This document shows, piece by piece, positions 1-64,000 of a stretch of 64,000 nucleotides of DNA; within the stretch, counting starts at the first letter, position 1, and every line of letters begins with the position of its first letter. The notes under the pieces are model-generated. The model searched no databases and was not told the origin of the DNA. It worked only from the letters and a program-made list of their open reading frames with translations. A program made the position numbers and the translations under genes. Source of the stretch: Leucoraja ocellata (lineage: Eukaryota); contig JAWMAR010000034.1 of the NCBI GenBank assembly GCA_036785375.1, positions 4,712,001 through 4,776,000 on the forward strand, given 5' to 3'.

Positions 1-162
1 ATGGCATTCCCCTTAGAAGATTCAAGAATGGTGATGCCAAATTCGAAGTCCATCTGAATAAGTACTGTAAGAGACAGTAAAATCAGTCCTTTGCTCTTTT
101 ATTGTTTAACATATTTAAAAGTGGTAACATGGACATCGATCTACTTTAATTTCTTGCTACAG

Positions 163-266
163 ACTAAGATTCTGGAATGGAAGAAACACACAAAGTTGTA
201 TTTTCTCAATCGCTTGCATCAGGAGGCTGTTGAAAATGTGAAGTTTTATACAGCACAGAAAGCTCA
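163..266 (+). CDS. Probable internal exon of the upstream TTC3/DZIP3-like gene (TKILEWKKHTKLYFLNRLHQEAVENVKFYTAQKA)
   Basis: Acceptor ttcttgctacAG at 161-162 and GTAAGT donor at 267. Only one frame is open, and the helical peptide resembles the TTC3/DZIP3 coiled segment. The link to exon 2544 is unresolved: phase 2 to phase 0 needs another exon. Confidence 0.55.
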
Positions 267-479
267 GTAAGTTTCAGTACACATTTCACTATTTGCAGTT
301 TACTATTTATTTTCTAATGGTAATTGTGAAAAGTATCTGTCAAATTGATTAGGCTAGATCATCCTGTGTCTGCTTGTCTGAGCTTGCTACCACAATGCCT
401 GTGCAACTCCACTAATAAGTTAGGGATGCAGAGGGCCGACCAATGTGACCTCAGGATCTGCAAACCAGCAGCTAGAAAC

Positions 480-1110
480 CAGGAAAGAGTGCAGAGATTT
501 ACAAGGATGTTGCCAGGACCTGACAGCCTGAGTTAGAAGGAGAGGTTGGGCATGTTCAGACTTCTTTGGAGCACAGGAGACTGAGGGGTGATCTTGTAGA
601 AGTGTATAAAATCATGAGAACAGATAGGATGAATACATTTGTTTAAGAAGGAACTGCAGATGCTGGAAAATCGAAGGTAGACAAAAGTCTGAAGTCTGAA
701 GAAGGGTTTTGGCCCGAAACGTTGCCTATTTCCTTCGCTCCTTAGATGCTGCCTCACCCTCTGAGTTTCTCCAGCATTTTTGTCTACCTAGGATGAATAT
801 ATAGTGTTTTTTACTGAGGATAGCGAATCAAAAACAAGAGGACATAGGTTTAAGTTGAGAGGGACAAGATTTGATGAGAACCTGAAGGGCAATTTCTTTT
901 ACTATTGTTGGTGGGTACATAGAACAAGCTATCAGAGGGGTAGTTGAGGCAGCATTTAAAATACATTTGGACAAGTACATGGATAGAAAAGGTTTAGAGG
1001 ATTACGTCCCAAGTGCAAGCAAAATGGACTAGCTTAAATGGGGCATCATAGTCGGCATAGACAAGTTAAGCCAACGTGCCTGTTTTCATGCTGTACGATT
1101 TTTATGACTC
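480..1110 (+). mobile_element. CR1/HER1-like LINE 3' fragment interrupted by a Penelope-derived insert
   Basis: ERVQRFTRMLPG and RRLRGDL-type motifs, followed by a typical 3' tail. Confidence 0.75.
636..788. mobile_element. Penelope-derived short element with a hammerhead-like core and an 11-bp TSD
   Basis: TAGGATGAATA occurs at 625-635 and 789-799; CTGAAGA..GAAAC at 696-720. Confidence 0.75.
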
Positions 1111-2543
1111 TTGTCTTGGGATGGATCCGGAGGTTACTGTTAAAACCTGGAAATAAGTGTTATCACAAATACTTAAGACAACTAGCAATTAATGAAAAAA
1201 ACAGGATTAGGTAATTAGGGGCGATGTTGCTTATGCCAGGGATCCTTGACATAAAGCGTAGGCGTCTAATGCACTTGCAACTGGGCCGTCTCTTCAGTAA
1301 GTCTGCACTCCTTTATTTTCCTGCCTGTGCTTTGCTATGTGGAATTTAGAGACTTATGGCACAGAAACTAAATCATTAACAAACACTTCAATCATTAGTA
1401 GTCTCTACACTCAAAATAGAGATGCACAGAACCTAACCGGCATGGAATCACCAGCGACAGCAAAGTACAGTGTGGAACACTATTATTTTGGTTTTCGTGG
1501 ACATGTACTGCTTCTATGTTTTTCCACAGCAGAATGATGCAGTGTAAACGTGGTAGACATACAGCATTTGATTGTATTAGGCAAGAAACATAACTAGCAA
1601 TGGGCCAGTACTTGCAAGACAAATGTCCCTTCCTTTATATAAAATGTTATGAGTTATGAATTAAGATGAATGGAATACTTGATTCTTGCTCGACTGTAAA
1701 GTAATCCCTTAATATATCTTTAAAGGAGGGCACATTCTCCAGACGTTGTCACTAGCTGTGACATGTGGGAAAAAAGATTGAAAGGAATTCAAGGACAAAT
1801 TACTCTAATCGAAGTGAGCTGCTTTTTTTTGTCAATTTTAAAATTCTCAGGTTTCAGCAATAAAAGATAATTGACAGATTTGTAAGTACAGTATAAATTG
1901 CATGGCGGTTTTCATTTTATTCTTTACTCTGACTATTACTCCTCTGCTTCTGTAATCTTATCGCTGCTTGCACCCCAGACCTGAATTGTCTGCAAAACCT
2001 TTAACACTGGTTGTAGTCAGTATTGTAACAGGCCCTTCAGCCCACTATGTTCATGCTGATCATCATGCCTATCTATACTAATCCCATTTGCCTGCATCGA
2101 TTGCATATTCCATGTCTTGTTCATTCAAGTACTTGTCCAGATGCCTCTTAAATGTTGTTTCTGTTTTGCCTCCCTGACCTCCTCTGGAAGTTCATTTAAG
2201 ATAACAATTACTCTTTGTGTGAAACATTTACCACTCAGAAATTCCACACAATTCTCCCAAAGACCCATTGATTCCTATCAATATTATTTTTTTAATGTCA
2301 CAAGTTCTTTTATCTTCACGCTTGGCACAAGTCGTTGCTAATGTCACCGCTCTTCTTTTCAACCCCGCTATTACATTACCTTTGGACTGTTTTTACTAAA
2401 TCCACTTTCGGACCTGTTCGTATTAAGTCTCTGCATAATGATGTACGAGTTAGCTCATCAAATATATCTGAAATTGAAATGTTCTAAAAGACTTGCCTAT
2501 TGTGGTGGATTTGACAGGAGTCTAATGACTGTATTTTGCTCAG

Positions 2544-3256
2544 GCTGCCTCTTGGACCCAGGAGACAGGAGGAGATAGTGACAGTGTACCTTACATGGAC
2601 TCCCGTACATTGATGCCACCTCCATTCCGATCTGTGAACAAGCAGCAGGGACTGTCATCACTTCCCACAAGGTCTGAAATGGCAAATAAAATTGGATTTG
2701 CTGGAAAATCTGCCTCTGCTGAGGCTGGTTGGTATTCACCAGGATCCAGAACTCGTGGCGTTGAGGCAGAAATGTCACCAAGGACAGGAAAAGATGCCTA
2801 CATGCCAACTGCTTGGCCACCCAGTTACTTCAAACCTCAAGCAGCACAGCCTGTTCCACCCAGTGGTTGCAGCCGGCTTGATCTTGATCTGGAATTTGGG
2901 ATGAAGCCGCTTCCTGACAGAACTCCCCAGCTGACGACCAGTGGTTTGGAAATGCCAAATCCCTCAATGGAAGCAAAACCTGTAAAAATCCCAGATACAT
3001 CCCTCTCTGGGTTACATACGTCACGGGTTCATGGGAATCCACATAACAACGTTTTTGAGACTTATGGTACACAAATTAAATCCTTCAACAAACACTTTAA
3101 CCATTTGCAGTCTGCACAGCCAGTTATATATACCAATAACGATTTCCAGGCATTTGGTGGTGTATCCGGTGCCAGCAGTTCACAGTCCGATGAGCCTCGG
3201 TCATCCTATCATGCTGTAATGGAGCAACTGTTCTTCAAGTTTCCTACAATAAGCAT
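2544..3256 (+). CDS. Large Pro/Ser-rich exon of the upstream gene, ending at the start of a TTC3/DZIP3/RBM44-type helical domain (SSYHAVMEQLFFKFPTIS)
   Basis: Acceptor ttttgctcAG (2542-2543), open frame containing ORF 2595-3260, GTAAGT donor at 3257. Phase 2 matches the exon at 5304. Confidence 0.8.
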
Positions 3257-3559
3257 GTAAGTTATTTTGCTAACAATCATTAAAAAAAATATCTTGCATC
3301 GTGTTGAAAGAAAGAATTTTGCTTGGATCCATTCAGCTTCCATTTAGCAGAAATGCCGTGAATCTTGGAGTTGTAATCCAGTGACATAAAAATGAACAAT
3401 ACAGATACATTCTCATGATGCCCCATTTACATTCCTTGCTCATCCCTAATTGCCTTTGGGAAGTTGGTGGGGAATTGGCACTTTGAAATGCAGAAGTGAT
3501 TCTAGTAAAGTACTCCCACCATGGTGTATGGTATGGATTTACAAGGTTTAGAATCCACA

Positions 3560-4140
3560 AAGATTCAAGATACAAGAGAGTTTATTGTCATGTGTCCCAG
3601 ATAGGACAATGAAATTCTTGCTTTGCTTCAGCAGAACAGAATATAGTAGGCATGAATACAGAACAGATCAGTGCGTCCACATACCATTATATAAATGTAT
3701 GCACACATGAATAAATAAACAGAAAAAGTGCAAATAAACAGATAATGGTCTATTAATGTTCAGAATTTTGTTTCAGTTAAGTTTAATAGGATGATGGCTG
3801 TGGGGAAGTAGCTATTACTGAACCTGGACGTTGCAGTCCTCAGGCTCATGTACCTTCTACCTGAAGGTAGTGTGTGGCCAGGATGTTGTGGGTCCTTGAT
3901 GAATGCTGCCAGCCTTTTTGAGGCAGCGACTGCGATAGATCCCCTCGATGGTAGGGAGGTCAGAGCCGATGATGGACTGGGCAGTGTTTACTACTTTGTG
4001 TAGTCTTTTCCACTCCTGGGCCCTCAAGTTGCCGAACCAAGCCACGATGCAACCGGTCAGCATGCTCTACTGTGCACCTGTAGAAGTTAGAGAGAGCCTT
4101 GACATACCGACTCTCCGTAATCTTCTCAGGGAGTAGAGGA
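3560..4140 (-). mobile_element. Rex1/Babar-like LINE 3' end
   Basis: Encodes MLTGCIVAWFGN...VVNTAQSIIG..LPTIEGIYRSRCLKKA, followed by a 3' UTR. Confidence 0.75.
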
Positions 4141-4307
4141 TAAAAGAACAATGATGCGACCTGGTGAGGAATCTGCAGGCAGTGGTGACCTCTTGCACAG
4201 TAGTCACAGGTTTGACAAGTGAGATTTTGTGGAAACAAGCAAGTTCATCCCATATAATTGTAGGCATGTGCCCACGGCTTCAGCCCTGTCTGCTTGGATG
4301 GAAGCAG

Positions 4308-4612
4308 TTTAATTTAGCTTAAAGGTACAATGCGGAAACGGGCCCTTCGGCCCACTGAGTCCGCATCGACCAGCAATGCCCGCACACACACTAGGATCAA
4401 TTTTACATTTACACCTAGCCAAATAACCAACACACCTGTACGTCTTTGGAGCAGGGGAGGAAACCGAAGATCTCTTGAGAAAACCTACGCAGGTCATGTG
4501 GAGAAAGTACAAACTCCATACAGACAGCACCCATAGTCGGGATCGAACCCGGGTCTCCAGCGCTGCAGATGCTGTAAGGCAGCAACTCCACCGCTGCGTC
4601 ACCTTGTCGCCC
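4308..4612 (-). mobile_element. tRNA-derived V-SINE (HE1-like)
   Basis: On the minus strand: A/B-box head (GGTTCGATCC), V-domain TTCGGTTTCCTCCC..TCCAAAGACGT and a CR1-like tail. Confidence 0.85.
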
Positions 4613-5303
4613 AGTTGTCCTAGTAACTGGCTTTGAAACAACAATGATTGTTTAGAATGTGGGTATCTGTCAGCTGAAGAAAGTGCCTTGCTGAGAAACA
4701 GTAAGAAAACTTCACAAGTTCATTTTTGGTTCTTTGGGTATTTTTAAGGCGGAGATTGGCATGTTTTTGATTAGTATGGGTGTCTGGGGTTATGGGGAGA
4801 AGGCAGGAGAATGAGGTTGAGAAGAAGACAGATCAGCCATGATTGAATGGCAGAGTAGACACAATGGGATGAAATGCCTAATTTTGCTTCTATGCCTTAT
4901 ATAAGTACAATACCTTTCCAGGCTATTTTGATTGATTTGCGATATACCAGTGCTTTCTTTTTGAGAACAAAAATGTGCCGGTACACGTCTCATTCTTTGC
5001 TGTTAGTGTTTCTGATAAATCGTCGTCCTATAAGCTGCTTAAGCTGTTTAGGGGCCTGACTGGCTAACTTAAATAATACATTTTATTTTTGTAACTTTTG
5101 TAATCTTTTTGTAATATTAAAATTTGAAAGTCTAGCTGTAACTTTTTAAGAGGTGTCGGTGTGCCATATCAGGCATACAATGACAATGAAAGCACTGGGA
5201 TGCACCATATATGGTGCTCAATGATTTTAATGCTTTTAAAGTCTTTATTGCTTGCATTTTGCCTGGCTGTATTTAGACTAATTTTATCTATTCTATATTA
5301 CAG

Positions 5304-5430
5304 AGCCAGATTGCACTTATTTATTAATAAAGTGAAGGAGGAAAATGGTGGCACACTCTCAGGTTTATCTGTGGAGGAGCTGGTGGGACGAGTCTCTTAT
5401 TATATTCACCAGGGCACCCATCCAGAAATA
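5304..5430 (+). CDS. Exon encoding the helical domain ARLHLFINKVKEENGGTLSGLSVEELVGRVSYYIH
   Basis: cAG acceptor at 5302-5303, GTGAGT donor at 5431, phases 2/0 fit both neighbours. The motif FIxKV-x(4)-G-T-LSGLS-x-[DE]E-[IL]VxRV resembles TTC3/DZIP3/RBM44 (recalled, not searched). Confidence 0.8.
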
Positions 5431-6535
5431 GTGAGTATGATTTCACTGCATTCCTAATCACATCGCAAAATCTAACACTGCACAATGCAAGAAAATAATA
5501 ATGTATTACAGTTGTCATCTACCAAGATAGTTGCAAAATATAGTTTCAATTATTTTTATTGGAGCTACTCCTTTTCCCTTTGAGCTCATTGATTAGTGAA
5601 TCTACTGAATCACCCTTGCTTGTGACTTGTTGATCTCACCTGCAGTTGATGTGTAAATACAGCCACACTATACATTGATGACTCTTGAACTTTTCCTCTG
5701 CTGCAGAATATAGTTTTTTGTCATTAATAGTAGAAATGGTATTTAAAACAGCCTGGGTGTGATTAGGCTACCATTCTGGTTGGATCATTGTCGGATGTAT
5801 TTTAAGTCACTCATTTAGAGATAATTAGAGCACCAATATAATGCTTCCTCTATCGTGTTTCTCAGATTTGCTGTGTTGGAATATTAAAATTATGGATGCC
5901 ATTTTGCAGAATAAAAATTACTTTAATTTTATGACCCAGGCATTATGTAATAATTTAACATTTTGATTTGAATTTTTTTAAACTGGGTAGTTTTGAGGAT
6001 ATTAATTCTATGGCTGTCAGATTGCATTTATATTTTCAGGTTTTTATACATATTCAATGCATACAAAGCTGTTAGTTTTGAAACTGCACTCAGCAGCAAA
6101 GAGAGATTGACATTCTAATGAAGGCACAAGAGACAGATGCTGGAATTAGCTGCAAAAAACAACAGCATTTGGAGGAACTTAGTACTGTTTCACAGGCAGC
6201 ATCTGTGAAGGGCAATGGCACCAATTAGCAATCTACTATTTGATAGTTAAAACTATAGATTTATTGCTGGTTTATTGCATTTTAATTGCTAGGAACAGTT
6301 AAATTTAAATGTATTTTATTCAAAACAGAAATTCTTAGTTATTTTATAGCGCTTGTTTAAAAATCTCCAATAAACATAAACTCTAACAACTTGCAGTTAG
6401 TAACTTTCAATTAAACTGCTTTAAATTGACGCCTTCATTGTGCAGTTGCCATAGTTGGGCCAGCTTAATTGTTTTGGGATGCATTTAAAATTGTCAACAG
6501 AATTAACTTTTGCATTTTGTCTCTCTTTCTTTCAG

Positions 6536-6745
6536 ACGTATGCATCTCGAATCGATCCATTATCATTTGCGCCCATGAGCCACGAAAATCCTTTCTTCCC
6601 CAGTCACCACGCTCCGCATTCTGACCAGTCACGAACATTACCGGATGGGTTCAGCGGCCTTGCTCCAGCGGATGCATCTGCTGCAGGGTTTGGGTTACCT
6701 CTTGGAGATTTACTGGAATTGGAAGGCTGTTTTGATGAAATGTAA
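6536..6745 (+). CDS. Terminal coding exon of the upstream gene (TYASRIDPL...LEGCFDEM*)
   Basis: Strong polypyrimidine acceptor ctctctttctttcAG ending at 6535, phase 0, TAA stop at 6743-6745. Confidence 0.75.
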   Translation, partial: TYASRIDPLSFAPMSHENPFFPSHHAPHSDQSRTLPDGFSGLAPADASAAGFGLPLGDLLELEGCFDEM

Positions 6746-8080
6746 AACCACAGAAACAAATTCACAATCTAGGTGTATTATTGTAAGTTTATGTGAACGT
6801 AGTTGGGTAGCATGTGATGTTAATTGCTCAAATTATCAGTGCGACAAAGCAAAAACAACAGACTTTTTCCACTTGCACACAGATGATGTTGTAAATTAAG
6901 TGAAAGTAGAGTGTTGATTCGATCTCAAACATGGTCCTAATTGAACCGTTCCTTTCTGTAAAGCCTGTTCTGTGAACCGTTCGTACAGAAGTCGCATCCT
7001 TGGTTCCACCAAACCTTGATTTGATATTGATTTATTATTGTCACATGTGCTAAGTTACAGTAAACAACGGGTTCTCACCCAATGTTTCAAAAACGGTACA
7101 AAATCTAGAACTACTTTTAAATGTGTGAGATAATGATCATTGGGCAATGTAAAAACAAGGATCTGCTGATGCTGTTTTATATTAAAGACAAAATGCTGGA
7201 GTAACAGGGTTAGGCCACGTCACTGGGAAACACCGGGCAAGCTGGCCCTCATAGAATGTGAAAGAATCATTTTACAGATTACAGCCAAACACATGATAAG
7301 ATAGTGATGATGTTATTGGTTAAGTGGGGTCGTGGGTGTGGATTGATCAGATGGTCACTGATTTTTGTTTCATTTTTGATAGTTGAGATAAAATTAAAGC
7401 AACTTGCAAGAGCTGCAAGATATAACCACCTCCTATTTCTGGCTAACTCTCATTCCAAGTCACTCTGGCAACCACTCAAAGGAGCTCTAATTACTACCCC
7501 TGTCTGTATTTTGCGTGCAGCTTCCTGTAAGTTTAAATGTGTACGGATCTTTTTCATTATGAAGAAAATTTCAATAATTAGCTGGAGGATTCTGTTCCCA
7601 TTTGTGCAGGAAATAGGTTCTGCCTGTGGGTCTTTGCAAGTTGCATACAGTCCAGCTCCCACACACATGGCAATGCGATTGATGCAATCACTCTCCACCC
7701 CCTCCAATTGTATCATTTTTAGCTCTTCTTGCTGCAAATCCAAGAAATGATTCCATCTCATCCATCTCATACACACCATCTTCTCAAGAGAAGATCATGT
7801 TTGATGCTTTATGGTAGTGTTTTAATGATTTGGTTGTAAGCATTTTGAAACACAGATGAACAGATTTCACTGCAACTATGTAAGCAAGTACATTTCCAAG
7901 GGTGGAAAGGTGGAATCAAGGCCGCTATTTCCCTGTGGACAGCCAAACACTGGGTTTATTTTCTTCAGCTCAGAATGTGGGACTGCCAAGCAGGTCAAGC
8001 AGTATCTGTAGAGAAAGAAATAAAGTTAATGTTTCTGGTTGAAGACTTTTCATCAGAACTCACTGACGCAGGAGTATTCT

Positions 8081-8211
8081 TCTTCTTTCGTGTGGAGTGC
8101 ACAGCCTAAAGTTGTTGGACAACTTGTTCTATTTGATCTTCTATTTGTGCACGTCGAGTTGATTGCATTAGTCGAAACAGGGCGGACCACGTGAAGGTGA
8201 TCTTCCACCCC
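8081..8211 (-). mobile_element. Short non-LTR retroelement with a 5' HDV-like ribozyme head and a (GAA)n tail
   Basis: TSD ACGCA(G/T)GAGTATTCT at 8066-8080 and 8212-8226; 3' tail CGAAAGAAGAAGAA, partly overlapping the TSD. Confidence 0.85.
8161..8211 (-). ncRNA. Minimal HDV/CPEB3-like self-cleaving ribozyme fold (P2 damaged in this copy)
   Basis: GGGGUGG-AAGAUC-ACC-UUCACGU-GGU-CCGCCCU-GU-UUCGA-C-UAA-UGCAAUC: P1 with a G1.U wobble, P3/L3, P1.1, candidate catalytic C and the P2 3' strand. Confidence 0.75.
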
Positions 8212-9809
8212 ACGCATGAGTATTCTGGTGATCTGATGAAAAATCTCAACCTTATTTTGGGTAACTTTGGTTTATCGACTGAATATGAATCCAAATATCT
8301 ATTTCCACATCTGACTTTTTACAAACTGTTCTAAAATGTTTTAATTATCCAGCATTCCAACATAAGAATCATTGTGGTACAATACCAACTGCAAATGCCG
8401 AAGATATAATCTTCAAGTAAAACTCCAGACCTTCAAGGTATTCACCAATATGAATTAAAATCAGAGATAAGATCCCTGCTTCACTGCCCCTTCATGATAT
8501 TATATAAATTCCTACACTTTCAGCCATCGTGTGAAAATTCAGGTTAATGCTGCAAACACAATCTATAAATCATTAAGATTTAGGACATAATTAATGGCAT
8601 TGTTGTTATTTCTCATAATCCTCAAATTGTAAAATGATCAAGAGTCAAGAATACACCAGGATACACCATTTTGGCCACTGATATCTGAGAAACGGTATAA
8701 TTGTGGCAGAGTACTATTAATTTTCGGACTCCCAAGATGACACATTCCTGCATTGCACAGCTGATTGTTTGAAATCTGTGAAAAGATAACCCCAGACATG
8801 TCAGTGAGATTAATAAATACCAGACACAACTCATTGGGTATTTCTCTTACTGTTGTGTTCAAGGTGTGTGTGATCTAACTAGAATTTTATAACTCGTTCA
8901 CGATTAAGTAACTGCTTGTGCATAATTTACGTGTTTGGATTCAAAATGTTCCAGATCTGAAATAAAAAGAAATTATAAGCAAATTAAGTAATTAATTGCC
9001 TCCAATGGGACTTTTTTCAGAGCTTTTTTTATTATCTCACCTTACAAAGAGGAGGTTGGTCAACATAGCCAGTTTGTTCAATAGAAGGCAGTTCTGTGGG
9101 GAATGGGGGCAGAAATGGGAGAGGTTTCGCATAGTCTTAGGGCGATGGCCAATAGGAAAAAATGTTCTCTCGTTGAAAAGAGGAGTAATTCATTGATACA
9201 GATTGATTATTGTCATGTGTACACAGAGAGAGTGAAAATATTAGTGTGCTATCCAGTCAAATTATATTGTACATGAGTACAATCAAGTTACACATGAGGG
9301 ACTCTTGAGCGCGAGAGTAGTTATCTAAGTTCATTGCTCCTTTTAGGAATTTGGGGTGAGGATTTGTTCACGTTCTCCAACTTTGTTTTGTTTACATCTC
9401 ACAAAAACTTGCACTTTTAGAAAACATAAAGTTGACCAATAACAATATATATGAAGAAACATGTCAAAATTATCTCTTGCTTAGGAATGATTCCACGAGG
9501 GAGATGGATATGAGATGTAGGTCTGATTTCTTAATGAAAAACAGCTGAGTATTAGAACATCTAAACCTTGAAACTAACTTGTTTTGTGAAATTTAAACAA
9601 CGTTCCTGTGATTGTTCTTGGGGTGGAGATAGATGTGGATGGGAGAGCTGAAGCGATGAGATCTGTAGGGGACCAGGAGATGGTGGCCTGAGGGTCCAGC
9701 TGGGTTGGAAGGCAAGCACCAGCTCAGGAACTTCCCAGTCCTTGTTCCCCTCTAGTAGATAGTAGCATTCGATCCAATTTGTGATCCCAGCTACAAAGAC
9801 AGATGTATA

Positions 9810-11387
9810 GGGAGGTTTCACGGCCATCGGGTTACGACCCATGACCCGTACTGTTGCTACGCTACTCCAAATGGATTACACGCGATGAACTGCAGGTAGG
9901 CACTTACCATTGCTTCCAGTGTGGCGGGCCCGTTAAAACCCGCTGAAATTGTCAATTTTTGCGCTGTAAATAATTATCGAAATCAGGATAAGCGTGAGAG
10001 ACATTTAACGTACTTCAGAATTCCAAAAGTGAGGAGAAATTACGGTAGATAAAAACGAGAGCTGAAGGGACAACAACAGACAGAGTGCTTGGCGAACATT
10101 GGCCATTTGCTTACTGCATTTCATCAACAGTAAAGCATTATTTGTGTTTTTTCTTGATTCCTTTGGCATCTAAAAAGTTTCAGAAGTGATAAAACTGGCT
10201 GTAATTTTTTTAAATCGCCCATGGTTCTCGTGGGTTTTTACATACAAAATGAAAACGCATCTGAAGAAAAATTTACAACCAGATTTATCACTTCTGATAA
10301 TTTTTCGATACCAAAGGAATCAAGAAAAAACAAATAATGCCTTACTTGATGAAATGCAGTGAGCAAACGCGATAATTCCCAATATTTTCAATGTTTACCA
10401 AGCACTTTATCTGCTATAGGGTGATTTCACGAAAGGTCACTGGATCATAGATCCTCACCCACGTGACCGCAAAATTTAACTGGGGTACAAACGTCACTTC
10501 CGGTACATGTTATTGATGCTAGAAACGTGAATTTTCAAACCCGTTATAAACCGCGAAAACGGTTAGTTTTTGAGCTGTAAATAACTGTGCCAGTCGGGGT
10601 GACCGCGAGGCACAGTTATCTTACTTTACAGTCCAGAAGATAAAGAAAAACAAAGGTAAAGAGAAGAGCGCTTAAGGGAAAATAACAGCGGAAATTGTTG
10701 GCCTTGCAGATATAAAGATCGAAAATATCGGGAATTATCGCGTTTGTTCACTGCATTTCATCAAAACATCAATAATGCCTTAGTTTTGATGAAATGCAGT
10801 GAACAAACGCAATAATTCCCGATATTTTCGATCTTTATATCTGCACAGCCAACAACTACCGCTATTATTTTCCCTTAAGCGCTCGCTTCTCTTCACCTTC
10901 GTTTTTCTTTATCTTTTGGACTGTAAAGTAAGATAACTATGCCTCGCGGTCACCGCGACTGGCACAGTTATTTACAGCTGAAAAACTAACCGTTAACGGG
11001 TTTGAAAATTCGCGTTTCTAGCATCAATAACATGTACCGGAAGTGACTTTTGTACCCTAGTTAAATTTTGCAGTCACGTGGGTGAGGATCTATGATCCAG
11101 TGACCTTTTATGAAATCGCCCTATAGTCCCTTCAGTTCTCGCTTCTCTATACCTTCATTTCGCTTCCCGTTTGGAATTCTAAAGTTGGGTACATGTCTCT
11201 CACACTTACCTCGACTCCCACAATTTTTTTCAGCGCAAAAATTCAACATTTTGGCGTTTTTTAACAGGTTGGAAAGTGCGTTTCTCGCAATAATAACATA
11301 TACCGGAAGTGACGGATGTCTTCCAGTTGGATTTAGCGGCTCTGTGCGTCGAGCCCTATGACCCAGTGACCTTTCGTGCAACCCCCC
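9810..11387. mobile_element. Outer imperfect foldback non-autonomous DNA transposon
   Basis: TATA flanks at 9806-9809 and 11388-11391, GGG..CCC ends, and arms inverted about ~10230. Confidence 0.8.
10419..11121. mobile_element. Inner ~700-bp near-perfect foldback MITE of the same family, nested in the right arm of the outer element
   Basis: TATA flanks at 10415-10418 and 11122-11125; arms are reverse-complementary about ~10770; termini are homologous to the outer right end. Confidence 0.9.
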
Positions 11388-11562
11388 TATACAGCAATTC
11401 GTTCTTCCCCTGCACAATTAAAGCATAGAATAATCTCCACCCAACTATAGTTACCCAACCAGATGCAACTAAATTTAAAGTATCTCTTTCTTCCCAATAA
11501 CCCTTTCTGGCTTAAGTCCTCCCTTCACCACTTCCAGTTTAAATTCCATTTGGAATATTTTG

Positions 11563-11657
11563 GTAGACACAAAATGCTGGAGTAACTCAGCGGGACAGGC
11601 AGCATCTCTGGAGAGAAGAAATGGGTGACGTTTCAGGTCGAGACCCTTCTTCAGACC
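11563..11657 (-). mobile_element. Penelope-derived repeat with a minimal hammerhead motif
   Basis: Minus strand reads CTGAAGAAGGGTCTCGACCTGAAACGTC at ~11627-11654. Confidence 0.75.
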
Positions 11658-11679
11658 AGTGTGCTCTTGTTCCACCGGG

Positions 11680-11950
11680 CAAGTGTGCGGCGCTGTGGAT
11701 GCGGTCGTCCTGCACCAGGTCCTCCAGGCCAGTGTGCGGCGCTGCGGATGCGGTCCTCCTGCACCGTGTCCTGGTCCTCCGGGCCAGCGGCTGGCGCTGC
11801 GGCGCGTGTTGCCCGGCCCGGCTTCAGTCGGCGGCCGACGCTCGGCGTGAGGGGCCGTGTTTTCCTAACGTCGGGCGGCGAAGGCGCGATGCCGGGGCTG
11901 GGGCCGGACCAGGCCCGGCGGCAGAGCCAGGCTCCGCTGGTGCTGCAGAG
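11680..11950 (+). promoter_or_regulatory. CpG-rich SNX19 5' region (putative promoter/5' UTR)
   Basis: Dense CpGs around the inferred start ATG, in an otherwise CpG-poor window. Confidence 0.6.
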
Positions 11951-13559
11951 GAAGTGGCTGGGCCTCGGGCTGCTACTGCTGGCCTGCCTCTTGCTCCAAC
12001 TGCTGCTCAACATCTGGTTGCTATGCGCCTGGGTGCTGCTGCTGTTGCTAGGGGGGTGGCTAGGGTCGCAGCTGGTGCTCAGTCCCTCCAGCCTGGTGCA
12101 TCTGGAGAGGTTCCTCAGCCTAGAGCCCTGGCCCATCCAGCCCAACTCCCGGCAGCGTCTAGCCCTGGAGGTGGAGGGCACCATCAGCAAGATCATCAGG
12201 GACTTTGTCAGCTGCTGGTACCAGACAGTGAGTCAGGAGCCAGAGTTTGTAGAGGAGGTGCAGGCTGCCATGCGTGCCATGGCACTGGAACTGCAGAAGA
12301 GGATGGAGGGGGTGGACAGGAAAGCGCTGGCACAGAATGTGCTCCTGCTCTCCGGCTGCCACCTGGAGGTGTACATGAGGGCAAAGAGGGCAACCTGTGA
12401 GAGGACCGCCCGCCAAGATGCTCAATCCACGTGGAAGACGTATTGCAAACTGTGCCAGCCTCACATTGCCTTGCAGAGCCCGGCAACTGAAGCGAATTAC
12501 GCACGGGGCATTGTTGATTTGTTGCTGCATGTACTGGTGCCCTTTCCCAACCTAGAAACACGGACTGGGAGGTTTGTCGTGAGGGAGCTGATCATGTGCA
12601 ATGTGCTTCTGCCCCTTATAAGAAAAATGTCAGACCCAGATTGGATAAATGGTATAATAATAGAAATATTCACAAAGTCCAGCAAAAAGACTGTTGATGT
12701 GATGGAGGAGCCTCTGCCTTTGGAGGTACCAACTTCCCTACTCTTGAAACCCCCAAAAGAGACAGTTGATGAAAGGTTACCATCTCCGAAAGTTACCGAT
12801 TCTCTCAGTAATGATGTTGTTGATAGTTTGGAACCTAATATGGAGGAGACTATTGCATCCGAAGATGGGATTGTGATTAAATCAAATGATAAAGTTGATA
12901 AATCTTCGGAAAATATAAGCTGTCGCTCTGATTACCAAAGACCGGATAAATTAAACCTTTTCTATTCATGTGAGGAATTTGAACCGGAATCTCCCCTTTC
13001 TGTTATGAGAAAAGATTCTGCTGAATCTTTAATATTGTTGATGACTGATGAACTGGCTGGGGACAGATTGTCTCCAACGGAATTAACTAATGCTTCAGAT
13101 GCAGCAGAAGATGCAAGCAGTGACGAACTGGTCATCGGAGAATCCACATTTTTGGATGCAGATGCTATCTTGCCCGCGTTTGACCAAAATCCAATTTCTC
13201 CGGGGCTTGAGCATGTTGTCAATGACAGTGATATGAAAGAAGAGACTTTAGCTAAATTAGAGAATTCCACATCCGCTCTGGCTCATGAGACTATCCGGAT
13301 TCTTTCCAGACGACATTCATTTCAGGAAAAGGAACCTGTTCCAGCAGATGGTTCAACCTGCAACTTCTTAGAGGTTGTATCTACGACGCTCACACAGACA
13401 TCATCTCCTACATCAGTGAGTCTGCCCAGTTACAGCTTTGAACCAATTTGCAGTCCGGATACACCCGTGGTAATTCACAATCTACGGATCAGTGGAACAA
13501 TCACAGCAAAAGAACACAGAGGAGGGGGATTTCATCCTTACACATTATATACTATCAAG
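11889..13559 (+). CDS. SNX19: Sorting nexin-19 exon 1 (N-terminal TM segments, PXA domain, acidic linker, start of PX)
   Basis: Hydrophobic N-terminus; PXA motifs IIRDFVSCWY and LSGCHL; HPYTLYTIK followed by an AAG|GCAAGT GC donor. The start ATG is inferred. Confidence 0.92.
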
Positions 13560-13699
13560 GCAAGTCCCTTTGGATGATAAAACGAATCACGATACTGTGT
13601 TGTTATTCTGTCAACAAATTCTGTTTGAGAGTTTGTGATTCCCGCTATACATCTCTGAGCTTAATTGGTCACAAAGTAGTTCTGTTACTATACTGTAAT

Positions 13700-14120
13700 T
13701 TCCACTCATTCATAACTGCACGCAATGCTCCAAATGTGGCCTAGCCAAAGTTCTATAAAGTCACATCATGACTTCTTGACTGTTATACTCAATGCTCTGA
13801 CATTGCAAACAAGCATACCATATGCCTTCTTAACCATGCTTATTGACTTGACTTGCCAGTTATGTTTCCCTTGCAGCCATGTTTCTGCAAGGGCCAACTC
13901 ATTGTAGTCCCAAGCACTGATCCAGGCTCCATGTTGATCTGCTGTCTCCACAATGCTCCTGGCATTGAAATAAACACACTTCAGCCCATCAGCATCACCA
14001 TTTTTCTTCACCTCCCTGTCTGTGCTCCCTTTGAACTAACTCGTCCAAACCTCTACCTTCCCATCACCACTTATAATTTCTGACATACAACTTTGGTTCC
14101 CAGCCCCTGCCTCCCAGAAA
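13700..14120 (-). mobile_element. CR1-like LINE fragments including the start of the APE endonuclease
   Basis: Encodes GLKCVYFNARSI...ALAETWL. Confidence 0.7.
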
Positions 14121-14654
14121 ATTAGGAAATCCAAATTAGTTTGGTAAAAAACCATAAAGATAGACACGAAAATCTGGAGTAACTCCAGCATCTCTGGAGA
14201 AAGGAATAGGTGAAGTTTTGGGTCGAGAAAATACATTTAGGAGATTTAATCAAGAGCTAAGTTATGATGTGTGAAATATTAAATTATATATCTTTAGAAA
14301 AATACAAGTTATTTTGCAAAGTATGGAAGATTAGAGGCATTCAAGTATCTAGCAATAAATGTTTTTTTGAAAAATCATGTTGGAAGGACTTGAGTGATGT
14401 TAGGGTAACAGTGACAGAATTAAATAAGCAGACCAAACTAGATAGAGATTGGAAACACAATGAACTGTGGATGCTGGAATCTTGAGAAAAACACAAAGTG
14501 CTAGAGTAACTCAGCAGATCACGCAGCATCTGTAGAGAAAGTCTCTCATTGTCTACAAATGCTGTCTGATCCACTGAGTTACTCCAGCACTTTAAGTAAA
14601 GAGATGATTTTAAGAGACTATTACTAAACCCCACATCAATGTAGAAAAGAAAGG

Positions 14655-15830
14655 TAGACAGACACTAAATGCTGGAGTAACTCAGCAGGACAGGCAGCAT
14701 CGCTGGAGAGAAGGAATGGGTGATGTTTCAGGTCGAGACCCTTCTTCAGACTGATGTCAGGGGAATGGGAAGTACAGAGATAAAATGTAGTCGGAGACAG
14801 TATGAGAACTGGGAAGGGGGAGGGGATGGAGAGAGAGGGAAAGCAAGGGCCAGAACAAGGGGTCACAGTTTAAGGATAATGGGGAAATATTTTAGGACTG
14901 AGATGAGAAAAACATTTTTACACAGAGAGTGGTGAATCTCTGGAATTCTCTGCCACAGAATGGAGTTGAGGGCAGTTCATTGGCTATATTTAAGAGGGAG
15001 TTAGATGTGGACCTTGTGGCTAAAGGGATCAGGGGGTATGGAGAGAAAGCAGGTACAGGATACTGAGTTGGGTGATCAGCCATGATCATATTGAATGGCG
15101 GTGCAGGCTCAAAGGGCTGAATGGCCTACTCCTGCACCTATTTTCTATGTTACTTGAAGTTAGAAAAGTCAATGTTCATACTGGTGGGGTGTAAGCTACC
15201 CAAGCAAAATATGTGCTGTTCCTCCAATTTGCGCTGGGTCTCACTGACAATGGAGGAGGCCCAGGATGGAAAGGTCAGATTGAGAATGGGAGGGGGAGTT
15301 AAAGTGCTGAGCAACCGGGAGATCAGGTAGGTTTAAACGGACTGAGAGGAGGTGTTCGCTGAGCCTGCACTTGGTCTTGCTAATATACAGGAGTTGACAC
15401 TTGGAACAGCCGATACAGTAGGTGAGGTTGGAGGAGGATCAAGTAAATCTCTGAGTCACCTGAAAAGACTGTTGGGGACCTTGGATGGAGTCGAGGGGGG
15501 AGGTAAAGGGACATCTGTGTTTGCAGGGGAAGGTACCTGGGGAGGGGGTGGGAAAGGATGAGTTGACCAGGTAGTTACGGAGGGAACGGTCTCTGCGGAA
15601 AGCAGAATGGCGTGGAGATGGGAAGATGTGGCCAGTAATGGAATCCCGTTGGAGGTGGCGAAAATGTTGAATGAGAATTATGGGCTGTATGGGGCGGCTG
15701 ATGGGGTGGAAGGTGAGGACAAGGGAGACTCTGTCCTTGTTACTATTGGGGGGGGGGGGAGGTGGAGCAAGAGCGGAGCTGCGGGATATCAAAGAGACCC
15801 TAGTGAGAGCCTCATCCATAATGGAAGAGG
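14655..15830 (-). mobile_element. Penelope-like element 3' portion (RT C-terminus, GIY-YIG remnant, pLTR with hammerhead), interrupted by a CR1 tail
   Basis: Encodes DRVSLVLTFHP..QHFRHLQRD..AFRRDRSLRNYLV..PGTFPC; hammerhead motif at ~14722-14749. Confidence 0.8.
14847..15149 (+). mobile_element. CR1/HER1-like LINE 3' tail inserted in the Penelope element
   Basis: RTRGHSLR motif and the tail GAATGGCCTACTCCTGCACC. Confidence 0.8.
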
Positions 15831-16046
15831 GGAATATGTAGAAAATAATATGTTTTTGAAACTAGCCGATTTATTAATATGCAGTATTAAAGTTTCATTA
15901 TAGTTTAAGAATATGAAAAATATATATTTGTTCTTGGTTTTCTTAAGTGTGGCATTTACAGAGAATAAATTGCATTTGTGTGTGAGTGTGCTTGGCTGGT
16001 GTGTCACTTGGTTTGCACTGACGGATGCATTGCTGTCGGTTCACAG

Positions 16047-16185
16047 TATGAGACGGCACTGGACACTGACAATCCTGGAACCCTCCAGCAGGTGGCATAT
16101 CACACAGTTAATCGACGCTACAGCGAGTTCCTGAATTTGCAAACCAGAATGGAGGAAAAGACAGAACTTCGTAAGATCATCAAAA
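16047..16185 (+). CDS. SNX19: SNX19 exon 2 (PX: YETALD...VNRRYSEFLNLQTR)
   Basis: AG/GT boundaries, phase 0/1, PX RRY motif. Confidence 0.95.
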
Positions 16186-16369
16186 GTAAGAGCACAGCAA
16201 TGAAACAGGATGTCTGAATGAGCTGGTGGAGGAACAGATAATTTTCCATATTTCATATTTCCTTATAACATAGAAGGAGGCTAGTTTCGACCACCCATCT
16301 ACACCAGGGCAATTTACAGTGCTTAATTAACTTGTTAAATGGAACACACATACATACACACCCACACAA

Positions 16370-16640
16370 CTTTGTTTAAAGCTTTTTGGCCCACTGAGTC
16401 CACACTGACCATCAGTTACCCATTCACACAAGGTCTATGTTATGCATATGTTATCCTATTTTCTCATCCACTCGCTATATTTTTTAGAGGCCAATTGACC
16501 TACAAACCTATTCATCTTTGGTATGTGGAAAGAAAGCAGAGCACACGGTCACAGAGAATGTGCAAACTCTACACAGACAGTGTTTGTGGTCAGGATTGAT
16601 CTGGTGCTATGAGGCAGCATCTCTACCAGCTGCACCGCTG
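16370..16640 (-). mobile_element. Degenerate V-SINE
   Basis: Similar to the 4308-4612 copy. Confidence 0.65.
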
Positions 16641-16675
16641 TTCTATTTGACTTCTGATCTTGCATTTTACCAAAA

Positions 16676-16995
16676 GGGCGGCACGGTGGTGCAGCAGTAG
16701 ATTTACTGCCTTACAGCACTTGTAGTGCCAGGGACTCGGGTTTGATCCTGACTACGGGTGCTGTGTGTATGGATTTTGTACTTTCTCCCCATGACCGTGT
16801 GGGTTTTCTCCAAGATCTTCGGTTTCCTCTCATACTCCAAAGACGTACAGGTTTGTAGGTTAATTGGCTTAGTAGAAATGTAAATTGTTCCGAATGTGTG
16901 TAGGGTAGTGTTAATGTGTTGGGATCGCTGGTCGGTGTGGACTCGATGGGCCGAAGTGCCTGTTTCTGCGCTGTATCTCTAAATATAAAACTAAA
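16676..16995 (+). mobile_element. Full-length V-SINE (HE1-like)
   Basis: GGCACGGTGGTGCAGCAGTAG head, V-domain and a (TAAA)-like tail. Confidence 0.85.
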
Positions 16996-17248
16996 TTTGT
17001 GGCAGAAATATTTTAATGCCTTTAAATTGGGACATCCCAAGAAACCAATGCAAATCTGACTTTCTTTTCTCTAATGTTGTCTGTGTGGTTGCTTATACTT
17101 TTAAGCAACGAAATTTTGATGCTTTCTGATTTTAACACAAGTGTAATAGATTTAAATGTCATCAATTACTATTGGCAAAATTATTAAAATTCTTTTCAAT
17201 GGGGATTAATTATGTTTTTCCCAGTAATAGATTTTTGTTGGTTTCCAG

Positions 17249-17349
17249 ATATCAAAGGACCAAAGAAACTATTTCCAGATTTGCCATTTGGAAATATGGA
17301 CACTGATAAAGTTGAGGCTCGAAAAAGTCTCCTTGAGTCATTTCTGAAG
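17249..17349 (+). CDS. SNX19: SNX19 exon 3 (IKGPKKLFPDLPFGNMDTDKVEARKSLLESFLK)
   Basis: AG/GT boundaries, phase 1/0, peptide close to vertebrate SNX19. Confidence 0.95.
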
Positions 17350-17639
17350 GTAGGAACAAACTAATGCATGTATCATCCTCAATGAGGGAGGTGTTTTCAT
17401 CTGGTCACCCATCAAGGTTTATACCCAGAAGATAGACACAAAATGCTGTGGGTGAAGTTTCAGGTCGAGATCCTTCTTCTGACTTATACCCACTCTCCCA
17501 CAGGAATTTCTCATGCAGACTGTGTTTAATGGTGTTGTAGAAATTGCATAGAGCATCTAAATTCGGATCACAGAACACTTTAGAATGGCCATTTTAATCA
17601 GCTTGTTAACAATTTGGCTGAGCAAACTGTGGCTTACAA

Positions 17640-18030
17640 AAATAGACAATAGGTGCAGGAGTAGGCCATTCGGCCCTTCGAGCCAGCACCGCCATTCAAT
17701 GTGATCATGGCTGATCATTCCCAATCAGTACCCCATTCCTGCCTTCTCCCCATATCCCCTGAGTCCGCCTCCACCGCCATCTGAGGCAGAGAATTCCACA
17801 AACTCACCACTCTCTGTGAGAAAAAGTGTTTCCTCGTCTCCGTTCTAAATGGCTTACTCCTTATTCTTAAACTGTGGCCCCTGGTTCTGGACTCCCCCAA
17901 CATCGGGAACATGTTTCCTGCCTCTAGTGTGTCTAAGTCCATAACAATCTTATATGTTTCAATGCTAATCCCTCTCATCCTTCTAAACTCCAGAGTGTAC
18001 AAGCCCAGCTGCTCCATTCTCTCAGCATAC
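17640..18030 (-). mobile_element. CR1/HER1-like LINE 3' end
   Basis: Encodes LGLYTLEFRRMRG...SRTRGHSLR...FFSQRVVSLWNSLP. Confidence 0.85.
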
Positions 18031-18456
18031 TCAGCAATATTACTGGAATCTGGCCTGCATCATTGCATTGCACAAAGAGTAATAGTGAGAGATGGTTTCT
18101 CTTGGAATTTTTATGTTGGGAGTCCATCCATAGAAAGATAGTCTCCCTGGAGCCAACAGGGGACTTGAAGTATAAATAAAACCTTTCTGCAATTATATAG
18201 GGCTTGGTTAATATTGAACTATTATATTGAATAGCAGAGCAGACAGAGGGGGAATTTTTACTTCCATTTTTGTATTTAATTACAGCTTCCTTATGTATCA
18301 AATTGCTTATCATAGTTTACTTTTGTGAACTATTTTTTGGAACTGAAACTTAAGGAAAGGTTATATTTTCTAATTGCGGTCGCTAACTTGTGTCATAACT
18401 TTTTTGTATTATGTATGGAGTATGCAAGAAAATAAGGTTTTCTTCTTCCAATGCAG

Positions 18457-18573
18457 CAACTTTGTGCCATTCCGGAAAGTGCGTACTCTGAGGAGATGCA
18501 GGAATTCCTGGCCCTCAACACTGATGCCAGGATTGCTTTTGTGAAGAAGTCCTTTGTGTCCAGGATTGACAAG
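18457..18573 (+). CDS. SNX19: SNX19 exon 4 (QLCAIPE...FLALNTDARIAFVKK..SRIDK)
   Basis: AG/GT boundaries, phase 0/0. Confidence 0.95.
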
Positions 18574-19815
18574 GTTATTACTATTTGGGAACATTTTTAT
18601 TGATCATCCTCTCTTCGAGAGCCCTTTTATTTATATGCTTTTAACGGAAAGCTGTTAGTTAGAGGTCAACATGTACTTGTTTATTTTTTTGCTGGGTCCA
18701 AATCGAACTGCTGATGTCCTTCCAGCAGGTCAGTTCTTCGTAAATGTTGTGGCATAGAGTTCAGAAACAAGATTGAAGGTGGCACATCTGCAGTGAACCT
18801 AGGTTCGATCCAAATCTTTGGTGCTCGGTAGCAATTTTATATGTTTTCTCTGTGATTATGTTGGTTTCCAACGATGCTCCTGTTTCCTCCCACATCCCAA
18901 AGATGTGCTGGTTTGTATTCCATTTCTCCCATTATCGGCAGATGGTTAGAGAAGCAGAGGTGAATAAGAATAGGTTACAGGGAAATAAGACGGGCAATGG
19001 GATTGCTGTTAGAGCCAGCATAGATGGAAATACCAAGAATATTGGAAGTCAGATGCAGCTCCACCAGTGGATTTATCACCAAGTCTGGGGATAGAGCACT
19101 CCATACCTAAGTCATAGAGTCCTCCAGCAAGGAAACAGGCCCTTCAGCCCAACATGCCAATCATGACCCAACATCTAAGATAGTCCTATTTACCCATGTT
19201 TAGCCCATATCCCTCTAAACCTTTCCTATCCATGTACTTATCTGAGTAGCAGACCAGACCTGAGGTCCAGCAGTTTGGATTTGCACTGAGGATGGCAGAC
19301 AAATGTGTGACAACTGCATTTGAATGCAGTCACTGACCTTGACTGGTTTGTATGGTCTTCTTTGTTGTATCATAATTTTATTTTATCACTTAAGTTGTCG
19401 TTGTTTACAGATGTTTTTATGTAAGTTTATTGTTTAATTTTAAAAAAATCTATTTTATATGTCTGCGAACATTTCCCATTAAAAGATAACCAAGAACAGT
19501 CCAAAGGTCCAAAGGCCATTGACAGACTGTCAAAGGCCATCGAGGCAATCCAGAGATGCTGCCTCAGGATCTGACGCATTAAGTTAATTGTTAATGGGTA
19601 TAACTGCATCACAAGGGTGGGCTGCTGCAGCCAACATCCAGCTTTATTGCAGAACAATGAAAAGTAAATGTGGCTATGGAGAAATCCAAAATAGTTGATG
19701 ATTGTCTGATTGGGCCATTCTCAGCATTAGGGGTTCATGTTAGTGATGAATTTTAATTGAGTTGATGAGACCATTTGCCAGGGCATTGTATTAGCAAGGT
19801 CTGTCTTTCTTGCAG

Positions 19816-19946
19816 ATTGTCGTTAGTGCAATTGTGGATACATTGAAGACAGCCTTCCCCCGAACAGACCCTCAGAGTCCTACTGAGGAATTGGGAGAGT
19901 GCGAAGCAGATTGCAAGTTCCAAGGAGATGGAAAGAAAGCCAACAA
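19816..19946 (+). CDS. SNX19: SNX19 exon 5 (IVVSAIVDTLKTAFPRTDPQSPTEEL...)
   Basis: AG/GT boundaries, phase 0/2. Confidence 0.95.
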
Positions 19947-20479
19947 GTGGGTATCTGTAAAATACATTAAAGATCCTTAATCTGGAGACTGAAGAAGGGT
20001 CCATGTTCTCCAGAGATGCTGCCTGACCCGCTGCTTTACTCCAGCACTTTATGTCGTCTTTTGTAAACCAGCATCTGCTTTTCCTTGTTTCTATAAAGAA
20101 CTTTTCATATTTGCAGATTTTTGCATCTCTCAAGTGATTGTTCGTTTTCCTCATTGTTTCTACAAAAACAAACAGAAAAATGTTCTGCTTTATTGCAAGA
20201 GACAAAAGTATATTTTCATTTGTCACTTAACAACCTCGATGCACCAAACAAAATATTTTATCTGATTGTAATCTCTCATGAAATATTTCAAGCCATATAG
20301 GTTTCTGTGTTAATCATGTGTGCATATTCCAGACTTTATTTTGTGCTGTAAAATATATATTTTTTTAAATTACAAATCGTGCATGTTACTTTCTGGTTAG
20401 TTGTAAGTTTTTAGCAGTGAGATTCGCTTCCCGTCCAATTTGAGGCTGCTGTCAACAGACATCGTAAAGAGAAATGTGT

Positions 20480-20900
20480 ATGAAGGAACTGCAGATGCTG
20501 GATTACACCGAAGATAGACACAAAATACTGGAGTAACTTAGCGGGAGAGGCAGCATCTCTGCAAAGAAGGAATGGGTGACGTTTTGGCTCGAGACCAGTC
20601 TAAAGAAAGGTCTCGACCCAAAGGGTCTCAATCTAAAATGTCAGCCATTCCTTCTATCCAGAGATGTTGCCTATCCCGCTGAGTTACTCCAGCATTTGTG
20701 TCTCTTCGGAAAGGAAAATATAGAAATTATAGAAATATAGTAATAGGATGTTATAGAAATTAATATTTCTAGTCGGGACCTTTCTTCAGACAAATGTTAT
20801 CTGTCTTTTCCTTCCATAGATGTTGCCTACCCTGCTGAGTTCCCCCGGCACTTTGTTTTTTTGCTCAATATTCCAGCATCTGCAGATTTTTCCTGTCCCT
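20480..20900. mobile_element. Penelope-derived palindromic repeats
   Basis: AAGGAACTGCAGATGCTGG arm and the inverted GAGTTACTCCAGCA arm. Confidence 0.7.
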
Positions 20901-20955
20901 ACAGAAATTGATACTTTTATTCCGATTGAACAACTGTTAAACTTATTTATTTCAG

Positions 20956-21049
20956 ATCCCGTCTAAGGTTTGCCTCCAGTAAGATTGCTCCGGTACTAAG
21001 TGTTGGAGACATTCAAGCAAAAATCACATACTGCTACAAAGAAAATGCT
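20956..21049 (+). CDS. SNX19: SNX19 exon 6 (SRLRFASSKIAPVLSV...)
   Basis: AG and GTAAGT boundaries, phase 2/0. Confidence 0.93.
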
Positions 21050-24000
21050 GTAAGTCTCCGGTTTTCTTTTTTATTTCTGCAATAAAACTGAACATTGAAA
21101 GTTATTCATTATTTCCATGTAGTCCATGTAAGATCTGACCAAAAATAATATTATCATTCGTTTCTGGTATTTATTTCATTTCCAGATAATGTTGCTCACT
21201 TGGATTCCGAATATACTTAAAACACATGATATATATTTTTGTTTAGATTACCCTTTGGCTTGAACGCTGGCCAGGTAGTTTAGTGAAAAATATACCAGAC
21301 TTATTATAGCTTGAGAGACTTGTGTTGTCCATTGTGTAGTCAGAACTAACCCTGAAAGGTTACCATCTTCTATTGAACCAGATGCCAAAACATTGGGAGT
21401 TTTGAAATCAGATAGCAAATACAATCAAACCCAATATTAAATCCCTAAAATTGATCAACTCAGCTTTCCTTAAAAAAGAGGAGGCAACATTTTTAGTTGA
21501 GGAAATGTGCATTCTCCTTTCACTCTTCTCCACTGGTAAAATGACATTGCCTTTGCCCTGGGAGAAGTGTCTGCTCTGAGGGTATCAATGGTACACTTAG
21601 CTTCAGGCTTTGATGAGTTAACTTAAAAGAGACATTTTCATCTAATGACATTTGCAGAAAATGAACTATAAATTAAATACCACATTTCCAGAAAGTATTT
21701 TATGTATGGAGTTACAGAGGGTGAAAAATTCAACTTTTAATAAACAGGCACGTTACCAAAGGGCAGTAAATATAAACTTTTGCAAAACACAAAGTGCTGG
21801 AGGAACTCAGGAGGTCAGGCAATATCTGTGGAGGGAATGGACAGATGATGTTTCGGGACAGGACTCCTCTTCATATATAAACTGTTCTTCAAGACTATTA
21901 CTTACACACATGGTGTTCTACTGAGTTAGCTTTTTGAGTTTGTTATGAATGCCAAAGTAGGTGTTATGCTCCATATTTCAATGAGATGAGGATCATTTAA
22001 AAAATTGGCTGTGTGTTTGTAACAAATTTATGTGTAATAGTATCGTACAAATTTATGACACAATATGAGACTTCAGCCCAATGTGCCATGTCAGCCAAAG
22101 TGGTGTGATTTAGATTCCTTCCACTCCCAGCTCTCACTCCATAGCCTTATAGGATTTTGTGATGTATGAATAGATATTATACATACATTATACAGTAAAA
22201 ATTCAGGCATAAATCCAATGTTCTATAACATTGTATTTGCAAAATGCAAAAAGAAAACAATCAGAAAGAACTGTAGAGGTTATATTGCTGAGGAAAAAAT
22301 AGTTTGGTGCATTTTTTTAGATATTGCAGCACTATTTTGAATAATCCAATGTTTCCTGAATGGATCATTGGGCCGTCTGGGTTGCAGGTGACTCTGACTT
22401 TGGATATTTTACTCCATCTGTATTCCAACAATTTCTTTTGCTTTCATTTCTTGTGGTATTAAGTATCTTGTTTTCACGAGCTGGCTCAAGTGGCAAAATC
22501 TGTTTGGTTTGCATTCAGAACAAATAAAGTTTTATTTGGTACTGGAAAAGCCTTCCCGTGTTTATTGCCTGTACCGGTGATGCTATTAATACAGCGTATT
22601 TATCTACAACATGCCTAATGTATATCCCATATGCCACTCGTATTGAATCTTTGGTGATATAAATTACTGGTTGGGCTTGTTTGTTTTGAGTGATTTTTGA
22701 TCTGAAACGCATGTTATACTTGATTAGTGCCTTATAACGTGCTCATACATTGGGTAATGAAGGTGGATACTCTATTCAATTACTTACGCAATACCAGCAG
22801 CAGTGCATTGCAAGGTATGGTCAATTGTGCTGCAGCTGAGGTTAAGCTCAGGTCTTTCAAAAATTTGTTTGTTGCACAAAATGGAAATAAGTTTTCATGC
22901 TGCTGTGCTTAATAACAATGAGTTATAGATTTTTAACTCAAATTCATTGTTATTGGAAACATGATCAATTAGACAGTGCAACAAAGAGACTACAAAACCA
23001 GTTGGTCAGATTGATCTGTTTGTGGCATTTCATAGCAAAACGGCAGGCACCTTAGTTGATAGGGAACATTACAAATAACTATTTGTTGCTTGTTCAGTAG
23101 TAAATATTTAGCATGGAAGTGTGTGTTTATATAATTTAGTCCACAATGAAAAAGATTTATTAACCAACACGTGGGTAAAGTTTGTGACCCCTCTGTTCCT
23201 TATTGTTCATTATGTCCGTAAAAATGTTAGAAAGAGGAATGGATCTTTTGGCTTAAAATTTAAATATTAAGATTGGCTTGAGATGGAAAAAAAGTGCACA
23301 GTGAAAGAGTCTTGGACCCAGTAAAAAATGGTTGCCTGGCAAATTTACAACTCAAAAATTACATCTAACGTGATACAAATAATACATGGTGGGCAAAACA
23401 TTCAGTTGATTAGATTGGAAATCATTTTTGGCCTGAGCTCATCTCCAGCCATTAGGAAACATTTGAGAAATTTAGTAGGGCTGAGCACCATGCGATTTTT
23501 GGATGATATTGTTGCCCCAATTGGTCAAAACATACCTTTAATATAGTACTCCATCTCTCTAATTTTTGCCTGTAGCGTATTACGCCATTCAGCCATATAT
23601 GTTATGCCAGCTGTATTGGAGCTAAAAAACTACGTTCTGAACAGAAGTCAGAGCAAAACTAGCCATGAGTCTGGTAGCTCCTTCAGGCTCAGTGTCAATT
23701 TTGCTTGGTTACTGCACTGATTAAACACCAAGGATATTATGTCCAAGCATTGCATAGTTGTTGTCCTCTCTGGTCCCAATTTAAAAGTGATGGTTTCAAG
23801 ATAATGTGGGGATTTAACAAAATTGTTTCATGATTATTTCAGCATCCAAGCACAGTCTGAAAGGCATTGAGCATTGCCATGTGTAATAAGGCATTTGGAA
23901 TACAAGAGAAATAAATCATTTTAACACTCAATAAAGATCAAAAGGCAACTATAAACTGGAGGAGAGGAATCCAGCTTGTTGGCGTCAACACTGACGTCAC

Positions 24001-24997
24001 AATGACCGCTGGATACAGTCAGGGAAAGTTCATCCATTTGAAAATCTGTCTGAACCTTCAGCCTTTGTAGACCATTCTGATTTATTTCATTGTTCCCACC
24101 TCAGTTAGCAGGGAGAAAGGGCAATGAACTCAACCCCGTCCTTGTCAACTGAGCTTTTTTTAAAGAAGTAAATGGGCTGCAAGTGTACATGTATTTTTCA
24201 TGGATAAACTCAGACTATTAAATTAAATTGCTGCTGCATTCCAATGCTTTATGCTGAGAATTGAATGTGGCTGCAAATTGATTGGAATTGTATAGGTTAA
24301 TATAGGTTAATTCAGAATAACACCTTTATAGCTGAATTAGAAGGCACGGAAATCGTTCCGTTTCAGAACTTGTACATAGATTTTGTGATAATACAGTACT
24401 TTAGGATGTGTGGTCTGGTGTGCCTTCTTTTGAATACAATGTTACAACTAGGTTTGATATGTGTGCTTAGATTATAACTGAATCCTTGAGTCAAAGTGAT
24501 TGTCATTGACTCCAAGGTAGCATTTGACTGATTATGGCATTGGTGGGTGCCTGGAACGTGCTGCCAGGGATAGAGGTGGAGGTAGAGACAACAGTAGCAT
24601 ATAAGATGTTTTTAGACAGGCACATGGATATGCAGGGAATGAATGAAATGGAACATGTGGAGACAGATGAACTTCACACACAATAGTGGCACTTAAGAGG
24701 CTTTTAGATAGGCACATGGAAATGCAAGGAATTAAAATCTGTAATTTAGTAAGGAGAGTACCAAATATTTTTCAGTGGAAACAAAATTCTTTCTGGAAGG
24801 GAATATTCAGCTGTTAAGTAGTTATCATGACTCTTATTCTACCATGTACTCAAATGGTTGCATAAGATTTTTGAATGAGCAGAGTATAATTAGCTTTCGA
24901 AAAACTGAATTTGTATTGCCACTCCGTAAATTTATATTGCCCTTTATCTAGTATTTCCCTCTTATTGTACACATAGACATGCTCGCATATTGCTAGC

Positions 24998-25083
24998 ATT
25001 GGTTACATTACATATTTTTAAATGATATATATTAAATTAAATTGGTTACATTACATATTTTTAAATGATATATATTAAATTAA
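24998..25083. repeat. Perfect 43-bp tandem duplication
   Basis: ATTGGTTACATTACATATTTTTAAATGATATATATTAAATTAA occurs twice in a row. Confidence 0.9.
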
Positions 25084-25159
25084 CTTTTGGGAGAACTATG
25101 TTGTTGAATAATTTTGCCAGAATATGATCTTGTTATTATGTAACTGTGGTTTTACTCAG

Positions 25160-25343
25160 TTATCCGAAGGTCTTTGCGCAGCAGGTATGGAGGACTTCAT
25201 CCTGGAACAGGGAAAGCAACTGGGAAGAACGCACCTGAATGTGAAGGGGAAAGTGTCCAAAGGGGATGCATTCAAAGAACATAATTACTCAGACAAGAAG
25301 CCGAAAAGCAGTGAGCCATCTTCCAACCAGCTATATAATTGTG
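25160..25343 (+). CDS. SNX19: SNX19 exon 7 (LSEGLCAAGMEDFILEQGKQL...)
   Basis: AG and GTAAGC boundaries; phase 0/1 bridges exons 6 and 8. Confidence 0.85.
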
Positions 25344-26299
25344 GTAAGCATTTGACCATAACTACTCGCTGGTATTGTTTTGCATTGGCTCAACAATAGC
25401 AGCTGTTAAATAGGACCTTTAATGTAGCACGGCATTCAAAGGTCATTTGCAGAAGCATTGTGACACCTACATAAATAAATGAGACACAAAGAACTGCAGA
25501 TGCTGAAATCTTGAACAAAATACAATATGCTGAAGCATTTTAGCGGGGGGTCAGGTAACATCTGTGAAGGGAATGGCCACGTGGCGTTTTGGGTTGGGAC
25601 CCTTCTGCAGGTCTGGTTGGGTTCCGACCCGAAATGTCGACAGGCCCATTCTCTCAACATATGCTGCCTGCCCCACTGATTTCGCCCAGCACTTTGTGTT
25701 ATAGTCAAAAGTCAATAACTTTGTGCTGGTCAAAAGTTAGACAAAGAGATGGGCTTTAAGAAGTAAAGTGACTATGATAAGAGGTGTAGAGGTGGAGAGT
25801 TTTACGTAGGGAATTCGATCTTATGGCCTGTCTAGTCTGGTTTCCTACACTGTTCCAACAAATATCAACATGAGTTCAAAGATAATTCCTCATCTTCGAT
25901 TTACGAATGTTGTTGCCTTGGGATGCACTGTTGAATACAACATTTTCAAAAAGACATTCTTTCCTGTTGGTATCAGAACTGAAAAGTTCTGACTTCGTTT
26001 ACCACCTGAAACAACTCAATATTTTTTCACTTTACAGATATTACCTGATCTGCTTGGTATTTTCATGAATCTCTAGTTTCGATTTTCAGCAGCTGCTCTG
26101 TTCTGCAAGTAATAGTTCCAACATGCAATTTCTTGAGTCTTGTGTGTGCGAACTCGCTCTGATATTGTCCTTCCATTTGGTTTTGAACTGTAGCAAAGCC
26201 TTTAATGACATTTTATTTTAGTTAGCTCACAATTTGTACTGGCCTGGTACATTTTGGGGACACGAAAGATCAGAAATTATTACACTGATTAATACTGTG

Positions 26300-26685
26300 A
26301 CCAGTGATTCTGGGCGTAGCATTCTTGCCTCTGAGTTAGGCTCTGGATTAAGCATCAACATTTAGACTAACATTCTGGTAATGTGCTAAGGAACTGGTCT
26401 TGTGTGGAAGTGAGGAATGTGCTAGTTGAGGTGTGAACTTTCAAATGAAACTTGGTTTAAAGTTGCAGTAGATGAATGTTGAACTTCTGGCAACATGTCA
26501 AAGAAGAGCATCTTTTGCTGTTTTATTAACCTCTCTATTGTAATGAATGTATATGCCAATTGCCACATTGCTATTTGTCGGTAGCCATGTCACTTCTAGA
26601 TTTGGATATTAGATTAGATATTAGAAGGGGCTGTGACTTCTAGATTTGAATAGAGAGTAGACTTCAAAACTATTTCATTGGCTTT
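26300..26685 (+). mobile_element. Old Deu-domain-like SINE remnant
   Basis: GAAGAGCA.., CACATTGCTATTTGT.. and CTTCAAAACTATTTCATTGGCT resemble the Deu domain. Confidence 0.4.
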
Positions 26686-26699
26686 GCAAATTGAAAAAA

Positions 26700-27100
26700 A
26701 AAACTTTAACTCCCCTCCCATTCCCAATCTGACCCTTCTGTCCTGGGCCTCTTCCATTGTCTGAGTGAGGCCCACTGCAAATTGGAGGAACAGGACCTCA
26801 TATTTTGCTTGGGTAGCTTACACCCCAGCGGTATGAACATTGACTTCCCTAATTTCAAGTAGCCCTTTCTTTCCCTCTCTCTCTATCCCCTCCCCCTCCC
26901 AGTTCTCCCACCAGTCTTACTGTCTCCGACTGCATTCTATGTCTGTCCCGTCCACTCCCCTGACATCCGTCTGAAGATGGGTCTCGAACCGAAACGTCAC
27001 CCAATCCTTCACGCCAGAGATGCTGCCTGCCCGCTGAGTTACTCTAACATTTTGTGTATACCTTCGATTTAAACCAGCATCTGCAGTTCTTTCCTGCACA
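26700..27100 (+). mobile_element. Penelope-like element 3' end/pLTR with a sense hammerhead motif
   Basis: KLEEQDLIFCLGSLHPSGMNIDF tail; CTGAAGA at 26971-26977 and GAAACGTC at 26991-26998. Confidence 0.8.
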
Positions 27101-27540
27101 TAATAAACACCTTTGTAAGTTTTTTTGTTTGAATCCCCCAAATACCATTAGGTGGAAGTATAACACTATTCTTACCAAGCTAGGCATTCAAAATAATGAA
27201 CGACACAAACCATGTCCTCAAATAGTTCCTCCTATTTTGTCCAAATGTTATTTATTCAGGAAGTTTAATAAATACATATTTTTTCACACATAGAAAAATA
27301 TTAAATATTTGAATTTTTACAATTTTGGATTATTTTAACACATCTTTATCTCTCCCTCAAAAATGATAAATTAGATTCCATTTATCCTTAGGATGTTATT
27401 CCCTGCAACAGCATTCAGAACAAGGAGCTTGCTTGACAAAATAATTTTGAAATTATTTCCCATTTTCAATTTTCGGTGATTTATTTCCTGGGGTTATGAA
27501 CCCCCTACAGGGCTGCTTTTAACATTTATTGGAAGGTAAG

Positions 27541-27735
27541 TACAGTGCCCTCCATAATGTTTGGGACAAGGACCCATCGTTTATTTATTTGCCTCTGTAC
27601 TCCACAATTTGAGATTTGTAATTTTTTAAAAATCACATGTGATTAAAGTGCACATTGTCAGATTTTATTAAAGAATATTTGTAATACTTTTTGGTTTCAC
27701 ATTGTAGAAATTATAGCTGTGTTTATACATAGTAT
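27541..27735 (+). mobile_element. Tc1/mariner terminal fragment
   Basis: TA followed by the Tc1-type terminus CAGTGCCCTCCATAATGTTTGGGAC. Confidence 0.65.
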
Positions 27736-28111
27736 ACTATATGCAAACAAATGCAATTTGTGTATCTCTGGTCAGAGGACTGAATTTATTACACTTCCTA
27801 GAACGTATTAACACGTTATCTGTGGTCTTGACTGTCAGTCATTTTATGTTAAAATCTTAGCAAATAAATTCAATACTTGTAAGCAGACTACAAATTTATT
27901 AAATGTGTTTATTAGAAGTAAGCTCTGAAAAGTTTATTAACACTCACATTATGATTTAAAAAAAAATAGTTAAAGATGTTTTTATAGAATAGAATAAAAT
28001 AACATTTATTGTCATTTGAACCTAAGTTCAAACTAAATTACGTTTATTGTGATCTTGTTTATTTATTGTGATCTTGTCAAGTGCATTTATTTTCATTTCC
28101 ATTTTGGACAG

Positions 28112-28244
28112 AGGATTCTGAAACAGTCTTGGCGGATATAGCACTGGATCTTCTGTGCTTATTGATGAAAGACCACTGGAGCTGGGTGTGTAGTGAGAAC
28201 ATGCAAAAGTTTATCCGATTGATGTGCGGGACCCTGATTGAAAG
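28112..28244 (+). CDS. SNX19: SNX19 exon 8 (start of PXC: ETVLADIALDLLCLLMKDHWSWVCSENMQKFIRLMCGTLIER)
   Basis: AG and GTTAGT boundaries, phase 1/2. Confidence 0.93.
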
Positions 28245-30133
28245 GTTAGTGGATTGTTGCTCATAATTAGTTTGTGTACATACGATAGTTATTTATGACC
28301 ACAGAAATGTGCATTATTATCAGGTTTGCTTTGTGATTTATGTTGCACCTACATCAGAGGTTACACACCAAAACATGATGACCTGACATTAATCAAGGAT
28401 GTTGGCCCAAGCTCACAGGTAAGATGCTTTCATCCATCCACCCCAAAATACTTGTGATTAAATATATTAAAGCAAACATTGAATTTTGAAAAGAAATCTA
28501 GAGCTGAAATGATAGTGAATGCAAAATAGAGGGGTGACAACATAAATCTCATGTAATCCCCTCGTACCTGGATGTTCTCTCAATGTGCTACCAGCGAGTA
28601 TAAGTGTATTGAATTTGAAAATTAGGTATTTTGCTGAAGATAATTTCAAAAATTATTTTGTAATTAGCGCATAAATTATTTCATAAATTATTTATGATAA
28701 ATACAACTTCTACAAAGTTTGCAGGAATTGATATTTGGTCCAAGCAAATCGTGTCATAATTATTCAAAACTCCAATACAAATTGAGGGAAAAATTAGGTT
28801 ATTTGATATTTTCAATTGCATTCTAAATAAGATACAGATTCAATTAAGAGGTGGTGAGAAAAGAGATTGAGGCAGAGGTGAGTATACTTTCCTCCAAGAA
28901 TGAAGCTAAAAATGCGGTCAAGTTAGCAGAAACAATGCTTGTTTTAAAAATGTGTGCGTTTATTGTAGAAACCTGTTCCAGATCTCATTTTAACAGACTT
29001 TTTCTGGTTTTAATTCAATAACAGACATAAAAAAATCTTTGAAGCCTAACCAGAGTGTCTTTTAACAAACTAATTTGGTCTTTAGAAATTGTAGATAAAT
29101 AAAGTGCTTTGTTTATAACAAGTACACCACAAATATTCATGTTCATTGTAAAAAACCTTTGTCATGTATTGTGCACACATACTAGAACTGAATGTAAGAA
29201 TTTGTGGGCCTCAGTTACACGTGGTTTATGAGGTATGGAGAGTATTTGAGAACGTTCACTGAAGCAATGCAGAGAATGTTTTCTTAGTTTCATGTACCTG
29301 TACATTCCAGTCCTTCTGGATGGACCTACTGCTAAATAAATGTTATAGTGCCTCATCCCTCCACAAAGCCCTCTGTGAAAGTGTAAGCACTGCAAGGTTG
29401 GCTGATCAATGTGAAATTGGACAAAAAAAGTATAGAAAATGTTTGTAAGCCCTGACACTTTACATGAAGGACAGTGTTTGGGGACGCTGGCTTATTGTGT
29501 GGGTGAAACCTGCAGTCACGAATGGAGTATTGATCCAGCATTTGTACTCCTCATTGTGATACAGAAATGTTAAAAGCAAATATTAACTGAAGATTATTAC
29601 AGTGACATGCAAAAATAAATGTCTTAATATTGGTTCCATATATATAATAAATGCTTTGAGGGAAGAGCCATTTTCAACATCTGCTATAAGTCCATTTAAT
29701 TTAATAAAAGCTTTAATAAGCTCTAGATTCTATACTTAAACCTTGGGATTTAGTTTCCATGTTTAATTTTCTTTTTCTCTTGTGACAGATTGTTTGCAGT
29801 TAGGAAATTGTTGATTGGAAATTCAATAGTATAATGCCTTATTTCTTATTCAACTGAAACTGATCTCTTTTTTCTCAGAGTGAAATGTAATAAAGAACAT
29901 TTCTGAATCATTTTGTACCACATTGGAAATTTGACAGGTGCTTCCTGGTGTCAGTCACCCTCCCACCCCAAGCATTGTTTCCACATGCGGGCCACAACAC
30001 TTCTTATGTAACATTACTGAAAAACCTGGACCACATTCTGTTGGGAAGCCAGTCTTTGAGCAACCTTGCAGAAGCATGGTCTCTCCAGTGCTGCGCTGGA
30101 TTATGGTTGTTTTCTGGGTCATAACCACACTAC

Positions 30134-30410
30134 TAATGCCCCTGTCCCACTTAGGCGATTTTTTAGGCGACTAGGCTGTCACCACATGGTCGCCAGGGTG
30201 TTGCCTGTATGGTCCCCTCAGTCACCCAAAGAGTCGTACCTTTTCTTCGGGTCGCCGCTGGATTTTGAAATGTTCAAAACTTTTTGGTGACATTCGGTGC
30301 CTGTGGGCTTGACGCCAACGATCGTAGCCTGACGTAGGTGCTGCTGCCAGGATGATGTAGGTTGTCACCAAGATGACGTAGGTTGTCGCCAGGATGACGT
30401 AGGTTGTCGC
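30134..30410 (+). mobile_element. Truncated Harbinger-like MITE end with ~21-bp tandem repeats
   Basis: GCCCCTGTCCCACTT terminus related to the TIR at 58697; (GATGACGTAGGTTGTCGCCAG)n at ~30330-30410. Confidence 0.6.
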
Positions 30411-30454
30411 TCAAATTAATGGATTCGGAATCCACAAGTCTAGCCCTCAAAAAT

Positions 30455-30770
30455 CCAGAACCCCAAATTCAAATCCTGCTACGGCAGTTGCGTACCTTAA
30501 ATTCAGCTAATGGTTTGAAATTTGGAAAATGAACAACAACTAGTCACTAGTAATGACCAACAAAATAACTATTAGTTTGACACAACATCTGGTTCACCGC
30601 TGTCCTTCAGGGGGGATAATCTACACCATCTGACCTGTACATACTTCAGACACACTCCATGTGTTGGACTTTAAATACCATCTGCCAGTTAGTGATAGTT
30701 TTCCATTGCCTCCCTTAGGTAATAAATGCTGGCTGTGCCAATGATGCCGAAATCTCAAACAATTAATAAG
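30455..30770 (+). mobile_element. Degenerate SINE (related copy at ~60655-60960)
   Basis: Both copies share TCTG(G/A)TTCAC..CTTC..GGG and the tail motif AATAAATGC. Confidence 0.5.
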
Positions 30771-31074
30771 TTATTCTCCTGCTCTTTCTCTGTTGCCTTG
30801 TAATTTGTTGCAGTGCACTTTTAGGGTGTTTTGAGACCGTGGAAGTTATTATTAAAGCACAAGCCTACAGTGTCTGTGGTTCACATGGCGATGGAAAAAC
30901 TGTGTGTTATGGGGATTCTGTTCCTGACAAAATAATGCTCAATATAAAGAAGCTGTAGATTGAATATTTATGTTATGTCTCATCATTTGGCATGTGGCAT
31001 TATAGTTAATAGATCCATATCAAAATGAGAGGTTACAGTTCTTTGTAATTAAAATGTTGTATTGGATAGATTAC

Positions 31075-31535
31075 AAGAACACAAAAACATGATGAAATAA
31101 GAGCAGAAGTGGGCAACTGACCCATCAAGACTGTTCCACCATTCAGTATGATCATAGCTGACCTCTGGCCTCAACTCAATTTTTGTGCCAGTTCCCCACA
31201 TACCTTAATTTGTTAATCTTTCTAATATTTATTTATCTCCACCGTAAATATTTCTAATGATCCAGCCTCCATCACCCCATGCGACAGAGAATTCCAGAGA
31301 TTCCCTCCCCTCTGGGAGAAAGAGTTTCTATATACCTCAGTTTAAAAGAGTGGTCTTGTATTTTATTCTCTTGTTCAGTGGAAACATCTTAACATCTACC
31401 TGTCAAGCCCGCTTAGGATCTTATATGGTTGAATAAGGTCAGCCATCATCCTTATAAACTCTGAGGAATACTAACCCAAGTTGTCTAAAGTCTCTTGGTA
31501 AGGCAACCCTCTCATCCCAGGAATAAGCCTGGTGA
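31075..31535 (-). mobile_element. CR1-like LINE 3' end
   Basis: GAATTCCAGAGATTC and tail motifs as in other copies. Confidence 0.65.
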
Positions 31536-33194
31536 TTAGTCAGATACCAAGGAGAAAAATGTCTAAAACCTGGTGCATGCTGTTCTCACTTGAACATTAA
31601 ACCAGTGCCATGGTATACAAAATGCCTATTGTGCCCTGGTTTCATCTTTCTGCAGAAGAGACTACTTCTGATGAGAAGCATTGGAAAACTGGAGTTCCAT
31701 GATTTTGGTTGAGCAGTTTTATGGTTTTACTTGGATAATCAGTTTTTCGATAAATGATGCTGGCTCAGTAGTTTTGGCAATATTTGCAGACGTTGGTGTG
31801 TAACTCTTTGTCAAGTTCAGTAAGAATTTATAATACACCAGACAGTTCCACTTTGTGTATGTAAAACCCTGGAAGTATTAGTATTGTGTTTACTATTCAA
31901 ATTGAAAACTTTAGTAAATTAGAACCAAACATTTTTATATTTTAATTTTTTGATACAAACTTTACCTTAGATAAAATGTACAGTACTTCTTTAGAAAATC
32001 CAGATGTTTCTAAGTATCCCCTGTCCATTAAATCTGGTTAGAGGTGTTAATTTATCCATACATGTTCCTAGACAAGTTGGCTTGCCAGCTCACAAGTCTC
32101 TTCCCAAGACAATTCCAATTTAAAGTGCTCCACTGGTACAATGTGATATAAACAGGGTTCACATTGATCTAAATAGGACCAAAAGCATTAATCAATACTT
32201 TTTCACCAACTACTGCTTGACAGAATTGATTGGCTTCACTAAGACCTGAGCCTTATTCTACCCCAGAACGAGGAATTAAAAAGTGTCATGATTTCAGTAA
32301 ATGGATTTCCAGACACAGTATAACAAACTAAGGAGGTTTGCACTTATACACTTCCAACAAAGCCTAATGTAAGTTCAAGGAACAGTAGCCAATTCCAATT
32401 AAACCTTTTAATTCCCAGATGATACCACCATTGTTGAACGAGAAACAGGTCAGGGTACAGGGGGGAGATTAATAATCTCATTGAATGGTGTCAGAACAAA
32501 AACTTAACTCTCAATCTTAACAAGGAGCTTATTGTTGACTTTAGGGTGGATGGGGGTGGGGGTTAAACTGAGGATTCGTGAGCCTGTCTTCATCTACGGG
32601 ACGGCGTTGGAGAGAGTCAATAGCTTCAAGGTCCTCATTGTGCATATCTCTGAAGATCTGTCCTGGGTTCACCACTATTAGTTTGGTGAACATTTTAACG
32701 AGGATAGCGTTTGAAGTTGCTCCATCTTCCTCCGTGTGTTGCACACAAGCTGGAACTTGGCTCCATTGCAACTGGAAGCCCAGATGTAAAGGAAGAAAAA
32801 GCTTGACTTTCTGTACATGTACTTGGGACTTCCTAAAACACTTCATAGCTAGTGTCTGACTTCAAGAGTCTAGACACGGTTATTTACCAAGTGAAAAAAT
32901 GAGCAAACACAACATCAGCATGAAATAAGAAATGGCTAGTTAATCTCTTTTGGAAGTGTTATTTGAGCAATAGCTGTTGGCCAATACAGAGAACTCAGTG
33001 CTCTTCCAAGTCCCCAGCTAGAGACTGATTTGAAGGAAGAAAATATCAACAAAGATTTTATTGATATACATTTGCATGTCGATTTAATCACCCACGTATG
33101 TAGCTTGGTATAAGAGTTTCATAATCCAAAGGATCATGTACAGTTGAAAAGTTTAATGACCTAAATAAACTCACCAGTGACAAATATGCTGTAA

Positions 33195-34135
33195 AATGAA
33201 GACACAAGATTCCGCAAATGTTTGAATCTGGAGCAGAAAATAAATTGCTGGAAGAACTCAGCAGGTCAATCAGCAGCATGGAAGCAAAGGGGAACAGTGG
33301 AGTGGGGGATGTTGGGAACATTTGTGCAAGTGTGGGCTCTGGTGAGCACATCAGAGGGGAAGTTATGTTTCCTCAACAACATGCCAACAACATCTTGTTT
33401 GATTCCTCTCTCTTCCTACATCCTCTGTCCAGGTGGAACAGAGATCGAGTTCCCACACATTTTACTCTACTCCACATCCAATGTATCATCCTTCGTCACT
33501 TCGACCAGTTCCAACAGGATTCCACCACCAGCCACATTGTCCTTTTTCTCCTCTCCATCGCCCTGCTTTCCATAGGGATCGCTCTCTCCGTGACTTCCCA
33601 GTCCACTCACCCTTCCAACCCATCCCTCCTCGCTCCCTGGCACTTTTCCCCGCGATGGTAGGAGGTGGAACATTTATCCCTATATCTCCTTCCTTGCCAC
33701 CAACCGGGAACCCTTGCAGCTGAGGTGGAGATTTACCTGCACCTCTTCCAACTTAGTCTCTTGCACTTGGTGCTGAAGTTGTGGCGTTAGATCATAGCAT
33801 AGTATAGTACAGGAATGGGCCCTTGTTTGTGTCGAACATGATGCATAGTTAAACTGATCTCATGTGCCTGTACATGATCAATGTTTCCTCTATTATCTGC
33901 ACTTCAATGTGCCTTCGATACATTGGTGAGAACAAATATAGACTAGGCAATCACTTTGTAGAGCACCTGTGCTTTGTCTGCTATGGCCAAATAGAGCTTC
34001 TTGTTGCATGTCATTTGAATCCCCCGTACCTGATTACTCTGTCTTGATGAGGCCAAAGACAAACTCAGAAGAGCATTACCTTTTATTCTGCTTGGAATAA
34101 TGTGAATGTAGAAGTTTCCATTTTCAGGTAACTCA
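33195..34135 (+). mobile_element. Degenerate Penelope-like element (GIY-YIG remnant)
   Basis: Encodes NRDRVP..IILRHFDQFQQD, AFHRDRSLRD and YIGENKYRLGNHFVEHL. Confidence 0.75.
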
Positions 34136-35824
34136 CTTCCCCTGTGCTCCTTTCCCACTCCCACCAGTCCATCAGGGTTTCTACCCTTTGTACACTTCCT
34201 CATTACCTAAATTCATGACCATCCACGCCTGGTTCTCTCTGCCTATCATCCATATACCTATCTACTTAGGTTTCCTTTTCTTTCGATCACTTTTTTTTAT
34301 CTCCTTCCCCACCAGCTTCCATCTGCACATCTTCCTTCCCTTTTTAGGTTCTACCTATCACCGGTCACCCTCCGTCTCTAGCCTTCCACTCCCCCACCTG
34401 GCGCCAACTAATTTTTACATCTTATGTCTCAACCTATCACCTACCAGCCTCTGTCTCAAAATTCCCCTCCTTCCCTCCTCCACAAGCTAAGAGTACTCCA
34501 TCACATCCCTGACCTGCTTGTAGATGATCGCAAGGCTTTGGGGTGTCAGGAGATGAATCACTCACCTCTGGATATGCAGCCTCTGACATCTCTTGCAGCC
34601 AGTCTCTATGTGCCTGCTGTGGTTGCGTTTCTGGTCAATGGTGATTTCCAAGATATTGATAATGGAAGTCTTTCTGCTGGTAATGCTATTGAATGTCACT
34701 CTCCCTTGATGGAGATGGTCTCTGCCCGATTTGATGGCACAAATGTGCCACTTATCACCACATGTTTAATAATTGGTCTGCATGAGTTTTCTGCATGGAG
34801 GCACGGCCTTTCAATTTTTGAGAAGTTGTAAGTGGAACTGAATTGGTGAAATCATCAATGAACATCTCCACTTCCCATCTTTTGTTGAAATGAAGATCAT
34901 TCAAGATGATGACACCAGAAACCACAGATGTTGGAATCCTGAGCAAAACGCAAAGTACTGGAGGAACCCAGTGGGTCAGGCAGTGGAGAGAATGGACAGA
35001 TGCCGTTTCGGGTCAGAACCATTTTTTGATCCGTTGAAGGGTCCTGACTTGAAATACCTGCTCATTTCCTCCCAGAGGGTCAGATGCTTTGAGTTCCTCC
35101 AGCACTTTGCTCATGCTTACCAATAAGCGTCATTGAACTCCTGCAGTGATGAGGATGAATAACTTTCACCAACCACTGCCATTTTTCTTTCTGTGAGGTA
35201 ATAATTTTATCCTCAGAGTGTGTTTACTGCAATGCCAATTTTACCAGGGTTCCTTAGCTATGGTTGATCAATTGTTGCCTTATTGTTAAAGACATTTACT
35301 CTCGTTTCACTTCTAGAATTCAGTTCTTTGGTCCATAAAGACTGATTAGATCCGAGCCATGAGCTGGGTCTTTAGCCCAATCTAGGCATCGATGAGTAGG
35401 TGAATCAATTTTGCTTGATTACTGTCAATTATACCTTTTATTAGTTTGTTGTTGATTGGAATTTAATTTTAGCCAGATAGGATTTATCCTGAACTTCCAT
35501 GTAGTTAAAGGTAATACTGTGTAAAACCAAGGAAAATTCTGAGAATATTTATAATCTTTAAATAATATATGGTCACTCTTTTTTGCATATTTTTTAATGA
35601 GGAAATGTTGTGAGTTGAAGGTAAATGTCTAAACATTTCCTGTCATTATGTTAAGACGGGAAGAGTATGTTCCATTCAGCTTGGATTTGGGTATCATGCT
35701 GTTTAATGCACGGCAATTTAAATATTTGGAACTCCAATTTGCCTACAGGTTTTAAGAAGCTGATTAATTCAGAATTTAGCTAGATTTGTTTACTATGTTA
35801 AAATAATGAACCCCAGAAATTGAT

Positions 35825-36130
35825 TTCAAGAGTCAAAAGAATTAATTGTCATCTGTACTGAAACGGAACAATGAAATTCTTACAAAGCAGTCAATAGCCT
35901 GATGGTTGTTGGGAAGAAACTGCTTCTGAACCTGGAGGACAGTTTTCAGACTCCTATGCCTTCTCCCAAGTGGCAAGAGTAAAGTGAGAGTGTGGCCGGG
36001 ATGGTGTGGGTCCCTGATGATGTTGTTGGCTGCCTTTTTGAGGCAGTGCCTCCTTTAGATCCCTTCGATAATAGGGAGTTCAGTAACCGTGATGGACCGG
36101 ACAGTGTCCACCATTTGTTGTAATCTTGCA
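35825..36130 (-). mobile_element. Rex1/Babar-like LINE 3' fragment
   Basis: Homologous to 3560-4140. Confidence 0.65.
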
Positions 36131-36934
36131 CTTGAATTTAGATGTGTACTGCTGTTAGAGTATAAGATACGAAATAGGAGTAAGTACTCCTTCTCACAAC
36201 ATGGTTCTGTGAAGCCAGTAATACAGCTCAGCTTATGTTAAGTCTGGAAAGAATGTTTGAAATCACCTCTGGTCTTGATCGGTGGCTCCATTTGACCACT
36301 GCATTTGTTGATTATTGCTTGTTATATTTAGCCGCATGAGGTTACATGTGGTGTTGATTAATGCAAGTGTTACAGGCAATGTTTTCCAGTATTATAACTT
36401 GCTGTATAATTCTTGGAATTGCCTGGTCCATTTAAACTCAACTTTAAAGGGAATGTGGGGAGCAAAAGTTTGTATGTATTGTCAATCATAACAGAACAAA
36501 TACCTTCTGCAAAAACGTTGCATATTACTGTTGCTCCTTTATAAAAATATATAAATATTGTCATTAATATTGCAAGATTTGTGTAGATAGGTATCACGGT
36601 CAGGATGGAAGGCTTGCGCCAGAGAGCAAGGTTGTGTGCTGTTTGCAGCTCTTGTAACCATTGCTGATGCATTGACTGCACATTTCATGTTACACCGAAG
36701 CTTCATGATCCAGCTTCTTGAACCATTTTCTCACACACCCACAATTAAACTAATGAAAATATTTCGGAGAGATTTTCTTCTGTTCTGTTCTTATACTGGA
36801 GTAACCGTTTTATTCATGGGACTTTTCTCTCCTGCGCGATTGGTTTATCATTTCAGCTCCCTCATTGTTCACAAACAGGTCATGCCATAGATGGAATTGC
36901 CATGTATATTTTTAAATACATTGTCATTTTGTTA

Positions 36935-37540
36935 AGGAACTGAAGATGCTGGTTTTCCACAAAGATAGACACAAAATGCTGGAGTAACTCAGCGGGTCAG
37001 GCAGCATCTCTGGAGAAAATGAATGGGTTTTGGGTCTAAATCATTCTTCAGACTGAAAGTCGGGAGAGGGAAACTAGAGGTATGAAAGGTACCGAACAAA
37101 TCAGACCACGCACCAATGACTAAGGAAAGGTGGAGCCCACAATGGTCCATAGTTGGCTGTGGAAGAAGTGATAACTACGGGATGCAAATAGTGAAAGTAG
37201 CAGTACGTCTAGGGTGGGGGAGGAACAGTGATAGAGGGAATGCAATAATCACGTGAATTTGGAGGAATCAATATTCATACCACTGGGATGTAAGCTACCC
37301 TAGTGAAATATGAGGTGCTGTTCCTCCGATTTGTGTGTGGCCTCACTCTGAGAGTGGATGAGGCCCAGGACAGAAAGATCAGTATGGGAAGGGGAGTTAA
37401 AATATTTGGCAACCGGGAAATCGCATACGCCAAGGCAGACTGAGCATAGGTGTTCAGTGAAACGATTGCCCAGTCTGCGCTAAGTCTCTCCAATATATGG
37501 GAGTCCACACCGAGAACAACGGATACAGTAGATGAGGTTG
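36935..37540 (-). mobile_element. Penelope-like element 3' fragment with pLTR
   Basis: Homologous to 14655-15830 and 26700-27100. Confidence 0.7.
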
Positions 37541-37874
37541 ATCTCCACTTATTGAGATCTTTGTTTGAATTGATGTTACTTCCTCTCATGCGTCAACACC
37601 AGTTAATCAGCAAAGATCTCCACAAGGCTCTCCACCTGCAGGTATTCCCTGCTCAAGAAATGGTCTACCTGTTTCCTTCTTTAAGACAAGCTTCTATCTT
37701 TATCTGGAGGAACAAACTCACCAATTACAGTATTTTGCAAGGTTAATCCTACTGGAACCTTAAAGCATTTGGTCAGCTTCTAAGTCTGGTCACTTTGCAG
37801 CACTTCTTCAGGTCTCCTGGCAGGTCTTCACTGTGTGTCTTTTGACTTCTTTCTTGAACAGCATATTTATCTTT

Positions 37875-38205
37875 GTAGTATGGGAAACATGCCTGGGCAT
37901 GTTTGGCTGCTGAGGGTACTGGCTCGCTTATCTTCAGCGATGATACAACTGCTGATGGTGGTAGCATAATGAAGTGTATAGACACATCCTATCTGCTCAA
38001 GTTCAAACAAATGCCTCAAAATTCATTGACCAACGGTTCATTCGACAGCAAGACCATGATCCCAAACATACTGCTGAAACAACAAAGGAGTTTTTCAAAG
38101 GTAAAGAATGGTAAATTCTTGAGTAGCCAAGTCAATCACCTGATCGGAATCCATTTGAGCATGCCATATAGAGAAAACGGAAGACGACTAGCCCCCAAAA
38201 CAAGC
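37875..38205 (+). mobile_element. Tc1-family transposase fragment (decayed)
   Basis: Encodes WACLAAEGTGSL and QQDHDPKHTA...PSQSPD.NP.EH, the DD34E region. Confidence 0.8.
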
Positions 38206-38274
38206 ATTCTCAACATTGCAAAGTATCAGTTCTATACACAAAGGCAATGTCTGCAATGAGGTAGAGGTGAATTA

Positions 38275-38865
38275 GACATTACCTTGGCTTATGGAAAGAC
38301 TGTTCAGAAACCTGATAACAGAGGGGAAGAAGCCCTTGCAGTGCATGCTTCTGTGTCTTCTGTTGAAGGGGAGCAGAAAAAAGATGGAATGACCAGGGTT
38401 CAGCAGGCCTTTGATTATGTTGGCTACTTTTCTGAGGAAGCGTGAAGTTTAGATGGAATCTGTTGTGGGAAGTCCGGTTTGTGTGATGGACTGGGCTACA
38501 TCTACAACTCTCTGCAATTTCTTGCGGTCTAAGGTAAAGCTTTTCGCAAACCAAGCTGTGACGTAACCCAACAGTATAATTTCTATAGTGCATCTATAGA
38601 AGTTTGTAAGCGTCATTGGAGACATGTCAAACTTCCTCAGTCTCCTCAGGAAGTAGAGGCAAGGTGTGCCTTCTTGACCGTTGCGTCAGTGTGGCTGGTC
38701 TATGACAGATCATTGGTAATATGCCAAGAAATATGAACCTCGCAACCATCTCCACTTTGGCACCATTGATGCTGATTAGGGCATATACTCCCACCTCTCT
38801 TCCTGATGTCAATAACTAGCTCCTAGTCTTGCTGACATTGAGGGAGAGGTTATTGTCCTGATACG
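38275..38865 (-). mobile_element. Rex1/Babar-like LINE fragment
   Basis: Encodes INGAKVEMVARFIFLG; 3' region homologous to other copies. Confidence 0.65.
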
Positions 38866-41829
38866 GTTACACAAATATGCCTGTTATGTTTTTGAGAAGG
38901 CACAGTTCCAATGTCAATATGTGTCATCTTCACATTTCACTTTTAGACTCAGGATAAGGTGCAAGTTTTACTGGGATTGCCTTCCTAGTCTATCCTCACG
39001 ATCCTTGAGACCTGAAGAATTAAAAAATAGTCATATGCCATTTTGACTTGGAAATGTATCACTGTTCTTTCATTGAAGATAGACCGAAAATGCTGGAATA
39101 ACTCAGCGGGACAGACTTCTCTGGATAGAGGGAATGGGTGATGTTTCACATTGAGACCCTTCTTGAGATTGTCCTTTCATTATTGTTGAGTCAATCCTGG
39201 AGCTTACTTCAACTGAAGACTACTTGTGTCTCACAGACTGGAATGATTCCAAGAGGTGATTCACCAGCACCTTCTCAAAAGCAGTGGACATTAAATGCTG
39301 AGCTTGATGCAATGCTCACGAGTGAATTAAAATAAATCATTAACTCTGTGAATTATCAGACATGACAAATAGTATTTTCTCAAAATTCTGCCTGCTTTTA
39401 ACAAAATTGAAAAACAGTCCTTTAAACTAATGGGCTTATAAAGTTGATTCAAAATTAAACTGCTTGGATTTAATGCCCTAGTAGATCGAGCTTGTGCTGT
39501 TAACTTTGACCTCAAGCATACCAGACCCATCTGTCTTTGACTGTCTTGTTTTCAATAACACAAACAGTGCTATTATCTGTATCTTAGACAAACCTTGGCT
39601 GACTTACTTATAAACAGCAAACATTGTGCCAGGTAATGCCTGCCAGGATTACTTCACCTACCCAGTGCAGATGTAGACAGCCTTTCAACCTCCTCAAGGC
39701 CTGAGGGATGACTGGGCAGGCATCTTTAGTGCTTTGAAATCCATTTGACATAGTTACAAAAGGTGTCAAATGTAGGTAAAAGCAAACAGAAATCCTGTCG
39801 ACCTGTTGAGTAAATACAGTTTTTTTTTAGGTTATGCATGTAGTATCTTGCTTTAGTGATTCTGCTCTGAAAGTCGGGCATAGTGGACCCTCACAGTTAT
39901 TTATTCATCTCATATTCACTGGCACGCCTAAATTGTATATGTTATCAGGAATTTAAGCTGCCATCTGTAACTTGCTGTACTATTTCATCAACGGTCCCAA
40001 CCCATTTTGAATTAACAGATTTTCACTTGTTAAAATACCAGAATGGTACATGATTGTGATACATGCTAATCTTATGAAATCACTGACAGTAATTTCAACT
40101 CTTTTGATCATCTGCATCCCTTTATTGAATTATGCAGCCATAAAAAGTCTAACAAATGTAATCCAGTCTGAATAGTTGAGTGATAACTAGCTTTCACTGT
40201 GAGTCCCAGACAAATTGGCCGCTCTTGTTGAAGTTGCAAATGAGTGGAAATTGCTTAACTAATGCTGAAGGTATTTAATTGCTTATGCGATTCAACAGTT
40301 ACATTATTCTAGCATTTACATAGATTTCTTAAGGCTTTGGTTTTCACATTGGCCAGACAAACTATGCCTGAGGGCAGGACTACAGGGTGAAATTTGGGCA
40401 TTAACTACATCATTGAATATAATTTTTTTAAATTCAATTTGCATGCTATTAAACAAATGGGGATATAGTGCTTGCAGCATTGGACATTTTATTGGAACTC
40501 AACGTGGTCATTAATTATAAAATGTCTGTATTTCTTAGAAAGATTATTGCTTTTGTTACATTGTGAAAGAGATATCTTGCTGAAAGACAAGTCTAGATCC
40601 GCAAGTCCCTCATCTTCAAATGTTAATGCTGTTCTTAATATGGATACGGACCTGGATTATTTTATTGCAATCATTCCAAATTCCCTTCACAAGAGTCTTG
40701 AAATGGGTTGGTGTTTCAGCAGAATGATGAGAAGGTGCCTTCTCCACACGTCTTTTTTAGTTTTGTTCCTAAGGTTGATATTTAAAATTTGTAAGAAATT
40801 ATGCTCGGGCAACTATATGTATTTGTACCTGTAATTGCTTTAACTGGCACAGTTTTGAAGAATTAGGTGTACAATGTATTTATCAGAAAACTAATCATGT
40901 AAAGTTCAATCTATTTTTTTGTGAATTGTAGTATGAAAGCTCAGTATAATGAGAAATGGCATAATTAGATTAAAGCATTTTCTTGCGTCTTTCCTGATCT
41001 ACTTTAATTGACCACAATCAGAGGCCAGAAGATCAGATTGAGGACAGTGGCATTTTTAAACTGTTCATGAATACAATTTCAGGCTTCATTTCAAATGAGT
41101 TATTCTTATATTTTTTGAAAAATGGTCTGCAGATTCGGGCAGCAAGCACTGTGTGCACTGGAGTTTGTTTAAGTGGAAGGGAATCTGATTGAAACACAAA
41201 ACTTTGGCAAGGCTAGATGCAGGGAGGATGAATTACATGCAGGGAGTATGTTTGCCCTGGCTGAGGAGACCTAGAAAGAGGAGACGGGATAACAGACTTA
41301 GATGCAGAGAAACGTCTTCAATAGAAGGTGGTCATTCTGCAGAATGGTCTCTCACAGAGAATGATAAGGGTCAAATTGCTGAATATATTCAGATATAAAA
41401 GCCATCAAGTATTTTGGGGGGAGAGCAAGAATATAGTGTTGAGGTAGAGGGTAGGGTTGTGTGCTCTCTTTTTTGTCTGCTTCTGTGTAACCCCAGTAAC
41501 ATTCATCCGACCGGTGGAGACGATTATTTACTATTGATTGCTGAGAACATGGAACATGCTCCTAAGCTTCCTAATAGATCGTGAGAGGCTGGTGGATTTT
41601 GTCCAGCACAGGAGGGTTGACCTCTCTTCAAAGGTAGGGAGGGTGCAGCGCACACGCTAGGATCACCAATGATGCAGTTCAGACACATCAGGCAGTTTTC
41701 ATTGTACCTGATTCTGCACTCAGATGCTGGATACAAAATGCTGGAGTAACTCAGCGGGTCAGGCAGCATCTCTGGAGAAAAAGGATAGGTGATATTTCAG
41801 GTCGGGACCCTTCTGAAGGTTGCTGATGA

Positions 41830-42605
41830 CCACTGTGATGGACGGAATCACGAACAATTATGAGATGGAGTATAGGAAGGAATAGAGAACCATTCCTTCA
41901 GAAATCTCTCCTTCAATGTAAGCATGATGAAGGAGACAGTTATCGACTTCAGGAAGTATAGTGGAACACATTCCCAAGATAAACTGTTGTGGACCAACCG
42001 CATTGACGTGACAGTTAAGAAGGCACACTAACACTTCTGCTTCCTGAGGAGACTAATGAAATTTGACCTGTTTCTAATCACCCTTAGAACGTTCGCCAGA
42101 TGCGCCACAGAAAGCACACTGTCGGGTTGTATCACAGCCTGGTTTTGGAACAGCACAGCCCAAGACCGCTAGAAATTGAAGGTTTGTAAACGTAGCCCAG
42201 TCCATCACACAGACCAGATTTCCCGCCCTTGACTCCATCTACACTTTATGCTGTCTCGGAAAAAGCAGCCAACATGATCAAAGACGTCTTCTCCCATCCA
42301 CCAGATGGTAAAGAAGCCTGAGAGCACACACTACTGGACTCAGGAATAGCTTCTTCCCCTCTTATTACCAGGCTTTTGAACAGTCCTTCCATAAGCTAGG
42401 ATACATTCCGAATCACTCGGACATTGGATTTTAGCTGTGGAACTGATGCGCAACAATGCTGAGAACTATGTTCTGCACTCTGTATCTTCCCCTTTGCTCT
42501 ATCAATTGTACTTGGGTTTGACTTGATTGTATTCATGCATCTGATCTGTTTGGATAGCATGCAAAACAAAGCTTTTTGTTGTATCTTGGCACAATAATAA
42601 ACCTA
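41830..42605 (+). mobile_element. Rex1/Babar-like LINE 3' fragment
   Basis: FLRRL..F, ESTLSGCITAWF motifs and a 3' UTR ending AATAATAAA. Confidence 0.7.
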
Positions 42606-43339
42606 AATGTCTGATGCCAGAAAAATAATCGATAGAACAATAAACATAAAAGTGGATATATAGTTGTTTACCAAATTGCCAAACACTGCAATTCGGCAAA
42701 ACACACCATATTGATGATTTTCATCTTGTAATACTTTTTATTTTCAAACTTGTCTAGACAAATATTTTGCCTGTAATGAGCTGTACTGGATGTCTGACAA
42801 CATAGGCGTTAGATGGGAGATGGCTTGAAATATAGCTGGATGTTGCCAGTGTACTGACAGAGCTGATGCTGGGTTTTTGGATGATGCTGCTGAGGGAGAT
42901 TTTGTAGGTGGAACAATATGTTTCCAAGAACTTGGAGGACTCTTGGAGGTAACAGTGTGGCAACATGGAGAAAAACTATATGGAGTCTTCTCTGCTCAGT
43001 TACATCTTAGACGGATCCCATTTAGACTTTTAACTGTGCTTGCAAATGTCTGAGATAACTTCTATTGTAATCTCATCATGAATATTGTGTAGATAATTTG
43101 GGAAAATGTATTTACAGATTCAGTTGGTTTTATTTGTTTCAATTAACTGTGGGAGCGGCTTCTATTCAATTGATCTGAATCTGTGAGAGTGGACAATCCA
43201 ATTTCTTTAAAAATGCATTTGGCTCAGATTGGACAACTGATTAAAGAAACATTTAGCTGTCAAATTGCTTGATTTAACAATCACTTATCTACCAAAGTTT
43301 TATTCTCCAGCTGAAGGAAACTGACCCTCACCTGCCAAT

Positions 43340-44760
43340 CCCCTTTGTCTTCTGAGGAAGTAGAGGTGTTGATGTGTTTTTCTGGTTGTAGCTTCAATGT
43401 GGCTGATTCAGGACAGATTGTTGGTGATATTTATGCCAAGCAACTTGATGCTCTCAGTGATTTCCTCTTCGGCAACATCGATGTTGTTTGGGACGTATTC
43501 CATCGTGCTTCCTGAAGTCATTAACTAGCTCCTTTGTCTTGCTGACATCGAGGGAAAGGTTGTTGCCTTGACACAATGTTACTAAACACTCTTATCGTCT
43601 TCCTATACTCTTGACTCATCATTGCTCAAGATCAGGCCCACTACATTGGTGTCATCTGCAAACTTAAATAGAGTTAGAACAGAATCTGGCTGCACAGTCA
43701 TGAGTGTATATGGAATGTAGTATGGAGCTGAGAACGCATCCTCGCGGGGCACAGGCTATATGAGAATTATTCTGGTGGATGTATTGTCACCTATCCTCAC
43801 TGATAGTGGTCTACGTATCAGAAAGTTGAGGATCCAGTGGCAGAGGGGGTTGCTGACTACTAGGTCCCGGAGTTTGGAGATGAGTTTGGAGGCGGTGCAG
43901 AAGGGAAACTCCTGCGAGGCACCTCAGAGCCATGCAAGAGCAGACCTGGTGGCCAGCACGAACAACTGGCGGACGGCTGAGAGAGCGGACGGGCTCACCG
44001 GCCACCAATAACCAAGACCAGCAGCTTCCGAGAACGAGGATTGGCCCGATGGCCACAATGAACAAAGACTCAGTGGGTTGTTGCCTACAGGGGGAAGCTC
44101 GGATGCCCTGAAGACAGGAGAGTCAAGGAGGGAGCAGTTGGTGATGACGGATGCGTAGAGTGGGCCGGGGTATTGTCTCCAGCGCCGTCAAGGTCGGCTG
44201 CAGGTACCCCTCGGGACATAGGCGGTTCGGCAGGACGAGGAACATAAGGTCATGGGCCTGCAGCAGCCTAGGCTTGCTTGGACCGGGGGTGCTCCAGTAT
44301 TTCCAACATGTGGACTAAACTTGGACTTTTTTTTGTATTGTAAATGGCGTCAAAATATGGCAACTCCATTTGTGGGCTGTACAAAAGATGGAGCTATGGT
44401 CAATAAATAGGAGTCTAACGTAGGAGCCCTTGTTGTCCAGGTGTTCCAGAAATGAGTGTAGGTCCAGGGAGATGGCGATTGCTGTGGACCTGTTGCAACA
44501 GTAAGCAAACTGTAGTAGATCAAGGCTGCCTGGGAGGCTGTGCGTCATCACCAGTCTTGGAAGCACTTCATGATGGTGGATATCATTTAGGAGGCTGCCT
44601 TGCTTTTCTTTGATGCTGGTCTTCTTAAAGCAGGTGAGGACCTCAGAATGGAGCAGTGAGTGGGTAAAGATGTTTGTGAATATGCCTGCCAGCTGATCTG
44701 CACATGCGGCCATGGACTCCAGTTACTATCCGTGGATTAATTCTCAGGAAGGCCACTTAC
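43340..44760 (-). mobile_element. Rex1/Babar-like RT fragment split by a GC-rich insert (~43890-44385)
   Basis: Encodes ACADQLAGIFTNIF..LQFAY..YVRLLFIDHSS, with FADDT downstream. Confidence 0.75.
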
Positions 44761-45510
44761 CACTATTGCATCTGCTACAGTAACCGTGGGTACAGGCGCA
44801 CCCGAGGCTGACAAGGGTGCACCCGAAAATTCAGCCACATAGCACTGCAAATATGCCAATTTAGTTAGTATGTCATAGGTGTATTAAAATATACCAGTAT
44901 TTATAATCAAGGACACCAAAATGTTCAACAGCAGTGAAAAAATTGCAGTATTGCTTGTAACATGAACAAGGAAAACAACCACAAAACAACCCTGCGGTAC
45001 CTCTGGTCTGCCTCATTAAACATTCAGGGTGGTATCCGTGCCAATCACTTTTCTCTGTCCAGAAAGATTCAGTGGCACGCAAGCAGGCTGTGGTGCCTGG
45101 AGAAGGAAGGGGGTGAGAGAGAGATGTTTTTGATGGAGCTAAAGGTGAAGATGTGTTTTTAATTATTTTAGTCGACTTCTTTACTGAACCAGATGCTAGT
45201 CAACTGTAATTATGAATACGTGAAAAGAAATGCTGTTGGTTGCAGCTCTATTTGCAATCACTGGCATAGCTTTCTGCTGCCTCACAATGCACTGCTTCCT
45301 CTTTGATTGCCCCATAGTGTTATAAAGCTGAAATACCCTTGTTCTACAGAAACCTGCTTCCCAGCACAATTCTTTTATGAGAGGAAAGACAAGTACTGAC
45401 AACCGGGGACATTTTTTACTGACATTGGTTTAGGGGGGAGATTCCTGCAGCATTTTCTCTCTCTTTTTCTTTCACTTCTTGTAAGTACATTATTTGCTTC
45501 GGCGTGATTA

Positions 45511-47760
45511 AAGCGAGGTCTGTCTATGCGAGCAAGGCCTTTGATGTTTTTTCCCCTCAGTTGATCACACTGGTCTGAGTCTTTGAGGCTTGCATTGTAC
45601 CACCGTCCTAAACTCTTGACTGGCAGCTCTGACACCATCGGAATGGGTGTTTCATCAATGTGGAATCGCTTCTCTGATGATGGATATGCTCCTAGATTTG
45701 CTGGGTTTCATATTCATCCGGGCCCATGTTATGTTCGCATGAAGCTTTTCCAGCAGGCGCTTGGTACATGCAATGGTTGAAGTCAAGGTGGTCATGTCAT
45801 CCATGTAGGCGCGAATGGGAGGTAGCCGCTGCCCAGACTGCAACCGCTCCTCCTATGACCCACTTGGAAGCTCGGATGATCACTTCCATCGCCATTGTAA
45901 AGGCTAGCGAGGAGATGATGCAACCTGCCATTATTGCCATTACCAGTGATTGCCATGATGTTGTGTATTCTGTTGTTGTAATACAGAATTGCAAGTCTTG
46001 GAAGTAATTTCTGACCAGGTTTGTAATGGTCTTTGGCACATGGAAGAACTTGAAGGCTGTCCAGAGGAGAGAATGGGGAACAGATCCAAAAGCATTGGCT
46101 AGGTCCAAGAATAAGACGTGCAGATCTCTTCATTCCCTTTTTGCAGACTGGATTTGATGCCATATCATGCTTGTGCGCTCTAAGCATCCAGAGAAGCCTG
46201 GCATACCAAATTTCTGTACCGACGTATCAATCAGGTTGTTCTGTTTCAGGTAGATTATCATCCTTTGAGCAACAATGCTAAAGAAGATCTTCCCGTCAAC
46301 ATGTAAGAGATTGATTTGCTGTAATTGGTCGATGTTTGAGGCATCTTTTCCCTTGGGGATCACCACTCCCCCTGCTCTTCGCCATGCTTTTGGGATGCTT
46401 TACTTTTTCCATGCTACCTTCATTTGCCTCCATAAGAACCGTAGAACATTTGGAGCATTTTTGTACAGCTGGTATGGAACTCCGTTTGGTCCTGGAGCTG
46501 AAGCTGCCGTTGCCTTCCTTACGGCTTTCTCGACTTTGCTCCATCTTGGGAAGCTGTCGTCCAACTGGTGTTCTGGTTGAGGAATGGGTGGCATGTCTGG
46601 AGGTACCCCCCTCTGCTCAAATCTTTGGTTGTCTGTACGTTGATTTTAGGTGATTCTCCAATTCCCTCTTTGACACCTTAAGTGACCCGCTCTTTTCCTT
46701 TGTGAAGAGTCCTTTCACAAATCTGAAGGGATCCTTGTAGAAGGATGTTCTTGCCCTCTCCTTCTTCTTGCGTCGAGTTCTGGGGGTTTCTGCTCTCCGC
46801 AGTCTTCCCAGGCGTTCCTTTAGATCTGCTTGCAGGAGGTTGATGCCCACTCTTTCCTCCTGTGAGGATTTCCTCCAGCGTTTCCTCAGGTCCCTTCTCT
46901 CTTTGATTAGGCACTCGATTTCTCGCTGCCTTCTGAGCTTGGGTGTTTCCTTCTTTTTGGTTCAGAAATTTTCTGCCCCGTATGAGTAGATCAGATCACT
47001 CATTTTCTCCAGTTTCTTCTCCACTGTTCCTTGAAGTCCGTCTAGGATCTTACTCAAGTCTGCGTCGATTGTTGCCCACTCTTTCTTGCTGCTGGATCTT
47101 GGCCACTTCACATGATGTCTGTGGCCTTGCATCTTCTTCTCCAAAGCAGGCTGAGTCTGGCTGGATTCCGGGTTCTCAGATGTTGTGCTTGAATTACTCT
47201 CTTTAGCCACTGGGGTATTGATGCTCGTTGGACTGTGGGTTGTATCCTGCCGCTGAGCTTCACTCGACTGATTTGATCTTTCTCTCATGAAATACTAATC
47301 AATGCGAGGTCCCGGTCTCACCTCCTTCAAGCACTTCATCTGCCCTTGATGTATTTTTAGGCCTCTGATGGATGTTACCTTGGACCAGCCGCAGCTACAC
47401 ACTTGGAGTTCTTGTCCTGCAGCTGATGTTGTATGTGCCATGCCAATTATTTTCTTCATCGTCGTGTTCATGCCAGGGTCAGTTACCGGGTTATTATCCG
47501 ATGAGTCATCTTCCGCCCCTGCTCTCGCAGACTCGGGGTATTTTCCACTTTTAATTTATCGTAGCCAAGAGGGGTGACTCCTATTCACAATTCACAGTGA
47601 CGGAGCCTGCCGTCATGGATAGCTAGTTCATGACAACCCCGTTGGGGTCTTTTCCTCCTGTCAGCTGTCTTTCCACGCCGTCACATGGTCTTTCCCTGGT
47701 TGTCAGCTGCACTTTCACAGCAGTCACTGGATTTCTCCAGCTTATCAGTTGGGCTTATAG
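45511..47760 (-). mobile_element. HERO-like (RLE clade) non-LTR retrotransposon, 5' half: UTR, N-terminal zinc finger, RT
   Basis: Encodes CSCGW..GLKIHQGQMKC, PGPNGVPY, DLANAFGSVPH, IMAGC..S.LAF, AYMDDMT and KSLGRWY; frameshifted. Confidence 0.85.
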
Positions 47761-47829
47761 GACTTGATATTACAATCCCTACTATAATTGGCACCTTCTT
47801 ACTATCTTGAGTGGGGGTAAGGGTAAAAA

Positions 47830-49066
47830 CTTAATTGGGGTCATCAGGTGGGACCCTCCTTCCTTGGTGTTTTGTTGATAGGCCCACGACACCTCCAGAG
47901 GGCTCAACAGCAACACCTGACGTCCCAGGTGCGCTCCCCTCCTTTACCCCTCTTGCTGGTCATTTTGCAGCCCAGTTGGAGTCTTTCCTCTTATGCCACA
48001 GCCAGTTGCTGCTTCACTCGGCAGCCTCCGACAGCGACCTGATGGCTTGCCGGAAGGCCTGTCCTCGAACTCCCATTCCTTTCAGGAGTCTGGTTGTTGA
48101 CATGGCTACAAACCCTCTACAACCAACCCCTACAGGGAGCACCTGAGTACGCCAGCCTCAGGTTCTGCCTCGGCTGCTAAGTTTGAATACTTCAGACATT
48201 TGCATTCATGTGCTTCACCAACTGCAGCCTCCCAAGGCACAGTTAACTCCACGATGTACAGGGACTTCTGTGGGGTTGACCACAAGATCAGGTCTGGCCA
48301 GAGATTAGTTGTGATGATCTCTGGTGGAAAGATGAGCTTCTGGTCTAGATCAGCCTGCATTTTCCAGTCCCGGGCAGTGTCCAGGAGAGTCTGTTCCTTT
48401 TTTGCAAGTGGCTTCTCTGGAAGTTGTCCTGCCTTTACAACAGAGGTGGTGCTCGAGAAACCAGGTGTTGGGGGAGGGAGGGCCTTGGTGGTAGTTCTCC
48501 TTTCTTCCAAGGCCATTTGTCGCAGGACCTGATTGTGTCTCCAGGTGTAGCGGGAAGAACATCGTAGGTGGCTCTGATGATGAAGCTAAGACTGCTTCCT
48601 TCCATCTCCCACAGATCCTTCCAGGTATGCTTACGATGCTCCATGTTTCCCCAGGTAGTCCAGCGGCCCTGTTTGGACTGAGACTGCCTTTGCACATCTC
48701 TCTGCCTCCTCTTGTTGACGGACCTCAGCAACTACCAGATTTCTTCTCTGGGTGGATGTTGCCTTGTGCCATGTGGGTCGACTTGTCCCGAGTCCAATCA
48801 CACCTCTTCTCTGCTGCACCTGTCCAACAATGTCTCCATGCTTGAGAGCAGATTTTGTTTGCTGTACAGCCTCCGATGGAGTCCACTTCCTCCCAGTTGT
48901 CAGTCTGGGAGCAGCCGCTTGCACCGCTCATCTTGAGACTCAGTCAGGGTCATGTCCAGCCCCAAATTGGTGCATTTGTATTCTTCTGTGAGGCTAGTGA
49001 CAGGCCGTTCCAGAGCGCTGTGTCCATACAAGCCGATATTGCTGAGGCAACGCGGGAGGCCAAGCA
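47830..49066 (-). mobile_element. HERO-like element 3' half: post-RT region, RLE endonuclease, 3' UTR
   Basis: Encodes LGLPRCLSNIGLYG, TGRKW, YDVLP, RHNQVL, PDLILWS..VELTVPWE..K.LKY and NWAAK*, with the stop at 47960-47962. Confidence 0.85.
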
Positions 49067-49286
49067 AACACAGCTCTAGGTACTAATAACAACGGCGTTA
49101 TGCAGTCTGCATTCATAAATTGTGAATTCAATCAATGGTCTTGTTGATTTTTCTGCACTATGTTCCCATCTTGCTGTGTTGAGTATGCTTTTAAAAAAAA
49201 TCAAATGTTAATATGAGGAAGTTCAGTTTTGCATGGCCAGAAAATGATTAAATTATCTGAAATGGAGGAAAGATTTTCTCTCATTC

Positions 49287-49306
49287 TGACACCAGCAGAT
49301 GGCGCA
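49287..49306 (+). promoter_or_regulatory. Candidate CTCF site
   Basis: CCAGCAGATGGCGC matches the CTCF core consensus. Confidence 0.45.
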
Positions 49307-49629
49307 GTCACACCACTGGAGAAACACAAGATCTTAATCTCTCTAAACTTTTCAGCCATGCAAACTGTGAGATTAAACATACCATCCACGATAAGACATT
49401 AGTTTGCTTCATAATTCTTGTAATTTTATTGAAGATTAAAATTAAAAACAATTTGAATTTTACATAGGATTTACGGGTAATGTAATATACAGCTATATTG
49501 CACCATTTTATGTCTGTTAATAAGCTTCCTGTAAAAAGGGCAGTTTTAATAGCTAATGCAATTTTTCCTGAATTCTAATGAATGGATAACGTATGGTGCT
49601 CTTCTCATTTTTCACTAGTTAAATTAATT

Positions 49630-50172
49630 ACAGGTATCATCAAAATTTGAGGAAGGACATTCTTGCTATTGAGGGAGTGTAGTGTGGCTTCATGAGATTA
49701 ATTTCCGGGATGGCGGGACTGTCATATAATGAAAGAATGGAGCGACTGGGCTTGTATTCACTGGAATTTAGAAGGATGAGAAGGGATCAAATAGAAACAT
49801 ATAAAATTATTAAGGGATTGGACATGCTAGATACAATTTTCCGATGTTGGGGGGGCCCAGAACCAGGGGCCACAGTTTCGGAATAAGGGGTAGGCTATTT
49901 AGAACTGAGATAAGGAAAAACTTTTTCACACAGATTGTGCACTTGTGGAATTCTCTGTCAAAGAAGGCAGTGGATGGCAGCCGATTCACTGGATGCATTC
50001 AAAAGAGAGTTAGATAGAGCTCTTAGGGCTAGCGGAATCATGGGATATGGGGAGAAGGCAGGAACAGGGTACTGATTGTGGATGATCAGCCATGATCACA
50101 TTGAATGGCGGCGCTGGCTTGACAGGCCGAATGGCCTACTCCTGCACCTATTGTCTATGTATCTATGTATCA
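49630..50172 (+). mobile_element. CR1/HER1-like LINE 3' end
   Basis: Encodes ERMERLGLYSLEFRRMR; tail ..CCTATTGTCTATGTATCTATGTATC. Confidence 0.85.
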
Positions 50173-52079
50173 TAAACAGGCAATTTTATTATTAGTATCA
50201 GTATTGGTTTAATATTGTCATGTATATTGAGATACGGAGAAAAACTTTGTTTTGCATACTTCCCAGGCAGATAATACCGTACATGGGCACAACAGGTGGT
50301 GCAAAAGGGAAAATAAACAGAATACAGAACAGAGTGTTACAGCTACAGATAACGTGCAGATAAATATGAACATAATTTGCTCTCATGATATTGAAAATGT
50401 TTTATCTAGATCTAGAGCGTCAAATGATTAGATCTAGATCTAGAAAGGATGTAAACTTACAAGATCTTCACAATGCAGGGTCGAAGTCTGCTCCGTTGTC
50501 TGTACAAGCATGTGATGTGGTAATGCATGTACTTCTGAAATTCAAGAACTGAACTTCAGAACATCATGTGCAGGAATTTGGTGCATAGAATCTAGGATGA
50601 ACTTCACCTCAGGATATTTACTTATTACATGCCTAAATCAAGTCGTCATCCTGAAATAAATCTCTTGCTTATGGTTAGATAGTAGTGTTGCAAAGCTTAT
50701 GGTTTTACATGCAAGACTGAAAAATAAAACCTAGTATATTAAGGCATGTTTCACCGAGAACAACACATATCGGTCGTGGTGTTAGTCAAATCTATTTAAT
50801 TGAAAAGTAAGGCTGTTTTGATTTATAGTTGTGAGGCATGATGAACTCTGAGATTGGATATTATTGCAATCTGGAGTCTGCAATTGGCAACATGATCTGG
50901 CATGTATAATATTAGCTCAGTCAACTGAATATATACTGGCCTCAGGTTTTAGCTGACATGAAGTCATCAGTTAATACAGCACAGTCATGTTCCTTCATAT
51001 CGGGCATGCTTTTTTCAACAGATAATTCGCACCACTGTCGGTTATTTCCCAGGGAGAGTTACTGCGGGAACATTTCTGCCATGAGGCCGTTTCTATTAAT
51101 CTTGTGTGTATTTTTAGTCTCGTTGCTGCTCAAGTAATCTGTTGACCGAAAATGGTATTGTTCTGTGAAAGAGGCACTTGATGTCACTTGTTGTACGGTG
51201 GAAGCACCCTGGCCAGCAGGGCAATATAAGCAACATTCAACGTTTGAATACTTCGCATTTCTTGCAGCATAAAAAAAGTGTTTTTGGTTCAATGCCAAGG
51301 GTTTTTATTCAGCTGTGATTTACTTTCTCCTCTTAAAAGCTGACTTCTTACTTACTGGAAGTGCACTGTTTTGCTTTAGTTTGCATGTTCCTTGACCACT
51401 ACAAGGTCAACCCAGTCTGCAACTAAACGTCATGGTTACGAAGCAACATTTCGGCATTGCTAGCCTCTTAAGGAATGGAAAATAGTTTATTTCACGATTA
51501 TAATTTTTATTTGACATTTGGCGAGGATGGTAGTTAAAGAAAATTCTTACCTCCAATCCAATTTTAGGCAGATGAAGTTACGTTAGCCTCCCTTATATCC
51601 ATTTGACTGGCACAAAAGAAGCATTTAGATTTGGATGACGTGCTTCCTAAGTAGCATTATACTGTGTTTTAGTTTTGACAAGAGCCTTGTTATTTTTATA
51701 AGGTCGTTAAGAGTTCATAGCAACGTGATACTCTTAAAGTGAAGTTCATCTGAAATTGATGCCACGTTAATTCACCTGAAGTTTGAGATGAATCCTATCT
51801 CCTGCTGAGCAGTGGCAGTGAACTCCGCAGACTGATTTACAAGCACGAATAACCTGAATAGTTTGACAAAACATGCTTATGAAAATATCAGACTCATCTA
51901 TGTGTCTATATGTCAGATGTTTTGTCTTCTATAATCTTCAAAATACTTCAAAAGTCGTCAAATAAACTGGAAGAAAAGCAACAGTATTCAGAAACTATGG
52001 AAATAATGGTAGTTCATTTTGTAAAGTCCCACTTACTTTCCACAAACAAAACGCAACATGTGAACTGTATTGAAAACTC

Positions 52080-52660
52080 TGGAGACACAGGTATGCAGAT
52101 GACACCACCGTAGTGGAGCGGATAGCGAATAATGGCAAGACTGAGTACAAAAGGAGATTGAGAACCTTGTAACGGTGCCAAGACAACAACCTCTCCCTTA
52201 ATGTGAGCAAGACAAAGGAGATAGTGATTGATTACACAAAGCGAAACAGTACTCACACCACAGATTCTACATTGATGGTGCTGAAGTGGAGATAGTTGAA
52301 CGCTTCAATTCAAAGCTGAATAAATATCATCAGCAATTTTTCCTGGACCAGCCATATCAAAGCTATGGGCAAGAAAGCACACCAATGCCAACGCATCTAT
52401 TTAGAAGGCTTAGGAAGTTTGGCATGTCTCTAACTCTCACCAACATCTACAGATGCACTGGAGTAAGCATCTTATCGTGTCTGGTTTGTGAACAGCTCCA
52501 TCCAAGACCGCAAGAAATTGTAGAGAGTTGTGCACGCAGCCCAGACCATCACATAAGCCATCTCCCTTCCATTGACTTGATCCGCACTTCACGTTTCTTC
52601 AGCAAGGCCACCAGCATAAGAACCAGTCTCACCTTTGGTCACTCCCTCTTCTCCCCTAAG
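52080..52660 (+). mobile_element. Rex1/Babar-like LINE fragment
   Basis: YADDTTVV, NNLSLNVSKTKEIVIDY and RRLRKFG motifs. Confidence 0.75.
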
Positions 52661-53713
52661 GCAGTGAAACTACCAGTGTTTGGTATTGTTATCCCGAGAA
52701 ACTGCTCACAATTTTGCAATTTCCACGTTTATATTTGATACTGAAAGCCCAAAATTGCTAACGTAAGTTCTGAGATTGTTGCAGGCTTTGCTGCTTATGA
52801 CTTTCTCCAACCAATCAAATATTTAACTTCTTCTTTCGTGTCCATCTTCCATGTTTCAAATGTTGACATCGCTGTCATCGTCTGTCCTGAAAACGATGCA
52901 AGCTTCCGGCGACAATCAGTGGAAGCCATCACTTGTTGCAATAGATGATGGTGGTAGCAGAGTTAGCTGAGGATACTTCCAGTTTCCAGCCCCGCGATGT
53001 GGATGCTTCTGCTATGGGGCCAATATATAACTAATAGTGTCCAAAAACACTATAATTACTGACTGGCAATCTCTCTGGCTTAAAAAATATTTATGTATGT
53101 ATTTTGTTCATTCCTCACATAATTTCATGTGAAGGATGAGTGAAATACACACATAAAGCTATTAGCACTTTTGACAAGCAGAGGATTTCTAGGGAAGTAC
53201 ATTATCCCAAAGTATTAATACTGAGAATTTTTTCGACAATCGATGCCACTAATTGTACAGCAGCATATAATTGTGTACACATGTTGTACATTGTTCCAGC
53301 ATTTATTTCCATTGGTTTAATTAGTTGCTATTCATTGATTTTCTGTGACCAAGCAATGTTGTTTATGGCAGTTGAAAGTAGATTAGATTGATTACATCAA
53401 TACCAATGCCTTTACTTGGCATTAGTACTGATATTGCAGTGCAATCTTGAATTGGAAAGTGAGCTTCCACAATGGATGCAATTTCCTGTTGTGTGGACGT
53501 ATCTTTCATTACTCTGTCTATATTCATGCACTCACTACTTTCTGTTTGGAGTTCATTTGTGTTTCATGTCCCGCATGGAATTTTTCTCTCTAAACTGAAG
53601 TATATGATAGAAAACAGGAAAGGAATTCATCTGGTGGCCTAATGTATGAAAAATAATTTCAATCTGAACTTCCCACTTCTTTTCCCATTTGGAACGCCTG
53701 ACTTTGACTAAAT

Positions 53714-54495
53714 AGAATCAGAATCAGAAGCAGGTTTATTGTCATTCAAACATAGGTTCAAACAAAATTATGTTCAAACGAAATTATGTTCCTGCAGTCC
53801 AACTAACAAAAAAAACAAAACATACAATCAAACACACAAACACAATTCCACACAAACATCCATCACAGTGAAATTCTAAACACCTCCTCACTGTGATGAA
53901 AGGTAAATCTCTTATATCTTCCCTGCTCTCCGTTCTTATTCTTCTCCCCGCAGTCAAGCAGCCGATCGAGGCTCTTGATATTAGAGCCCCCGGCGGACGA
54001 TGGTAAGTCCCGCGGCCGTTTTAAGCTGCGCCGGGCGATGCAAGGCCCCACTCCGGGCGGGCGAAGTTTGCCGTTGCGGGAGCTCCGAAAAGTGGTCTCC
54101 CACCAGGGACCCGCGAGCTCCCGATGTTACCGTCCACAGGGCCTGCAGCCGAAACCTCCGAAGCTCCGAAGACGGGTCGCAGCCGCGCGCCAACACTGCG
54201 CTCCGCACTCCGAAGTAGGCCAGCTCTGCGATGGTGATTCCGCAGGCTCTGCGACTGGAGCCCGAGGTTGATTCCGGTGGGAGGCCGTCGGCTCCACGGT
54301 GTTAGGCCCCAACACCAATGGAGATTCGACAAGTAAAAAGTCGGATCCTGTACAGGGAAGAGTTCCCCCCCCTCCCCGCATATACACTGCAAAAAATAAT
54401 ATAAAAACCAAAACCAAAACATACACTTAACAGGACAAAAGAAAAAAAATACGGACAGACTGCAGAGGCCGCTGCCGCGAGGCGCCGCCATCTTG
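53714..54495 (-). mobile_element. Non-coding CpG-rich retroelement with a 5' YY1 motif and a (TTCTGA)n tail
   Basis: Minus strand starts CAAGATGGCGGCG (~54495) and ends GACAATAAACC..TTCTGATTCTGATTC. Confidence 0.6.
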
Positions 54496-56194
54496 CCAGG
54501 TAAGGTCCAGTTTATTTTCCTAGATTCCTTCAGTAAAGTAGAACCCTCCAGGCCACTGATTTAATTCAGCGAATTGGGAATGTTGTGATAGGATCAACTA
54601 GGTAGGCAGTGGGACTGTGGTGTGAAACAGTCCTGATCTATTCTCCACTCATGCTGAGCGATTTACTATATTACACTGTTCCAGTACTGGTTAAGTCTTG
54701 CATATTGAACACTGATGAGTTTGGATCTCCAACACAGTAAGGTTTAAAATCTATAAAACTCTCTTGGCATGTCCAGTGTCTTCAATTCTCAGACAAATAA
54801 TTGATGCTGAGTACCATAACTTTACTTTGCACCAGAGCTGAAGATGCAAAGTAGTCTTTTCTGCCACAAAATTGCCACTGTATGTGTTTGCAACTTCTGG
54901 TGTCCATCCCCAATGAGTAACATGGAATCATTAAAAATCAGAAAATATCTGAGTAATTTAATCTTTAATTGTAACTTTTTCTAGACAACTAAAATTAGTA
55001 TATTTGAGATATTGGCATTTCTGTTAGATAGATATGTAACATTATGCAACTGGTTAAATACTACAGGTACAATAATATCAGTTTGAGATCAACAGTATTC
55101 AGAGCTGACTTAATAGTAGCGTATGATAGAACGATTGGGAAATTATAAATCTCTCGTGGTGTAATTGCAACACAGATTGTAATGCCCAGAAATGTTTATC
55201 TTTGGTATACTGGAATTTCAGTTCTTCTTCATGAGGTAATCAGATTTGTCGCATGACTTTACTTTTATAGAAAATTATTGCTAGTCCTATAATCTTTAGA
55301 GTGTACTGGCATCAATTCGTCTGGAGCATTATTTCCATTTTTAATCTCACTATGTTTAGAAGGTCAAATTGAAAGAAATTGATGTGCATGGTTTTGTTTC
55401 CCAACAGAAGTCCTGCACATTTTTCCTCGTGGAAGTTCCACTTTGAGATTATGTGCATTGACACTATAAAAAATAGATTGGTGTAAAACAAAAAAATTGA
55501 TGCAGTTTTTTTGCAGCATATCTTAGTAGGAACTTGTATAAATGCAAAAATGCCTTGTTACAAAAGCACCGATGACTGGTGCATGCAACTGGTCATACTT
55601 GCCCTCCGCACTTGCACATTGCAGTGCAGAAACACGGCACGTGCTAAAAGTCAGGCGATGGTGCATCTGAGCTTCCCACAGAGTAAAGAGGATGTTCTGT
55701 GATGCACTGAGTGGTGGGACAGTATGCACCTTGTCTTCAGTTCCACAACTCTGTGCCATCCACATCTGGTGCAGGAGGCAGCAGCATTCATTTGAAACAA
55801 AAACAGAAAATGCTGGAAACACTCAGCAGTTCAGGCAGCATCTGTAGCAAGAGAAACAGTCAAGGTTTTGGATTTGCCACTGACCATCTGAAGGAAATGC
55901 TAAAAACAGAACCATCAAGGGCCGCAAAACTTGAATTTAAAGGGAGTGTGGAAACTAGGCTTCCTAGAGTGGTCGGAAAGCGCAGAAACCAGTGTCCTGG
56001 TAAGTGTGGGTTGCATAGGAACCCGAGCCCCAGTGAGAGATTGTAGTGAGAAACCTGTACCTTGGTGAGTGCACAAGGAGCATGGGAACCGGGGATTTGG
56101 TGAGCAGAAGAGAGTGCCGGAGCCCAGGTAAGTAGAAATAGCAAACATTTACCAGTGAGCAAAACCATCCGGACTTCCAAATGGCCGGATAGCG

Positions 56195-56465
56195 GATTAG
56201 ACTCACACTTAAACAGGACCTTCGGCCCAACTTGTCCATGCCGGCCAACGAGTCCCATCTACAATTGTCCAACCTGGTTGCATTTGGCTCGTATTCTTCT
56301 AAACCTTTCCTATCCATATACCTGTCCAAATGTCTTTTCAACGTTGTGATACTGTACCTGCCTCGGCTACCTCCTCCTGCAGCTTGTTCCACATACCTAC
56401 CACCTTTTGTGTAAGAAAAGTTGCCCCACAGTTTAATTTTAAATCTTTCCCCCTTAACCTTAAAT
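56195..56465 (-). mobile_element. CR1-like LINE 3' tail
   Basis: Encodes TLKRHLDRYMDRKGLE, followed by the tail. Confidence 0.7.
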
Positions 56466-57469
56466 TTGCAGAGTTTTACATTTTGTCTTGTCCGATATGA
56501 GATTACATCAAAATTTCACCAAACTACAACATCATTTAAGAATGCTGATAATTTATTTTATTTCTTAGTAAAGAATAACCCCCCCCACAAGGGAAAAAAT
56601 AGATATTTTATGCTGGATAACTGAAGAATGCTTCATTTTAATTTTGGTATGTTGAAGACAGCACAATCAATGATTTTACAGTTCTTGGAGATACTATTCT
56701 GTTCATGTTGCAAGTATAAACATTTATCAACGGTCATTCTTGTTTAATTTTAGTGGATTATTATAATGTGTTTTCTTTAAGACTTATTATTGTGGGTGAC
56801 GTATTTTTGCTCAATTCTTTAGTGTTTGTTCATAATCTTGAAACGGCCGGGAAAAGAATTCTTGGGAAATGATTAGATAATTGGTGTTCCCAGCAATCCG
56901 ACATAAATCCTGTTTGAAGAAAGGCCCCAACATGAAACATCGCCTATCCATGTCATCCAGAGAAGTTGCCTAACCCTCTTAAGTTACTGCAGCACATGTG
57001 TCTTTTGTTGTAAACCATCATCTGCAGTTCTTTGTTTCTACAATCTAACATTAAGTTTGCTCAAACAATGCAGATGACTCCATATAGTGAATACTCAAAA
57101 TCACAAATACTTCAGTCACAAGATTATAATGTAGATCATTGATCATTGTGGAATCATACTGAAATGTACATGTTCTCTTTAATACAGTAGCTTTGCACTG
57201 TTTCAGTTACTTCCCCGGCCGTAAAATTCTTTGGTCATGAAGGACACTTTTGTTTGTCTTTTCTCTTCAACCTTTGTAATTCCTGGTGGTGGAGGCAGAT
57301 ACCTAGAAAGTAGAATCCTCCAGGCCACTGATTTGCATCAATGGATTGTGAATGTTATAATATGAGAGGTCAGTTAGACAAAGAAACCGTAGTGTGAGAC
57401 TGACATACCCATTGATACCCAATTCTGTATAACTTGGGTAGCCTTTTTTTCTAATGATTCATTCCAGGA

Positions 57470-57770
57470 TGGAAATGTGGAAGGCTAGAGATCATAGCTT
57501 TAAGGTCCGAGGAGAAAAGTTTAATGAGATCAGCAAGGCAATTTTATTACATAGCAAATAGTGAATGCGAGAAAGCATTGCCATGGGTGGTGGTGGAAGT
57601 AGATGCGATAGTGGCCTTTAAGAAGCTTGTCGATAGGCACTTGGAGATGCAGGGAATGGAAGGATATGGATCACATGCAGGCAGGGGAGATTAGTTTATT
57701 GAGGCATCATGCTCGGCACAGACATGACGGTCTGATGAACATATTCATGTGCTATTCTACAGATATTCTA
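57470..57770 (+). mobile_element. CR1-like LINE 3' tail
   Basis: Homologous to 830-1110. Confidence 0.6.
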
Positions 57771-58696
57771 TAGGACAAAAATAATGTACTTGGAAGGCAA
57801 AAGCATTTTGATGCGGATCTGTGGACCGGTTGCAGCATGATAGCACATCTTTATGTCAATTACATTTGATTAGCTGTGATTATTTTCCCATTGTCTTTCA
57901 AACAAACTGATACTTGTCATGCTTTGGCCTAAAGGAACTTCATTGCTTGTAATGCATTAAAACCACTGATTTGTTTTTGTGAAATTTTGGCTAAAGCAAA
58001 TAAAATAATTTTCAAAAACAGATACTTTTCCCAATTCTACCAATAAACATGACATTTATGTGGTAAATTACTTATCACTGATGTTTTACATGCAGAACCC
58101 TGGCTGAGGCAGTGCTCCATTGTGGGTCCTAGACTTTCTAATAAAGTATTTAACTCTCCCATTGGCAGGCTGGGCTCCTCTGATTTAGATCTCTTTTGCT
58201 TCAGTCCCCAGGGTACCATTTGCATTAATCATCATGACTCTCGTGCATGAGGTGTTCCAAAGACATGATCATTGATATTCTGTTTAATTCAACATTTACA
58301 CACATATAAGTGAGAAAGAGTGAGACGGTTGTCGGCGTTAGAATTCATAAGAACACGTATATTACACATAAGAACATTAAATATGTTTCTCAAATTGGAT
58401 TTCACAATGTTGCAATTATTGAAAGTGATAGGATAAACTGAGTAAGCAGTGGATCATTTGCTAAGTGTTTAAACATTTGAACATCATTAATGTGAAGGAG
58501 TGTTGCTGGATATAACTCCAATGTTTTGGGAAGACTGAACGCATGATTTAACTTATGACTTGTATTTAATGATAGTATACATTAGGTGGCAGTAGATCAT
58601 CACAATTGTGCTTTACCGTTTCAATGTAAATTTAGGTTGTGTTTCTTTTGCTGTGCAGTAGCTGTACAGTGAGAGTAAGAATGAACAGTTGTGTTA

Positions 58697-59311
58697 AGGG
58701 CCTGTCCCACTTGGCCGTCATTTACGCGACAGACCGGTAGTGACTGATGCGCGACGGTTGCGAGCGTCATCATGCACAGCCGTTTGGAGCGCGCGACGTC
58801 ATTTGAAGATACACATAAAATGCTGGAGTAACTCAGCGGGATCGGCAGCATCTCTGGAGAGAAGGAATGGATGATGTTTCGTGTCGAGACTCTTCTTCAG
58901 TCTGAAGAAGGGTCTCGACCCGAAACGTCACCCATTGCTTCTCTCCAGAGATGCTGCTGATCCCGCTGAGTTACTCCAGCATTTTGTGTCTATCTCCAAT
59001 CGTCTTGGGCCCACTCTGGGAGTAGGAGTGGGGGCGGATCCGGATCCGCAACGGCCGTGAGCCCCAGGCCGAGCTCGGTGATCGTTTGCCTGCTTCTGCT
59101 GCTGTTGGAGGTGAGACGTTGCGCCGCGCCAGGGTCTTGGGCCTGTCCCACTTTGGCCGTCAGTTACGCGACAGGCCGGTGGCGCGCGAATATTTTGTGC
59201 AGGACGAAGTCCACACTCCTCCACACCACTCCATGCGCCCGTCACGCGCTACCCACACGCTAGCAGGTCGTGTAAATGGCGCGTGAATGACGGCAAAGTG
59301 GGACAGGCCCT
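58697..59311. mobile_element. PIF/Harbinger MITE with a TTA TSD, containing a Penelope palindrome and an internal extra left end
   Basis: TIRs AGGGCCTGTCCCACTT / AAGTGGGACAGGCCCT; TTA at 58694-58696 and 59312-59314. Confidence 0.85.
58807..58995. mobile_element. Penelope-derived ~190-bp palindrome with hammerhead cores on both strands
   Basis: Arms are inverted about 58901; the + strand core CTGAAGA-AGGGTCTCGACCC-GAAAC-GTC at 58902-58929 is intact. Confidence 0.85.
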
Positions 59312-61119
59312 TTAGGTTCAATGTGATGCTCAGCTAGATGAGGAAGAGAGAACTAGCAGTTATTCCTGTTCTTGATCACACTGCTTGATCACTATGAGAA
59401 CAGACTGCTCAGATCAGGTACTGAAAAACTTCCAATATAGTCAAGAGTGTTTAATTGTCATGAATCCATGACGGAACAATGAAATTCATACTTGCAGCAG
59501 CTTACCAGGCCTCTGCACACAATACCTATTAATAACACACAATAAAGATCAGTAAACCAATAACTAATAATGAGTGCATGTGTCATTAACTGCCAGCTCT
59601 TTCAAAACATGAGGGTAAAACATGAAGATTTTTATATAAATGCTGCTTGACTAGCACGGATTCCATAAATTAAAACCGGGTAAGTTTGCACTTTTCAAAA
59701 ATACATTAAAATAATATTTCCTTGAAAGGGTTTCATTGTTCCGTTGTCGGTACATATGACAATTAAACACTCTTGACTTGACTCTTCATTCTTCATTGAA
59801 GAACTTGGTGGACTGTAGCCCTTTACAGAGCTCTGTAAAAAGATTAAAATGCTGTATCACATTCTGCAATCTATTCTCCTTGCTTTCTCTGCTTTAACAT
59901 GGTTAGTTCCTGGCCGGTCATAATCCAAAGCTCTGTAACTCCAGTCAAAAATTAATATTAAAAAACAAGTTAAGAAGGACCTCACACCATTTAACAATTT
60001 AATGCCTGTCAGGTGTCCAGGGAACCATTGTCAACATTGTCAATTGCAAGGAGTAAGCCACACATGATTTACTTCCTGCTGTGTGCAGGGTGAAATGGAA
60101 TATTGCTGAGATCCACTCTCGAGCTATTCAGCTTCAAATTTTCCCCAATTATACTGCAGCCTCTTACCATAATAAAGTACAAAAGGACGATAAAGTACAA
60201 AAGCACAGCACATAGATCAACTATTCCAGCGTTTTTCCAAATACCCCAAAATGACAAGCCATAATTTTTTCCACTAAAGACTTCAACTCTGTCCAAGCAT
60301 TAGTGTCAGTTTCCAAACAGTATATTTAATGGACTTGGCTACTAATTGAGACAGTTGCATTATTAATAGAAGCCAGAATAATTAAAATGCTTTGAGTCGC
60401 TACTTGAGAAGGATTATTACAGAATATAACCTTCAAATTTCTTTAAGCTTTAAAACGTTAATGCATATATGTGTGCGTTATGAGTGACCCAATTAATTCC
60501 ACAGTGAGACATGCAGATATTTCAGTGATGTTTCACATATTTCTTCAAAGCCTGTTTATTTCTTATTTTGAGGGAATTGAGATAAAAATACAATGATTAT
60601 TATCTTTGCTAATCTGAGAATATGGTAGAATGAATTAAGACCTGTTGAGTCAACACATAAATTTAAATTCCACCACGGCAGCTGTGGAATTCAAGTAATT
60701 GAATAAATGAAGAGTAAAAAGAAAGAACCAGGAATAGAGGCCATGGAACAGTGTCATTAAAAACCCTTCTGATTCACTACTCTTCCTCGGGGAAGGAAAT
60801 TTGCCGTCTTTGCCAACTTGCGGCAGGCGAGTCTCAGTCTCCGGACTTCTAGCACACTGGTTGACTCATAACTGCCTCCTGCAGTGGTTCAGAAAGTCAG
60901 GAGAAGTTAGGGATGGACAATAAATGCCGAAACATCCAATGAGTGGAGAGGTAAAAAAAAAACAATAACGGAACACTGTCCTGATGGGAGGCCGTCAACC
61001 TGAAGCATTAATCCTGTAAATTCTGTTTTTCTCTGTTCACTGTTACCACCTGACTAGCTGAGGATTTCCATCATCTTCTGGTTTTATTTAATGGTGTCAG
61101 GAAAAAAATCTAGCCCTTA

Positions 61120-61625
61120 ACGCCATCAGTATGAAAGAGTTGATTGTTAACTGAAAGAAGCATGGAATATGGGTGGTGAACACAACCCAGTTTTCATTAC
61201 AGATTTGCTGTAGAGAAGGTGGAAAGTTTCAAGTTCCTAAGCATCCATATTCACCAGCAAACTAATCTGGCCCCTTTACACTGCTGAGGTGTATTTACTT
61301 TCTTCAGCATCTGAAAAAAATTGAGATGTCCACGAGGATTTTCTTGAACTTCTAAGGATGTGCTATGGAAAGCATTCTGACGGGATGAATCTCAGCCTGG
61401 TATGGCAACTGCTGTGCTCTTGACCACCTGAACATGTCGAGAGTGGTGAACACAGCCCAGACCATCACAGGCTTGTCACTTTCTTTCATCCAGTCCTTCA
61501 TCTTGGTGCATCAGGAAACCTGCAAGTATTGTCAAGGATGCCTGCCACTCTGGCCATTCCCTTTTCAAGGGAAGATGCAGGAGCTTGAAATTTTGTACAT
61601 CCAAACACGAACAGCTTTGCTCCCT
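61120..61625 (+). mobile_element. Rex1/Babar-like LINE 3' fragment
   Basis: VEKVESFKFLSIH, ESILTG..AWYGN and RVVNTAQTITG motifs. Confidence 0.7.
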
Positions 61626-62223
61626 CGTGATAACCAATTCCTGAATCGTTTGTCTCTATCACACCCCTTTGTCGGAGGTGCTGTCACATGATCTTGCTCA
61701 TTACCTTATTGTTATTCTGTTAATGCACTGTAGATGTTGCACTACTAGTACAATCTTCGCATCACATTGTGCTTATTGTTGTACTTCATCTATGAGCTTC
61801 ATGTGAATATTGCATGCTACTCTATGAAATATTATTTATTATTAGAATATTACTCTATGAGGTTCATGTGAATATTGCACGCTGGTGTCTATGAAACACC
61901 TTGGTGTAATGAGGTGTCCCGGCACCGGCAATGGAGGACTCGCTCGCTGTGGACCAACGACAGAGGACCCACTCGCCGCAGACTGAGACTCGCCCGCCTC
62001 AGATTGACGATGGAGGACCCACTGCTAGGCCTGGTTTGCCCCCCACAGACTCTGATTCTGGCCCAAGCTACGGGTATCAACGGGAATCGCAACACCGAGA
62101 ACAAGGAAGGACTGAGAGCGAGGTAGATGACGAGACTGAGATGGACCGCTGAGAATAATATGGGCCGCCGAAAAGGAAGGGGGAACTGGGGGAGGGTGGG
62201 GGGGGAGATATGATAGAATTGTT

Positions 62224-62392
62224 TGTTTAAGAAGGAACTGCAGGTGCTGGAAAATAGAAGGTAGACAAAAATGCTGGAGAAACTCAGCGGTTGAGGCATC
62301 ATTTATGGAGCGAAGGAAATAGGCGACGTTTCAAGACGAGACCCTTCTTCAGACTCGAAATAGGCGACATTTCAGGTCGAGACCCTTCTTCA
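62224..62392 (-). mobile_element. Penelope-derived insert with two tandem hammerhead-like cores and a ~12-bp TSD
   Basis: GATAG(A/G)ATTGTT at 62212-62223 and 62393-62404; GTTTC..GAGACCCTTCTTCAG and a variant copy. Confidence 0.7.
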
Positions 62393-62544
62393 GATAGGAT
62401 TGTTCGGTACTTCTGTAACTTTGTCAGTGCCAAAACCTGACAACACTTGTGTACTGCCTAGGTTGTATGCAAAACAAAGCATTTCACCGTACCTAGGTAC
62501 ATGTGACAATAAAATTTAAATTCTCCATTTATGAAATGTCAATC

Positions 62545-62775
62545 ATCATTGACCTCGGGTGCTGCCTGTGTGGAATTTTCATGGCGTTTATTTCCTCCGA
62601 TGCTCCAGTTTTCTCAGACATGTGGGTTTGTGGGTTAATTGGCCTGTTTAAATTTCTCCTAGTGCGTAGGGAATGGAGGAAAAAGTGGAGAAACAGAACT
62701 AATATAAACGGTTGATCAATGGTTGGCATGAACCAAAGGACCAGTTTCCATGCAGTATCTCCAAACTAAACTAAA
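62545..62775 (+). mobile_element. Partial V-SINE
   Basis: V-domain remnant and a CTAAACTAAA tail. Confidence 0.6.
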
Positions 62776-64000
62776 TCAAATAGATCAGTCAGCATTCTTC
62801 TCAACTCACTACAAACTAAATGTATGCTGCCTGTCTTCGTAATTTAATCCTTTAATCCTTAGAATTAATCGGAAGCATTGATTGCATCACCTCCATGTAC
62901 AGTGGCAATAGTTTGAGAAATAATTGTTCTTTAAATTGTTTAATTATTGTTATATAGAATGCTTGCTCAAAATTCTTCTCATTAATGTTTTTATCTTTAA
63001 TATTTTCATTACCGTGACAATTTTAGATGTTTTCAAATCGCTACCATCTTGCTGATGTTCATCTCAGCACTTGAAGATTTTGACTTTTCAAGTATTAGGA
63101 AATAATTCTGTTAACTGGGTAAAAGGAATCTCAAGCCCCTATTGAGTAACAGAAATTGTTTTGGTTGCCAAAATATCATTATAAATTAAGCTGTAATAAA
63201 TAAGATCAAGCACAGAAATTACATAACCACATATAATAGCACAGATTGTTCGTGCATAACATATTGAGAAGCAAAAGGAACTGTGAACTCAAAAATCCTT
63301 TCTTTTAGCAGAAGCATATTGGGTGTAGAAAGGGCTGCGTCTGGCTGTGGTTCATAAAAATGACTAATTGTTAACGGATTTAATGAGCTTCTTATCTCGC
63401 AGATTTGGATATTTTACACCACGCCTGTCTTACAATGGTTTCACTGTATCACAATACAGCCACTGCAGTTATCCCAATTACCTGAGGGAGTAGATTTCAG
63501 CTGAGGTCAAGTTCATGTACACCTATGTTCACTTTGGTTGCCATCGCTTTTGACCAGAAAGTCGTTCAAGTCATTTCTCATGAAAATGGAAAAGGAATAG
63601 ACAGTGTAACAGCTTACATTCTTACTTCACACTCCTACAGTTACAGATTCCACCACTGGTAGCCCATGTCTGTTTGAATGCTTACTTTATCCTCCTACAG
63701 TTACAAGTCTGATTGCCAACACTCATGTCTAGTTAAGTATTCTGTATCGGATTTCACTGTTAACCCCCGTGTTCATAGCTTGAGCACTGAAGTGTTTGTG
63801 GATAAAGACTTTGTGTGCTGCAAGAAGATCTGTTTTCAGATTTGAAGGAGCCTTACCAATAACTGACATGGGGAAATGTGCAACACACATCCATCTGAAC
63901 AGAATATACCTTAAGGAAGCATAGGATCAGGGAATAGTATCATGGGAAATGGAGCTCATTTGGGTTGAGGGGGAAACATAACTTGAATAAGGTAGCAGCA

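Follow-up and report, generated by a model that had tools for sequence, protein, structure and literature searches.

The window, a stretch of 64,000 nucleotides from Leucoraja ocellata, carries on its minus strand a short non-autonomous retroelement of 131 nt (8081..8211), a copy of subfamily A defined by its sequence and by an empty site. Repeat comparison and related-organism contigs place its target-site duplication at 8212..8226 (5' copy) and 8066..8080 (3' copy); the 15-bp repeat with one mismatch abutting G1, the first base of the element, which an earlier note on this DNA had described, was thus located. Contigs from two runs (X11 and X15) of one related organism pass from 8071 directly to 8218. 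The bases absent at this empty site number 146, that is, the 131 of the element and 15 of one target duplication, and because the contigs skip exactly these bases, the window element is a true insertion. Two other organisms (X2 and X8) have the filled site with a G at 8217, where the duplication is perfect; the T that the 5' duplication copy has at 8217 arose later. Of 23 runs listed, two are recorded as RNA (share 0.20-0.24); the compared run marked 'RNA?' is probably DNA.

The element opens with a predicted P4-less HDV-like ribozyme fold (8161..8211, minus strand, G1 at 8211), delineated from the sequence, Rfam alignment, a descriptor and a pair table, and broken in this copy. When the minus strand was re-read from 8211, the reported letters were found as stated: P1 GGGGUGG/CCGCCCU, P3 ACC/GGU and L3 UUCACGU, and then, in order, GU, UUCGA, CUAA, UGCAAUC, ~70 nt and a GAA tail. 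In the pair table, the P1 5' strand (8205..8211) pairs with 8179-8185 and includes a G1.U wobble. The 3-bp P3 and its L3 lie at 8186..8198 (sequence, Rfam alignment); G37-U38, one half of P1.1, and a 5-nt remnant in place of P4 lie at 8172..8178 (Rfam alignment, published descriptor); copy comparison puts J4/2 at 8168..8171, where 8171 is the candidate catalytic C, and the P2 3' strand is read at 8161..8167, all on the minus strand. The P2 5' strand is reduced to a remnant (8199..8202, minus strand), a net loss of 3 nt from the 7-nt strand seen elsewhere in the family when copies are compared, and intact copies of subfamily A are 3 nt longer in P2. On the same strand, folding predicts a 7-bp hairpin (8109..8125) that spans the deletion junction of the short element. 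Neither the HDV-like descriptor nor Rfam at gathering score returned any match in the whole window, and an Rfam E-value scan of the window copy gave no HDV or CPEB3 match. The suspicion that this copy is damaged was therefore well founded, and, with P2 lost, the copy is probably dead. Two weak C/D snoRNA matches in its flank (Rfam, E 2.4 and 2.8) were rejected because the flank is an inverted-repeat arm adjoining a multicopy repeat.

The 20-base core of the family occurs 7,215 times in the skate genome. Retrotransposition has left its marks: 69 of 78 rows carry a target duplication of variable length (7-15 bp), the copies end in a simple-repeat tail, and the window copy has an empty orthologous site. 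As had been expected, 5' ends concentrate at G1, with 19 of 22 distinct copies aligning from position 1-2 in a sample anchored on the 3' end only; because short elements are mostly full length anyway, this stacking is compatible with cleavage and with an internal promoter alike. The predicted P2 5' strand GAUUGCA also appeared, in 27 of the 29 other best copies, and P2 forms 7/7 pairs in intact copies. P1 forms 7/7 pairs in subfamilies A and B, opened by G1.Y, and G1 coincides with the insertion boundary. The 3-bp P3 and an L3 with the conserved U, C and G are present, in line with the published descriptor (PMC6326823), and the strict HDV-like descriptor is satisfied by 18/30, 16/30 and 6/30 sampled loci. 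J4/2 is CGAA in subfamilies B and C and CUAA in subfamily A and the partner LINE described below; CUAA departs from C-R-R-A, yet equals the RF02682 consensus. The P4 helix is absent, a 5-nt remnant taking its place. P1.1, which in HDV has two C-G pairs, would here be the one pair C22-G37; U21 faces U38, and the letters equal those of the CPEB3 consensus. The register first proposed, in which GU would pair with the AC of L3, has to be corrected, since in the published descriptor the partner of G37 is C22, the third base of L3. The suggested Rfam search gave a divided answer: the window copy has no match and an intact copy (L074) stays below the cut-offs, at 17.4 bits against RF00622 (cut-off 35), with the intact fold at 14.4 bits against RF02682 (cut-off 44), whereas sister LINE families exceed the RF00622 cut-off.

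Between the LINE and subfamilies A-C, the most frequent base differs at 3 of 54 ribozyme positions, against 9 of the next 24 (Fisher p=0.0008). The three differences, in J1/2, in P1 (U-A to U.G) and in J4/2, are all structure-neutral, which, together with the changes alongside, suggests that the fold is under selection. The covariation anticipated in P1 and P2 is almost nil within the family, where there are only these three changes, and appears across distant lineages only, whose members retain P1, P2 and P3 with different sequences; the cross-lineage count covers P1 and P3, because the 3' half came out misaligned in MAFFT, and P2 pairs come from a separate pair table. The z-scores from folding, obtained with a program without pseudoknot modelling, lie between -1.9 and +1.0 and do not stand out.

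Judged by its letters, the short element joins two pieces of one LINE, which belongs to the same genome, is ~3.1 kb long and has a single ORF: its first ~77 bases and its last ~45. Comparison with LINE 3' fragments identifies 8081..8122 (minus strand) as the piece from the LINE 3' end, with the last codons, the stop codon (8106-8108), the 3' UTR and the (GAA)n tail; 29 of 30 such fragments finish in the last ~40 nt of the element. At the other end, the element head runs 20+ nt beyond the ribozyme into the LINE 5' UTR, and a central portion of ~15 nt is not plain LINE sequence. The partner LINE opens with the same P4-less HDV-like fold, directly upstream of the ORF start in 14 of 30 loci (9 distinct insertions), and L255/L256 run from ribozyme through to tail between target duplications. 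None of the 30 partner-LINE 5'-end loci satisfies the strict descriptor, and every LINE copy seen is broken, with no long ORF. The LINE was located via the 3' motif of subfamily B; a search that excluded the short element at positions 39/70 yielded 47 matches, none of them LINE, and the endonuclease family PF14529 led to 30 loci, none matching the element. The autonomous LINE with the same ends that the earlier note had called for therefore exists as an APE-type LINE known from broken copies. Both ends of the element come from this one LINE and it holds no ORF, as in bipartite elements; the head, which in a SINE in the strict sense comes from tRNA, 5S or 7SL and has Pol III boxes, is here a LINE 5' end, with no box match in 3 of 3 copies and no Rfam match in the window. 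The proposal of a SINE-like family moved by an RTE/Vingi-type LINE thus stands as to an APE-type, Vingi-like partner, and gives way to an internal deletion of that LINE, and to a partner with Vingi-type rather than RTE-type motifs, in its remaining parts.

The partner LINE is likely a member of the Vingi clade, a name that rests on architecture, motifs and the 5' end of Vingi-2_Gav. Its motifs are of what we take to be the Vingi rather than the RTE type. Its relatives are single ~1,000-aa APE+RT proteins, and an RNase H domain occurs in none of the 120 relatives listed. With a single ORF, APE and RT, no RNase H and ~3.1 kb, the LINE has the architecture by which Vingi is defined (single ORF, APE + RT, no RNase H; PMC13708176). 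In an RT tree that holds no labelled Vingi, Ingi or RTE rows, it branches with P0001 (99/99), and a 100/100 clade of Anolis P0083 and skate families X and W excludes it; an Anolis protein is its 37% relative. The labelled 5' end, that of Vingi-2_Gav, matches the sister LINE families. A protein atlas offered only generic RT names for LINE proteins, and the viral and prokaryote collections no useful 5' ends. Upstream of 25 metagenome ORFs the strict descriptor found nothing, a loose one gave noise (26 plus-strand vs 24 minus-strand matches) and a compact one gave 5 matches in 558,925 bases vs 2 in three shuffles, one of the five (L338) being chance-like. In every lineage examined (skate, gharial, metagenome animals) a ribozyme stands at the head, followed by the ORF, within target duplications.

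The bases right after the ribozyme are complementary to the 3' UTR in four lineages. The short element retains this LINE pairing, computed between a 5' arm from the LINE 5' UTR (8146..8152, minus strand) and a 3' arm from the LINE 3' UTR (8097..8103, minus strand). Cognate ends pair in 12/16 cells, against 0/32 for non-cognate ends, and a family discovered later gave 4/4 and 0/28, respectively; significance is absent for two decayed 5' ends and for family W (28/300). This end-to-end pairing may serve as a template-recognition signal.

These observations allow us to propose a model. Transcription of a master copy would begin at a host promoter and read through into it, an internal Pol II promoter possibly contributing as well; the ribozyme is predicted to cut before G1, leaving a defined 5' end protected by the fold. 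The bases that follow would pair with the 3' UTR in an RNA panhandle presenting the (GAA)n tail; the pairing is seen in the sequence and its function is presumed. The LINE protein would then insert the RNA by target-primed reverse transcription, the products being the observed 7-15-bp duplications abutting G1. The same 5' module heads the other LINE families of the clade, and in some of these it comes close to the mammalian CPEB3 ribozyme.

A different reading keeps the bipartite origin and holds that cutting by the P4-less fold has been lost: an internal Pol II promoter would define the 5' end, and the fold would be a protein-binding, protective or translation signal. The sub-threshold Rfam scores fit this reading, as do the single-pair P1.1 and a possible competing hairpin, in which G37-U38 would pair with A43-C44 around a UUCG loop and mask the catalytic C; a misfold of this GU-UUCG-AC kind is named in PMC6326823. 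In this regard, the equivalent 77 nt at the L1Tc 5' end serve as ribozyme and promoter at once (PMC3383444, PMC4035085), the promoter being a Pol II one (PMC3383444), and Pol II transcription of bipartite elements was expected by Kojima 2018. Yet C44, A47, U20, C22, C24, G25, G1.U36 and G37 do not vary between the LINE and the three subfamilies in their most frequent bases, next to 24 nt with 9 changes; in two subfamilies J4/2 has shifted to the CGAA seen in CPEB3; and P4-less HDV-like ribozymes do cleave in silkmoth R2 (PMC3774820), as they do in phages (bioRxiv 10.1101/2023.06.13.544163). We consider loss of cutting unlikely, and regard as probable a bipartite LINE derivative with a predicted self-cleaving 5' fold, a likely Vingi partner and an endonuclease and reverse transcriptase likely borrowed from that partner.

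The likeness to the CPEB3 ribozyme noted at the outset, and its relevance to the origin of that ribozyme, proved far stronger via the sister families than via the P4-less family itself, which is distant (17.4 bits). In sister LINE families of the same genome, 56 of 59 scored matches exceed the RF00622 cut-off (35 bits), the best at 64.7 bits, and none of 14 control genomes reached it. Mammalian DNA contamination was rejected as their source because the matches occur in many copies with compensatory changes and are followed by LINE ORFs, the whole lying within target duplications. Outside the P4 tip, the published 5' end of gharial Vingi-2_Gav and the CPEB3 ribozyme of the opossum agree at 53 of 54 positions (39/40 and 14/14, counted by eye), and skate L415 agrees with the opossum ribozyme at 56/59, P4 stem included, by eye. 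The CPEB3 ribozyme has been described as mammal-only, a single intronic copy reconstructed only to the marsupial-placental split. In a literature search of incomplete coverage, no paper connected Vingi with ribozymes or with CPEB3.

Convergence on the few permitted HDV-like sequences, or flow from the mammalian gene to the elements, could also be invoked: the short element's family is only 21/38 and 6/11 identical to CPEB3 by eye, with many of these positions catalytically fixed, and U at one HDV C position occurs in R2 ribozymes as well. Against this, the free stem sequences agree too in Vingi-2_Gav and L415, and a ribozyme heads all lineages examined while that of CPEB3 is one intronic copy, so that we hold either route to be quite improbable. 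From the near-copies in the sister families and Vingi-2_Gav, the CPEB3 ribozyme is likely a fixed, domesticated Vingi 5' end. It seems very probable that this descent belongs to a wider picture, in which the Vingi clade is headed by HDV-like ribozymes, from 54-nt P4-less to near-exact CPEB3 forms, with a panhandle, and CPEB3-class ribozymes number hundreds to thousands in non-mammalian vertebrate genomes, forming the missing outgroup.

The comparison with known systems is consistent with these readings. Bipartite non-autonomous LINEs include Vingi-1_EE derivatives, RIME (ingi), NARTc (L1Tc), SIDERs, R2 SIDEs and Bov-A (PMC5786205); like the short element, they join LINE 5' and 3' ends by internal deletion and move in trans, and in NARTc, RIME, SIDER and SIDE the HDV-like ribozyme at the 5' end is likewise retained. 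An alternative in which the element is a true SINE that gained its ribozyme head on its own and has only its 3' tail in common with the LINE would suit the size, copy number, tail, target duplications and ~15 middle nt, but we count it as already refuted by a head that is the LINE's own 5' end well into the 5' UTR; the absence of an A/B-box match in all three subfamily copies (regular-expression test only) also speaks against it. Of the Vingi clade LINEs compared (Vingi-2_Gav, Vingi-1_Acar), Vingi-2_Gav (3,128 nt) is near the partner LINE in length and, in its published supplement, shares with the short element's ribozyme L3, GU, CGAA and a 9-nt P1-to-P3 spacing, whereas the partner LINE has other P1-P3 sequences and no P4. 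The CPEB3 ribozyme (RF00622) aligns with that of the short element gapless through position 38, with L3 UUCACGU, G37-U38 and CGAA (subfamilies B and C); the family differs in P2 and P3, lacks P4, and is mobile and multicopy rather than a single intronic locus. The drz-Mtgn, theta and P4-less silkmoth R2 ribozymes have, as here, no P4, 54 nt and the same core; theta ribozymes, unlike this one, are phage tRNA-associated, and silkmoth R2 ribozymes have a J1/2 of 216-498 nt and a 5' end from 28S rRNA, where the short element has a J1/2 of 2 nt and a P1 wholly encoded by itself.

Together, our findings place Vingi among the LINE clades that carry HDV-like ribozymes at the 5' end, in keeping with its spawning of bipartite elements. 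Work is under way to turn Vingi-1 into a gene-insertion tool that needs only RNA, its RNAs keeping native UTRs (PMC13708176, whose ribozyme passages concern R2 only), so that a self-cleaving 5' UTR and a panhandle would bear on template design. The short element's ribozyme, present in thousands of copies, would rank with the smallest HDV-like ribozymes that occur naturally in a vertebrate. The CPEB3 ribozyme, in turn, would gain a named donor, the 5' end of a Vingi LINE, together with outgroup sequences, and its origin is now testable.

The anatomy that the earlier note had ascribed to the short element, a 131-nt non-autonomous retroelement at window 8081..8211 (minus strand), was recovered in the window sequence, with helices, loop, tail and 15-bp duplication all in their proposed places. 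In one related organism, the contigs of two runs pass directly from 8071 to 8218, skipping 146 bases that correspond to the short element plus one duplication copy; in contigs from two other related organisms the site is filled and the duplication perfect (4 of the 23 listed runs were compared). The window element is therefore a real insertion. Its P2 shows a net loss of 3 nt, apparently common to the filled sites of both relatives as judged from gap counts, and, as a consequence, the strict fold descriptor finds zero matches anywhere in the window. The insertion lies 1.3 kb past the stop codon at 6742 of a TTC3/DZIP3-domain gene, whose last five exons occupy 157-6742 (exon 2529-3254, whose 94% identity to an Amblyraja radiata protein marks the host as a skate), and upstream of an ORF with a long first exon (11586-13577), which from its motifs we take to be SNX19-like; it is antisense to both genes. 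A 15-nt inverted repeat surrounds it (8043-8057 and 8232-8246), the empty site being a hairpin-like palindrome, and 7970-8063 is a multicopy repeat. The C/D-box look of the flanks was unsupported by an Rfam scan of the window copy.

The own-genome search returned 1,763 candidates, 40 of them scored. Exact matches to a 27-nt 3' motif from the subfamily of the window copy number 880 in the genome; a 20-nt core in which one base was left degenerate gives 7,215, a count that includes assembly duplicates and misses diverged copies (reversed-pattern control, 0). The full P2 strand predicted in the earlier note is present in 27/29 other best copies, and the predicted concentration of 5' ends at G1 was likewise observed: among 22 distinct copies, from 30 loci chosen by 3' motif alone, 19 align from position 1-2 and 16 have the duplication end within one base of G1. 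Target duplications of 7-15 bp occur in 69 of 78 rows. There are at least three subfamilies, A (window copy), B and C, with identities to their own commonest letters of 98% for A and 96% for both B and C; the descriptor was passed by 18/30, 16/30 and 6/30 sampled loci. Of 67 full-length rows, 35 have T immediately before G1; target duplications often start with AG or AAG, overlapping the tail. At several independent loci (L091, L094, L106, L109, L112, L118) another short repeat has inserted at one and the same internal site of the short element; the site is visibly duplicated in L091, L094 and L106 and reads as a target hot spot. Arrays of ~2-kb units with one short element per unit (G000:C1:19261567-19274608 and 19413141-19428665) are a candidate source of read-through transcripts.

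A LINE with the same ends, whose existence had been anticipated, was found. Coding sequence lies upstream in 4 of the 100 listed matches to a subfamily-B 3' motif; this LINE coding sequence has ~995 candidate fragments in the genome, and 29/30 sampled fragments end with the last ~40 nt of the short element. The ORF start has 58 candidates, and at 14/30 sampled loci, representing 9 distinct insertions, the same ribozyme and 20+ further common bases lie directly upstream of the ORF. Loci L255 and L256 each extend from the ribozyme through to the tail, with target duplications on both sides (~2.8 kb plus a 0.3-kb deletion). Since LINE copies share its ribozyme head and last ~40 nt, the short element is, on sequence comparison, composed of partner-LINE positions 1-77, the last ~45 nt and a short filler, and the SINE label previously given to it is corrected accordingly. 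The short elements L147 and L150 have the same ends, a different junction and more LINE 5' UTR, so the internal deletion occurred more than once.

Every partner-LINE copy examined is broken. By its PQGSVLAP and C-terminal Cys-His motifs it would belong with I/Ingi/Vingi elements and not with RTE. Related LINEs encode one protein of ~1,000 aa with APE and RT, and no RNase H was found in 120 listed relatives out of 280; PMC13708176 describes this architecture for Vingi. In a tree of rows without labelled reference names, it pairs with the related database protein P0001 (99/99); the group's other members stand beside it, and two further skate LINEs lie far away. Many copies have an inverted 5' part (L193, L196/L219, L205, L210, L251 and others), and in several the junction holds a reversed ribozyme, as twin priming predicts. 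Another LINE family (L163, L164, L152, L180), outside the Vingi-like group in the tree, is probably recently active, because its frames are unbroken (1,133-1,268 aa).

As for selection on the fold, between the commonest letters of the LINE and of subfamilies A-C, 3/54 ribozyme positions differ, all harmless to the fold, against 9/24 in the next stretch (p=0.0008; sampled B copies were identical at 17-36 by design, and the LINE was represented by 5 rows and C by 6). Two distant metagenome lineages, with 30-45% identity to P0001, carry an HDV-like fold in the corresponding position; its P1, P2 and P3 sequences differ from those of the skate family, and its P4 is long. P1/P3 cells are paired in 93.7%, with both-side changes in 4/9 pairs (nine rows of three lineages, related rows inflating the control). 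One lineage carries L3 UUCACGU and GU, as in the skate family, and the other an HDV-type L3 and GG, scoring 31.7 bits against RF02682. Complete copies of a metagenome lineage (L297, L329, L348, L303, L327) have a 6-bp P1, unusual for HDV-like ribozymes. Self-cleavage of the master copies is disfavored by Rfam scores below threshold, by a possible hairpin burying the catalytic C and by a P1.1 of one pair only, for which the register proposed earlier needs correction. However, P4-less ribozymes of silkmoth R2 (PMC3774820) and of phages (bioRxiv 10.1101/2023.06.13.544163) cleave, and we consider it rather likely that the predicted ribozyme of the master copies is active.

The proposed likeness to the CPEB3 ribozyme held for an intact copy insofar as RF00622, the Rfam CPEB3 model, was its best match, gapless to position 38 (21/38 + 6/11 identities by eye), but the score was just 17.4 bits. 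Searching the skate genome with RF00622 gave 59 scored matches, 56 above the cut-off of 35 (best, 64.7 bits), and none of 14 control genomes gave any above it. The 20 best belong to the sister families X (14), Y (5) and Z (1). An APE-RT ORF directly follows the ribozyme in 9/14 family X loci, three copies being complete (3,120-3,133 nt) with target duplications; in the tree, P0083, an Anolis protein, falls together with families X and W (another sister family) at 100/100. Family Z comprises 6 loci, and the copies examined lack an ORF; L415, one of them, matches the opossum CPEB3 ribozyme at 56/59 positions when the P4 stem is counted and its loop set aside (by eye).

Published reptile sequences show this likeness independently. 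Two segments from the PMC5786205 supplement were compared by eye with the opossum ribozyme, whose activity is 0.94 (PMC8233481 supplement): nt 2-74 of gharial Vingi-2_Gav, identical at 39/40 + 14/14 positions, and, from alligator SINE2-1_AMi, nt 61-127, identical at 59/66. In SINE2-1_AMi the ribozyme stands behind a tRNA head and is expected to be disabled by its L3 and P1 changes; the end of the 'unknown' 3' part resembles the 3' end of family W (by eye). The accessible text of PMC5786205 leaves CPEB3 unmentioned and Vingi absent from its ribozyme-bearing clades. Descent likely ran from Vingi to the CPEB3 ribozyme, because the ribozyme stands at the 5' end of every lineage examined and the CPEB3 ribozyme is one intronic copy. 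Horizontal transfer may account for part of the high Vingi-CPEB3 identity.

In the partner LINE, bases 7-15 past the ribozyme have their complement in the 3' UTR, and in subfamilies B and C this complementarity is improved to 10/10. Cognate 5'/3' ends beat shuffles (p<0.05, fixed windows) in 12/16 cells, the misses being two decayed 5' ends, and non-cognate ends in 0/32. Family X, found after the panhandle idea had formed, is paired in 4/4 cells (non-cognate, 0/28); the 10-bp bulged duplex of family W is not significant against shuffles (28/300). From these pairings we infer a panhandle function.

Bipartite LINE derivatives, Vingi ones included, are already known (PMC5786205), and R2, RTE and Ingi/L1Tc elements are known to carry HDV-like ribozymes at their 5' ends (PMC5786205, PMC4035085 and PMC3383444). 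The literature searched, with Repbase notes, patents, subscription journals, preprint supplements and Rfam/Ensembl listings, which may already record part of these results, outside its scope, yielded no Vingi-ribozyme link and no CPEB3-Vingi link, the only co-mention being 'Tvingi'. The sequel to the short element is twofold: a named probable donor, with outgroups, for the CPEB3 ribozyme, and a ribozyme-plus-panhandle design that would apply to the Vingi clade.
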